In this document: one piece after another, positions 1-35,513 of the stretch
Position numbering within the stretch: the stretch's first letter is position 1
Layout of the letters: each line of letters starts with the position of its first letter
Assembly (NCBI GenBank): GCA_013359335.1
Contig: JABWBZ010000016.1
Coordinates: forward strand, 1-35,513
Length of the DNA stretch: 35,513 nucleotides
Direction: 5' to 3'
From: a bacterium
Lineage (GTDB): Bacteria > CLD3 > SB21
The notes under the pieces: generated by a model
Seen by the model: the letters and a program-made list of their open reading frames with translations, nothing else
Databases searched by the model: none
Told to the model about the DNA's origin: nothing
Position numbers and translations under genes: made by a program

Positions 1-935
1 ATTTTAGAATTCAATCCCCCGCCGTTGTCTTTGACCATAAGATTCAACCGGTCATTTTCCAGCGAGGAAATAATTTCAAGTATACCGGTTTTGGTAAAAG
101 GCGCAATACCGTGACGAATTGCATTTTCCACAATGGGTTGTAATATCAAATTGGGTACGCGCGCATTCAACGTATCCGGATCGATTCGAGTGACAATTTG
201 CAGCCGTTCGCCAAGCCGTGTCCTTTCAATTTCCAGATACTTATTCAGAAACTCCATTTCCTGAAATAATGCCACTTCTTGTGCGCCCACATAATCCAGA
301 GTCAAACGAAGTAAATCGCTCAATTGTGCGATCATCCTTTCTGCGTCATCGGGTTTCGTATGAATGAGCGCGGTGATTGCGTGCAGCGTATTAAATAAAA
401 AATGAGGATTGAGTTGCATTTTAAGCGCTTGCAATTGCGCCTGAGCCAGCTGTGATTGCAATTGCGCTGATCGAAGTTCGCTCTCGCGATAACTTCGGTA
501 GACACCCGCGCCTTGTTGAACGCCTAGAATAATCCAGTAAGCAAGAACATTCCAATGAAACTTAAAAATCAAGGTTGATTGGATAGCTTTGACATACGCA
601 GTTGTCGAATATTCGGAACGAAGCAGCATATTAACCAATGAATAAACCGTCAGGTGAATGACAGCAAACCCTGCGCATGAAAGCAAGTGAAGCGGAACAT
701 GCCTCAACGGGTACGCCCGAATGGAAAATCGACGGCCGAGTGTAAGAATCAACGGCGACAACAGTCCCCATGTGTACCATTCCGGCAAAGCATATATGAG
801 CGAATCTGTCCAGCGAATCGGCTGACGATACGAATACATCAGATAATTTTGACTGGCAAAAAATAATCCGACGAACGTCCAGACTCCAAACAAAACTGTA
901 ATTCGTCTGGCGGCATTTTTAGATGGTAAAGGCAT
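1..935 (-). CDS. LytS/YehU-type membrane sensor histidine kinase, 3' end runs off the window
   Basis: Not in the ORF track because it lacks a stop in the window. Manual translation from ATG at 935: MPLPSKNAARRITVLFGVWTFVGLFF..., hydrophobic segments, then MQLNPHFLFNTL (LytS H-box), LQPIVENAIRHG (N-box) and VKDNGGG (G1 box) at the window edge. Confidence 0.92.
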   Translation of the reverse strand, partial: MPLPSKNAARRITVLFGVWTFVGLFFASQNYLMYSYRQPIRWTDSLIYALPEWYTWGLLSPLILTLGRRFSIRAYPLRHVPLHLLSCAGFAVIHLTVYSLVNMLLRSEYSTTAYVKAIQSTLIFKFHWNVLAYWIILGVQQGAGVYRSYRESELRSAQLQSQLAQAQLQALKMQLNPHFLFNTLHAITALIHTKPDDAERMIAQLSDLLRLTLDYVGAQEVALFQEMEFLNKYLEIERTRLGERLQIVTRIDPDTLNARVPNLILQPIVENAIRHGIAPFTKTGILEIISSLENDRLNLMVKDNGGGLNSK

Positions 936-1088
936 AAGTAAAAAATCGGATAAAATGGTAATAACCTTCAACGATCTGACAATTTAATTGTTCCAAAACT
1001 CTTTTTGCGAAATATCTTTTCGTCTATTATATTGGGCTCACCTTTCTTCGTTTTCTCCTTATAATCACCAATTGCAGGAGAAGATACC

Positions 1089-1538
1089 ATGCTCATTACA
1101 AGTCCGGCTTTTTCAGAAGGCGAATTGATTCCATCGAAATATACGTGCGACGGATCTAATTTTTCACCGCCTTTAAATTGGCAGGATGCACCGCCATCCG
1201 CCAAAAGTTTTGCTCTCATCTGCGATGACCCCGATGCGCCACGCGGAACGTGGGTTCACTGGATATTGTTTAATCTCCCGTCAAACGTTCACGCTCTGCC
1301 CGAGCATATTCCCGCGCAGGAAATTATCGCCGGCGGCGCCAAACAAGGCATCAATGATTCTCACTCCACCGGCTACGACGGCCCGTGCCCACCCGGCGGA
1401 ACGCACCGGTATTATTTCAAACTCTATGCACTCGATACGACACTGGAAATTAAACCCGGTATCACCAAAGCCGATCTGCTCAAGGCCATGAAGGGACATG
1501 TTCTGGCGGAAGCGCAATTAATGGGACGTTACAAGTGA
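1089..1538 (+). CDS. YbhB/YbcL family (PEBP / Raf kinase inhibitor-like) protein
   Basis: Motifs SPPLNW, DPDAP, WVHW, YDGPCPP, HRYYF; AGGAG SD upstream. Confidence 0.95.
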   Translation: MLITSPAFSEGELIPSKYTCDGSNFSPPLNWQDAPPSAKSFALICDDPDAPRGTWVHWILFNLPSNVHALPEHIPAQEIIAGGAKQGINDSHSTGYDGPCPPGGTHRYYFKLYALDTTLEIKPGITKADLLKAMKGHVLAEAQLMGRYK

Positions 1539-1619
1539 AAGTGAAATTGAAAATTGAGCATTCATGAATCAATGAGATAATAAATCAATAAATCAATTCT
1601 TCATGAGGAGGAGCTTTTT

Positions 1620-2030
1620 ATGACGGAAGTACACATCAACCATGTAACGGCGATTGTTGCCGCTGTGATTAATTTTTTAGTTGGCGGATTATGGTATTCA
1701 CCGCTTTTATTTGCCAAGCCGTGGATGGCAGCGGCTGGATTCACGGAAGAAGACGTCAAAAAAGGCGCGGGTGTCATGCCCTATGTCATCGCCTTGGCAA
1801 CTGCTTTAGTCGTATCGTACGGAATGGCGTGTATTCTTTCCGCCGTGCAGGCAACTTCGATCGTAGACGCATTGTCGATCGGATTTTTTACAGGCATTGC
1901 TTTTGTTGTTTCGACTATTGCCATGCACGATGCTTTTGAAAGCCGCCCGATTAAGCTTACGTTGATCAATGCCGGGCACTCCCTCGTCGGAATTTTAGTC
2001 GTCAGCGTTATTTTGACTATTTGGAAATAA
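1620..2030 (+). CDS. DUF1761 family membrane protein
   Basis: GGLWYSPLLFAKPW signature, four hydrophobic helices, GAGGAGG SD. Confidence 0.88.
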   Translation: MTEVHINHVTAIVAAVINFLVGGLWYSPLLFAKPWMAAAGFTEEDVKKGAGVMPYVIALATALVVSYGMACILSAVQATSIVDALSIGFFTGIAFVVSTIAMHDAFESRPIKLTLINAGHSLVGILVVSVILTIWK

Positions 2031-2042
2031 AAGGAAAATCTG

Positions 2043-2429
2043 ATGAAACGGGAAAATTTTTCAAGCGGTACGCCGTGGGAACCGATTGTCGGTTATTCAC
2101 GCGCCGTAAGAGTAGGCCATACCATTCATGTTTCCGGCACCACCGCTACGGCGGCTGACGGCAGCATTGTCGGCAAAGGCGATCCGTACGCCCAGACAGT
2201 TCAGACGATCAAAAACATCGAAACCGCTTTGAAAAAAGCCGGCGCGTCTCTACACGACGTCGTTCGCACGCGGATGTACGTAACGAATATCGCCGACTGG
2301 GAAAAAATCGGAAAAGCGCATGGCGAGTTTTTTAAAGATATCCGCCCTGCAACGAGTATGGTGGAAGTCAGTAAATTGATTAATCCCGATATGGTCGTGG
2401 AGATCGAAGCTGAAGCTATAATCAACTAA
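2043..2429 (+). CDS. RidA/YjgF/YER057c family protein
   Basis: [33 protein letters not shown]. Confidence 0.95.
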
Positions 2430-2452
2430 ATTTTTATCAGCAAGATAAAACT

Positions 2453-2860
2453 ATGGCAGGTTACTCCGGCACACCATTGATCAAAAAGCTCGGCATTAAA
2501 GAAGGCTTTACTGTTGCACTGATTAATGCGCCAAGAAATTATAATCGAACTCTGGGCAATATGCCCGCTAATGTCAGGATCATTAAAAAAATAAAATCCG
2601 GTTTGGATTGCATTCAATTTTTTACAAAATCGAAGAGCGAACTTGAAGCCGAGATGGTTCATCTCAAAAACGCTATCGTTCAAAACGGTATGATCTGGAT
2701 TTCCTGGCCGAAAGGCAGTTCGAAAATTCCCACCGATGTTAGTGAAAACATTGTCCGCGACATCGCGCTGCGCCATGGTTTAGTGGACGTCAAAGTTTGC
2801 GCAGTCGACGAAATATGGTCGGGACTCAAACTCATTATCCCCGTCAATGACCGCCGATAG
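2453..2860 (+). CDS. DUF3052-like protein
   Basis: MAGYSGTPLIKKLGIK start, WISWPK, GLVDVKVCAVDEIWSGLKL. Confidence 0.85.
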   Translation: MAGYSGTPLIKKLGIKEGFTVALINAPRNYNRTLGNMPANVRIIKKIKSGLDCIQFFTKSKSELEAEMVHLKNAIVQNGMIWISWPKGSSKIPTDVSENIVRDIALRHGLVDVKVCAVDEIWSGLKLIIPVNDRR

Positions 2861-2959
2861 TTTGAACGCTGTTTTATAAACGATCACTGCGATTCCGATT
2901 TCTTTTGAAGAATAAAGAATCTCACACAAAACTTAGCAATTTTCAAAACCGTATGGCTA

Positions 2960-3175
2960 TTAAACCGGCAACTCGACCGTAACGAAACATGCGCGCGCGG
3001 ACTGACACATCTCCGGCGCGACCAATTGCCCGTCGGGTCCGGCGACGCCCATCGTACACAAACACCAATATTGCGCCGTCGTCGAATCGTCGTTGCGCCA
3101 GGATTCCATCTGATCGGGTTCAGGAATGTAACTCATTTTCGTACGAAGATGCCGACATTGCGATTTATGCCCCAT
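2960..3175 (-). CDS. Small Cys-rich protein (71 aa), last gene of the molybdoenzyme operon
   Basis: Minus strand reads TAA-GAGGTG-actt-ATG directly after the FAD subunit stop; CRHLRTK...YWCLCT...GPDG...CQSARAC. Confidence 0.75.
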   Translation of the reverse strand: MGHKSQCRHLRTKMSYIPEPDQMESWRNDDSTTAQYWCLCTMGVAGPDGQLVAPEMCQSARACFVTVELPV

Positions 3176-3185
3176 AAGTCACCTC

Positions 3186-4175
3186 TTATTCAAACGGATT
3201 GATGCCCGCAGCCAGGCAGATCGTTCGCGTAATGACAGCTTTAAAAACAGGAATTTTATAAGCGTTTTCGGACAAAGGCGTTGCTCCGGTCATTGCCGCT
3301 TCGGCTGCTTTTCGCGCAAGCTCGCGCGTAATAGTTTGATTTTTTAAAACGGCTTCCGCTTTCGGTACGCGCCATGGTATCGGCGCAGCCGCGCCCAGCA
3401 CGATCCGGGCATCGGCGCAGGTCTTGCCGTTCATCTGCATACCCACCGCTACTTCCGCCACCGGCCAATCAAACGCCTGCTTTTCTTTTTGTTTATAATA
3501 ATAACTGATATAACCGCCGGGCGCCGGAGGAATGGTAACAGCGGTGATGATTTCATTCGCTTCAAGAATATTTTCCCGAAAAATATCTTTGACAGGTAAA
3601 ACAAAAAAATCATCGATGGAAATTTCTCTTTCGCCTTTGGGCGATGTGATTTTCAATTTTGCTCCCAAGGCCATCAACGCCGTCGCCGTTGCGGATGGAT
3701 GTACAATGACACAACCGCCGTTGTTGCCGAAAATGGCGTGATATTGATTCTCGCCATCGAGGGCGAAACAGGCTTTGCCGCCTTTGCGCTTGCAGTCAAA
3801 ATCGTGGCTGCGGAAATACCAGCAGCGCGGCCGTTGGCACAAATTACCTCCCAGCGTGGCTGCATTGCGGATCTGCGGCGTGGCGGCAGCGTCCGCGGCT
3901 TGCGCCAAAGCCTGATAACGGCCTTTAAGTTTTTCATGCGATGATAATTCATCGAGTGTCACATTAGGACCGATGGTCACGCCGGCGGAATTTTCGTTTA
4001 GAAAATGCAGATCTTTCAGCGAACGCAGATGAACAAGCCGTTTGGGTTGAATCAATCCTTCTTTCATCATATCGAGCAAATCGATTCCGCTGCCTTTGAC
4101 CATGGTCCCCGGATCGTTCAGAAAATTAAAAACATCTTTTAATGATTCCGGCTTCGCGTATTCAAATGAATTCAT
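3186..4175 (-). CDS. Xanthine dehydrogenase family FAD-binding subunit, PaoB/YagS-like
   Basis: GSGIDLLDMMK, TPQIRNAATLGGNLCQRPRCWYFR, and the Cys-rich insert typical of the PaoB [4Fe-4S] site. Confidence 0.95.
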   Translation of the reverse strand: MNSFEYAKPESLKDVFNFLNDPGTMVKGSGIDLLDMMKEGLIQPKRLVHLRSLKDLHFLNENSAGVTIGPNVTLDELSSHEKLKGRYQALAQAADAAATPQIRNAATLGGNLCQRPRCWYFRSHDFDCKRKGGKACFALDGENQYHAIFGNNGGCVIVHPSATATALMALGAKLKITSPKGEREISIDDFFVLPVKDIFRENILEANEIITAVTIPPAPGGYISYYYKQKEKQAFDWPVAEVAVGMQMNGKTCADARIVLGAAAPIPWRVPKAEAVLKNQTITRELARKAAEAAMTGATPLSENAYKIPVFKAVITRTICLAAGINPFE

Positions 4176-4202
4176 AATTCACCTTTTTTTAGCAAAAAAT
4201 TA

Positions 4203-6485
4203 TTAACCTTGTAAAACTTTAAGAACGGCAGCCGGTGTCATCGGCAATTCGCGAATGCGTACGCCGGTCGCGTGATAAAACGCATTGGCAATAGCCGCGG
4301 CCGTCGGTACCGTGGCCGGTTCGCCGATGCCCATCGCGCCGGTACTGCTCTGGCCGTTGTTGACGTCGATGATGATCGATTCGATTTCCGGCATATCGAG
4401 CGATCCGGCAATTTTGTATTGATCGAAATTTGCATTCACCATCAATCCGGTATTTCTGTCGAGAAGACGATTTTCAAACAGCGCATAGCTGATGCCTTGA
4501 ATCACGCCGCCGTTGATCTGACTCTCGAGCGTCAATCGATTCATCGGACGGCCGCAGTCATGCACGGCGACAACACGTTTAACCTTGATAACGCCGGTCT
4601 CAGTATCGACTTCCACTTCGGCGAACTGCACGCCTGCGAGCAATCGCGGCCGTACTTCTAAATGATCTTTGAGCCGTTCGCCGATCACGGTGAATTTATC
4701 GCCCGGAATTTTTGACGCAACTTGTTTCCATGTCAAATTTTTCGAAGGATTAGCTGCGACGACAATTTTTCCATCCGTCAAATCAAGTTCTTCCGGCTTT
4801 ACGCCAAGAAGCGGCGCGGCGATGTCGAACATTTTCATTTTCGCAAGATACGCCGCATTGCGCACTGCCGGAGTGATGCCGGCCGTTGTCTGGCTACCGC
4901 CGCTGGCGGGGCCAAGCCCGTACTGCGTGTCTCCGATTTTGACGACAATATCTTTCGGCTGCAATCCCAGTTCCTCCGCCGCCACCATCGCCATGACCGT
5001 CCTGATGCCGCCGCCAATATCCTGAACGCCGTTCGTCAGTTCGAGCGAACCGTCGCTATTGACCTGAATCGCGGCCTGAAATCCGGCGCCGGTAATATAA
5101 TACCAGACGGAATTGGCCATACCGTAGCCTTTTTTTATAGGGCCTTTATCGGCCGCAACTTTAGGATTTCGTTTTTCCCAGCCGAATTTTTTCGCACCGA
5201 TTTCATATTCAGCCATTCGAACAAGGTCGGTCGCGGAATTTAATTTTCTGAATTCCAAAGGATCCATAGCGAGTTTGTATGCCAGTTCATCGATCGATTG
5301 TTCCAATGCAAAAGCGCCTTGCGGAAAACCGGGCGCCCGGAAAGCCGCTCCGGGCCCGGCATTGATAAACACGTCCGATTCTTCCGTAAAAATATTATCG
5401 ACGGTAAAATACATTACGCGCGCCGGTCCGGCCGAACCCGCGCCGGTTCCAACCCCGGCGGTACCGTAAGACAATAATTTGATCGCTTTCAATTTTCCGT
5501 CTTTTCCGGCGCCAATTTTAAGAGTTTGGACGGAACTCGGGCGATTGCCGACAGCCAAATGTTCTTCTTTGCGATTGAGCATCAACCGTACGGGCGCTTT
5601 GGTTTTTTTGGCTAATTTGGCGGCCATGGCGCCGTACACTCCGGCTCCGAATTTGGCGCCGAAGCCGCCGCCCATGTATTCGGTATACACCCTTACGTTA
5701 GTTTTCGGAAGTTGAAATACGTCGGCCAATTCATCGCGCACGCTGAACGTACCTTGTGTCGACGCCCAGACCGTCAGTTGATCGTCAGCATCCCAGCGGG
5801 CAACAACCCCGTGTGTCTCCATGGCCGAGTGCGTTTGAACCTGCGTCGTATACGTGGCTTCGACGACCACGTCGGATCCGGCCAACGCCGTGTCGACCTG
5901 AGATAAATTGCCGTTCGTTCTCGGGCCGCGGACATTGCCTTTTTGTGAAACTTTCGCCGCGCCGCCGGGCGCATCGCCTTCCGTTTTTTTCTCTTCGACG
6001 GTTTCATCGAATACCAGAATTTTTCCGTTTTTGGCTTTCTCAATATCCACGACGAACGGCTTGCGCTCGTATTCGACGGCAACTAATTTTAAAGCCTCCT
6101 CCGCCTGATGCTGCGTTTCAGCGGCAATCGCCAGAATTTCCTGACCGGCAAAACGCACTGCCATCGGCCACTGTTCTTTGACCGGAATAACGGCTTTGAC
6201 GCCGGGATATTTTTCCGCTTTGGAAGTATCGACACTTTTTACAACAGCCGACGCGTGCGGTGATCGCAGAAAAACCGCGTGCAACATGCCCGGCAATTGA
6301 ATATCGAACGTGTATTTGGCTTTGCCGGAAACTTTATCCATGCCGTCGTTGCGCGACGTTTTGCCGCCGATGAACTTAAGTTGATCGCCGCCGTCCCACG
6401 GTTTGGGCGTATTATCGGCAATGTCGACCGTTATGTCTTTTAAATTTTTTTCTACGCCGAGTTTGAGCGTGACTTGTTTGGACAT
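4203..6485 (-). CDS. Xanthine dehydrogenase family molybdopterin-binding subunit, PaoC/YagR-like
   Basis: KVSGKAKY, GGGFGAK, FRAPG, SGGSQT, GGVIQG, GIGE (catalytic Glu). Confidence 0.96.
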   Translation of the reverse strand: MSKQVTLKLGVEKNLKDITVDIADNTPKPWDGGDQLKFIGGKTSRNDGMDKVSGKAKYTFDIQLPGMLHAVFLRSPHASAVVKSVDTSKAEKYPGVKAVIPVKEQWPMAVRFAGQEILAIAAETQHQAEEALKLVAVEYERKPFVVDIEKAKNGKILVFDETVEEKKTEGDAPGGAAKVSQKGNVRGPRTNGNLSQVDTALAGSDVVVEATYTTQVQTHSAMETHGVVARWDADDQLTVWASTQGTFSVRDELADVFQLPKTNVRVYTEYMGGGFGAKFGAGVYGAMAAKLAKKTKAPVRLMLNRKEEHLAVGNRPSSVQTLKIGAGKDGKLKAIKLLSYGTAGVGTGAGSAGPARVMYFTVDNIFTEESDVFINAGPGAAFRAPGFPQGAFALEQSIDELAYKLAMDPLEFRKLNSATDLVRMAEYEIGAKKFGWEKRNPKVAADKGPIKKGYGMANSVWYYITGAGFQAAIQVNSDGSLELTNGVQDIGGGIRTVMAMVAAEELGLQPKDIVVKIGDTQYGLGPASGGSQTTAGITPAVRNAAYLAKMKMFDIAAPLLGVKPEELDLTDGKIVVAANPSKNLTWKQVASKIPGDKFTVIGERLKDHLEVRPRLLAGVQFAEVEVDTETGVIKVKRVVAVHDCGRPMNRLTLESQINGGVIQGISYALFENRLLDRNTGLMVNANFDQYKIAGSLDMPEIESIIIDVNNGQSSTGAMGIGEPATVPTAAAIANAFYHATGVRIRELPMTPAAVLKVLQG

Positions 6486-6514
6486 GATCCGACTCCTTTA
6501 CGGATTTATAGAAC

Positions 6515-6904
6515 TTACTGCGCCCAGATGCCAATGGATAAAAGAACAGCTACCCCCAGCAGCGCCACGGCGCTGATTAATTGTTCTTTTTTGTAGGTAT
6601 TTTTTTTCACTCTGATTTCCAGAATATTTTGCAAAGGAATAATCGCTTTGACATATTGCCGGTGGCCCATGCTGAAAAATTCAAATTCCACGCGTGTGCT
6701 GTCGGTGAATCCTTTGAAATAACCGTCTTCCTCGAAAATACCGCCGGTTCCGCTGCTATAGCGGACGTGCACAACTTCATTGGGTTTGATCATTTCTTTT
6801 TCAATGACCGCGGCGGTGATCGTCTGCGGTTTGTAAATCTTTTGTCCGCCCGCACACCCGGCAACAATCCCGCACCACATTAAACCGATAACCATTTTAA
6901 TCAT
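6515..6904 (-). CDS. Hypothetical lipoprotein with a C-terminal hydrophobic helix
   Basis: N-terminal hydrophobic stretch ending VAGC (lipobox-like); C-terminal LISAVALLGVAVLLSIGIW; fills the gap between two co-oriented subunit genes. Confidence 0.72.
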   Translation of the reverse strand: MIKMVIGLMWCGIVAGCAGGQKIYKPQTITAAVIEKEMIKPNEVVHVRYSSGTGGIFEEDGYFKGFTDSTRVEFEFFSMGHRQYVKAIIPLQNILEIRVKKNTYKKEQLISAVALLGVAVLLSIGIWAQ

Positions 6905-6911
6905 ACATTGA

Positions 6912-7535
6912 TCACGCTTTTTTAGCGTTGAGTACCGCTTCGAAGACTTTAGGATAGGTGCCGCAACGGCACAAATTGCCGCTCGTTGCCGTTTTAATAT
7001 CGTCCATCGTCGGATTGTTTTTATGATCGAGTAAATTTTTGCAGCTCATGATCAGTCCCGGTGTACAAAATCCACACTGCAACGCATCGGCATTGATAAA
7101 CGCCTGCTGTACGGGATGCAATTGACCGTTCGATTCTAAACCTTCAATCGTCTGAATCGGCAGACCGGCAACGTCGATCGCAAGCGTGAGGCATGAAGCC
7201 AATGTTTGACCGCCGACAATGACCGTGCACGCTCCGCAGGCGCCACGATCGCATCCGGTTTTCGTACCGGTGAGATGCAAATGATCCCGCAGCGCTTCGA
7301 CCAACGTCGTACGCGGTTCGACATTGATCGTGTAATTTTTGCCGTTCACATTGAGCGTGATCGAAGTAGTTCCCGGACCCACCAGGGTTCCGTTGGTTGT
7401 GCCGTCGGGAATGACGCCGCCAAGAATGCCTCCGCCGGCCGCCGCTACACCGATCGACGTCAAACCGAACCCTTTGAGAAATTTTCGACGCGACAACCCT
7501 TTGGAGGTTTTATTGTCATCGTGCGACTGACTCAT
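6912..7535 (-). CDS. 2x[2Fe-2S] subunit with Tat signal, PaoA/YagT-like
   Basis: SRRKFLK twin-arginine motif; GCDRGACGACT, QCGFCTPG, NLCRCGTY. Start moved to ATG 7535, which follows a GGAG SD. Confidence 0.95.
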   Translation of the reverse strand: MSQSHDDNKTSKGLSRRKFLKGFGLTSIGVAAAGGGILGGVIPDGTTNGTLVGPGTTSITLNVNGKNYTINVEPRTTLVEALRDHLHLTGTKTGCDRGACGACTVIVGGQTLASCLTLAIDVAGLPIQTIEGLESNGQLHPVQQAFINADALQCGFCTPGLIMSCKNLLDHKNNPTMDDIKTATSGNLCRCGTYPKVFEAVLNAKKA

Positions 7536-7696
7536 GATAAACTCCAATAGTTAGAGTTATTAAAAAAAATTGAAATCAGGAAATTTGAATTGCCTTAATC
7601 TAATCGTTGAGACGGGTAGAAATGTTACGCAAGAAAAGCTGAATGAGTTTCCTAAAAAAAGAATAAAAAGTCAAGTGACCGGTTTGGGTTATTTAT

Positions 7697-7728
7697 AAAA
7701 AAACCCGGAATCCATTATCCCGGGTTTT
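7697..7728 (-). terminator. Intrinsic terminator after the 7791-8462 gene
   Basis: Minus strand aaaacccgg-N11-ccggg followed by T7. Confidence 0.75.
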
Positions 7729-7790
7729 ACACGTCGCAAAATACCATATCTCTCAGCGACTCGCCAACTTTGCGAGAAATACATATCGCT

Positions 7791-8462
7791 CTAAAAACGG
7801 CTCGTTAGTCCTAATTGAAAATAGATTGGTAAAACATCGCTTTCATTTCCGCGCGCATTGACTTTGCCTAATCGTAAATTGGCTTCATAACTGCGGCCAA
7901 TGGTTTTACCGGCTTGAATTCCGTAAAAATAATGAGCGCCGTTATTTAAATACCACCCATCCTGAATCTCCGGGTAGTTGCCCTTCATAAGCTTCGAGTG
8001 TTTTAAATATGAAACGACGGCTCCATCGGCGCTCAACTCCAATGCTGCGTGAAAGGTCGGTTTGAAATATCCTGTCACGAGAGAAAATTCGCCGCCGAAA
8101 TTTGAAATTCTGACAAGAGATGTTTTATGATTTCGAAAAATTCCTAGAACTTTACCTGACGCAACAAAACCATTTTTTTCAAAAAACTCAACATGGGTGC
8201 CAAACCGCACTTTAAAATCATCCGTCAGCCGATGACCCATCGGCATAGAATAATCGAAAGTCAAAACCAACGGCCGGATCGTCTGAATAAAACGTCCGTA
8301 GCCGACTTGCGCCGTCACGCCAAAATCGTATCCAAAATTAGAATAAATGATGTTTGAATTCTGCTTGCCAGCCGATCGCCAATTTAAATTTTGAGAATAG
8401 CCAGAGCTTACCAGTATTCCGGCTAAAAAGGTTAAGAAGAATATATTGATTAATTTTTTCAC
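7791..8462 (-). CDS. Exported protein, probable outer-membrane beta-barrel
   Basis: GTG start after AGGAG, Sec signal peptide, alternating amphipathic strands, C-terminal YFQLGLTSRF. Confidence 0.75.
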   Translation of the reverse strand: MKKLINIFFLTFLAGILVSSGYSQNLNWRSAGKQNSNIIYSNFGYDFGVTAQVGYGRFIQTIRPLVLTFDYSMPMGHRLTDDFKVRFGTHVEFFEKNGFVASGKVLGIFRNHKTSLVRISNFGGEFSLVTGYFKPTFHAALELSADGAVVSYLKHSKLMKGNYPEIQDGWYLNNGAHYFYGIQAGKTIGRSYEANLRLGKVNARGNESDVLPIYFQLGLTSRF

Positions 8463-8482
8463 GACTGTTTCTCCTAAAAATT

Positions 8483-9502
8483 TTATTTAACTTCGTTAAG
8501 GTAATTTTTTGCTAAAGGATAAAATTTGTTCCAACCGAAATAGGTCATTTCATGCCCCTGACCCAAAATTTCTTCGAGTTGAACATTGGGATAGACCGAA
8601 GAAACTTTTTCTGCATGTTTTTTCCCGTAGGCTTCATTCAATTCACTGTAAACGAACAGCACTTTCGTATTGAATTGATTAAGATTGGTTGTGAAATCGA
8701 ATCCGTATTTTTCCGCATAATCCAAAGAGGCCTTGTGGCAAATGGCGCCAAACCTCCAGTTAGGTTCGAGTCCTTCAACGCCTGTTTTGTTACCTTCTGC
8801 AAAATCCGCCGCAGCCATCAAGCCTGCTTTATAATCGAGCACACGGTGATCGTCGCCGGTGACGAATTGATCTAAATAAACAAAATCGTTGCTCGCTTCA
8901 TCGAAAAGCTGAAGTGTCTGGAAACGTTCGATATAGTCTTTGGTGTCTTTCCAGGTAAAACCACCCGGCTCGGCCAGAACAAGACCGCTGATTTTTCCAG
9001 GGTTTTGGTTAACGTATGCCGTCGCCAGCATCGCGCCCCACGATTGTCCCAATAGAAAAATTTTCTGAGCCGAATCTTTTCTGTAGTGATGGATGACGGC
9101 GTCCAGATCATCGATAAAAAGCTGAACTGTATAAATTTTTTCATCGTGCCTTTTGGAAAGCCCCGAACCTCTTTGGTCATACATGACGACAAAAAAACCG
9201 TCGTTCACAAACTCGGCACAATTGAGCAAGTAACGATAGTCGCCGCCAGGCCCGCCGTGAAGGGCGACGAGCATCGGATCATTCGGATTTCCAAATGATT
9301 CTGCATGAAGCTGCGTACCATTTACAGAAATGGAAGGCAACGACGGGTCTTCATCAACGGTTAATGGAACCAGCAGCCCCGGTTCATCCATTTCATGCGT
9401 CTCGCATGAATTCAAAACGGCCATCAACATGACACACAACAATAAAATTTTATGTGCTTGCCGGCTTGAAATTTCAATTGCCGATATCATCGAGGATATC
9501 AT
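8483..9502 (-). CDS. Alpha/beta hydrolase, proline iminopeptidase-like, probable lipoprotein
   Basis: HGGPGG, YDQRGSG, GQSWG nucleophile elbow, C-terminal GH; LNSC lipobox-like. ATG 9502 fits the AGGAG SD better than GTG 9508. Confidence 0.9.
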   Translation of the reverse strand: MISSMISAIEISSRQAHKILLLCVMLMAVLNSCETHEMDEPGLLVPLTVDEDPSLPSISVNGTQLHAESFGNPNDPMLVALHGGPGGDYRYLLNCAEFVNDGFFVVMYDQRGSGLSKRHDEKIYTVQLFIDDLDAVIHHYRKDSAQKIFLLGQSWGAMLATAYVNQNPGKISGLVLAEPGGFTWKDTKDYIERFQTLQLFDEASNDFVYLDQFVTGDDHRVLDYKAGLMAAADFAEGNKTGVEGLEPNWRFGAICHKASLDYAEKYGFDFTTNLNQFNTKVLFVYSELNEAYGKKHAEKVSSVYPNVQLEEILGQGHEMTYFGWNKFYPLAKNYLNEVK

Positions 9503-9650
9503 TTTCACTCCTTTTTAAAATTGTAATTGAAAGGCGTCTTTTCGAGCGCCACGTTATTTACGCCTTCAAAATACAATCTTTTCAAGGGGCTTTCGCCTCA
9601 AATTGTAAGATGGCACATGTTGTAAATCCTGAAAATACAGTGAGTTGCTG

Positions 9651-10778
9651 CTAGGCTGGCAATTTATTTAACCGGGCGAGATATTCGGAGGGCGTTTGGC
9701 CGCTAAATTTTTTAAAATTCCTGTTGAACGACGATTTGGAATTGAAACCGCAATCGTAGGATAAACCCAGTAAGTTAAGACTTTTATTTTCCTGCAATTG
9801 AACGGCGTGTTTGAATTCTTCTATTCTTTTGAAATTGATATAATCATAAAACGTCAGTTGCAGAACCTCATTGATGTATTGGGATAAATAATTCGGGTGT
9901 ACGTTTAATACGGAAGCTAGTTTATCCAGCGACAATTCCGGATCTAAAAATATTTTTTCTTCGTCGATCTTTCTTGTCAAGGCCGTTTCAATAAATTGTT
10001 TTTTTTCCGGCGAAAGTCCCGACGTTTCGTATTTTTTTGGGGACTCGTTATTATTCGCGTCTAATTTATCCGTTTGATTCGGCGTTGCCGTCGGACTGGC
10101 CAATGATGTACCGGTGAAAACAGGCGTCTGGCGAATACCGAAAAAGCCGATCAACAATACGAACATTGCGACAACGGTATTCGTCTCTACATCTGTTCCC
10201 AGAATTACGGTTATCCAAATAATCCCGATTCCGTAAGTAATGATTTGCAGCCATTTGAGATTGATTTTTTCGATATTAGAGAAAACGTCCCTGATTTTTT
10301 TCTGATAAATATTAATGCGGTATAACGACCACAACACGTATAGAATTCCGATGAGCACAATGGCTATATATCTTATGCGGTCTAAATCTTCAAATCCAAT
10401 GCCTGCATGGGTCATGACATATAGTTTTTGTTCGGCAGGCAAACTAAAAAATTTTATAGATAAATAAATCCCAAAAAACGTTATGGGTATGAAATGAAAA
10501 ATGTTGAAAAATTTCCTTGATGGCAAGCTACCTGTTAAGGCTGACACATAAATAAAAAGCAGAGGCGGGTGAAGGAAAGGCGTAATCAGGTTAATGCCGA
10601 TGAGAAATGAAAGGTTACTTTCATAAAGCTTGGCGGAATCAAAATAAAATAAAAATTGACTGACAACGATTATCAAAAGCCAGAACAAAAGTACGTTGTC
10701 AGCCGTTATTTTATTTTTTTTGAATAACAGCAATACAAACAAAAAAACAGATATGGCGATGCCAAATATAAATATCAT
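9651..10778 (-). CDS. Membrane-anchored AraC family transcriptional regulator
   Basis: Several N-terminal TM helices; C-terminal FYDYINFKRIEEF, GFNSKSSFNRNFKK, TPSEY. Start could be 10778 or 10802. Confidence 0.92.
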   Translation of the reverse strand: MIFIFGIAISVFLFVLLLFKKNKITADNVLLFWLLIIVVSQFLFYFDSAKLYESNLSFLIGINLITPFLHPPLLFIYVSALTGSLPSRKFFNIFHFIPITFFGIYLSIKFFSLPAEQKLYVMTHAGIGFEDLDRIRYIAIVLIGILYVLWSLYRINIYQKKIRDVFSNIEKINLKWLQIITYGIGIIWITVILGTDVETNTVVAMFVLLIGFFGIRQTPVFTGTSLASPTATPNQTDKLDANNNESPKKYETSGLSPEKKQFIETALTRKIDEEKIFLDPELSLDKLASVLNVHPNYLSQYINEVLQLTFYDYINFKRIEEFKHAVQLQENKSLNLLGLSYDCGFNSKSSFNRNFKKFSGQTPSEYLARLNKLPA

Positions 10779-10847
10779 AATCGAACGATGATTATTCGAC
10801 AAATATATCTGTTATTCGAGCAATTTCATAGAACATTTTCGTATCGA

Positions 10848-12719
10848 TCATGCTTTTACATTATCGACCATGAGTTTGGCGACGAGTTTCGCAAAATTAG
10901 ACGGATCTTTCGGCTTGGAACCTTCCAACAAAAGCGCCTGATCGTACAAAAGCCCGGCGTATTCTTTTAACGTCGGGTGACTCTTGTCTTTTTCGAATAA
11001 CGCATTCATCGATTCGAAAAGCGAGTGCGAGGGATTGAGTTCTAAAATGCGTTTGCCGCCGGGAACGCTTTGTCCCATGGCTTTGAGGATGCGCTCCATA
11101 TTCTGATCCATATCGCCTTCATCGGCCACCAGCACGCACGCGGAGTCTTTAAGGCGGCTCGAAAAACGAACTTCTTTCACATCGTCTTTCAAAACGTCTT
11201 TGATGAGGTCGATCAGTTTTGAATATTTTTTCTGCGCATCTTTTTTCTGTGTTGCACGAGTCTTGTCGATGTCAATGTCGCCTTTAGTAACCGATTTTAC
11301 TTTTTTGCCCTGATATTCCAGTTCGTGTGAAATAAAGTCATCGATTTCATCCAACAGAAAAAGCACTTCGTAATCTTTTTCTTTGAAGGCTTCCAAATAA
11401 GGCGATTTTTCGAGTTCCTCGCGCGACGATCCGGTTATGTAATAAATTTCCTCCTGGCCGGATTTCATGCCGTCGACGTAATTTTTCAGCGTCGTGTATT
11501 TTCCGCGTTCCGTACGGGTCGATTCGAATAACATTAAATCGCGAAGGGCATCCTTTCGTTGCTGATCGACGTAGAGGCCTTCTTTGAGCGATTTACGAAA
11601 TTCATTATAAAATTCGACGTATTTTTCATATTCCGCCGTTTTCATTTCCGACAGCGTATCGAGAACTTTTTTGGTAATGTTTTTCTTAATGACTTCGATC
11701 TGGCGATTGGATTGCAAAATTTCACGCGAGACATTCAATGGCAGATCGGAGGACTCGACGACGCCTTTGACAAATCTCAAATAGACCGGAAGCAGTTCCT
11801 CACAGTGATCCATGATCTGTACGCGTTTGACATACAACGTCGGTCCGATTTTGTATTCTTTGTAAAACAAATCGAATGGCGCTTTTTGCGGAATAAAAAG
11901 CAACGCGGAAAATTCCGACGTACCTTCCGCTTTGAAATGAATCACTTTCGCCGGATCGGTAAAGTCATGAGAGACGTGTTTATAAAACTCGTTGTATTCT
12001 TCGGCTGTAATTTCCGATTTATCCTTCAGCCAGATTGCTTTTCTGGAATTGAGAGTTTCTTCGGTGATTTTTTTGTCTTTTTCAACATCCATACAAATCG
12101 GATGTTCGATATAATCGGAATATTTTTTGACAATACGGCGAATTTCCCATTCATCCAGAAAATGTTTTTCATCTTCTTTCAGATACAAAATCACGTCCGT
12201 ACCGCGCGAGGACCGTTCAAACGATTCGATTTCAAACGTTCCTTCCGCCTTCGATTCCCACCGAACGGCTTTATCTTTGGGCTCGCCCGCTTTACGTGAA
12301 ATGACGGCGATTTTTTCGGCCACCATAAAACCCGAATAAAAACCGACGCCAAACTGGCCAATGAGTTCAGGATGATCCTTGATTTGCTGAGAACTCAAAT
12401 GCTGTAAAAATTCTTTGGTACCGGAATGCGCAATGGTACCGAGCGAACGCACGATGTCCTCTTCATTCATTCCGATTCCGTTGTCGCTGATAGTAAGAGT
12501 GCCGGCTGACTTATCGGCTTTGATTTTGATTTTCCAATCGGCGTCGCCTTCGATAATCGATGTATTGGTCAGCGATTCATAGCGCACTTTATCAATGGCG
12601 TCGGACGCATTGGAAAGCAATTCACGCAAGAAAATTTCTTTATGGGAATACAGCGAATGGATCATCAGGTCCAGAAGCTGTTTCACTTCGGCCTTAAACT
12701 GCAGAGTCTGAACGGACAT
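10848..12719 (-). CDS. htpG: Molecular chaperone HtpG (Hsp90)
   Basis: FKAEVKQLLDLMIHSLYSHKEIFLRELLSNASDA, DNGIGM, IGQFGVGFYS, LPLNVSREILQ; GAGGTG SD before ATG 12719. Confidence 0.98.
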   Translation of the reverse strand: MSVQTLQFKAEVKQLLDLMIHSLYSHKEIFLRELLSNASDAIDKVRYESLTNTSIIEGDADWKIKIKADKSAGTLTISDNGIGMNEEDIVRSLGTIAHSGTKEFLQHLSSQQIKDHPELIGQFGVGFYSGFMVAEKIAVISRKAGEPKDKAVRWESKAEGTFEIESFERSSRGTDVILYLKEDEKHFLDEWEIRRIVKKYSDYIEHPICMDVEKDKKITEETLNSRKAIWLKDKSEITAEEYNEFYKHVSHDFTDPAKVIHFKAEGTSEFSALLFIPQKAPFDLFYKEYKIGPTLYVKRVQIMDHCEELLPVYLRFVKGVVESSDLPLNVSREILQSNRQIEVIKKNITKKVLDTLSEMKTAEYEKYVEFYNEFRKSLKEGLYVDQQRKDALRDLMLFESTRTERGKYTTLKNYVDGMKSGQEEIYYITGSSREELEKSPYLEAFKEKDYEVLFLLDEIDDFISHELEYQGKKVKSVTKGDIDIDKTRATQKKDAQKKYSKLIDLIKDVLKDDVKEVRFSSRLKDSACVLVADEGDMDQNMERILKAMGQSVPGGKRILELNPSHSLFESMNALFEKDKSHPTLKEYAGLLYDQALLLEGSKPKDPSNFAKLVAKLMVDNVKA

Positions 12720-12874
12720 AATAATCACCTCGTTGTTGTTAACAATGCTTGGTTTTTTTAGCGGGTCGGAAAGTAAAAAATTTTAGGTGAAAATGCAATA
12801 ATACTGTATTCAAAATTTTCTTGTAATTACTCAACTTTTCTTTATTATATTCGTTTTACACTAAAAACAAGGTT

Positions 12875-13720
12875 ATGCAAGCCGACATTGACATACTTCA
12901 TCATTCCGATTTTTATCGTGTTCTGGATTTTAAATGCCGTTGCACGGATCATGGCACGTCGCCGCGGGAATACGTCCAGTCTTTTTCCGTCAGTTTTATC
13001 CGCAAAGGCAATTTTATTTACAACGTATTTCGCCACTCCTACGATTCCTACAATGGAAAAATCCTTCTGACCAAAGCCGGTCACGAACATACGGTTACCC
13101 ACGCCCATCACGTTCCGGATGAATGCACCATTATTCAATTCAGCCAGCGCTTTTATCAGCATTTGATCGATCATTACCATTTGAAACGCCATTGGTTTTT
13201 TGGCAATTCCGATCTTCACTCGATACTGCTTTCCACCGATGTCGACCTCGAATATCTTCATCATCAAATTTTGATCAATAAAAAATCCGGCAATCGCTTG
13301 CTCACGGACAATCTGATCATGGAATTGGTTCATCAAATCATGGCTAATCTGGACATTAAACAAGCCATCTCCCCGATCGGCGATAAATTGAAAAAACATC
13401 ATTTAGTCACGATTGAACGCGCCAAGGAATATATAACCAATAATTTTTCAAACGATATTTCTTTGTCAGCCATTGCCGATTACTGTTATGTCAGCCCGTT
13501 TCATTTCAGCCGAATTTTCAAAACTTTTACCGCCCACTCGCCGTACCAATATCTGCAAAAAGTCCGATTGAAAAACTCCGAATGGCTGCTGCGGCAAACC
13601 GATTGGTCCGTGACGGATATTTGTTTTGCCTCGGGCTTTAATAGTCTTGAACACTTTATTACTTCTTTCAAACAAACTTACCGGCGCTCGCCTTCCCGAT
13701 TCCGGCAATCCGGAAAATAG
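12875..13720 (+). CDS. AraC family transcriptional regulator
   Basis: SPFHFSRIFK, SPYQYL, VTDICFASGFNSLEHFITSFK, SPSRFR. Confidence 0.95.
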   Translation: MQADIDILHHSDFYRVLDFKCRCTDHGTSPREYVQSFSVSFIRKGNFIYNVFRHSYDSYNGKILLTKAGHEHTVTHAHHVPDECTIIQFSQRFYQHLIDHYHLKRHWFFGNSDLHSILLSTDVDLEYLHHQILINKKSGNRLLTDNLIMELVHQIMANLDIKQAISPIGDKLKKHHLVTIERAKEYITNNFSNDISLSAIADYCYVSPFHFSRIFKTFTAHSPYQYLQKVRLKNSEWLLRQTDWSVTDICFASGFNSLEHFITSFKQTYRRSPSRFRQSGK

Positions 13721-13760
13721 CAAGATTCCTTAAGCATCATTTTTCTTCGTTGGTTATCTT
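13714..13760 (+). promoter_or_regulatory. Putative AraC-dependent promoter, copy 1
   Basis: aaaatAGCAAgATTCCTTAAG, 20 nt, then TATCTT (13755-13760); repeated 183 nt downstream. Confidence 0.6.
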
Positions 13761-13791
13761 TCATGCGGCTAATAAACATGAAAGGTAAAAC

Positions 13792-14388
13792 ATGAATATT
13801 TTTTCTCGCAAAAAATTAGGAATTCTGTTTTTGTGCAGCGGATATTTTTTGTGCATGGCATTTCAATGGCCGGCAGAAAACTTTTCTTCCCGCGAAAAAA
13901 CAGCAAAATTCCTTAAGAACCCCGCCAAAGTTACGTTTATATTTTCCGACGCAGAACACAAAATGAAAGGTGAAACCATGAAACAGCAATTATTGGCCGC
14001 TATCGAAAAGACACGCCAGTACACCCTGAATATGGGTGAAGCCATGCCGGCAGAAAAGTATAATTTCAAACCCGATTCGGCAGTTTGGACGTACGGTGAA
14101 CTGATGCATCACATCGCTTACGGAATCGTTTGGATGGAAGAAAATTATCTCAGAAAAACAAAATCCGAATGGAATCCGCCGAAAACGGACGGGAAAAAAA
14201 CAGAAGTGATGAATTATCTCAAGCAATCGCTCGATATCCTGCAGCGCAGCGTTGCGTCCACCGGCGAAGTGAGTGAGGATTTTATCAATTCCTTTTACCT
14301 GATCATCGAACATACGGCGCATCATCGCGGCCAGGCAACAACCTATTTGCGCTGTTGCAAAATCGTACCGCCGGAATATCCGTTTTAA
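13792..14388 (+). CDS. DinB/YfiT family protein with a second in-frame start at 13978
   Basis: AMPAEKYNFKP, TYGELMHHI, EHTAHHRGQATTYLR, PPEY metal-binding pattern. Confidence 0.92.
   Translation: MNIFSRKKLGILFLCSGYFLCMAFQWPAENFSSREKTAKFLKNPAKVTFIFSDAEHKMKGETMKQQLLAAIEKTRQYTLNMGEAMPAEKYNFKPDSAVWTYGELMHHIAYGIVWMEENYLRKTKSEWNPPKTDGKKTEVMNYLKQSLDILQRSVASTGEVSEDFINSFYLIIEHTAHHRGQATTYLRCCKIVPPEYPF
13897..13943 (+). promoter_or_regulatory. Putative AraC-dependent promoter, copy 2, inside the DinB ORF
   Basis: aaaacAGCAAaATTCCTTAAG, 20 nt, then TATATT (13938-13943). Confidence 0.6.
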
Positions 14389-14472
14389 TTCAATACTCCA
14401 ACTCTTCAGCCAAGGTCAGAAGAAGCTTTTCTTTTGACCTTTTTTTTTATATGTTTCAAAAAAGGAATTTCG

Positions 14473-15162
14473 ATGCTTCAAAATAAAATTTGCATCATTA
14501 CGGGCGCATCCGGCGGACTTGGCAAAACCGTTGTCAGAAAATTTATCGACAACGGCGCAACCGTTATTGCCGTAGACGCAGCGAAAGCCGCCGATCTCAT
14601 TGAATCGGATAGCCTGGTTTTCCATCCGTGTAATATTTTAGATGAATCAAACGTACGCCAGCTTATGCGTGATGTGACTGATCAATTTAAACGGCTTGAT
14701 GCCGTGTTAAATTTAGTCGGCGGCATTTATCCATGGTCCAATGTCACGGAAATCGAAACTTCGGTATGGGAAAAAACAATCGAACTTAATTTGAAATCGG
14801 TTTTTCTATGTTCACGTGAGGCCCTGAAGATCATGATTCCGCAACGATCCGGCAAGATCGTTAATGTCGGCGCCGGTGCGGGTTTAAAAGGCGGAGCGCA
14901 AGCCGGCCCTTATGGCGCAGCCAAAGCCAGCGTAATTAATTTGACTGAAACGATGGCAGAAGAAAATAAACCGAATAATATCCAGATCAACGCGATCATT
15001 CCAAGTATCATCGATACGCCGGCCAATCGCAAAGCTATGCCGGACGCCGATTTTTCTAAATGGGTTCGTGCCGGAGAAATCGCTGAATTGTTGATATTTC
15101 TTGCTTCAGACGCTTCATCCGGTGTCACCGGTTCTATCATTAAAATTCCCGGGCGAGTATGA
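14473..15162 (+). CDS. SDR family NAD(P)-dependent oxidoreductase
   Basis: TGASGGLG, YGAAKAS (YxxxK), PSIIDTPANR; AAGGA SD before ATG 14473. Confidence 0.93.
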   Translation: MLQNKICIITGASGGLGKTVVRKFIDNGATVIAVDAAKAADLIESDSLVFHPCNILDESNVRQLMRDVTDQFKRLDAVLNLVGGIYPWSNVTEIETSVWEKTIELNLKSVFLCSREALKIMIPQRSGKIVNVGAGAGLKGGAQAGPYGAAKASVINLTETMAEENKPNNIQINAIIPSIIDTPANRKAMPDADFSKWVRAGEIAELLIFLASDASSGVTGSIIKIPGRV

Positions 15163-15926
15163 TTCATCCGACCGCCATTATTTCTCCCGATGCGGCATTA
15201 CAATCCGGCGTGTCCGTCGATGCTTTCTCAATCATTGATCGCGATGTGACGATCGGAGAAGATTCCTCTATCGCCGCCAATGTCCGCATCGAACCCTTCA
15301 CAACTCTTGGAAAACGTTGTAAGATATTTCACGGAGCGGTGATCGGTGGTATTCCGCAAGACCTGAAATTTAATGGTGAGCCTTCCGAGTTAATCATTGG
15401 CGACGATACTGCAGTTCGTGAATACGCCGTCATTCATCGAGGTACGGCTGCAACCGGTAAAACCGTAATCGGAAAAAATTGCCTGATCATGAACTACGTG
15501 CACGTCGCTCACGATTGCGTAATTGGCAATCATGTGATTCTTTCGAATGCTGTGAATATGGCAGGTCATGTGATTATTGAAGATTTTGCGGGAATCGGAG
15601 GGATGGTTCCGGTGCATCAATTCATCCGCATCGGGCAACACGCGTTCGTCGGCGGTGGTTACCGCATTGCACAGGACGTTCCGCCCTACGTGCTGGCTGC
15701 AGGGGAGCCTTTGCGTTACGCCGGGCTAAATTACGTCGGACTTCGAAGAAGAAATTTTTCTGAGGAACAAATTCGCTCGATAGAAAAAGCTTACCATATT
15801 CTTTATCGTGAAAAGCTGAATCGTGCGACGGCTTTAACCCGAATTAAAGAAGCAATGTCTCTCACGCCTGAAATCGAATCGATCATTAATTTTTTTGAAA
15901 AAAGCGAACGCGGCGTAATTAGGTGA
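15159..15926 (+). CDS. lpxA: Acyl-ACP--UDP-N-acetylglucosamine O-acyltransferase
   Basis: IHPTAII hexapeptide repeats, PQDLKF, HVAHDC, AGHV, VHQF, QDVPPY, GLNYVGLRRR. Confidence 0.96.
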   Translation: MIHPTAIISPDAALQSGVSVDAFSIIDRDVTIGEDSSIAANVRIEPFTTLGKRCKIFHGAVIGGIPQDLKFNGEPSELIIGDDTAVREYAVIHRGTAATGKTVIGKNCLIMNYVHVAHDCVIGNHVILSNAVNMAGHVIIEDFAGIGGMVPVHQFIRIGQHAFVGGGYRIAQDVPPYVLAAGEPLRYAGLNYVGLRRRNFSEEQIRSIEKAYHILYREKLNRATALTRIKEAMSLTPEIESIINFFEKSERGVIR

Positions 15927-15933
15927 AAACCCT

Positions 15934-15996
15934 GTCAGTTCGAGTGGAATCGAGAACTGAACAAAAAAATAGTCGCTTCTTCCCGATGAATCGGGA
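15934..15996. repeat. REP-like palindromes between convergent genes
   Basis: tcagttc-N12-gaactga (15935-15960) and tcccgat-ga-atcggga (15981-15996). Confidence 0.5.
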
Positions 15997-16010
15997 CTCA
16001 AGTGGCGGCA

Positions 16011-17231
16011 TTACCTCGATCTATACCATCGCCATATTTCCTTCACGGTCGGCCGTTTTCCGTACATCAGCAACGCCACTTCAAACACCCGGCTTGAAAA
16101 ACGCATTGTCAAAATCAAAAAAATAATCAATGTCACTATTGTTCCGATAATATGATACACCGGCGGTTCGGAAATAACGATGCGTAAAATCATTAACGTC
16201 GGAGTCAATGGCGGAAAATACGATAAAATATTGACCAACAGTGAATCTGGATCTTGTAAAACGAGGATGGCAAAAGCAACCGGAATCACGCCAATGGCCG
16301 AAATGACTCCCTGGATGTGTTGAATGTCCTGATCGGATGATACCACGGCTCCAATAATCGAAAAAATCGACGCCAGCATGAAATACCCCAAAACAAAATA
16401 AACTATAAAAAGCGAAATTACCTGCGGCGACAAAATGCTCAACGCCATCGGCCCCCCGAAAACCAATCCGGCCAGCATCCAGATGACGATCTGAGTCAAG
16501 CCGACCATACCGAGTCCCAGAATTTTTCCAACCATCAACTCTTTCGGCGTTACGGAAGAAATTAAAACTTCAATCACGCGATTATTTTTTTCCTCCGCCA
16601 CGCCGCGCATAAACGCGCTGCCGGAATTAAAAATCGAGAAAAATAACATCATCACGAAAATAATCGCCGCAATGTATTTTTGCATGATTTTGGATTCGTC
16701 GTTGATCTGAGAAACTTCCACATCGATTTTTCGCGCCACATTCCGGACATCAAACACGTTCACATTCATCCGGCGCAATTGTTCAACCAGGATCACGTCG
16801 CTCAGCGCGTTTTCCAATTGCCGCAGACTCTCGAAACTCCCGGTTCCTTTGACGTAATATTTCACCGTTTTTTTGGCAAAGATCGAATCGTCGAGAAACA
16901 AGTAACCGTCAACAATACCCTTGTTGACCAATTCCTTGCCGTCGCGATCTGCACGCAAAGCATCATCTGCAGGAATTTCGAGAAAATTGAATAAATGAGA
17001 TTGATTGGACTCGGCTATTTTCAGCTTCAGCGACTCCAGCGCAAAACTCGTCGCATCGGCAACCGCAATATTGGCCGTTTTTTGATTTTCACGTGAAGCA
17101 AAATAAGTAGGAACGAGTGTAAAACCGATGATAAATGTGGGCATAAAAATAATCGAAAAGATAAATCCTTTCGATTTTATTTTTTGCGTGTATTCCCACA
17201 GAAAAATATGGAAGGTTTTTTTCGTAAACAT
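16011..17231 (-). CDS. ABC-2 type transporter permease, NatB/YhaP-like
   Basis: VAEEKNNRVIEVLISSV, ELMVGKILG, 1+5 TM layout, LLMYGKRP tail. Confidence 0.93.
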   Translation of the reverse strand: MFTKKTFHIFLWEYTQKIKSKGFIFSIIFMPTFIIGFTLVPTYFASRENQKTANIAVADATSFALESLKLKIAESNQSHLFNFLEIPADDALRADRDGKELVNKGIVDGYLFLDDSIFAKKTVKYYVKGTGSFESLRQLENALSDVILVEQLRRMNVNVFDVRNVARKIDVEVSQINDESKIMQKYIAAIIFVMMLFFSIFNSGSAFMRGVAEEKNNRVIEVLISSVTPKELMVGKILGLGMVGLTQIVIWMLAGLVFGGPMALSILSPQVISLFIVYFVLGYFMLASIFSIIGAVVSSDQDIQHIQGVISAIGVIPVAFAILVLQDPDSLLVNILSYFPPLTPTLMILRIVISEPPVYHIIGTIVTLIIFLILTMRFSSRVFEVALLMYGKRPTVKEIWRWYRSR

Positions 17232-17725
17232 CAGGGAGCAGATTTACCTTTCAGATAATCGTCGAAGCTGATGCGATAATATTCTTTTTCGCCGATATAT
17301 TGGATGATATTGAGAAATTCCTGCGCCTGAATAAATCCGGGAACCAGTGTCACCATTTTTGCGTCCGATTCGAAAAACGCTGTAGCCGGATAGCCATTCA
17401 CGCCAATGCCTTGTGAAAATTGCGCGGCCGAATATTTTTTCCCGTTATAGGTAACTTGTCCGTCTTTTTCGGGATTGAGTTTAATGAGAATAAATTTGGC
17501 GTTGAGATATTTGACCACATCAGGATCGGAATATGTTTTTTGATCCATGACTTTGCACCAACTACACCAGTCCGTGTAAACGTCGATCAGCACGTGTTTA
17601 TTTTCTATCTTCGCTTTTGCCAACCCCTCATCGAAGGAATACCACTTCAATTGATCGCCAGGAAAATTCCAACTAAGCGAAAAACCAACCGCCAAAATTA
17701 ATACTGCAAACCTGATGAATCCCAT
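17231..17725 (-). CDS. Exported thioredoxin-fold protein (SoxW/DUF255-like)
   Basis: Signal peptide, YTDWCSWCKVMD, GYPAT. Confidence 0.9.
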   Translation of the reverse strand: MGFIRFAVLILAVGFSLSWNFPGDQLKWYSFDEGLAKAKIENKHVLIDVYTDWCSWCKVMDQKTYSDPDVVKYLNAKFILIKLNPEKDGQVTYNGKKYSAAQFSQGIGVNGYPATAFFESDAKMVTLVPGFIQAQEFLNIIQYIGEKEYYRISFDDYLKGKSAP

Positions 17726-17820
17726 GACATTTCTTTCTATTTATTAAACAAGCCCAATCTAATACTATTTCCAATCTTAGTAAATAATTGATTCTAAATC
17801 GTCCATAAGCTCATCTTCCA

Positions 17821-19377
17821 TCAACCATAAACTTTTTCTCCTCCAATCACCATCATGTGTACTTTGATCTTTGGAATCACGATAGCCGGAATGTTGAAAA
17901 TATCCTCAGATAATACCATGAAGTCCGCGACTTTACCTGCACTAAGACTGCCCTTGATCGATTCTTCGCCTGAAGCAAAAGCGCTCCCTGTCGTATACGC
18001 GTCAATGATTTCGTGAAGTTCAATTTTTTGTTCAGGTATCCAACTCGCATCTTCGCCACGTTTAGAACGATTTAATGCGGCAAAGATTCCCTCAAAAACA
18101 TTACACGTCTCGATCGGCACATCGGATCCAAAAACCAGAACCGCTTTGCTTTGAAGAAGCGAACGAAATGGATAGGCGTACCGGCATCGCTCACCCCAAA
18201 ATTTATTCGCCGTATCAATATCTTCCGGAATTTGTATCGGCTGCATCGACGCTATCACACCCAGCTCGGCGAATCTCAGAATGTCTTCAGGATTTAGCAA
18301 TTGACAATGCTCGATCCGTTGTCTTAATTTTTTTTCGGATAATTTTTTTCGTGCCGACGAAAAAGCGTTCAAAGCCTTCCGATTCGCCCTATCGCCGATG
18401 GCGTGAATGGCGCACGCGATGTCATTTTGTGCAGCCCGTAATACAAGATCATTAACCGAATCCTCGGTTAAAATTTCCGTTCCGAAGTTGTCCGAACCTT
18501 CGAAGGGCTCGATCATGTGCGCGGTTTGCGAACCCAACGTCCCGTCGAGAAAAATTTTCATTCCGCCGAAGCGCAGCCACTCATCGCCAAGGCCGCTTTT
18601 CAATCCTAATTCTATCACCCGATCCAAATAGCGGATCGGAAAATAAAAACTCACGCGAAGTTTTAATTCATCAAGGCGATGCAAAGTTTGGTAAGCTTTC
18701 CAATCAGGAATGGTTTCCATACAATGAACGCCGCTCAAACCTTGCGCGTAAGCTAAGTTCATTCCGTTTCTCAATGCATTCAAACGCTGCTCTTCAGTAG
18801 GCTCTGCGATGTGTTTCCAAATCAACCGGCGCGCTTCTTCTTTGATGATTCCTGATAAATCGCCATCAGCGTTTTTTAAAATTTCACCGGTCGAATCAAA
18901 CGTTGTCACGCGTGTGATCCCGGCTTTTTTGAGAGCGGCGGAATTCACCCATGACGTGTGTGCGTCACGAGCTTCCAAACACACCGGATGATCGGGCGCC
19001 ACTGCATCTAAATCTTCTTTCGAAGGATATTTAACAGGATTCCAAAGATTTTGATTCCATCCGCTGCCTTGTATCCATTGGCCTTTCGGCGTGTGAATGA
19101 CTTTTTTTCGAACCAATTCCAGAACATTTTCTTTGGATGTCAGGCCATTGAAATCAAGCTGATCTTGTTTTAAACAATACGCCAGAAAATGCGTGTGCGC
19201 ATCGGTAAATGCCGGTAAAACGCGGCGATGTTCCAAATCAATGTGTTTGAATGACGGAAATTGTGCAATCAGATCACGATTCGTTCCGGCAGCAAGGATT
19301 CGTCCATTTGAAACGGCCAGCGCTTCAACTCCATGGCCTTGACCAACATAAATTTTTCCATTCAGAAATAACGTCAT
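17821..19377 (-). CDS. Amidohydrolase_3 family protein (YtcJ-like)
   Basis: PAFTDAHTH, KIFLDGTLGSQTA, HAIGDRA, RIEHCQ, SMQP, FGSDVP, GKVADF. Confidence 0.95.
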   Translation of the reverse strand: MTLFLNGKIYVGQGHGVEALAVSNGRILAAGTNRDLIAQFPSFKHIDLEHRRVLPAFTDAHTHFLAYCLKQDQLDFNGLTSKENVLELVRKKVIHTPKGQWIQGSGWNQNLWNPVKYPSKEDLDAVAPDHPVCLEARDAHTSWVNSAALKKAGITRVTTFDSTGEILKNADGDLSGIIKEEARRLIWKHIAEPTEEQRLNALRNGMNLAYAQGLSGVHCMETIPDWKAYQTLHRLDELKLRVSFYFPIRYLDRVIELGLKSGLGDEWLRFGGMKIFLDGTLGSQTAHMIEPFEGSDNFGTEILTEDSVNDLVLRAAQNDIACAIHAIGDRANRKALNAFSSARKKLSEKKLRQRIEHCQLLNPEDILRFAELGVIASMQPIQIPEDIDTANKFWGERCRYAYPFRSLLQSKAVLVFGSDVPIETCNVFEGIFAALNRSKRGEDASWIPEQKIELHEIIDAYTTGSAFASGEESIKGSLSAGKVADFMVLSEDIFNIPAIVIPKIKVHMMVIGGEKVYG

Positions 19378-19489
19378 TCTTTATCTCCAATTTTTTTAAT
19401 CTAAGCTTTCTCAAGCTGCATTTCAATCCTGTTTGTTTTTTCGGCCAATTCGTTTACATTGACAAAGACCCATAAAAACTCATCCTGGC

Positions 19490-22400
19490 ATGCGTATTAT
19501 TTTAGCAATTTTATTTTTTCAGAATATTTTTTGTTTTGCTCGACCTTGTTTTACGCAATCACACGAAGTCAACTTCAGGCGTTTTTCGATCGAACAAGGT
19601 TTATCGCAGAGCAATGTATTTTGCATTCTTCAAGATCGTACTGGTTTTATGTGGTTTGGCACCGAAGACGGACTGAATCGTTTCGATGGCTATCGTTTCC
19701 GCGTTTTCAAACACCTGCAGGACACCAGTTCCATTTCCAGCAATTTTATCAACACGTTGTTTGAAGATCGTACCGGGAAATTATGGATTGGCACTTCGCG
19801 CGGTCTGAATTGCTACGATCCTTCATTGGAAAAATTTACACGCATTAAAAAATTTAGCCTCACCAATATCGAAACGATTTTAGAAGATCATTCCGGAAAT
19901 TTGTGGATCGGGGCTTCGGAAGGACTGGGAGTTTTGGATCCAAATTCCGGAGAGTTCAATTCACTCGAATTACCCGATTCCGTTGCTATGGCGCAAGTTT
20001 TATTCGAAGACCGAAATAAAGTTTTATGGATTGGGACGAATCGCGGTTTATTCGCGTATGATCAAAAACATTTTGTTCATTATCGTAATGACCTTAAAAA
20101 TCAGCGCAGTCTTCCGCACAACAATGTTCACGCGATTATCGAAGATCGCCATGGCGATTTGTGGATCGGCATGTACGGCGGCGGAATTGCCCGCTTAGAT
20201 CGTTCGTCCGGCGAATTTACCAATTACCGCGCACGATCGACCGATGTTTTTTCTTTGAGCAGCGATGATGTGAATGCAATCGTGGAAGATCGCGCTGGAA
20301 AATTATGGGTCGGTACATTTGGCGGCGGCGTTTGCCGATGGGATCCACAAACAAAAAATTTCACGCGATTTGTGCACGATCCGCAAAAAATAACGAGCAT
20401 CAGTCATAATTCCGTCGAATCCATGTATCTCGACCATTCGGCAATTCTGTGGGTGGGAACGAACGGCGGCGGTATCAATCAATATGATCCAAATCGAGAA
20501 AAATTTACGCACATTAAAAATATACCTTCCGATCCGAACAGTCTTAGCGATAATATGATCTATTCTTTTTTCTTCGATGAAGAAGAAAATTCTTTGTGGA
20601 TAGGCACCGACGCAGGCGGACTCAATCGATGGAACAGAAATTCCGGAAAATTTCTGCATTATAAAAATAATCCGGCGAATGCAAATAGTTTGGCCCATAA
20701 CTCAGTCCGTGCAATATTTAAATCGTTCGACGGATTGTTTTGGATCGGCTCGGTGCGTGGTGGAATTGATGTTTTGGACGTGAATAAAAATTCATTTGTC
20801 AATTTCAAAAACATCCCGGGAGACCAGCAAAGCCTGAGCGCAAATTCCATTCGTACGATCCACGCTGACCGCGACTCATCCGATAAAATTCTGTGGATCG
20901 GCACGAATGGCGGCGGACTCAATAAACTCGATTTGACGACGAAACAATTCACGGCTTTCAAAAATAGTTCCACCGATTCCGGCAGCCTGAGCAACAACCA
21001 GATTCGCGCCGTTTTCGAAGATTATGATGGATACATTTGGGTCGGAACGTTGGGCGGTGGCCTCAATCGTATAGACAAACGAACCGGTAAATTTCGCCGC
21101 TATGTCAACGAGCCCGATCGCCAGAATTCGTTGAATAATAATATCGTGCTGTGCGTAATCGAAGACACCTTTTTTTATCCTGATAAATTATGGATCGGCA
21201 CCGCCGGCGGAGTTAATGTTTTAAACCTGCAGAATGAAACGTTTGAATTTTTTACCGAACAGAATGGTTTGCCCAACGATGTGGTGTATGGAATTGTCGT
21301 CGATCATCGCGGTTATTTATGGATCAGCACCAATAAAGGTTTGGCGAAATTTGATCCGCGCTCAAAGTCTTTTATTAATTACGACGAACGCGACGGATTG
21401 CAGAGCAATGAATTCAACGCCGGCGCTTATTTAATAAACCGTCGCGGTGAAATTTTTTTCGGCGGCATCAATGGATTCAATTATTTTCATCCCGACAGTT
21501 TGTTAAGCAATTCAATGCCTCCGCCGGTATTGCTCACTGATTTTCAGATTTTCAATGAATCCGTTCCTATCGGCAATCGTACGCTGAAAAAATCGATATC
21601 GCAAACTCATTCGATAGAACTTGATTACACACAAAATGTGTTTTCATTTGAATTTGCCGCGTTGAACTACTCCATTCCTGAAAAAAACCAGTTTGCTTAC
21701 ATGATGGAAGGTTTTGACAAAACCTGGATTTATTCGGGCACGCGGCGTTATGTCAATTACACCAATCTGAATCCGGGCCGTTACGTATTTCGCGTGAAAG
21801 CAGCCAACAGCGACGGCTTGTGGAATGAAGAAGGCCAAAGCGTCGAAATTATTATTCATCCGCCTTTTTGGTCGACGTGGTGGTTTCGGCTTGGCATGAT
21901 AGCGGTTTTGGGACTGATTATTTTCGGAGCTTTTCGTTTTCGTGAATATTACCGCATCTATCGCAAAACGCGTTTTATCAGCCATTATAAAATTGTACGT
22001 AAATTGGGCGAAGGCATCGACCAATCTCAAAAAAAAGCGGTTGCGCTCAAAGTACTGCGTGAAGAAATACTCGAATCGCAGGATGGCATCAAACGTTTTC
22101 TCAAAGAAGTCGAAATCGGAAGACAAATCAACCACCCGAACGTCGTTCGGATTTTTAATGCCGGCAGCAATGAAACCACACGCTACATCGCGATGGAATT
22201 GATCGAAGGCGTGACGCTGAAGTCGCAAATTCGTGAAAAAGGAAAAATTGAAATGTCAATGGCCATTAACTACGTCCGGGGTATTTTGGAAGGCTTGAAA
22301 GCCATTCACGAAAAGAACATCGTTCATCGCGATTTAAAATCTGAAAACATTATGATCCAGAAAGATGCTACGATTAAAATCATGGATTTTGGATTGGCAC

Positions 22401-22735
22401 GGATGAACGCGCTCAGTTCCATCGCCGATCGCGGGCAGCTCGTCGGCACGTTGGCTTACATGAGTCCTGAACAAACGATCGGCAAATCGGTGGATTTTCG
22501 TACGGATATTTATTCGTTCGGCGTTGTTTTGTATGAAATGATTTTCGGAGAATTACCTTTTCATGGCGACAACGAGATGAGCCTGATTTTTTCTATTCAC
22601 AACGACGTGCCGAAATATATCGATCATTCTAATCCATTGCATGCTGTGATTTCACGTTGCCTTCAGCGAGAGCCGGCGCAGCGATATCAAACGGTCGATG
22701 AAATTTTCACTGATATTAGTAAGGCGCACGATTGA
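19490..22735 (+). CDS. Periplasmic beta-propeller (Reg_prop) + Y_Y_Y sensor fused to a Hanks-type Ser/Thr kinase
   Basis: Signal peptide; repeated D..G.LWIGT..GLN blades; YTNLNPGRYVFRVKA; PPFWSTWWF TM helix; VALK, HRDLKSEN, DFG, GTLAYMSPE, DIYSFG. Confidence 0.93.
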   Translation: MRIILAILFFQNIFCFARPCFTQSHEVNFRRFSIEQGLSQSNVFCILQDRTGFMWFGTEDGLNRFDGYRFRVFKHLQDTSSISSNFINTLFEDRTGKLWIGTSRGLNCYDPSLEKFTRIKKFSLTNIETILEDHSGNLWIGASEGLGVLDPNSGEFNSLELPDSVAMAQVLFEDRNKVLWIGTNRGLFAYDQKHFVHYRNDLKNQRSLPHNNVHAIIEDRHGDLWIGMYGGGIARLDRSSGEFTNYRARSTDVFSLSSDDVNAIVEDRAGKLWVGTFGGGVCRWDPQTKNFTRFVHDPQKITSISHNSVESMYLDHSAILWVGTNGGGINQYDPNREKFTHIKNIPSDPNSLSDNMIYSFFFDEEENSLWIGTDAGGLNRWNRNSGKFLHYKNNPANANSLAHNSVRAIFKSFDGLFWIGSVRGGIDVLDVNKNSFVNFKNIPGDQQSLSANSIRTIHADRDSSDKILWIGTNGGGLNKLDLTTKQFTAFKNSSTDSGSLSNNQIRAVFEDYDGYIWVGTLGGGLNRIDKRTGKFRRYVNEPDRQNSLNNNIVLCVIEDTFFYPDKLWIGTAGGVNVLNLQNETFEFFTEQNGLPNDVVYGIVVDHRGYLWISTNKGLAKFDPRSKSFINYDERDGLQSNEFNAGAYLINRRGEIFFGGINGFNYFHPDSLLSNSMPPPVLLTDFQIFNESVPIGNRTLKKSISQTHSIELDYTQNVFSFEFAALNYSIPEKNQFAYMMEGFDKTWIYSGTRRYVNYTNLNPGRYVFRVKAANSDGLWNEEGQSVEIIIHPPFWSTWWFRLGMIAVLGLIIFGAFRFREYYRIYRKTRFISHYKIVRKLGEGIDQSQKKAVALKVLREEILESQDGIKRFLKEVEIGRQINHPNVVRIFNAGSNETTRYIAMELIEGVTLKSQIREKGKIEMSMAINYVRGILEGLKAIHEKNIVHRDLKSENIMIQKDATIKIMDFGLARMNALSSIADRGQLVGTLAYMSPEQTIGKSVDFRTDIYSFGVVLYEMIFGELPFHGDNEMSLIFSIHNDVPKYIDHSNPLHAVISRCLQREPAQRYQTVDEIFTDISKAHD

Positions 22736-22767
22736 TCGATAGTTTTAATATTGATTTTAAACCGGCT

Positions 22768-23214
22768 TCATTGCACGCTGATGAGAGGCTCGAGCGTTAC
22801 GTCAGCTTTGATCGAACGGGCAATCAGGCAATTGTCATGGGCATCATGGATAGTTTTTTCGGCATCGGCAATGGCTTCTGCATTACGGACGACAATTTCA
22901 GGACGAATGACAATTTTTGTAAATTGATAGCCGCCGTCTTTGAATTCAAGCCAACCCTCCGCATGACTTGAATAGGAGATGAGAGGAATCTGTTTACGCG
23001 AGGCAAAAGCAAGAAAAGTCGTCATAGTACAGGTTTCGACCGCTGCGACAAATAAATCCTCCGGAGTCCAAACGCCCGTTTCACCTTTAAACTCCGGCGG
23101 ACTCGCCACTCGGAACTCTGGCTTTCCTTCAGACTTGAGTTTTCCTGCTCGATTTTCGAGCCATTGCAATTGAGTTTGATACGTAAACGTTTTGTATTTC
23201 TTCGTAGCTTCCAT
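22768..23214 (-). CDS. OsmC/Ohr family protein
   Basis: SPPEFKG, WTPEDLFVAAVETC, AHDNCLIARS (two conserved Cys). Confidence 0.93.
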   Translation of the reverse strand: MEATKKYKTFTYQTQLQWLENRAGKLKSEGKPEFRVASPPEFKGETGVWTPEDLFVAAVETCTMTTFLAFASRKQIPLISYSSHAEGWLEFKDGGYQFTKIVIRPEIVVRNAEAIADAEKTIHDAHDNCLIARSIKADVTLEPLISVQ

Positions 23215-23280
23215 CTTTCAATCCTTCGATGAATTTTCAGGCGTTTTAAAAGATAAATTAAACATGGGCAGTTTAGAACA

Positions 23281-23315
23281 AAACCTGATGCAATCCCATG
23301 ATTTTCATCAGGTTT
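23281..23315. promoter_or_regulatory. 10-bp inverted repeat containing a CRP/FNR-like core upstream of the OsmC gene
   Basis: AAACCTGATG-N15-CATCAGGTTT; TGAT-N4-ATCA at 23299-23310. Confidence 0.4.
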
Positions 23316-23324
23316 GTTATTAAT

Positions 23325-23777
23325 CTATCGTTTCACCTGCCGCCAGCCGTTCCACACTGGCAAGCCCTGATCGTCGCGTAATTTCAAAACCGAATTATTT
23401 TTTTTCAATTCGGCAGCGATGATAACGGGCTCTTTATTGAAAACTACGCGAGAGCCTTTGATCTCGATAGCATCATTGACAGCCAGATCCATTTCCTGAT
23501 TTTCCAGGAACCATGCCGGCCCGAGATGAACGGAGATCGTTTCCTTGTCCGTCTTGACCATAGCATGAATGCCTACAGACATTCCACGAAATGGAGTCAA
23601 TGTGTCTATGGCGGTTATTTTACCCGCGATGGTTTCTACTGAACTGACGTCATACATTTTGTTGTATGCGCTGCCGGAGCCCCAACCCCCATGACCTCGC
23701 CCTTTCCAACCGCTTTGTGCGTTAACCGATACAGCCAGTAGAATAAGCGCGGTGACATAATACCCTAAACGTTTCAT
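23325..23777 (-). CDS. Exported OB-fold-like protein resembling the MamS/MamX-type domain
   Basis: Signal peptide, Gly-rich linker, YD...ETIAG, VHLGPAWFL, LRDDQGLPVW; no CxxCH. Confidence 0.75.
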   Translation of the reverse strand: MKRLGYYVTALILLAVSVNAQSGWKGRGHGGWGSGSAYNKMYDVSSVETIAGKITAIDTLTPFRGMSVGIHAMVKTDKETISVHLGPAWFLENQEMDLAVNDAIEIKGSRVVFNKEPVIIAAELKKNNSVLKLRDDQGLPVWNGWRQVKR

Positions 23778-23798
23778 AATTCAACCTCTTATTTATTT

Positions 23799-23837
23799 TA
23801 TATAACCACATAGTTATATATGATGTTTATACAACAT
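23799..23837. promoter_or_regulatory. Candidate operator palindromes
   Basis: TATATAAC-N6-GTTATATA (23799-23820) and ATGTT-N5-AACAT (23823-23837), just upstream of ATG 23777. Confidence 0.4.
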
Positions 23838-23956
23838 TTTAATAACTCATTTTATTCCCGATTTTTTGGACAAAGGTTGATAAAGGAATGAGGCTAAGAG
23901 AACTGTACCGTAGCAAAAAAAGCAGGGTATGAATGGAGGTTTTGCCCAGCAAAGGC

Positions 23957-23992
23957 AAAAAAAAATCCCGGAAACTGTGCGTTCCCGGGATT
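23957..23992 (-). terminator. Intrinsic terminator of the RRM gene
   Basis: Minus strand aatcccgg-N13-ccggga followed by T9. Confidence 0.8.
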
Positions 23993-24016
23993 AAACCAGC
24001 TATATAAACTTAACGA

Positions 24017-24304
24017 TTAATAGCGTTTTGAAAAAGAACGATCCGTTCTTTTTTCTTGAGGTTTGGCAACATTAACAACCAAATTGCGGTTTTGCCAATT
24101 GTAGTTGTTGAACATCTCGATGGCTTTTTTTGCATCTTCTTCGGTTGCCATTTCGACGAAACCAAAACCTTTAGAACGGCCGGACATTTTGTCCGTGATG
24201 ATTTTGGCCGATACGACCGAACCTGCTTGTGTAAAAAGGTCCGTAAGGCTTTGCTCATCGCTATTGTACGACAAGTTGCCAACGTATAGTTTCTTTGAAT
24301 CCAT
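24017..24304 (-). CDS. RNA recognition motif (RRM) RNA-binding protein
   Basis: RNP2 LYVGNL, RNP1 KGFGFVEM; AGGAG SD before ATG 24304. Confidence 0.96.
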   Translation of the reverse strand: MDSKKLYVGNLSYNSDEQSLTDLFTQAGSVVSAKIITDKMSGRSKGFGFVEMATEEDAKKAIEMFNNYNWQNRNLVVNVAKPQEKRTDRSFSKRY

Positions 24305-24338
24305 GGAAAGTCTCCTGAAAGTGTTAAACATGGGATAT

Positions 24339-24376
24339 AAAAAAAAATCTCAAAGCGCCCATACACTTTGAGATTT
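24339..24376 (-). terminator. Terminator-like hairpin in the 5' leader of the RRM gene
   Basis: Minus strand tctcaaagtg-tatggg-cgctttgaga (10-bp stem, one G-U) followed by T9. Confidence 0.7.
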
Positions 24377-24472
24377 GTAAAACTTAAATCTGTTTATTCT
24401 TAAGACCGGATCGTCGACAAGAAAAACTGAGATGAAAAGAAATCAAAACCTATGGTGCTCACTGAGCACTAC

Positions 24473-24501
24473 ACTATACATCAAATTTATCCCGTTGTCA
24501 A
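24473..24501 (-). promoter_or_regulatory. Sigma70-type promoter of the RRM gene
   Basis: TTGACA-N17-TATAGT on the minus strand. Confidence 0.8.
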
Positions 24502-24701
24502 GTAATTTTTTGAATGACAACTTTTTATATTGCTTACTCGTATTCCCTGCCTGAACCACGAATGCCGCTTCAAACATAAAAAAAGTGATTTTCTCATGGC
24601 GCTTTTATACATTGGAAGCGCCGTAAGGCACCTGATGCCACCATGCCAGATCAGTTTTACTAAAATAATTTACAACCGATGTCACTCCAAGGAGTCTAAC
24701 C

Positions 24702-25085
24702 ATGGGCGATCGATTCAAAGAATTCACCGAGTTTCGGCATAAAATGAACGAGCGCATTCTCGCGCAGGACAACAAAGTCATCAAACGGTTTTTCTCAATC
24801 GACACCCTGACCTATCAGGAAGGCGCTCTCAACGTCAAGACGAAAGAACTGCTGGGATTGGTTGCGTCGCTGGTATTGCGATGCGACGATTGCATTGCTT
24901 ACCATATCAATAAATGCAAAGAAGCCGGCGTCGCTCGCGATGAAATGTTCGAGGCAATGAGCGTCGGGCTGGTCGTCGGCGGCTCGATCGTGATTCCGCA
25001 TCTGCGGCGAGCCGTGGCATTTCTGGATGAAATCGAAACGATGGAAACTAACGGAAGCTCACAGGAACTCTCAGAAAAAAATTAA
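24702..25085 (+). CDS. Carboxymuconolactone decarboxylase / AhpD-like protein
   Basis: KTKELLGLVASLVLRCDDCIAYH, VGGSIVIPHLR; AGGAG SD. Confidence 0.93.
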   Translation: MGDRFKEFTEFRHKMNERILAQDNKVIKRFFSIDTLTYQEGALNVKTKELLGLVASLVLRCDDCIAYHINKCKEAGVARDEMFEAMSVGLVVGGSIVIPHLRRAVAFLDEIETMETNGSSQELSEKN

Positions 25086-26159
25086 ATGGTCATGAAAAAT
25101 AAAATTCGTCTCATTTCGTTAATCGGAATTACGCTGATTATCGTTTTAGCTTTTTCGATCAATAAACTAACCTCCGAACAAAAAACCAATACCGGGAAAT
25201 CCACGCGTTCGGCCGATCCAACGATTGCAGTTCGCGCACATGTGATCAAACCTGAAAAGCTGAGCAATCGCGTGCTCACGACGGGGACGATTTTGGCTAA
25301 TGAAGAAGTGGATTTGCGCAGTGAAATTTCAGGGCGGATCATGCAGATCGCTTTTACGGAAGGTTCGCGGATCAATAAGGGGCAATTGCTGATCAAAATC
25401 AACGACGCCGAATTGCAGGCGCAGTTGGAGCGTGCGGAATCGCGCCGCAAGTTGGCGGAAACGAATGAGAACCGTCAACGCCAGCTTCTGGAAAAAAACG
25501 CCATCAGCCAGGGCGAGTATGACGTTGCGCTCAATGAACTCAATATCGTCAAAGCCGATATCGATCTGATCAAAGCGCAGATTGACAAAACGGAATTACG
25601 GGCGCCGTTCGACGGCGTGATCGGATTGAAATACGTCAGCGAGGGAAGTTTTATTACCAATTCGAGTCAAATCGCCCGGCTCCAGAATCTCACGAGCGTG
25701 AAAATCGATTTTAGCGTTCCGGAAAAATATTCAGGCTCCGTGAGAATAGGCAATGCCATCGTATTTCGGGTACAAGGCAGCGATAAAGAATACCGCGGAA
25801 AAATCTATGCGATCGAACCGAAGATCGATCCTGTGACTCGCACGGTTCAACTGCGCGCCATCTCGACGTTCGCTGACGACCGTGTGCTGCCCGGCGCATT
25901 TGCCAACGTTGAATTGGTTCTTGCGGAAATCAACGATGCGTTATTAATTCCCACTCAGGCGCTGGTTCCCGAATTAAAAGGACAAAAAGTTTATTTGTAT
26001 AAAAACGGCGAAGCCGTAAGTCAGAGCGTTGAAATCGGCATGCGCACGGAAAACCAGATCCAGATCGTCAGCGGCATCCGGCCGAACGATACGCTGATCA
26101 CGACCGGTATTTTGCAATTACGCGGCGGCGCACCGGTTAAAATTTTGGAATTTGAGTAA
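25086..26159 (+). CDS. RND efflux periplasmic adaptor subunit
   Basis: N-terminal TM, SEISGRI, helical hairpin, RAPFDGVIG, IDPVTRT, PGAFA. Confidence 0.95.
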   Translation: MVMKNKIRLISLIGITLIIVLAFSINKLTSEQKTNTGKSTRSADPTIAVRAHVIKPEKLSNRVLTTGTILANEEVDLRSEISGRIMQIAFTEGSRINKGQLLIKINDAELQAQLERAESRRKLAETNENRQRQLLEKNAISQGEYDVALNELNIVKADIDLIKAQIDKTELRAPFDGVIGLKYVSEGSFITNSSQIARLQNLTSVKIDFSVPEKYSGSVRIGNAIVFRVQGSDKEYRGKIYAIEPKIDPVTRTVQLRAISTFADDRVLPGAFANVELVLAEINDALLIPTQALVPELKGQKVYLYKNGEAVSQSVEIGMRTENQIQIVSGIRPNDTLITTGILQLRGGAPVKILEFE

Positions 26160-26262
26160 TGCCTCGCAAAGCCAAGACGTGGTATCGGTTTTTCACAGCC
26201 TCGCGATCCCCGCGAGAATATCGTTTTTATTTACGGCGTAGCTTCTTACCAAAGGACACTTT

Positions 26263-29200
26263 ATGAGTCTATCCGCAACATGTATTCGCCGTCCTGTTTT
26301 GGCGATGGTGCTTAATATCGTCGTCGTTCTTTTCGGCGTCATTGGTTTCACCTATCTCGGTGTTCGGGAATATCCCGCCGTCGATCCCCCCATCGTAACG
26401 GTCAGTACAAATTACACCGGCGCCAATGCCGACGTGATCGAATCGCAAATTACCGAACCGCTTGAAGAATCGATCAACGGCATCGCGGGCATTCGTTCGC
26501 TTACGTCGACAAGCCGTGAAGCGCGAAGCACCATCACCGTCGAATTTGATCTGGAAATCGATCTTGAAGCAGCGGCGAACGACGTACGCGACCGTGTCTC
26601 CCGCGCCATGCGCAATTTGCCGGTCGATGCCGATCCTCCGGTCGTCACCAAAGCCGACGCGAACGCCTCACCGGTTGTGTCGATCAATCTGCAAAGCGAC
26701 ACACGCAGCCTGATCGACATTTCCGCCTTTGCCAATAATGTTTTTAAAGAACGTTTGCAGACGATACCGGGCGTTAGTGAAATCCGCATCTGGGGCGAAA
26801 AAAAATACGCCATGCGCATCTGGCTCGATCCGGCAAAAATGGCCGCCTATCAATTAACGCCGCTCGACGTACGCAACGCGCTTAATCGGGAAAACGTCGA
26901 ACTTCCCAGCGGCCGCATTGAAGGCGACGCTACGGAACTTACCGTGCGTACCATTGCGCGGTTGACGACGCCGGCGGAATTCGACGACCTGATTATTAAA
27001 GAAGTTGGCGGCAACATTGTGCGCCTCAAAGATATCGGCCAAGCCGTTCTCGGACCGGAAAACGAACGAACCATTCTCAAACGCGACGGTATTCCGGCCA
27101 TCGGTATTGTAGCGGTACCGCAGCCCGGCGCGAATAACATTGCCATCGCGGATGAATTTTATAAACGCGTGGAGCAAATCAAAGCCGAGCTTCCGAAAGA
27201 TCTGCGAGTCGACTATGCGTTTGATGTGACGAAATATATTCGCAAATCGATCGGCGAGGTGGAGGAAACGATTTTTATTGCGTTCGGTTTAGTCGTGCTG
27301 ATTATTTTCCTTTTCCTGCGCGATTGGAGAACGACGCTGATACCGGTTCTGGCCATTCCGATCTCGCTGATCGGCTCGTTTTTCATCATGTATATGTTCA
27401 ATTTTTCGATCAACGTGCTCACGCTGCTGGGAATTGTTTTGGCGATCGGTTTGGTCGTCGATGATGCGATCGTTGTGCTGGAAAATATTTACGCAAAAGT
27501 CGAACAAGGCATGCCTCCGTTGCAAGCCGGATTTAAAGGTTCGGCGGAAATTTATTTTGCCGTCATTTCGACAACCGTGGCGCTCGCGGCTGTTTTTCTG
27601 CCCGTGATTTTTTTGCAAGGTCTGACCGGCCGGCTTTTTCGTGAATTCGGAATCGTCGTTGCCGGTTCGGTGATCATTTCAGCGTTCGTCTCGCTGACTT
27701 TGACGCCGATGATGAGTACGCGCATCATCCAATCGCACATGCAGCATAACTGGTTTTATAATATCACGGAACCGTTTTTCGTCGCGTTGAGTAACGGCTA
27801 CCGCAAAACATTACATGCTTTCATGCATCGCCGTTGGCTGGGATTTGTGGCCATGGTTTTTTCGGCTATTTTAATTTTTGTTTTAGGAGCGTCGATTCCA
27901 TCAGAATTAGCGCCGTTAGAAGACCGCAGTTGGCTTCAAATCTCGACTACCGCGCCGGAAGGAGCGACGTTTGAGTACATGGACTCGTACATGAGCCGCA
28001 TGGTGGATATGATCAAGGAAACTCTTCCGGAGGCCCAAGCCGTCATGAGCGTGACGTCACCGGGATTTGCGGCGTCGGGTTCTGTGAATTCCGGTTTTGT
28101 GCGGCTTTTCCTTAAAGATCCGCAGGATCGTACACGAACCCAGCAGGAAGTTGCCGACGATCTGATGAAGAAAATAAAATTTTTTACGGAAGCCAGGACC
28201 ATCGTGATACAGGAACAGTCGATTCGCGCGGGCGGCGGCGGATTGCCGGTTCAATTTGTTTTGCAGGCCCCGAACTTTGAAAAACTGCGTGAAGCGCTTC
28301 CGAAATTTTTCGAAGCGGCGCGGCAGCGGCCGGAATTCCAGGTCGTCGACGTTAATTTGAAATTCAACAAACCCGAAATCAGAATCGATATCGACCGCAA
28401 TCGCGCTAAGGCGCTGGGCGTTTCGGCCAGCGATATCGCGCAGACGCTGCAATTGGCCTACAGCGGACAACGGTTCGGTTACTTTATCATGGACGGCAAA
28501 CAATACCAGATCATCGGGCAAGTGGCCAGAGCCAAACGCGATGAACCGCTCGACATGAAATCCTTGTACGTTAAAAATCAGGATGGGAAATTGATTCAGT
28601 TGGACAATCTGGTGACGCTGACCGAGCAGGTAAGTCCTCCGCAGTTGTATCGATTCAATCGTTATATTTCGGCAACGGTGTCGGCCGGATTAAACAAAGG
28701 TTATACGATGGGCGAGGGCATCAAAGCGATGCAGGAAATTGCTGACGATATCCTGGATGATACATTTAGCACGGCTTTGGACGGCCCATCGAAAGATTTT
28801 TCAGAAAGTTCGTCGAGTTTATTGTTTGCATTTTTATTGGCTTTGATTCTGATCTACCTCGTTTTGTCCGCGCAATTTGAAAGTTTCCGCGGTCCGTTTA
28901 TTATTTTATTTACCGTGCCGCTCGCTATGGCTGGCGCGCTTTTGTCGTTGTGGGTTTTCGGGCAGACATTGAATATTTTTTCGCAAATCGGGCAGATTGT
29001 GCTGATCGGTTTGGTCACAAAAAACGGAATTTTGATCGTGGAATTTGCCAATCAGCGCCTTGCGGCAGGATTATCAGTACGCGACGCCGTTATTGATGCC
29101 GCGACGGCGCGCTTGCGGCCGATTCTGATGACGAGCTTATCGACGATTCTTGGAATTTTACCGATTGCGCTGGCGCTCGGCGCCGGATCGGAAAGCCGTG

Positions 29201-29364
29201 TTCCGATGGGTATCGCCGTCGTGGGCGGGCTTATTTTTTCAGGTCTGCTGACGTTGTATGTGATTCCAGCGATCTACACGTATTTTACCAAAGAAGGACA
29301 AGCCGTTTCCAACGTTGCCGATGTTCCTGAAGAAGTCAAAGAAGCGGAATACCAAAGCGTTTAA
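26263..29364 (+). CDS. RND efflux permease (AcrB/AcrD/AcrF family)
   Basis: IRRPVLA, GLVVDDAIVVLEN, GLVTKNGILIVEFA, RLRPILMT. Confidence 0.97.
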   Translation: MSLSATCIRRPVLAMVLNIVVVLFGVIGFTYLGVREYPAVDPPIVTVSTNYTGANADVIESQITEPLEESINGIAGIRSLTSTSREARSTITVEFDLEIDLEAAANDVRDRVSRAMRNLPVDADPPVVTKADANASPVVSINLQSDTRSLIDISAFANNVFKERLQTIPGVSEIRIWGEKKYAMRIWLDPAKMAAYQLTPLDVRNALNRENVELPSGRIEGDATELTVRTIARLTTPAEFDDLIIKEVGGNIVRLKDIGQAVLGPENERTILKRDGIPAIGIVAVPQPGANNIAIADEFYKRVEQIKAELPKDLRVDYAFDVTKYIRKSIGEVEETIFIAFGLVVLIIFLFLRDWRTTLIPVLAIPISLIGSFFIMYMFNFSINVLTLLGIVLAIGLVVDDAIVVLENIYAKVEQGMPPLQAGFKGSAEIYFAVISTTVALAAVFLPVIFLQGLTGRLFREFGIVVAGSVIISAFVSLTLTPMMSTRIIQSHMQHNWFYNITEPFFVALSNGYRKTLHAFMHRRWLGFVAMVFSAILIFVLGASIPSELAPLEDRSWLQISTTAPEGATFEYMDSYMSRMVDMIKETLPEAQAVMSVTSPGFAASGSVNSGFVRLFLKDPQDRTRTQQEVADDLMKKIKFFTEARTIVIQEQSIRAGGGGLPVQFVLQAPNFEKLREALPKFFEAARQRPEFQVVDVNLKFNKPEIRIDIDRNRAKALGVSASDIAQTLQLAYSGQRFGYFIMDGKQYQIIGQVARAKRDEPLDMKSLYVKNQDGKLIQLDNLVTLTEQVSPPQLYRFNRYISATVSAGLNKGYTMGEGIKAMQEIADDILDDTFSTALDGPSKDFSESSSSLLFAFLLALILIYLVLSAQFESFRGPFIILFTVPLAMAGALLSLWVFGQTLNIFSQIGQIVLIGLVTKNGILIVEFANQRLAAGLSVRDAVIDAATARLRPILMTSLSTILGILPIALALGAGSESRVPMGIAVVGGLIFSGLLTLYVIPAIYTYFTKEGQAVSNVADVPEEVKEAEYQSV

Positions 29365-29477
29365 CCCGTCTCAAATAAATATTACCACACAAAGCTCCGC
29401 CACGACGGATTGGCTGCAAAGGCCGAAATGTGATCAGGGAAATATCCGTTTAAGATTTCCCGTTATCCTAAGAAAAA

Positions 29478-30830
29478 TTGGAGCCCTTTGAAAATAACCT
29501 TTGCACCGACGCAGTTTCAGTTGAACAAATGATTGACACCATGAATTCATCCGGAAAAAATATTCTGATTATTACTTTGATCGTTAGCGTGGGTGTTGTT
29601 TTTATCACGCTTTTGTCCGACGTTTCCGATTCGAAAGATTCGGCTTTTATATATTCATCGTACAACACACACGCCAACGGCACGCATGCGCTGTATACGC
29701 TGCTCGGCGAATCGGGTTTTTCGCCGGCACGGCTGCGGAAAGATTTTCGCGCCAAAGAACTTGCCGGCCAACGTAACGTCCTTATCAGCGTAGCGCCAAT
29801 CGACACATTGGGCCATGCCGAACTGGATTCGCTGAGCGATCGTGTGTTCAACGGATCGACGGCCATATTTTTTTACAGCCGCTCGATCGCAAAACTTCTG
29901 CTTCGCTTTGGAATTCATCACGGCGATTTTTATGGGTCCGATTTATTGACGTTGCAGCAACCCGCCGCTCACAACGTGTTTGTCGATACGCTCAGCGTTC
30001 CGAACGCCGATTCAGGAAAGATTATATCCGCGCGTTTCTATTCCGATTCCGCGGTGTACACCGTTTTGTATGCCAATGATCGTTGCGATGCGATTATCGA
30101 AGTTCCTCACGGCGAAGGCGCGTTCATTTTTTTTCATTCGCCGGATTACGTGTCCAATGCTCATTTGGCCGAAGGCCGTCAGGCGGATGCGCTTATCCGG
30201 ATGATGACGTTTACGGCGTCGGGCGATTACCGTTCGTTTAACCGGATTTATTTCGATGAATACCACCAGGGTTTTCGGGAGTTTCAATCGTTCATTCAAT
30301 GGTTTGACGAATGGCCGGTTAAATTTGGAATTTTGATTGCGTGCCTTGGGCTGATTATTTGGGCGTATTCCGGAGCAAGGCGGTTCGGCCGGCCGGTGCC
30401 GGTGCGCGTTCAACCGGTACGTTCATCCAAAGCGCATATCGAATCCGTCACGCGCGTATACCGGCGCGCCCGCGCCAACCGGCTCATTCTCAAAATCTGG
30501 CGGCAATGGCTGATGCAATTTCTCTACGACCGTTATAAAACCGGATCGGAAACGAAACTTGCGCAGATGCTGGCCAATCGTTATAATCTCAACGGCGAAA
30601 CGGTTCTCAAACTCTTCCGTGAGACCGACCGCAAAATCCGCGACGCGGAAATGGCGGCAACGCAGGAACCCGTTCAAAAACGCGAAGTATCGATAGCCGA
30701 CGGCGATCTGACAAGGCTTTGCCGCCATATCGATGCGCTTTATTTTTTACATCAGAAAAAAATTCATGTAACTTCGGAGAAATCTCTTGATGGAAAATCC
30801 CAGCACCATGACGCAAACCGTCGCCGATAA
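29478..30830 (+). CDS. DUF4350 domain membrane protein
   Basis: SSYNTHANGTHALY, IYFDEYHQG, TM helix then RRFGRPVP; upstream of MoxR. Start uncertain (29478, 29529 or 29541). Confidence 0.82.
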   Translation: MEPFENNLCTDAVSVEQMIDTMNSSGKNILIITLIVSVGVVFITLLSDVSDSKDSAFIYSSYNTHANGTHALYTLLGESGFSPARLRKDFRAKELAGQRNVLISVAPIDTLGHAELDSLSDRVFNGSTAIFFYSRSIAKLLLRFGIHHGDFYGSDLLTLQQPAAHNVFVDTLSVPNADSGKIISARFYSDSAVYTVLYANDRCDAIIEVPHGEGAFIFFHSPDYVSNAHLAEGRQADALIRMMTFTASGDYRSFNRIYFDEYHQGFREFQSFIQWFDEWPVKFGILIACLGLIIWAYSGARRFGRPVPVRVQPVRSSKAHIESVTRVYRRARANRLILKIWRQWLMQFLYDRYKTGSETKLAQMLANRYNLNGETVLKLFRETDRKIRDAEMAATQEPVQKREVSIADGDLTRLCRHIDALYFLHQKKIHVTSEKSLDGKSQHHDANRRR

Positions 30831-31752
30831 ACTGCGCGCGGAAATCCAAAAAGTTATTGTCGGACAATCGTACGTGATCGATCACGCGATGATTGCCTTG
30901 TTCAGCGGCGGCCACGTTTTGCTTGAAGGCGTTCCGGGCACTGCCAAAACGCTTCTCGTAAAAACAATGGCGATGGCGATGACCGGCGATTTCAAACGCA
31001 TTCAATTTACGCCCGATCTAATGCCATCGGATGTTGTCGGTACAAATGTTTTCGATTCCAAATCATCCGCTTTCGTATTGAAAAAAGGCCCGATTTTTAC
31101 CAACCTTGCGTTGATCGACGAGGTCAATCGCGCCCCGGCCAAAACACAGGCTGCTTTGTTGGAGGTTATGGAAGAACGGCAAGTAACTATTGATGGCACA
31201 CGTTATCCGTTGTCCGAACCGTTCATCGTTTTTGCCACGCAGAATCCTATCGAATACGAAGGCACGTACGCGCTGCCTGAGGCGCAGTTGGATCGTTTTA
31301 TGTTCAAAATCATGATCGATTATCCCGCGGCTGAAGAAGAAAATCAGATCCTGAGAAATTATCATCACGGATTTACGACGCGCGATCTTTCCAGCGCTCA
31401 TGTCGGCAGCGTCGTCACGCCGGCCGATATCGAGCGATGCCGCGCGGAAATTCAAAACGTTAAAATCGAAGAAAGCGTGATCGGCTATATTACGCAAATC
31501 GTACGCAAAACGCGCGACTACCCCAGCATACTGGTCGGCGCCAGCCCGCGCGCCGCCGTGTCCTTGCTCCTTGCTGCCAAAACCCGTACGGCGATGCGCG
31601 GCCTCGATTATGTCAATCCTGACGATATTAAATTTATCGCACGCCCCGTGTTGCGCCATCGTATCCTGCTGCAGCCGGAGATGGAATTGGAAGGCATTCG
31701 TTCCGACGAAGTCATCGGAGAAATTCTCAACATCGTGCCGGTGCCGCGATGA
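30790..31752 (+). CDS. MoxR family AAA+ ATPase
   Basis: GHVLLEGVPGTAKT, RIQFTPDLMPSD, DEVNRAPAKTQAALLE, ATQNPIE, LPEAQLDRF. Confidence 0.97.
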   Translation: MENPSTMTQTVADKLRAEIQKVIVGQSYVIDHAMIALFSGGHVLLEGVPGTAKTLLVKTMAMAMTGDFKRIQFTPDLMPSDVVGTNVFDSKSSAFVLKKGPIFTNLALIDEVNRAPAKTQAALLEVMEERQVTIDGTRYPLSEPFIVFATQNPIEYEGTYALPEAQLDRFMFKIMIDYPAAEEENQILRNYHHGFTTRDLSSAHVGSVVTPADIERCRAEIQNVKIEESVIGYITQIVRKTRDYPSILVGASPRAAVSLLLAAKTRTAMRGLDYVNPDDIKFIARPVLRHRILLQPEMELEGIRSDEVIGEILNIVPVPR

Positions 31753-33407
31753 AACAGACATCTCCTTCGGCGTGTTCGTCCCTTCAACTCCGCCCAGGAA
31801 TCGAACTCCTGCTTTTATTCATTTTGACAGTACACGGCTATTCGCAAAAATTCATAAGCATCACCATCGATGATCCGCATACGGAATCCACGCCTTTGCT
31901 GTTGTGGCCAGAACGCAACGATCGCATTCTAAACGCTCTCCAAACTAATGATTTGAAAGCCGCGTTGTTTGTTTGTGGCAAGCGCGTGGACAACGATGAA
32001 GGACGCGAACTCCTGAAAGCTTGGGATCGCAATAATCATCGAATCGCCAATCATTCGTACTCTCATTTTTATTTCCACTCGAATAAACAAACGTTACAAT
32101 CTTTTCAAAATGATTTCCTCAAAGGCGATTCGGTTATTCAATCGTACCGTAATTATACCAAGTTATTTCGATTTCCCTATTTGAAAGAAGGCAACTCGAT
32201 CGAGAAACGCGACGGCTTTAGAAATTTTCTACAGGAACAGCGTTACCAAAACGGTCATGTAACCATCGACGCTTCCGATTGGTATGTTGATCAACGCCTG
32301 CGCGACACATTGGCCAAAAATCCGAATGCCGACTTGACGGGTTACAAAGAATTTTACATCCGGCATATTTTAGATCGCGCAGAATATTACGACGGTCTTG
32401 CGCGTGAATATGTAAAACGTCCGATCTTTCACACGCTTTTGCTTCATCACAATCTTCTCAATGCCCTGTTCCTGGATGCGCTTATTCAACGGCTTAAACA
32501 AAACGGATGGACGTTGATCGATGCCGACAGCGCGTACACCGATTCCGTTTATTCGCTAAACCCGGATGTTACTCCGGCCGGCGAAAGTTTAGTGTGGGCG
32601 ATTGCGAAAATCAGCGGCGCCACGGGTTTACGCTATCCGGCAGAAGACGGTCTGTACGAAAAAGAAAAATTAGACAGCTTCTTGTTGAAATTTGATGCCG
32701 CCTGGCGCGATACTTTAACCGGAATGAATTTCCAAAAAATCAAACCGGGAGAATTTTTAATGGGGCTTCAAAACGACTCAAGCGCGCCGCCTCATTCCGT
32801 ACGTATTACCAAACCGTTTTTCATCAGCCGCTACGAAGTGACGCAAAAGCAGTGGAGAACGATTATGGACACCAACCCAAGCCAATTCAAAGATTGCGGT
32901 GATGATTGCCCGGTTGAAAATGTTAATTGGTTCGAGGTAAAAAAATTTATCGAAAAGCTGAATGCCAGAACCGGGTTGACATTTCGATTGCCTACTGAAA
33001 CCGAATGGGAATATATTTGCCGCGCCGGAACATCGACGGCGTTTAATACCGGTGACGTTCTGACAACGGATCAAGCTAATTATGACGGCAACTGGCCGCA
33101 CGGAAATTCCGCTAAAGGAATTTTCCGCGCCAAACCGCTTCCGGTCGGAAGTTTTGCGCCGAACGCATGGAACATCTACGACATGCATGGTAACGTTTGG
33201 GAATGGTGCGAAGATGATTTCTGCCCGTATCCCGACGCAACAGAAACGGATCCTTTGCGTATCTGCAGCGCCGGTAAAAAAATCATCCGCGGCGGCAGTT
33301 GGTATTTCGGCGCTGACATCGCGCGAAGCGGGCGCCGTTATACGCACGAGCCGCAAGATCGCGGCCCGAGCCTTGGATTCCGGTTGGTTCGGGAAATCAC
33401 ACCATAA
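31749..33407 (+). CDS. Polysaccharide deacetylase (CE4) fused to an FGE-sulfatase/SUMF1-fold domain
   Basis: TIDD, NHSYSH, FRFPY, DASDW, LLLH; then FLMG, YEVT, RLPTETEWEY, DMHGNVWEW, RGGSW, GFRLV. Confidence 0.9.
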   Translation: MKQTSPSACSSLQLRPGIELLLLFILTVHGYSQKFISITIDDPHTESTPLLLWPERNDRILNALQTNDLKAALFVCGKRVDNDEGRELLKAWDRNNHRIANHSYSHFYFHSNKQTLQSFQNDFLKGDSVIQSYRNYTKLFRFPYLKEGNSIEKRDGFRNFLQEQRYQNGHVTIDASDWYVDQRLRDTLAKNPNADLTGYKEFYIRHILDRAEYYDGLAREYVKRPIFHTLLLHHNLLNALFLDALIQRLKQNGWTLIDADSAYTDSVYSLNPDVTPAGESLVWAIAKISGATGLRYPAEDGLYEKEKLDSFLLKFDAAWRDTLTGMNFQKIKPGEFLMGLQNDSSAPPHSVRITKPFFISRYEVTQKQWRTIMDTNPSQFKDCGDDCPVENVNWFEVKKFIEKLNARTGLTFRLPTETEWEYICRAGTSTAFNTGDVLTTDQANYDGNWPHGNSAKGIFRAKPLPVGSFAPNAWNIYDMHGNVWEWCEDDFCPYPDATETDPLRICSAGKKIIRGGSWYFGADIARSGRRYTHEPQDRGPSLGFRLVREITP

Positions 33408-33418
33408 GGAATGACCCT

Positions 33419-34411
33419 ATGATCCGCTCGTATGCTGCAACTGCAAAAAAAAGCATTCTTACTCCGTTTGAATTTACACTTCCGCCGCTTACGGACGTGG
33501 ATGTGGTCATTGCTGTAAAATATTGCGCGCTGTGTCACAGCGACATTCATCTGATCGACGGCGATTGGGGCATCGCAAAATATCCGCTCGTGCCCGGGCA
33601 TGAAATTATCGGACAGATTGTTCAAATCGGAAACAAAGTTGCCGGTTTTTCAGAAGGCCAATGGGTAGGCGTGGGCTGGCAGTCCGGTTCGTGCGGCCAA
33701 TGCGCGCCATGTACTCACGGAATGGAACATCTCTGCGTCACCGGAAAAAAACGTACGTGCGTCAACGGCTTTGGAGGTTTGTCCGAAAAAGTCGTCATTG
33801 ATAGCCGGTTTGTGTACGCGATCCCCGATGGTTTTGAACTGATTTCCGCTGCGCCGCTGATGTGCGCGGGTTTGACGGTATTTTCGCCGTTGGAAAGACT
33901 ATTGCTATCGGATGTACAGCGAGTCGGCGTCATCGGTATCGGCGGGCTCGGCCACCTCGCCGTGCAAATGGCCAAAGCGATGGGCGCGGAAGTGTACGCA
34001 TTTGACAGCGTTTCTGAAAAAGCAAAATCAGCCGAAGTGCTCGGCGCGATCCCCCTTCACGATCCGAAATCCGCGCCGCCGATGAATTTGATTTTGTCGA
34101 CGTCTTCGGCGCAACTCGACTGGAATTTCTGGATGGAACGGCTCGATTTTAACGGGGTTTTTTGTCTGGTGGGTTATCCGCCGGGCGATGTTGCCGTCGC
34201 CAACGATCATTTATTGGACGGACAAAAATCAATTACCGGCAGTGTGATCGGAAGTCCGGCGACGATGCGGCACATGCTGCAGTTTTGTTTACGCCATTCG
34301 ATCCGGCCTCATATTGAAACGATGCCATTTTCGCGTGTGAATGAAGCGCTCGACAGAGTACGCGCAGGAAAAGTCAATTTCAGAATGGTGCTCGAAAACG
34401 ATTGGAAGTAA
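33419..34411 (+). CDS. Zn-dependent NAD(P) alcohol dehydrogenase (cinnamyl-ADH/Ahr-like)
   Basis: CHSD, PGHE, CGQCAPC...C, APLMCAG, GIGGLGH. Confidence 0.95.
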   Translation: MIRSYAATAKKSILTPFEFTLPPLTDVDVVIAVKYCALCHSDIHLIDGDWGIAKYPLVPGHEIIGQIVQIGNKVAGFSEGQWVGVGWQSGSCGQCAPCTHGMEHLCVTGKKRTCVNGFGGLSEKVVIDSRFVYAIPDGFELISAAPLMCAGLTVFSPLERLLLSDVQRVGVIGIGGLGHLAVQMAKAMGAEVYAFDSVSEKAKSAEVLGAIPLHDPKSAPPMNLILSTSSAQLDWNFWMERLDFNGVFCLVGYPPGDVAVANDHLLDGQKSITGSVIGSPATMRHMLQFCLRHSIRPHIETMPFSRVNEALDRVRAGKVNFRMVLENDWK

Positions 34412-34726
34412 AATTCATATTTTTCTACCTACCTGAACAGATAATTTTTTTTATTTTCTTGCCAATTCAAGCCACAATTCACCCGTTCAGATAAAAAATC
34501 GCCGAGATATCATCAAAAAAATTCCATCGATTTTTCTGGAAAAATGAGCGCTTTCGAGTCTTATTAATAAAAAGAACGTTGAAATAAAAAAAACGTCTTT
34601 TTTAAACTCGAAGAGCTCTAGCTTCCTAGGGACTTACAGGCTACTCAATCCTTCCCGTTTCTTGCTGACCCAAAGAAACTGCGACGCTGAAGGCTGCACG
34701 AAGCCTTTTGTGTCAGACATTGTGGT

Positions 34727-34979
34727 AAAAAAATCGTCGTATGACGGCTTACGTTGACCAACGTAAGGCCTACGATAAGCATTTTAGCTTATAAAATCGT
34801 CATTTTAGGCTTATCGATCATGACTCTAAACCTAACGATCAGCATTTTACGCTTAACGATGACAATCGTAAGCCTAACGATTAGCATTTTATGCTTAACA
34901 ATGACGAATCGTAAGCCTAACGATTGTCAATTTACGCTTAACGATGTCGATTTACGCCATAAATTATAAAATTTATGGC
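34727..34979. repeat. Degenerate 21-bp tandem repeat array (about 11-12 units) with 42-bp higher-order structure
   Basis: Units start at 34727, 34748, 34769, 34790, 34811, 34832, 34853, 34874, 34895 (22 nt), 34917, 34938 (20 nt), 34958 (22 nt). Examples: ctaacgatcagcattttacgc / ttaacgatgacaatcgtaagc / ctaacgattagcattttatgc. Confidence 0.9.
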
Positions 34980-35040
34980 CTAAGCGCCGATCAATTTGTT
35001 TAGATAAGCGCTTGTTAATATCAATTTTAGGCATTGTTAC

Positions 35041-35049
35041 TGATACAAT
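35041..35049 (+). promoter_or_regulatory. Possible extended -10 promoter for the 35089 gene
   Basis: TGaTACAAT, 40 nt upstream of the ATG; no clear -35. Confidence 0.4.
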
Positions 35050-35088
35050 GCTTTGTTTTAATCCATTAAATAAAAAGGAGTTAGCAAA

Positions 35089-35451
35089 ATGGCTAAAAAT
35101 GAGCATGTGCGTCTGTCTCCAACCGTGGTCCAGGCAGATCGTGACGCCGTAGCGGCATTGCAAAAGATCGCCGGTTATACGCCGAATAATCCGGCTTACA
35201 GCTTGGCAGCAGTTCAAACCGCCCACAATGACATGCTGGCGGCACAGGCAGCCGAAGCCCAGGCGTACGCTGCACTGGCAACGGCACGCGACGTCGCTAC
35301 AGCTAAAGAATGGGCCTATCATAACCTGATCCTCGGCGTCAAGGATCAGGTCAGCGGGCAATTCGGTAAAAACTCAAACGAACTGCAGTCGCTCGGCCTC
35401 AAAAAGAAATCCGAATATAAAACTCGCGGCCGGACGCAGAAAAAAGAATAA
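35089..35451 (+). CDS. Hypothetical all-alpha protein (120 aa) with a basic C-terminal tail
   Basis: AAGGAG SD at 35075-35080; Ala-rich helices; QFGKNSNELQSLGLKKKSEYK. Confidence 0.9.
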   Translation: MAKNEHVRLSPTVVQADRDAVAALQKIAGYTPNNPAYSLAAVQTAHNDMLAAQAAEAQAYAALATARDVATAKEWAYHNLILGVKDQVSGQFGKNSNELQSLGLKKKSEYKTRGRTQKKE

Positions 35452-35459
35452 ACCGGAAA

Positions 35460-35490
35460 GTCACCCCGAACTTGGTTCGGGGTATGTGAC
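35460..35490. repeat. REP-like hairpin downstream of the 120-aa gene
   Basis: accccgaac-ttg-gttcggggt stem, flanked by gtcac...gtgac. Confidence 0.55.
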
Positions 35491-35513
35491 ACCAATAGCG
35501 GCCTCAGCGATCT

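What the first reader, a model, noticed from the sequence alone, without database searches (positions are those of the whole stretch)
34727..35451. Phased 21-bp palindromic repeat array paired with a small basic helical protein: candidate undescribed system
Seen: about 11-12 contiguous units of period 21 (two helical turns), consensus roughly yTAACGAT-nnnn-ATyKTAnGC. Two alternating types form a 42-bp repeat (34832-34873 vs 34874-34916: 3 substitutions, 1 insertion). Units are internally dyad-symmetric (perfect cttacgttg-ac-caacgtaag at 34748-34767). A +1 unit (34895) is compensated by a -1 unit (34938), restoring register. There are no unique spacers, so it is not CRISPR. The array ends about 110 nt before a lone 120-aa gene with a K/R-rich tail. 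From memory and unverified, similar proteins in cyanobacteria and Bacteroidota often lie beside 21-bp arrays annotated as heptad-repeat ORFs. Inference: the protein polymerises on the array as DNA (centromere/iteron-like or autoregulatory), or binds a repeat RNA in a layout reminiscent of type III toxin-antitoxin loci.
Basis: partly seen in the sequence, partly recalled or inferred. Interest (0 to 1): 0.88.

Follow-up and report, generated by a model that had tools for sequence, protein, structure and literature searches.

The report
Small protein with phased 21-bp arrays
A small, widespread, unnamed bacterial protein almost always carries a lineage-specific array of 21-bp repeats in front of its gene, most likely docking sites on the DNA for the protein itself, which would make it a new kind of gene regulator.

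Summary
The array is real. There are 10-11 units of 21 bp at 34748-34957, with a 42-bp super-repeat, ending about 130 nt before a lone 120-aa gene.

Among 73 homologous loci from at least five phyla, 50 have a 21/42/63-bp periodic array within 450 bp upstream of the gene. Only 2 of 1475 control windows do. A Nostoc megaplasmid copy shows the same layout.

- **Array sequences** are lineage-specific and paralog-specific, often short palindromes with variable spacers, and they share no common motif.
- **Neighbours:** no gene is conserved next to the family, and none of the 80 loci holds a ParA-like ATPase.
- **The protein** has no Pfam, NCBIfam, PADLOC or PDB match. It is predicted to be a long-helix antiparallel homodimer.
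- **Extra arrays:** in 7 of 11 genomes or records, arrays of the same motif also sit beside unrelated genes. In this genome that gene is a UG21-like reverse transcriptase.
- **Other readings:** coding, CRISPR and type III toxin-antitoxin readings are not supported.

Best reading (about 0.55): a new family of dimeric DNA-binding regulators that coat cognate arrays phased at two helical turns. They would control their own gene and a few others. Binding has not been shown.

The parts
34727..34747 (.). Degenerate leading unit of the array (aaaaaatcgtcgtatgacggc).
   Evidence: family D2: 34733-34786 resembles 34796-34849 (63%). Read.
34748..34957 (.). Core array: 10 head-to-tail units of 21 bp (one of 22, one of 20). 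Two unit types alternate, yTAACGAT-nnnn-ATTTTAyGC and TTAACGAT-gac-AATCGTAAGC, giving a 42-bp super-repeat. The first unit is a perfect 9+2+9 palindrome.
   Evidence: Genome-wide it is one of only three 21-bp-period arrays.
34952..34983 (.). Inverted repeat TTACGCCATAAATT / AATTTATGGCCTAA at the gene-proximal edge of the array.
   Evidence: pair I6 (14-nt arms, 93% complementary, 4 nt apart).
34984..35074 (+). Spacer between array and gene, the likely promoter and leader region. It holds a terminator-like hairpin at 35029-35053 followed by TGTTTT. This hairpin is not a conserved feature of the family.
   Evidence: hairpin; such a site lies between array and ATG in only 4 of 51 homologous loci. 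The only promoter-like hits lie upstream of or inside the array, none in this spacer, so the promoter is unassigned.
35075..35080 (+). Shine-Dalgarno-like AAGGAG, 8 nt before the ATG.
   Evidence: Read.
35089..35451 (+). Gene for the 120-aa protein P0001. Its N-terminal half is variable and its C-terminal half conserved (R67 D68 ... W75 ... H78 N79 ... G93 ... S96 ... GLKKKSEYK), with a basic tail. It is predicted to be a long-helix antiparallel homodimer.
35460..35490 (+). Hairpin after the stop codon (CCCCGAA-cttgg-TTCGGGG, flanked by GTCAC/GTGAC). It has no T-run, and the contig ends at 35513.
   Evidence: Read.

Best explanation
The 120-aa protein belongs to a large, unnamed family of small helical proteins that form two-fold symmetric dimers. 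Each member recognises its own short DNA motif.

That motif is laid out 5-15 times at exactly 21 bp (two helical turns) just upstream of the member's own gene. Dimers therefore sit side by side on one face of the DNA and coat it cooperatively. This nucleoprotein stretch sets transcription of the gene itself (autoregulation).

Where a second array of the same motif exists, the protein would also control the gene beside it. In this genome that is a UG21-like reverse-transcriptase defence island on contig C27.

**Shown:** the array; its conserved coupling to the gene family; the 21-bp phase; paralog-specific motifs; extra arrays beside other genes; and the absence of any other conserved partner gene.

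**Inferred:** that the protein is the binder; that it polymerises; and the direction of regulation (repression or activation).
For: 1. **Coupling.** 50 of 73 upstream windows (-450..-1) of homologs have their best self-match at lag 21, 42 or 63, with at least 55% identity over 126 nt. Only 2 of 1475 control windows from the same loci do. The best lag is a multiple of 21 in 68 of 73 windows, whatever the strength. Seven of the 80 loci lacked 450 nt upstream and were left out.
2. **Independent example.** Nostoc sp. UHCC 0926 plasmid pn1 has a 21 x 7.3 array directly before a 133-aa homolog.
3. **No other partner.** No neighbouring gene is conserved among the 80 loci. In 8 loci the module sits inside the gap-pgk-tpiA-secG neighbourhood.
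4. **Selection on a core.** Within each array a short core is kept while the spacers vary. Dyad symmetry is significant in 21 of 57 arrays at p<=0.05 and in 12 at p<=0.01, against column shuffles.
5. **Specificity follows the protein.** Arrays are recognisably alike only when the proteins are at least about 70% identical. In 4 of 4 same-genome paralog pairs with both arrays detected, the arrays are unrelated. This includes the window's protein against its 45%-identical paralog at C171, whose motif AACC-N6-yGTT is kept in the same-genus ortholog.
6. **Trans action is plausible.** I chose 11 genomes or records for their strong arrays and searched each with its own array. Seven hold a further array of the same motif beside an unrelated gene: a UG21-like RT with DUF559, an AMP-binding enzyme, an AtuA ferredoxin-like gene and a GNAT gene, DUF4440, an aldo/keto reductase with DUF6632, a Lon-N-like gene, and an MnmA-like gene. 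None of the chromosomal second-array loci encodes a family member; the Nostoc record was not in that check and its second array lies 1.4 kb from the homolog.
7. **Dimer.** Complex prediction supports a homodimer: score 0.75 against a best of 3 controls of 0.00. That mark was reached by 20 of 30 proteins solved as pairs of one chain and by 1 of 23 solved as single chains. The runs agree in at least 91% of contacts and the partner's pLDDT is at least 85. The contacts (59-63, 70-52, 77-45) indicate an antiparallel pair. The monomer model has pLDDT 91, with one 54-residue helix, 39-92. By my arithmetic that is about 80 Å, close to the 71 Å of 21 bp.
8. **Variable versus constant halves.** Positions 6, 7, 10, 12, 13 and 38-50 vary, while 66-111 are nearly constant. 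This fits a changeable reading surface on a constant scaffold.
9. **DNA rather than RNA or coding.** See the rival explanations.
Against:
- The protein has no recognisable DNA-binding fold: Pfam, NCBIfam, PADLOC, PDB sequences, and Foldseek against PDB and BFVD all gave nothing significant.
- The variable region is not basic.
- Only 21 of 57 arrays show significant dyad symmetry although the predicted dimer is symmetric. Some arrays (L016, L032, L020) look like plain direct repeats.
- 23 of 73 upstream windows fall below the 55% threshold. One relative in the same taxonomic family (L096) has no visible array.
- Sigma-70-like promoter matches are ambiguous: the best match lies downstream of the array in 25 loci, upstream in 14 and inside it in 6, out of 45. 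Whether arrays are transcribed therefore stays open.
- One 151-nt contig from an RNA library lies on 34654-34804, depth 2. The library may also hold DNA.
- Co-divergence of array and protein is also what shared descent alone would give.
Confidence: 0.55

Rival explanations
1. The arrays are cis-regulatory DNA that works without the family protein. They could be intrinsically bent upstream DNA, since any unit repeated every two helical turns adds up to a curve. Or they could be sites for some other host factor. Either way they drive or silence the small gene, whose product does something unrelated to the array.
For: No motif is shared across 41 lineages: the top 5-mer occurs in 5 lineages, which equals the 95th percentile of the null. 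This is what a shape-only element would show. The protein has no known DNA-binding fold. Its C-terminal half is very conserved while the arrays are not.
Against: Cores are conserved within an array while spacers vary. The same core is kept in second arrays elsewhere in the genome and in a same-genus ortholog. This points to sequence-specific reading. Each paralog in one genome has its own motif, 4 of 4 pairs. A different, lineage-specific factor would have to co-travel with the gene, yet no neighbour is conserved.
Confidence: 0.2
2. The module is a centromere-like or anchoring site. The protein coats the array and uses its conserved basic tail (GLKKKSEYK) to engage an unlinked ParA/MinD-type ATPase or another conserved cellular machine. 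This would position or organise that piece of DNA.
For: Phased arrays upstream of the gene for a small dimeric binder are the layout of plasmid centromeres such as parC-ParR and the omega heptads (recalled; the review PMC5016525 was seen only as a search listing and abstract start). The terminal K-rich peptide is nearly invariant. One copy lies on a 1-Mb Nostoc megaplasmid.
Against: No NTPase is linked. 0 of 911 ORFs in 80 loci carry a deviant Walker A motif near the N-terminus, and no neighbour cluster is conserved. Most copies are chromosomal, among housekeeping genes. Second arrays sit directly upstream of ordinary genes, like operators.
Confidence: 0.1
3. The repeats act as RNA: a transcribed repeat leader that binds the protein, either as a type III toxin-antitoxin-like pair or as a protein sponge.
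For: In the window, two hairpins follow the array, one of them terminator-like, just before the ribosome-binding site. One RNA-library contig covers 34654-34804. In some loci the best promoter-like match lies upstream of the array, 14 of 45.
Against: - A terminator-like site lies between array and ATG in 4 of 51 loci on the gene strand, against 3 of 51 on the opposite strand.
- Several cores are palindromes with a 0-1-nt centre (GAACTnAGTTC, GAGTgACTC, ATGACGCGTCAT). These cannot make hairpin loops.
- At dyad positions, G:T mismatches (27) equal A:C mismatches (25), so neither strand shows wobble tolerance. This used the 21 dyad-symmetric arrays only.
- In Nostoc the same array orientation serves a divergent gene.
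- No PADLOC or Pfam toxin family matches, and no Rfam family overlaps the arrays.
Confidence: 0.07
4. The arrays encode heptad-repeat peptides, since 21 bp is 7 codons.
For: Open frames run through the arrays of C145 and C27, reading LTISILR and LTINILC heptads.
Against: Of 57 arrays, 8 have no open frame on either strand, 10 are open only on the opposite strand and 7 only on the gene strand. L065 and L099 have a 43-bp period. The window array has +1 and -1 units. A stop-free 21-bp unit is open by construction.
Confidence: 0.01

Closest known systems
Plasmid centromere-binding proteins with repeat arrays (ParR-parC of type II partition; omega and ParG ribbon-helix-helix proteins). Details recalled. 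The review PMC5016525 was seen only as a search listing and abstract start.
   Same: A small dimeric protein has its gene preceded by an array of short phased repeats that it coats cooperatively, doubling as an autoregulatory operator.
   Different: No linked ParM/ParA/TubZ-type NTPase. Mostly chromosomal, lone genes. No ribbon-helix-helix or other known fold was detected. Extra arrays sit upstream of ordinary genes.
Iterons and Rep initiators of theta-replicating plasmids (recalled).
   Same: Repeats of about 19-22 bp, spaced at two helical turns, sit next to the gene of the protein that binds them. The sequences are lineage-specific and define specificity.
   Different: The protein has 120 aa and no Rep or winged-helix signature. 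The loci are chromosomal, between housekeeping genes. No origin features were examined or seen.
BldC of Streptomyces, a 68-residue MerR-like protein that binds DNA direct repeats as cooperative multimers (PMC5859096; search listing and abstract start only).
   Same: A very small regulator whose operators are variable numbers of tandem repeats bound by cooperative multimers.
   Different: Unrelated sequence: there is no MerR hit in Pfam. The arrays here are much longer (5-15 units), strictly 21-bp phased, and tied to the regulator's own gene.
Type III toxin-antitoxin loci such as ToxIN (recalled; PMC12283969 seen only as a listing).
   Same: A tandem repeat array directly precedes a single protein gene. 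In the window, a terminator-like hairpin lies between them.
   Different: The hairpin is not conserved, 4 of 51 loci. The units are 21 nt rather than about 36 (recalled). The protein is helical with no ToxN/AbiQ match. The sequence features point to double-stranded DNA.

Membership tests
CRISPR array | Identical repeats separated by unique spacers of similar length. | tested here: not met
   Units abut head to tail with no unique spacers.
Type III toxin-antitoxin (ToxIN-like) | A transcription terminator lies between the repeat array and the toxin gene, as a conserved feature. | tested here: not met
   Terminator-like site in 4 of 51 loci on the gene strand and 3 of 51 on the other strand.
Type III toxin-antitoxin (ToxIN-like) | The protein is a ToxN/AbiQ-type endoribonuclease. 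| tested here: not met
   No PADLOC or Pfam hit. The AlphaFold2 model is all-helical, with one 54-residue helix.
Plasmid partition cassette (centromere + adaptor + NTPase) | An adjacent gene for a ParA/ParM/TubZ-type NTPase. | tested here: not met
   No conserved neighbour in 80 loci. 0 of 911 ORFs carry KGGxGK[ST] near the N-terminus. ParM and TubZ were not searched by profile.
Plasmid partition cassette (centromere + adaptor + NTPase) | The adaptor has a ribbon-helix-helix or helix-turn-helix DNA-binding fold. | tested here: inconclusive
   No strand in the monomer model and no Pfam or Foldseek match. Residues 5-9 of both chains do lie in the predicted dimer interface, but the coordinates could not be inspected.
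Iteron-Rep replicon | A Rep initiator protein (winged-helix domains) encoded next to the iterons. | tested here: not met
   120 aa, with no Pfam or NCBIfam family.
Any curated protein family (Pfam-A, NCBIfam, PADLOC, PHROGs, PDB) | A match above the curated or significant threshold. | tested here: not met
   0 families in Pfam, NCBIfam and PADLOC. Best PHROG E=0.0012, of unknown function. Best PDB sequence hit E=0.26.
Sequence-specific DNA-binding autoregulator with tandem operators (functional class, not a homology family) | The protein binds the repeats upstream of its own gene. | not testable with these tools
   Only indirect support: coupling, paralog-specific motifs, second arrays and a predicted dimer.

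The most novel reading that the evidence does not exclude
The family is a new class of programmable DNA-coating protein. Rod-like antiparallel dimers, each about one 21-bp unit long, would polymerise end to end on a private, fast-evolving array. The result is a stable nucleoprotein filament that acts as more than an operator, for example as a bistable (epigenetic) switch or a transcriptional roadblock or insulator. It is found inside operons (gap-pgk|tpiA, atuA|atuA-Fd) and in front of accessory and defence genes. Several orthogonal protein-array pairs coexist in one cell.
Probability: 0.2. Interest if true: 0.85.

Novelty: new variant of a known kind. Interest (0 to 1): 0.74.

Why it matters
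**Size and spread.** The profile search finds 813 clusters at 50% identity with E<=0.001. Members occur in Acidobacteriota, Verrucomicrobiota, Chloroflexota, Bacteroidota including Ignavibacteria, Cyanobacteriota and Accumulibacter. The family has no name, no domain assignment and no structural relative.

**An unusually clear clue.** It nevertheless comes with a conserved, strictly phased repeat array whose sequence is private to each lineage and each paralog.

**If the protein reads its own array:**
- It would be a new DNA-binding fold with easily re-targeted specificity.
- It would be a natural set of orthogonal protein-operator pairs.
- It would be a new way of wiring accessory genes. Here that includes a defence-type reverse transcriptase.

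**Annotation.** The finding also explains why gene callers place spurious 'heptad-repeat' ORFs, and N-terminally extended versions of the protein, at these loci.

Tried and rejected
It was repeated with 9 closer sequences.
- **Known-family searches found nothing:**
  - Pfam, NCBIfam and PADLOC gave no family. PHROGs gave only weak hits of unknown function.
  - The PDB sequence profile search gave a best E of 0.26.
  - Foldseek gave 0 hits against PDB and a best E of 1.9 against BFVD.
  - Rfam gave only a chance miRNA-like hit, E=0.19, on the window region and nothing overlapping the arrays in 11 loci.
- **Phage link:** none in 50,697 phage records or in IMG/VR by peptide patterns.
- **Fused forms:** none among proteins of 288-2000 aa, which is weak evidence by the tool's own warning. 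The best 150 representatives are 77-212 aa.
- **A motif common to all arrays:** none beyond chance.
- **Promoter placement** by consensus scan was ambiguous. I noted by eye good -35/-10 pairs just after the arrays of L016 and L089, but did not test them.
- **Joining the contig end** (C145) to C27 or any other contig by shared end k-mers of 20-127 nt found no overlap.
- **Reads:** RNA runs X21 and X22 laid nothing on the stretch. RNA run X20 covers only 34654-34804. The parts without cover say nothing about expression. DNA run X1 covers the whole stretch in pieces.
- **Second arrays:** not found with the BLAST query in G016, G023, G025 or G026.
- **RT homolog:** not found in the 19 other genomes held for the phylum.
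- **Specificity residues:** comparing close protein pairs that have diverged arrays (L027/L028 and others) did not single any out.
- **Literature:** four full-text searches found no description of this family or of such arrays. Supplements were not consulted.

Full report
**1. The observation**

The window is a whole contig (G000:C145), and the finding lies at its right end.

Tandem Repeats Finder reports a period-21 array at 34772-34945 (8.2 copies, 61% matches). The same stretch also appears as a period-42 array at 34801-34950 (3.5 copies, 83% matches).

Read directly, there are ten units from 34748 to 34957, with a degenerate one before them:
- Two unit types alternate, yTAACGAT-nnnn-ATTTTAyGC and TTAACGAT-gac-AATCGTAAGC.
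- One unit has 22 nt and one has 20.
- The first unit is a perfect 9+2+9 palindrome.

The 120-aa ORF at 35089-35451 has a Shine-Dalgarno-like AAGGAG and a basic tail.

A scan of the whole 3.5-Mb genome for tandem periodicity at lags 10-69 finds seven regions. The only three with a 21-bp period are this array, one at C171 and one at C27.

**2. The coupling is conserved**

The protein has 188 word-indexed homologs, all 'hypothetical' and without Pfam domains. An exhaustive profile search finds 813 clusters at 50% identity with E<=0.001.

I fetched 80 loci from one-genome-per-species contigs. They come from Acidobacteriota, Verrucomicrobiota, Chloroflexota and Bacteroidota, including Ignavibacteria.

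Tandem Repeats Finder shows arrays of period 21, 42, 63, 84 or 105 about 60-400 bp upstream of the gene in most of them.

I then ran an autocorrelation test:
- 50 of 73 upstream windows have their best lag at 21, 42 or 63, with at least 55% self-match. Only 2 of 1475 control windows do.
- 68 of 73 have a multiple of 21 as their best lag at any strength.
- Seven loci without 450 nt upstream were dropped.

A Nostoc megaplasmid homolog (34% identity) has a 21 x 7.3 array directly upstream. A protein-atlas cluster of 170 members is mostly cyanobacterial.

**3. Anatomy of the arrays**

Arrays have about 4-15 units. Each lineage has its own unit. Many contain a short palindrome plus a variable spacer:

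| Locus | Core |
|---|---|
| L050 | GAACTnAGTTC |
| L064 | GAGTgACTC |
| L025 | CGATAT-n3-ATATCG |
| L031 | TTTAC-n6-GTAAA |
| L089 | ATGACGCGTCAT |
| Nostoc | TGCATT-n3-AATGCA |

Other findings on the arrays:
- Dyad symmetry beats column shuffles in 21 of 57 arrays at p<=0.05 and in 12 at p<=0.01. The rest look like direct repeats.
- No k-mer is shared across 41 lineages beyond chance.
- Array similarity follows protein identity. Arrays are alike when the proteins are at least about 70% identical, and at background level below about 60%.
- In eight syntenic gap-pgk-[array-gene]-tpiA loci the proteins are only 39-68% identical and the motifs differ.

**4. The motif is private to a paralog, not to a genome**

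G000 has a second family member at C171:2168-2527 (45% identity). It has its own 11-unit array (AACC-N6-yGTT), and the same-genus ortholog keeps that motif.

In 4 of 4 same-genome paralog pairs with both arrays detected, the arrays are unrelated. Two more pairs were dropped because one array fell below detection.

The family is patchy: 5 of 15 genomes of the taxonomic family carry it.

**5. Extra arrays beside other genes**

The window's motif recurs at C27, as 7-8 units with 73% identity over 160 nt. That array sits about 110 nt upstream of a low-GC gene for a UG21-like reverse transcriptase (PADLOC E=1.9e-54). A DUF559 endonuclease-like gene follows it.

In two relatives the same core gene is followed directly by a MogA-like gene. 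The array with the RT is therefore an insertion.

I searched ten further genomes or records, chosen for their strong arrays, with their own array. Counting G000, 7 of 11 hold an additional array of the same motif:

| Genome or record | Gene beside the extra array |
|---|---|
| Nostoc pn1 | Aldo/keto reductase, plus a single site near DUF6632. All 16 sites in 1.04 Mb lie within 1.6 kb. |
| G015 | DUF4440. The array is interrupted by an N-run. |
| G022 | AMP-binding enzyme |
| G024 | AtuA ferredoxin-like gene, and a GNAT gene |
| G027 | Lon-N-like gene |
| G028 | MnmA-like gene |

G016, G023, G025 and G026 had none. The labels MogA-, Lon-N- and MnmA-like are my reading of the translated sequences, not profile hits.

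None of the chromosomal second-array loci encodes a family member. The Nostoc record was not part of that check; its second array lies 1.4 kb from the homolog gene.

**6. DNA, RNA or coding?**

- **Coding.** 8 of 57 arrays have no open frame on either strand, and there is no consistent coding strand. Two arrays have a 43-bp period.
- **RNA.**
  - Palindromes with a 0-1-nt centre cannot form hairpins.
  - G:T and A:C mismatches at dyad positions are equal, 27 against 25, in the 21 symmetric arrays.
  - A terminator-like site between array and ATG occurs in 4 of 51 loci, against 3 of 51 on the other strand. The window's hairpin at 35029-35053 is therefore not a family feature.
  - No Rfam family matches.
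- **Phase.** The period of 21 bp, occasionally 21.5, equals two turns of B-DNA.
- **Still open.** Promoter prediction is ambiguous. One contig from an RNA library lies on 34654-34804, so transcription through part of the array is not excluded.

**7. The protein**

It matches no family in Pfam, NCBIfam or PADLOC. No PDB sequence or fold match is significant.

AlphaFold2 with 120 sequences gives pLDDT 91. The model has helix 11-26, one long helix 39-92, a short helix and a basic tail.

The homodimer test passes:
- The score is 0.75, against a best of 3 controls of 0.00.
- That mark was reached by 20 of 30 proteins solved as pairs of one chain and by 1 of 23 solved as single chains.
- The runs agree in at least 91% of contacts, and the partner's pLDDT is at least 85.
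- The contacts indicate an antiparallel pair centred near residue 61, with residues 5-9 of both chains in the interface.

This supports a dimer but does not show one.

Conservation is split. The residues MAKNE..R8, D17, Y30, P32 and N34, and the whole stretch 66-111 (R67 D68, W75, H78 N79, K85, Q87, G93, S96, GLKKKSEYK), are nearly invariant. Positions 6, 7, 10, 12, 13 and 38-50 vary.

No fused forms were found. No phage copies were found. No neighbour gene is conserved and no ParA-like gene is nearby.

**8. Interpretation**

The only element that always travels with the array is the gene itself. The array's core is under selection, and it is private to each paralog. It can also appear in front of other genes.

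The simplest account is that the protein is a sequence-specific dimer that coats its own phased array and so regulates itself and a small regulon. I put this at about 0.55.

The rivals are:
- array function independent of the protein, by bent DNA or another factor (0.2);
- a centromere or anchoring role using an unlinked ATPase (0.1);
- an RNA-level role (0.07);
- coding repeats (0.01).

Binding, polymerisation and the sign of regulation are inferred, not shown.

**9. Novelty**

The logic of a small binder plus a phased repeat array at its own gene is known from plasmid centromeres, iterons and repeat-binding regulators such as BldC.

Four things match none of these: the protein family, the strict 21-bp phase across phyla, the long arrays at lone chromosomal genes, and the orthogonal pairs within one genome.

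Four full-text searches found no description.

Noticed in passing
G000 contig C27:805-2442 (-) and 239-631 (-); locus L002/L102: A low-GC island holds a UG21-like reverse transcriptase (PADLOC E=1.9e-54; Pfam RVT_1) and a DUF559 endonuclease-like protein. It is inserted after a conserved gene that in two relatives is followed directly by a MogA-like gene. The island carries the same 21-bp array type as the window.
   Followed up: partly
G000 contig C171:1716-1970 and 2168-2527: A second family member (45% identical) has its own, different 21-bp array (AACC-N6-yGTT, 11 units).
   Followed up: yes
G000 contigs C143:4012-4571, C237:1087-1343, C119:1-163, C65:2743-2930: Other tandem periodicities in the genome: lags 66-67 and 69, which is CRISPR-like spacing by my recollection, and lags 14/28 and 12. 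None was examined.
   Followed up: no
L012:192-274, L023:600-679, L076:6359-6467 and many other loci: Acidobacterial loci are rich in heptamer tandem repeats (122 period-7 rows in 80 loci). They often form inverted pairs that would make long hairpins after genes.
   Followed up: no
L028:6401-7831 and 11319-11365; L089:7131-7178: Seven Acido-Lenti-1 RNA motif matches above the Rfam gathering score, six of them in L028 and five within 1.5 kb just downstream of the family gene there.
   Followed up: no
window 34980-35093: In DNA run X1 two contig variants cover the array-to-gene spacer. They differ at 6 places (35010-35063), including inside the terminator-like hairpin, which suggests strain-level variation.
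   Followed up: no
window 31749-33407 and 33419-34411: Upstream genes: a 552-aa fusion of a polysaccharide deacetylase domain and an FGE-sulfatase domain, and a zinc-type alcohol dehydrogenase. An A/T-rich 300-bp gap separates them from the array.
   Followed up: no
L050:~5515-5530 and L092:~1540-1620: Runs of N, either masked sequence or gaps, lie next to or inside the two GAACTnAGTTC arrays of that genome. Their full lengths are therefore unknown.
   Followed up: no
L016:6001-6345 and 11820-12176; L085:6001-6324 and 974-1318 (-): Two family genes lie within 6 kb of each other in two genomes. This suggests local duplication or repeated insertion.
   Followed up: no
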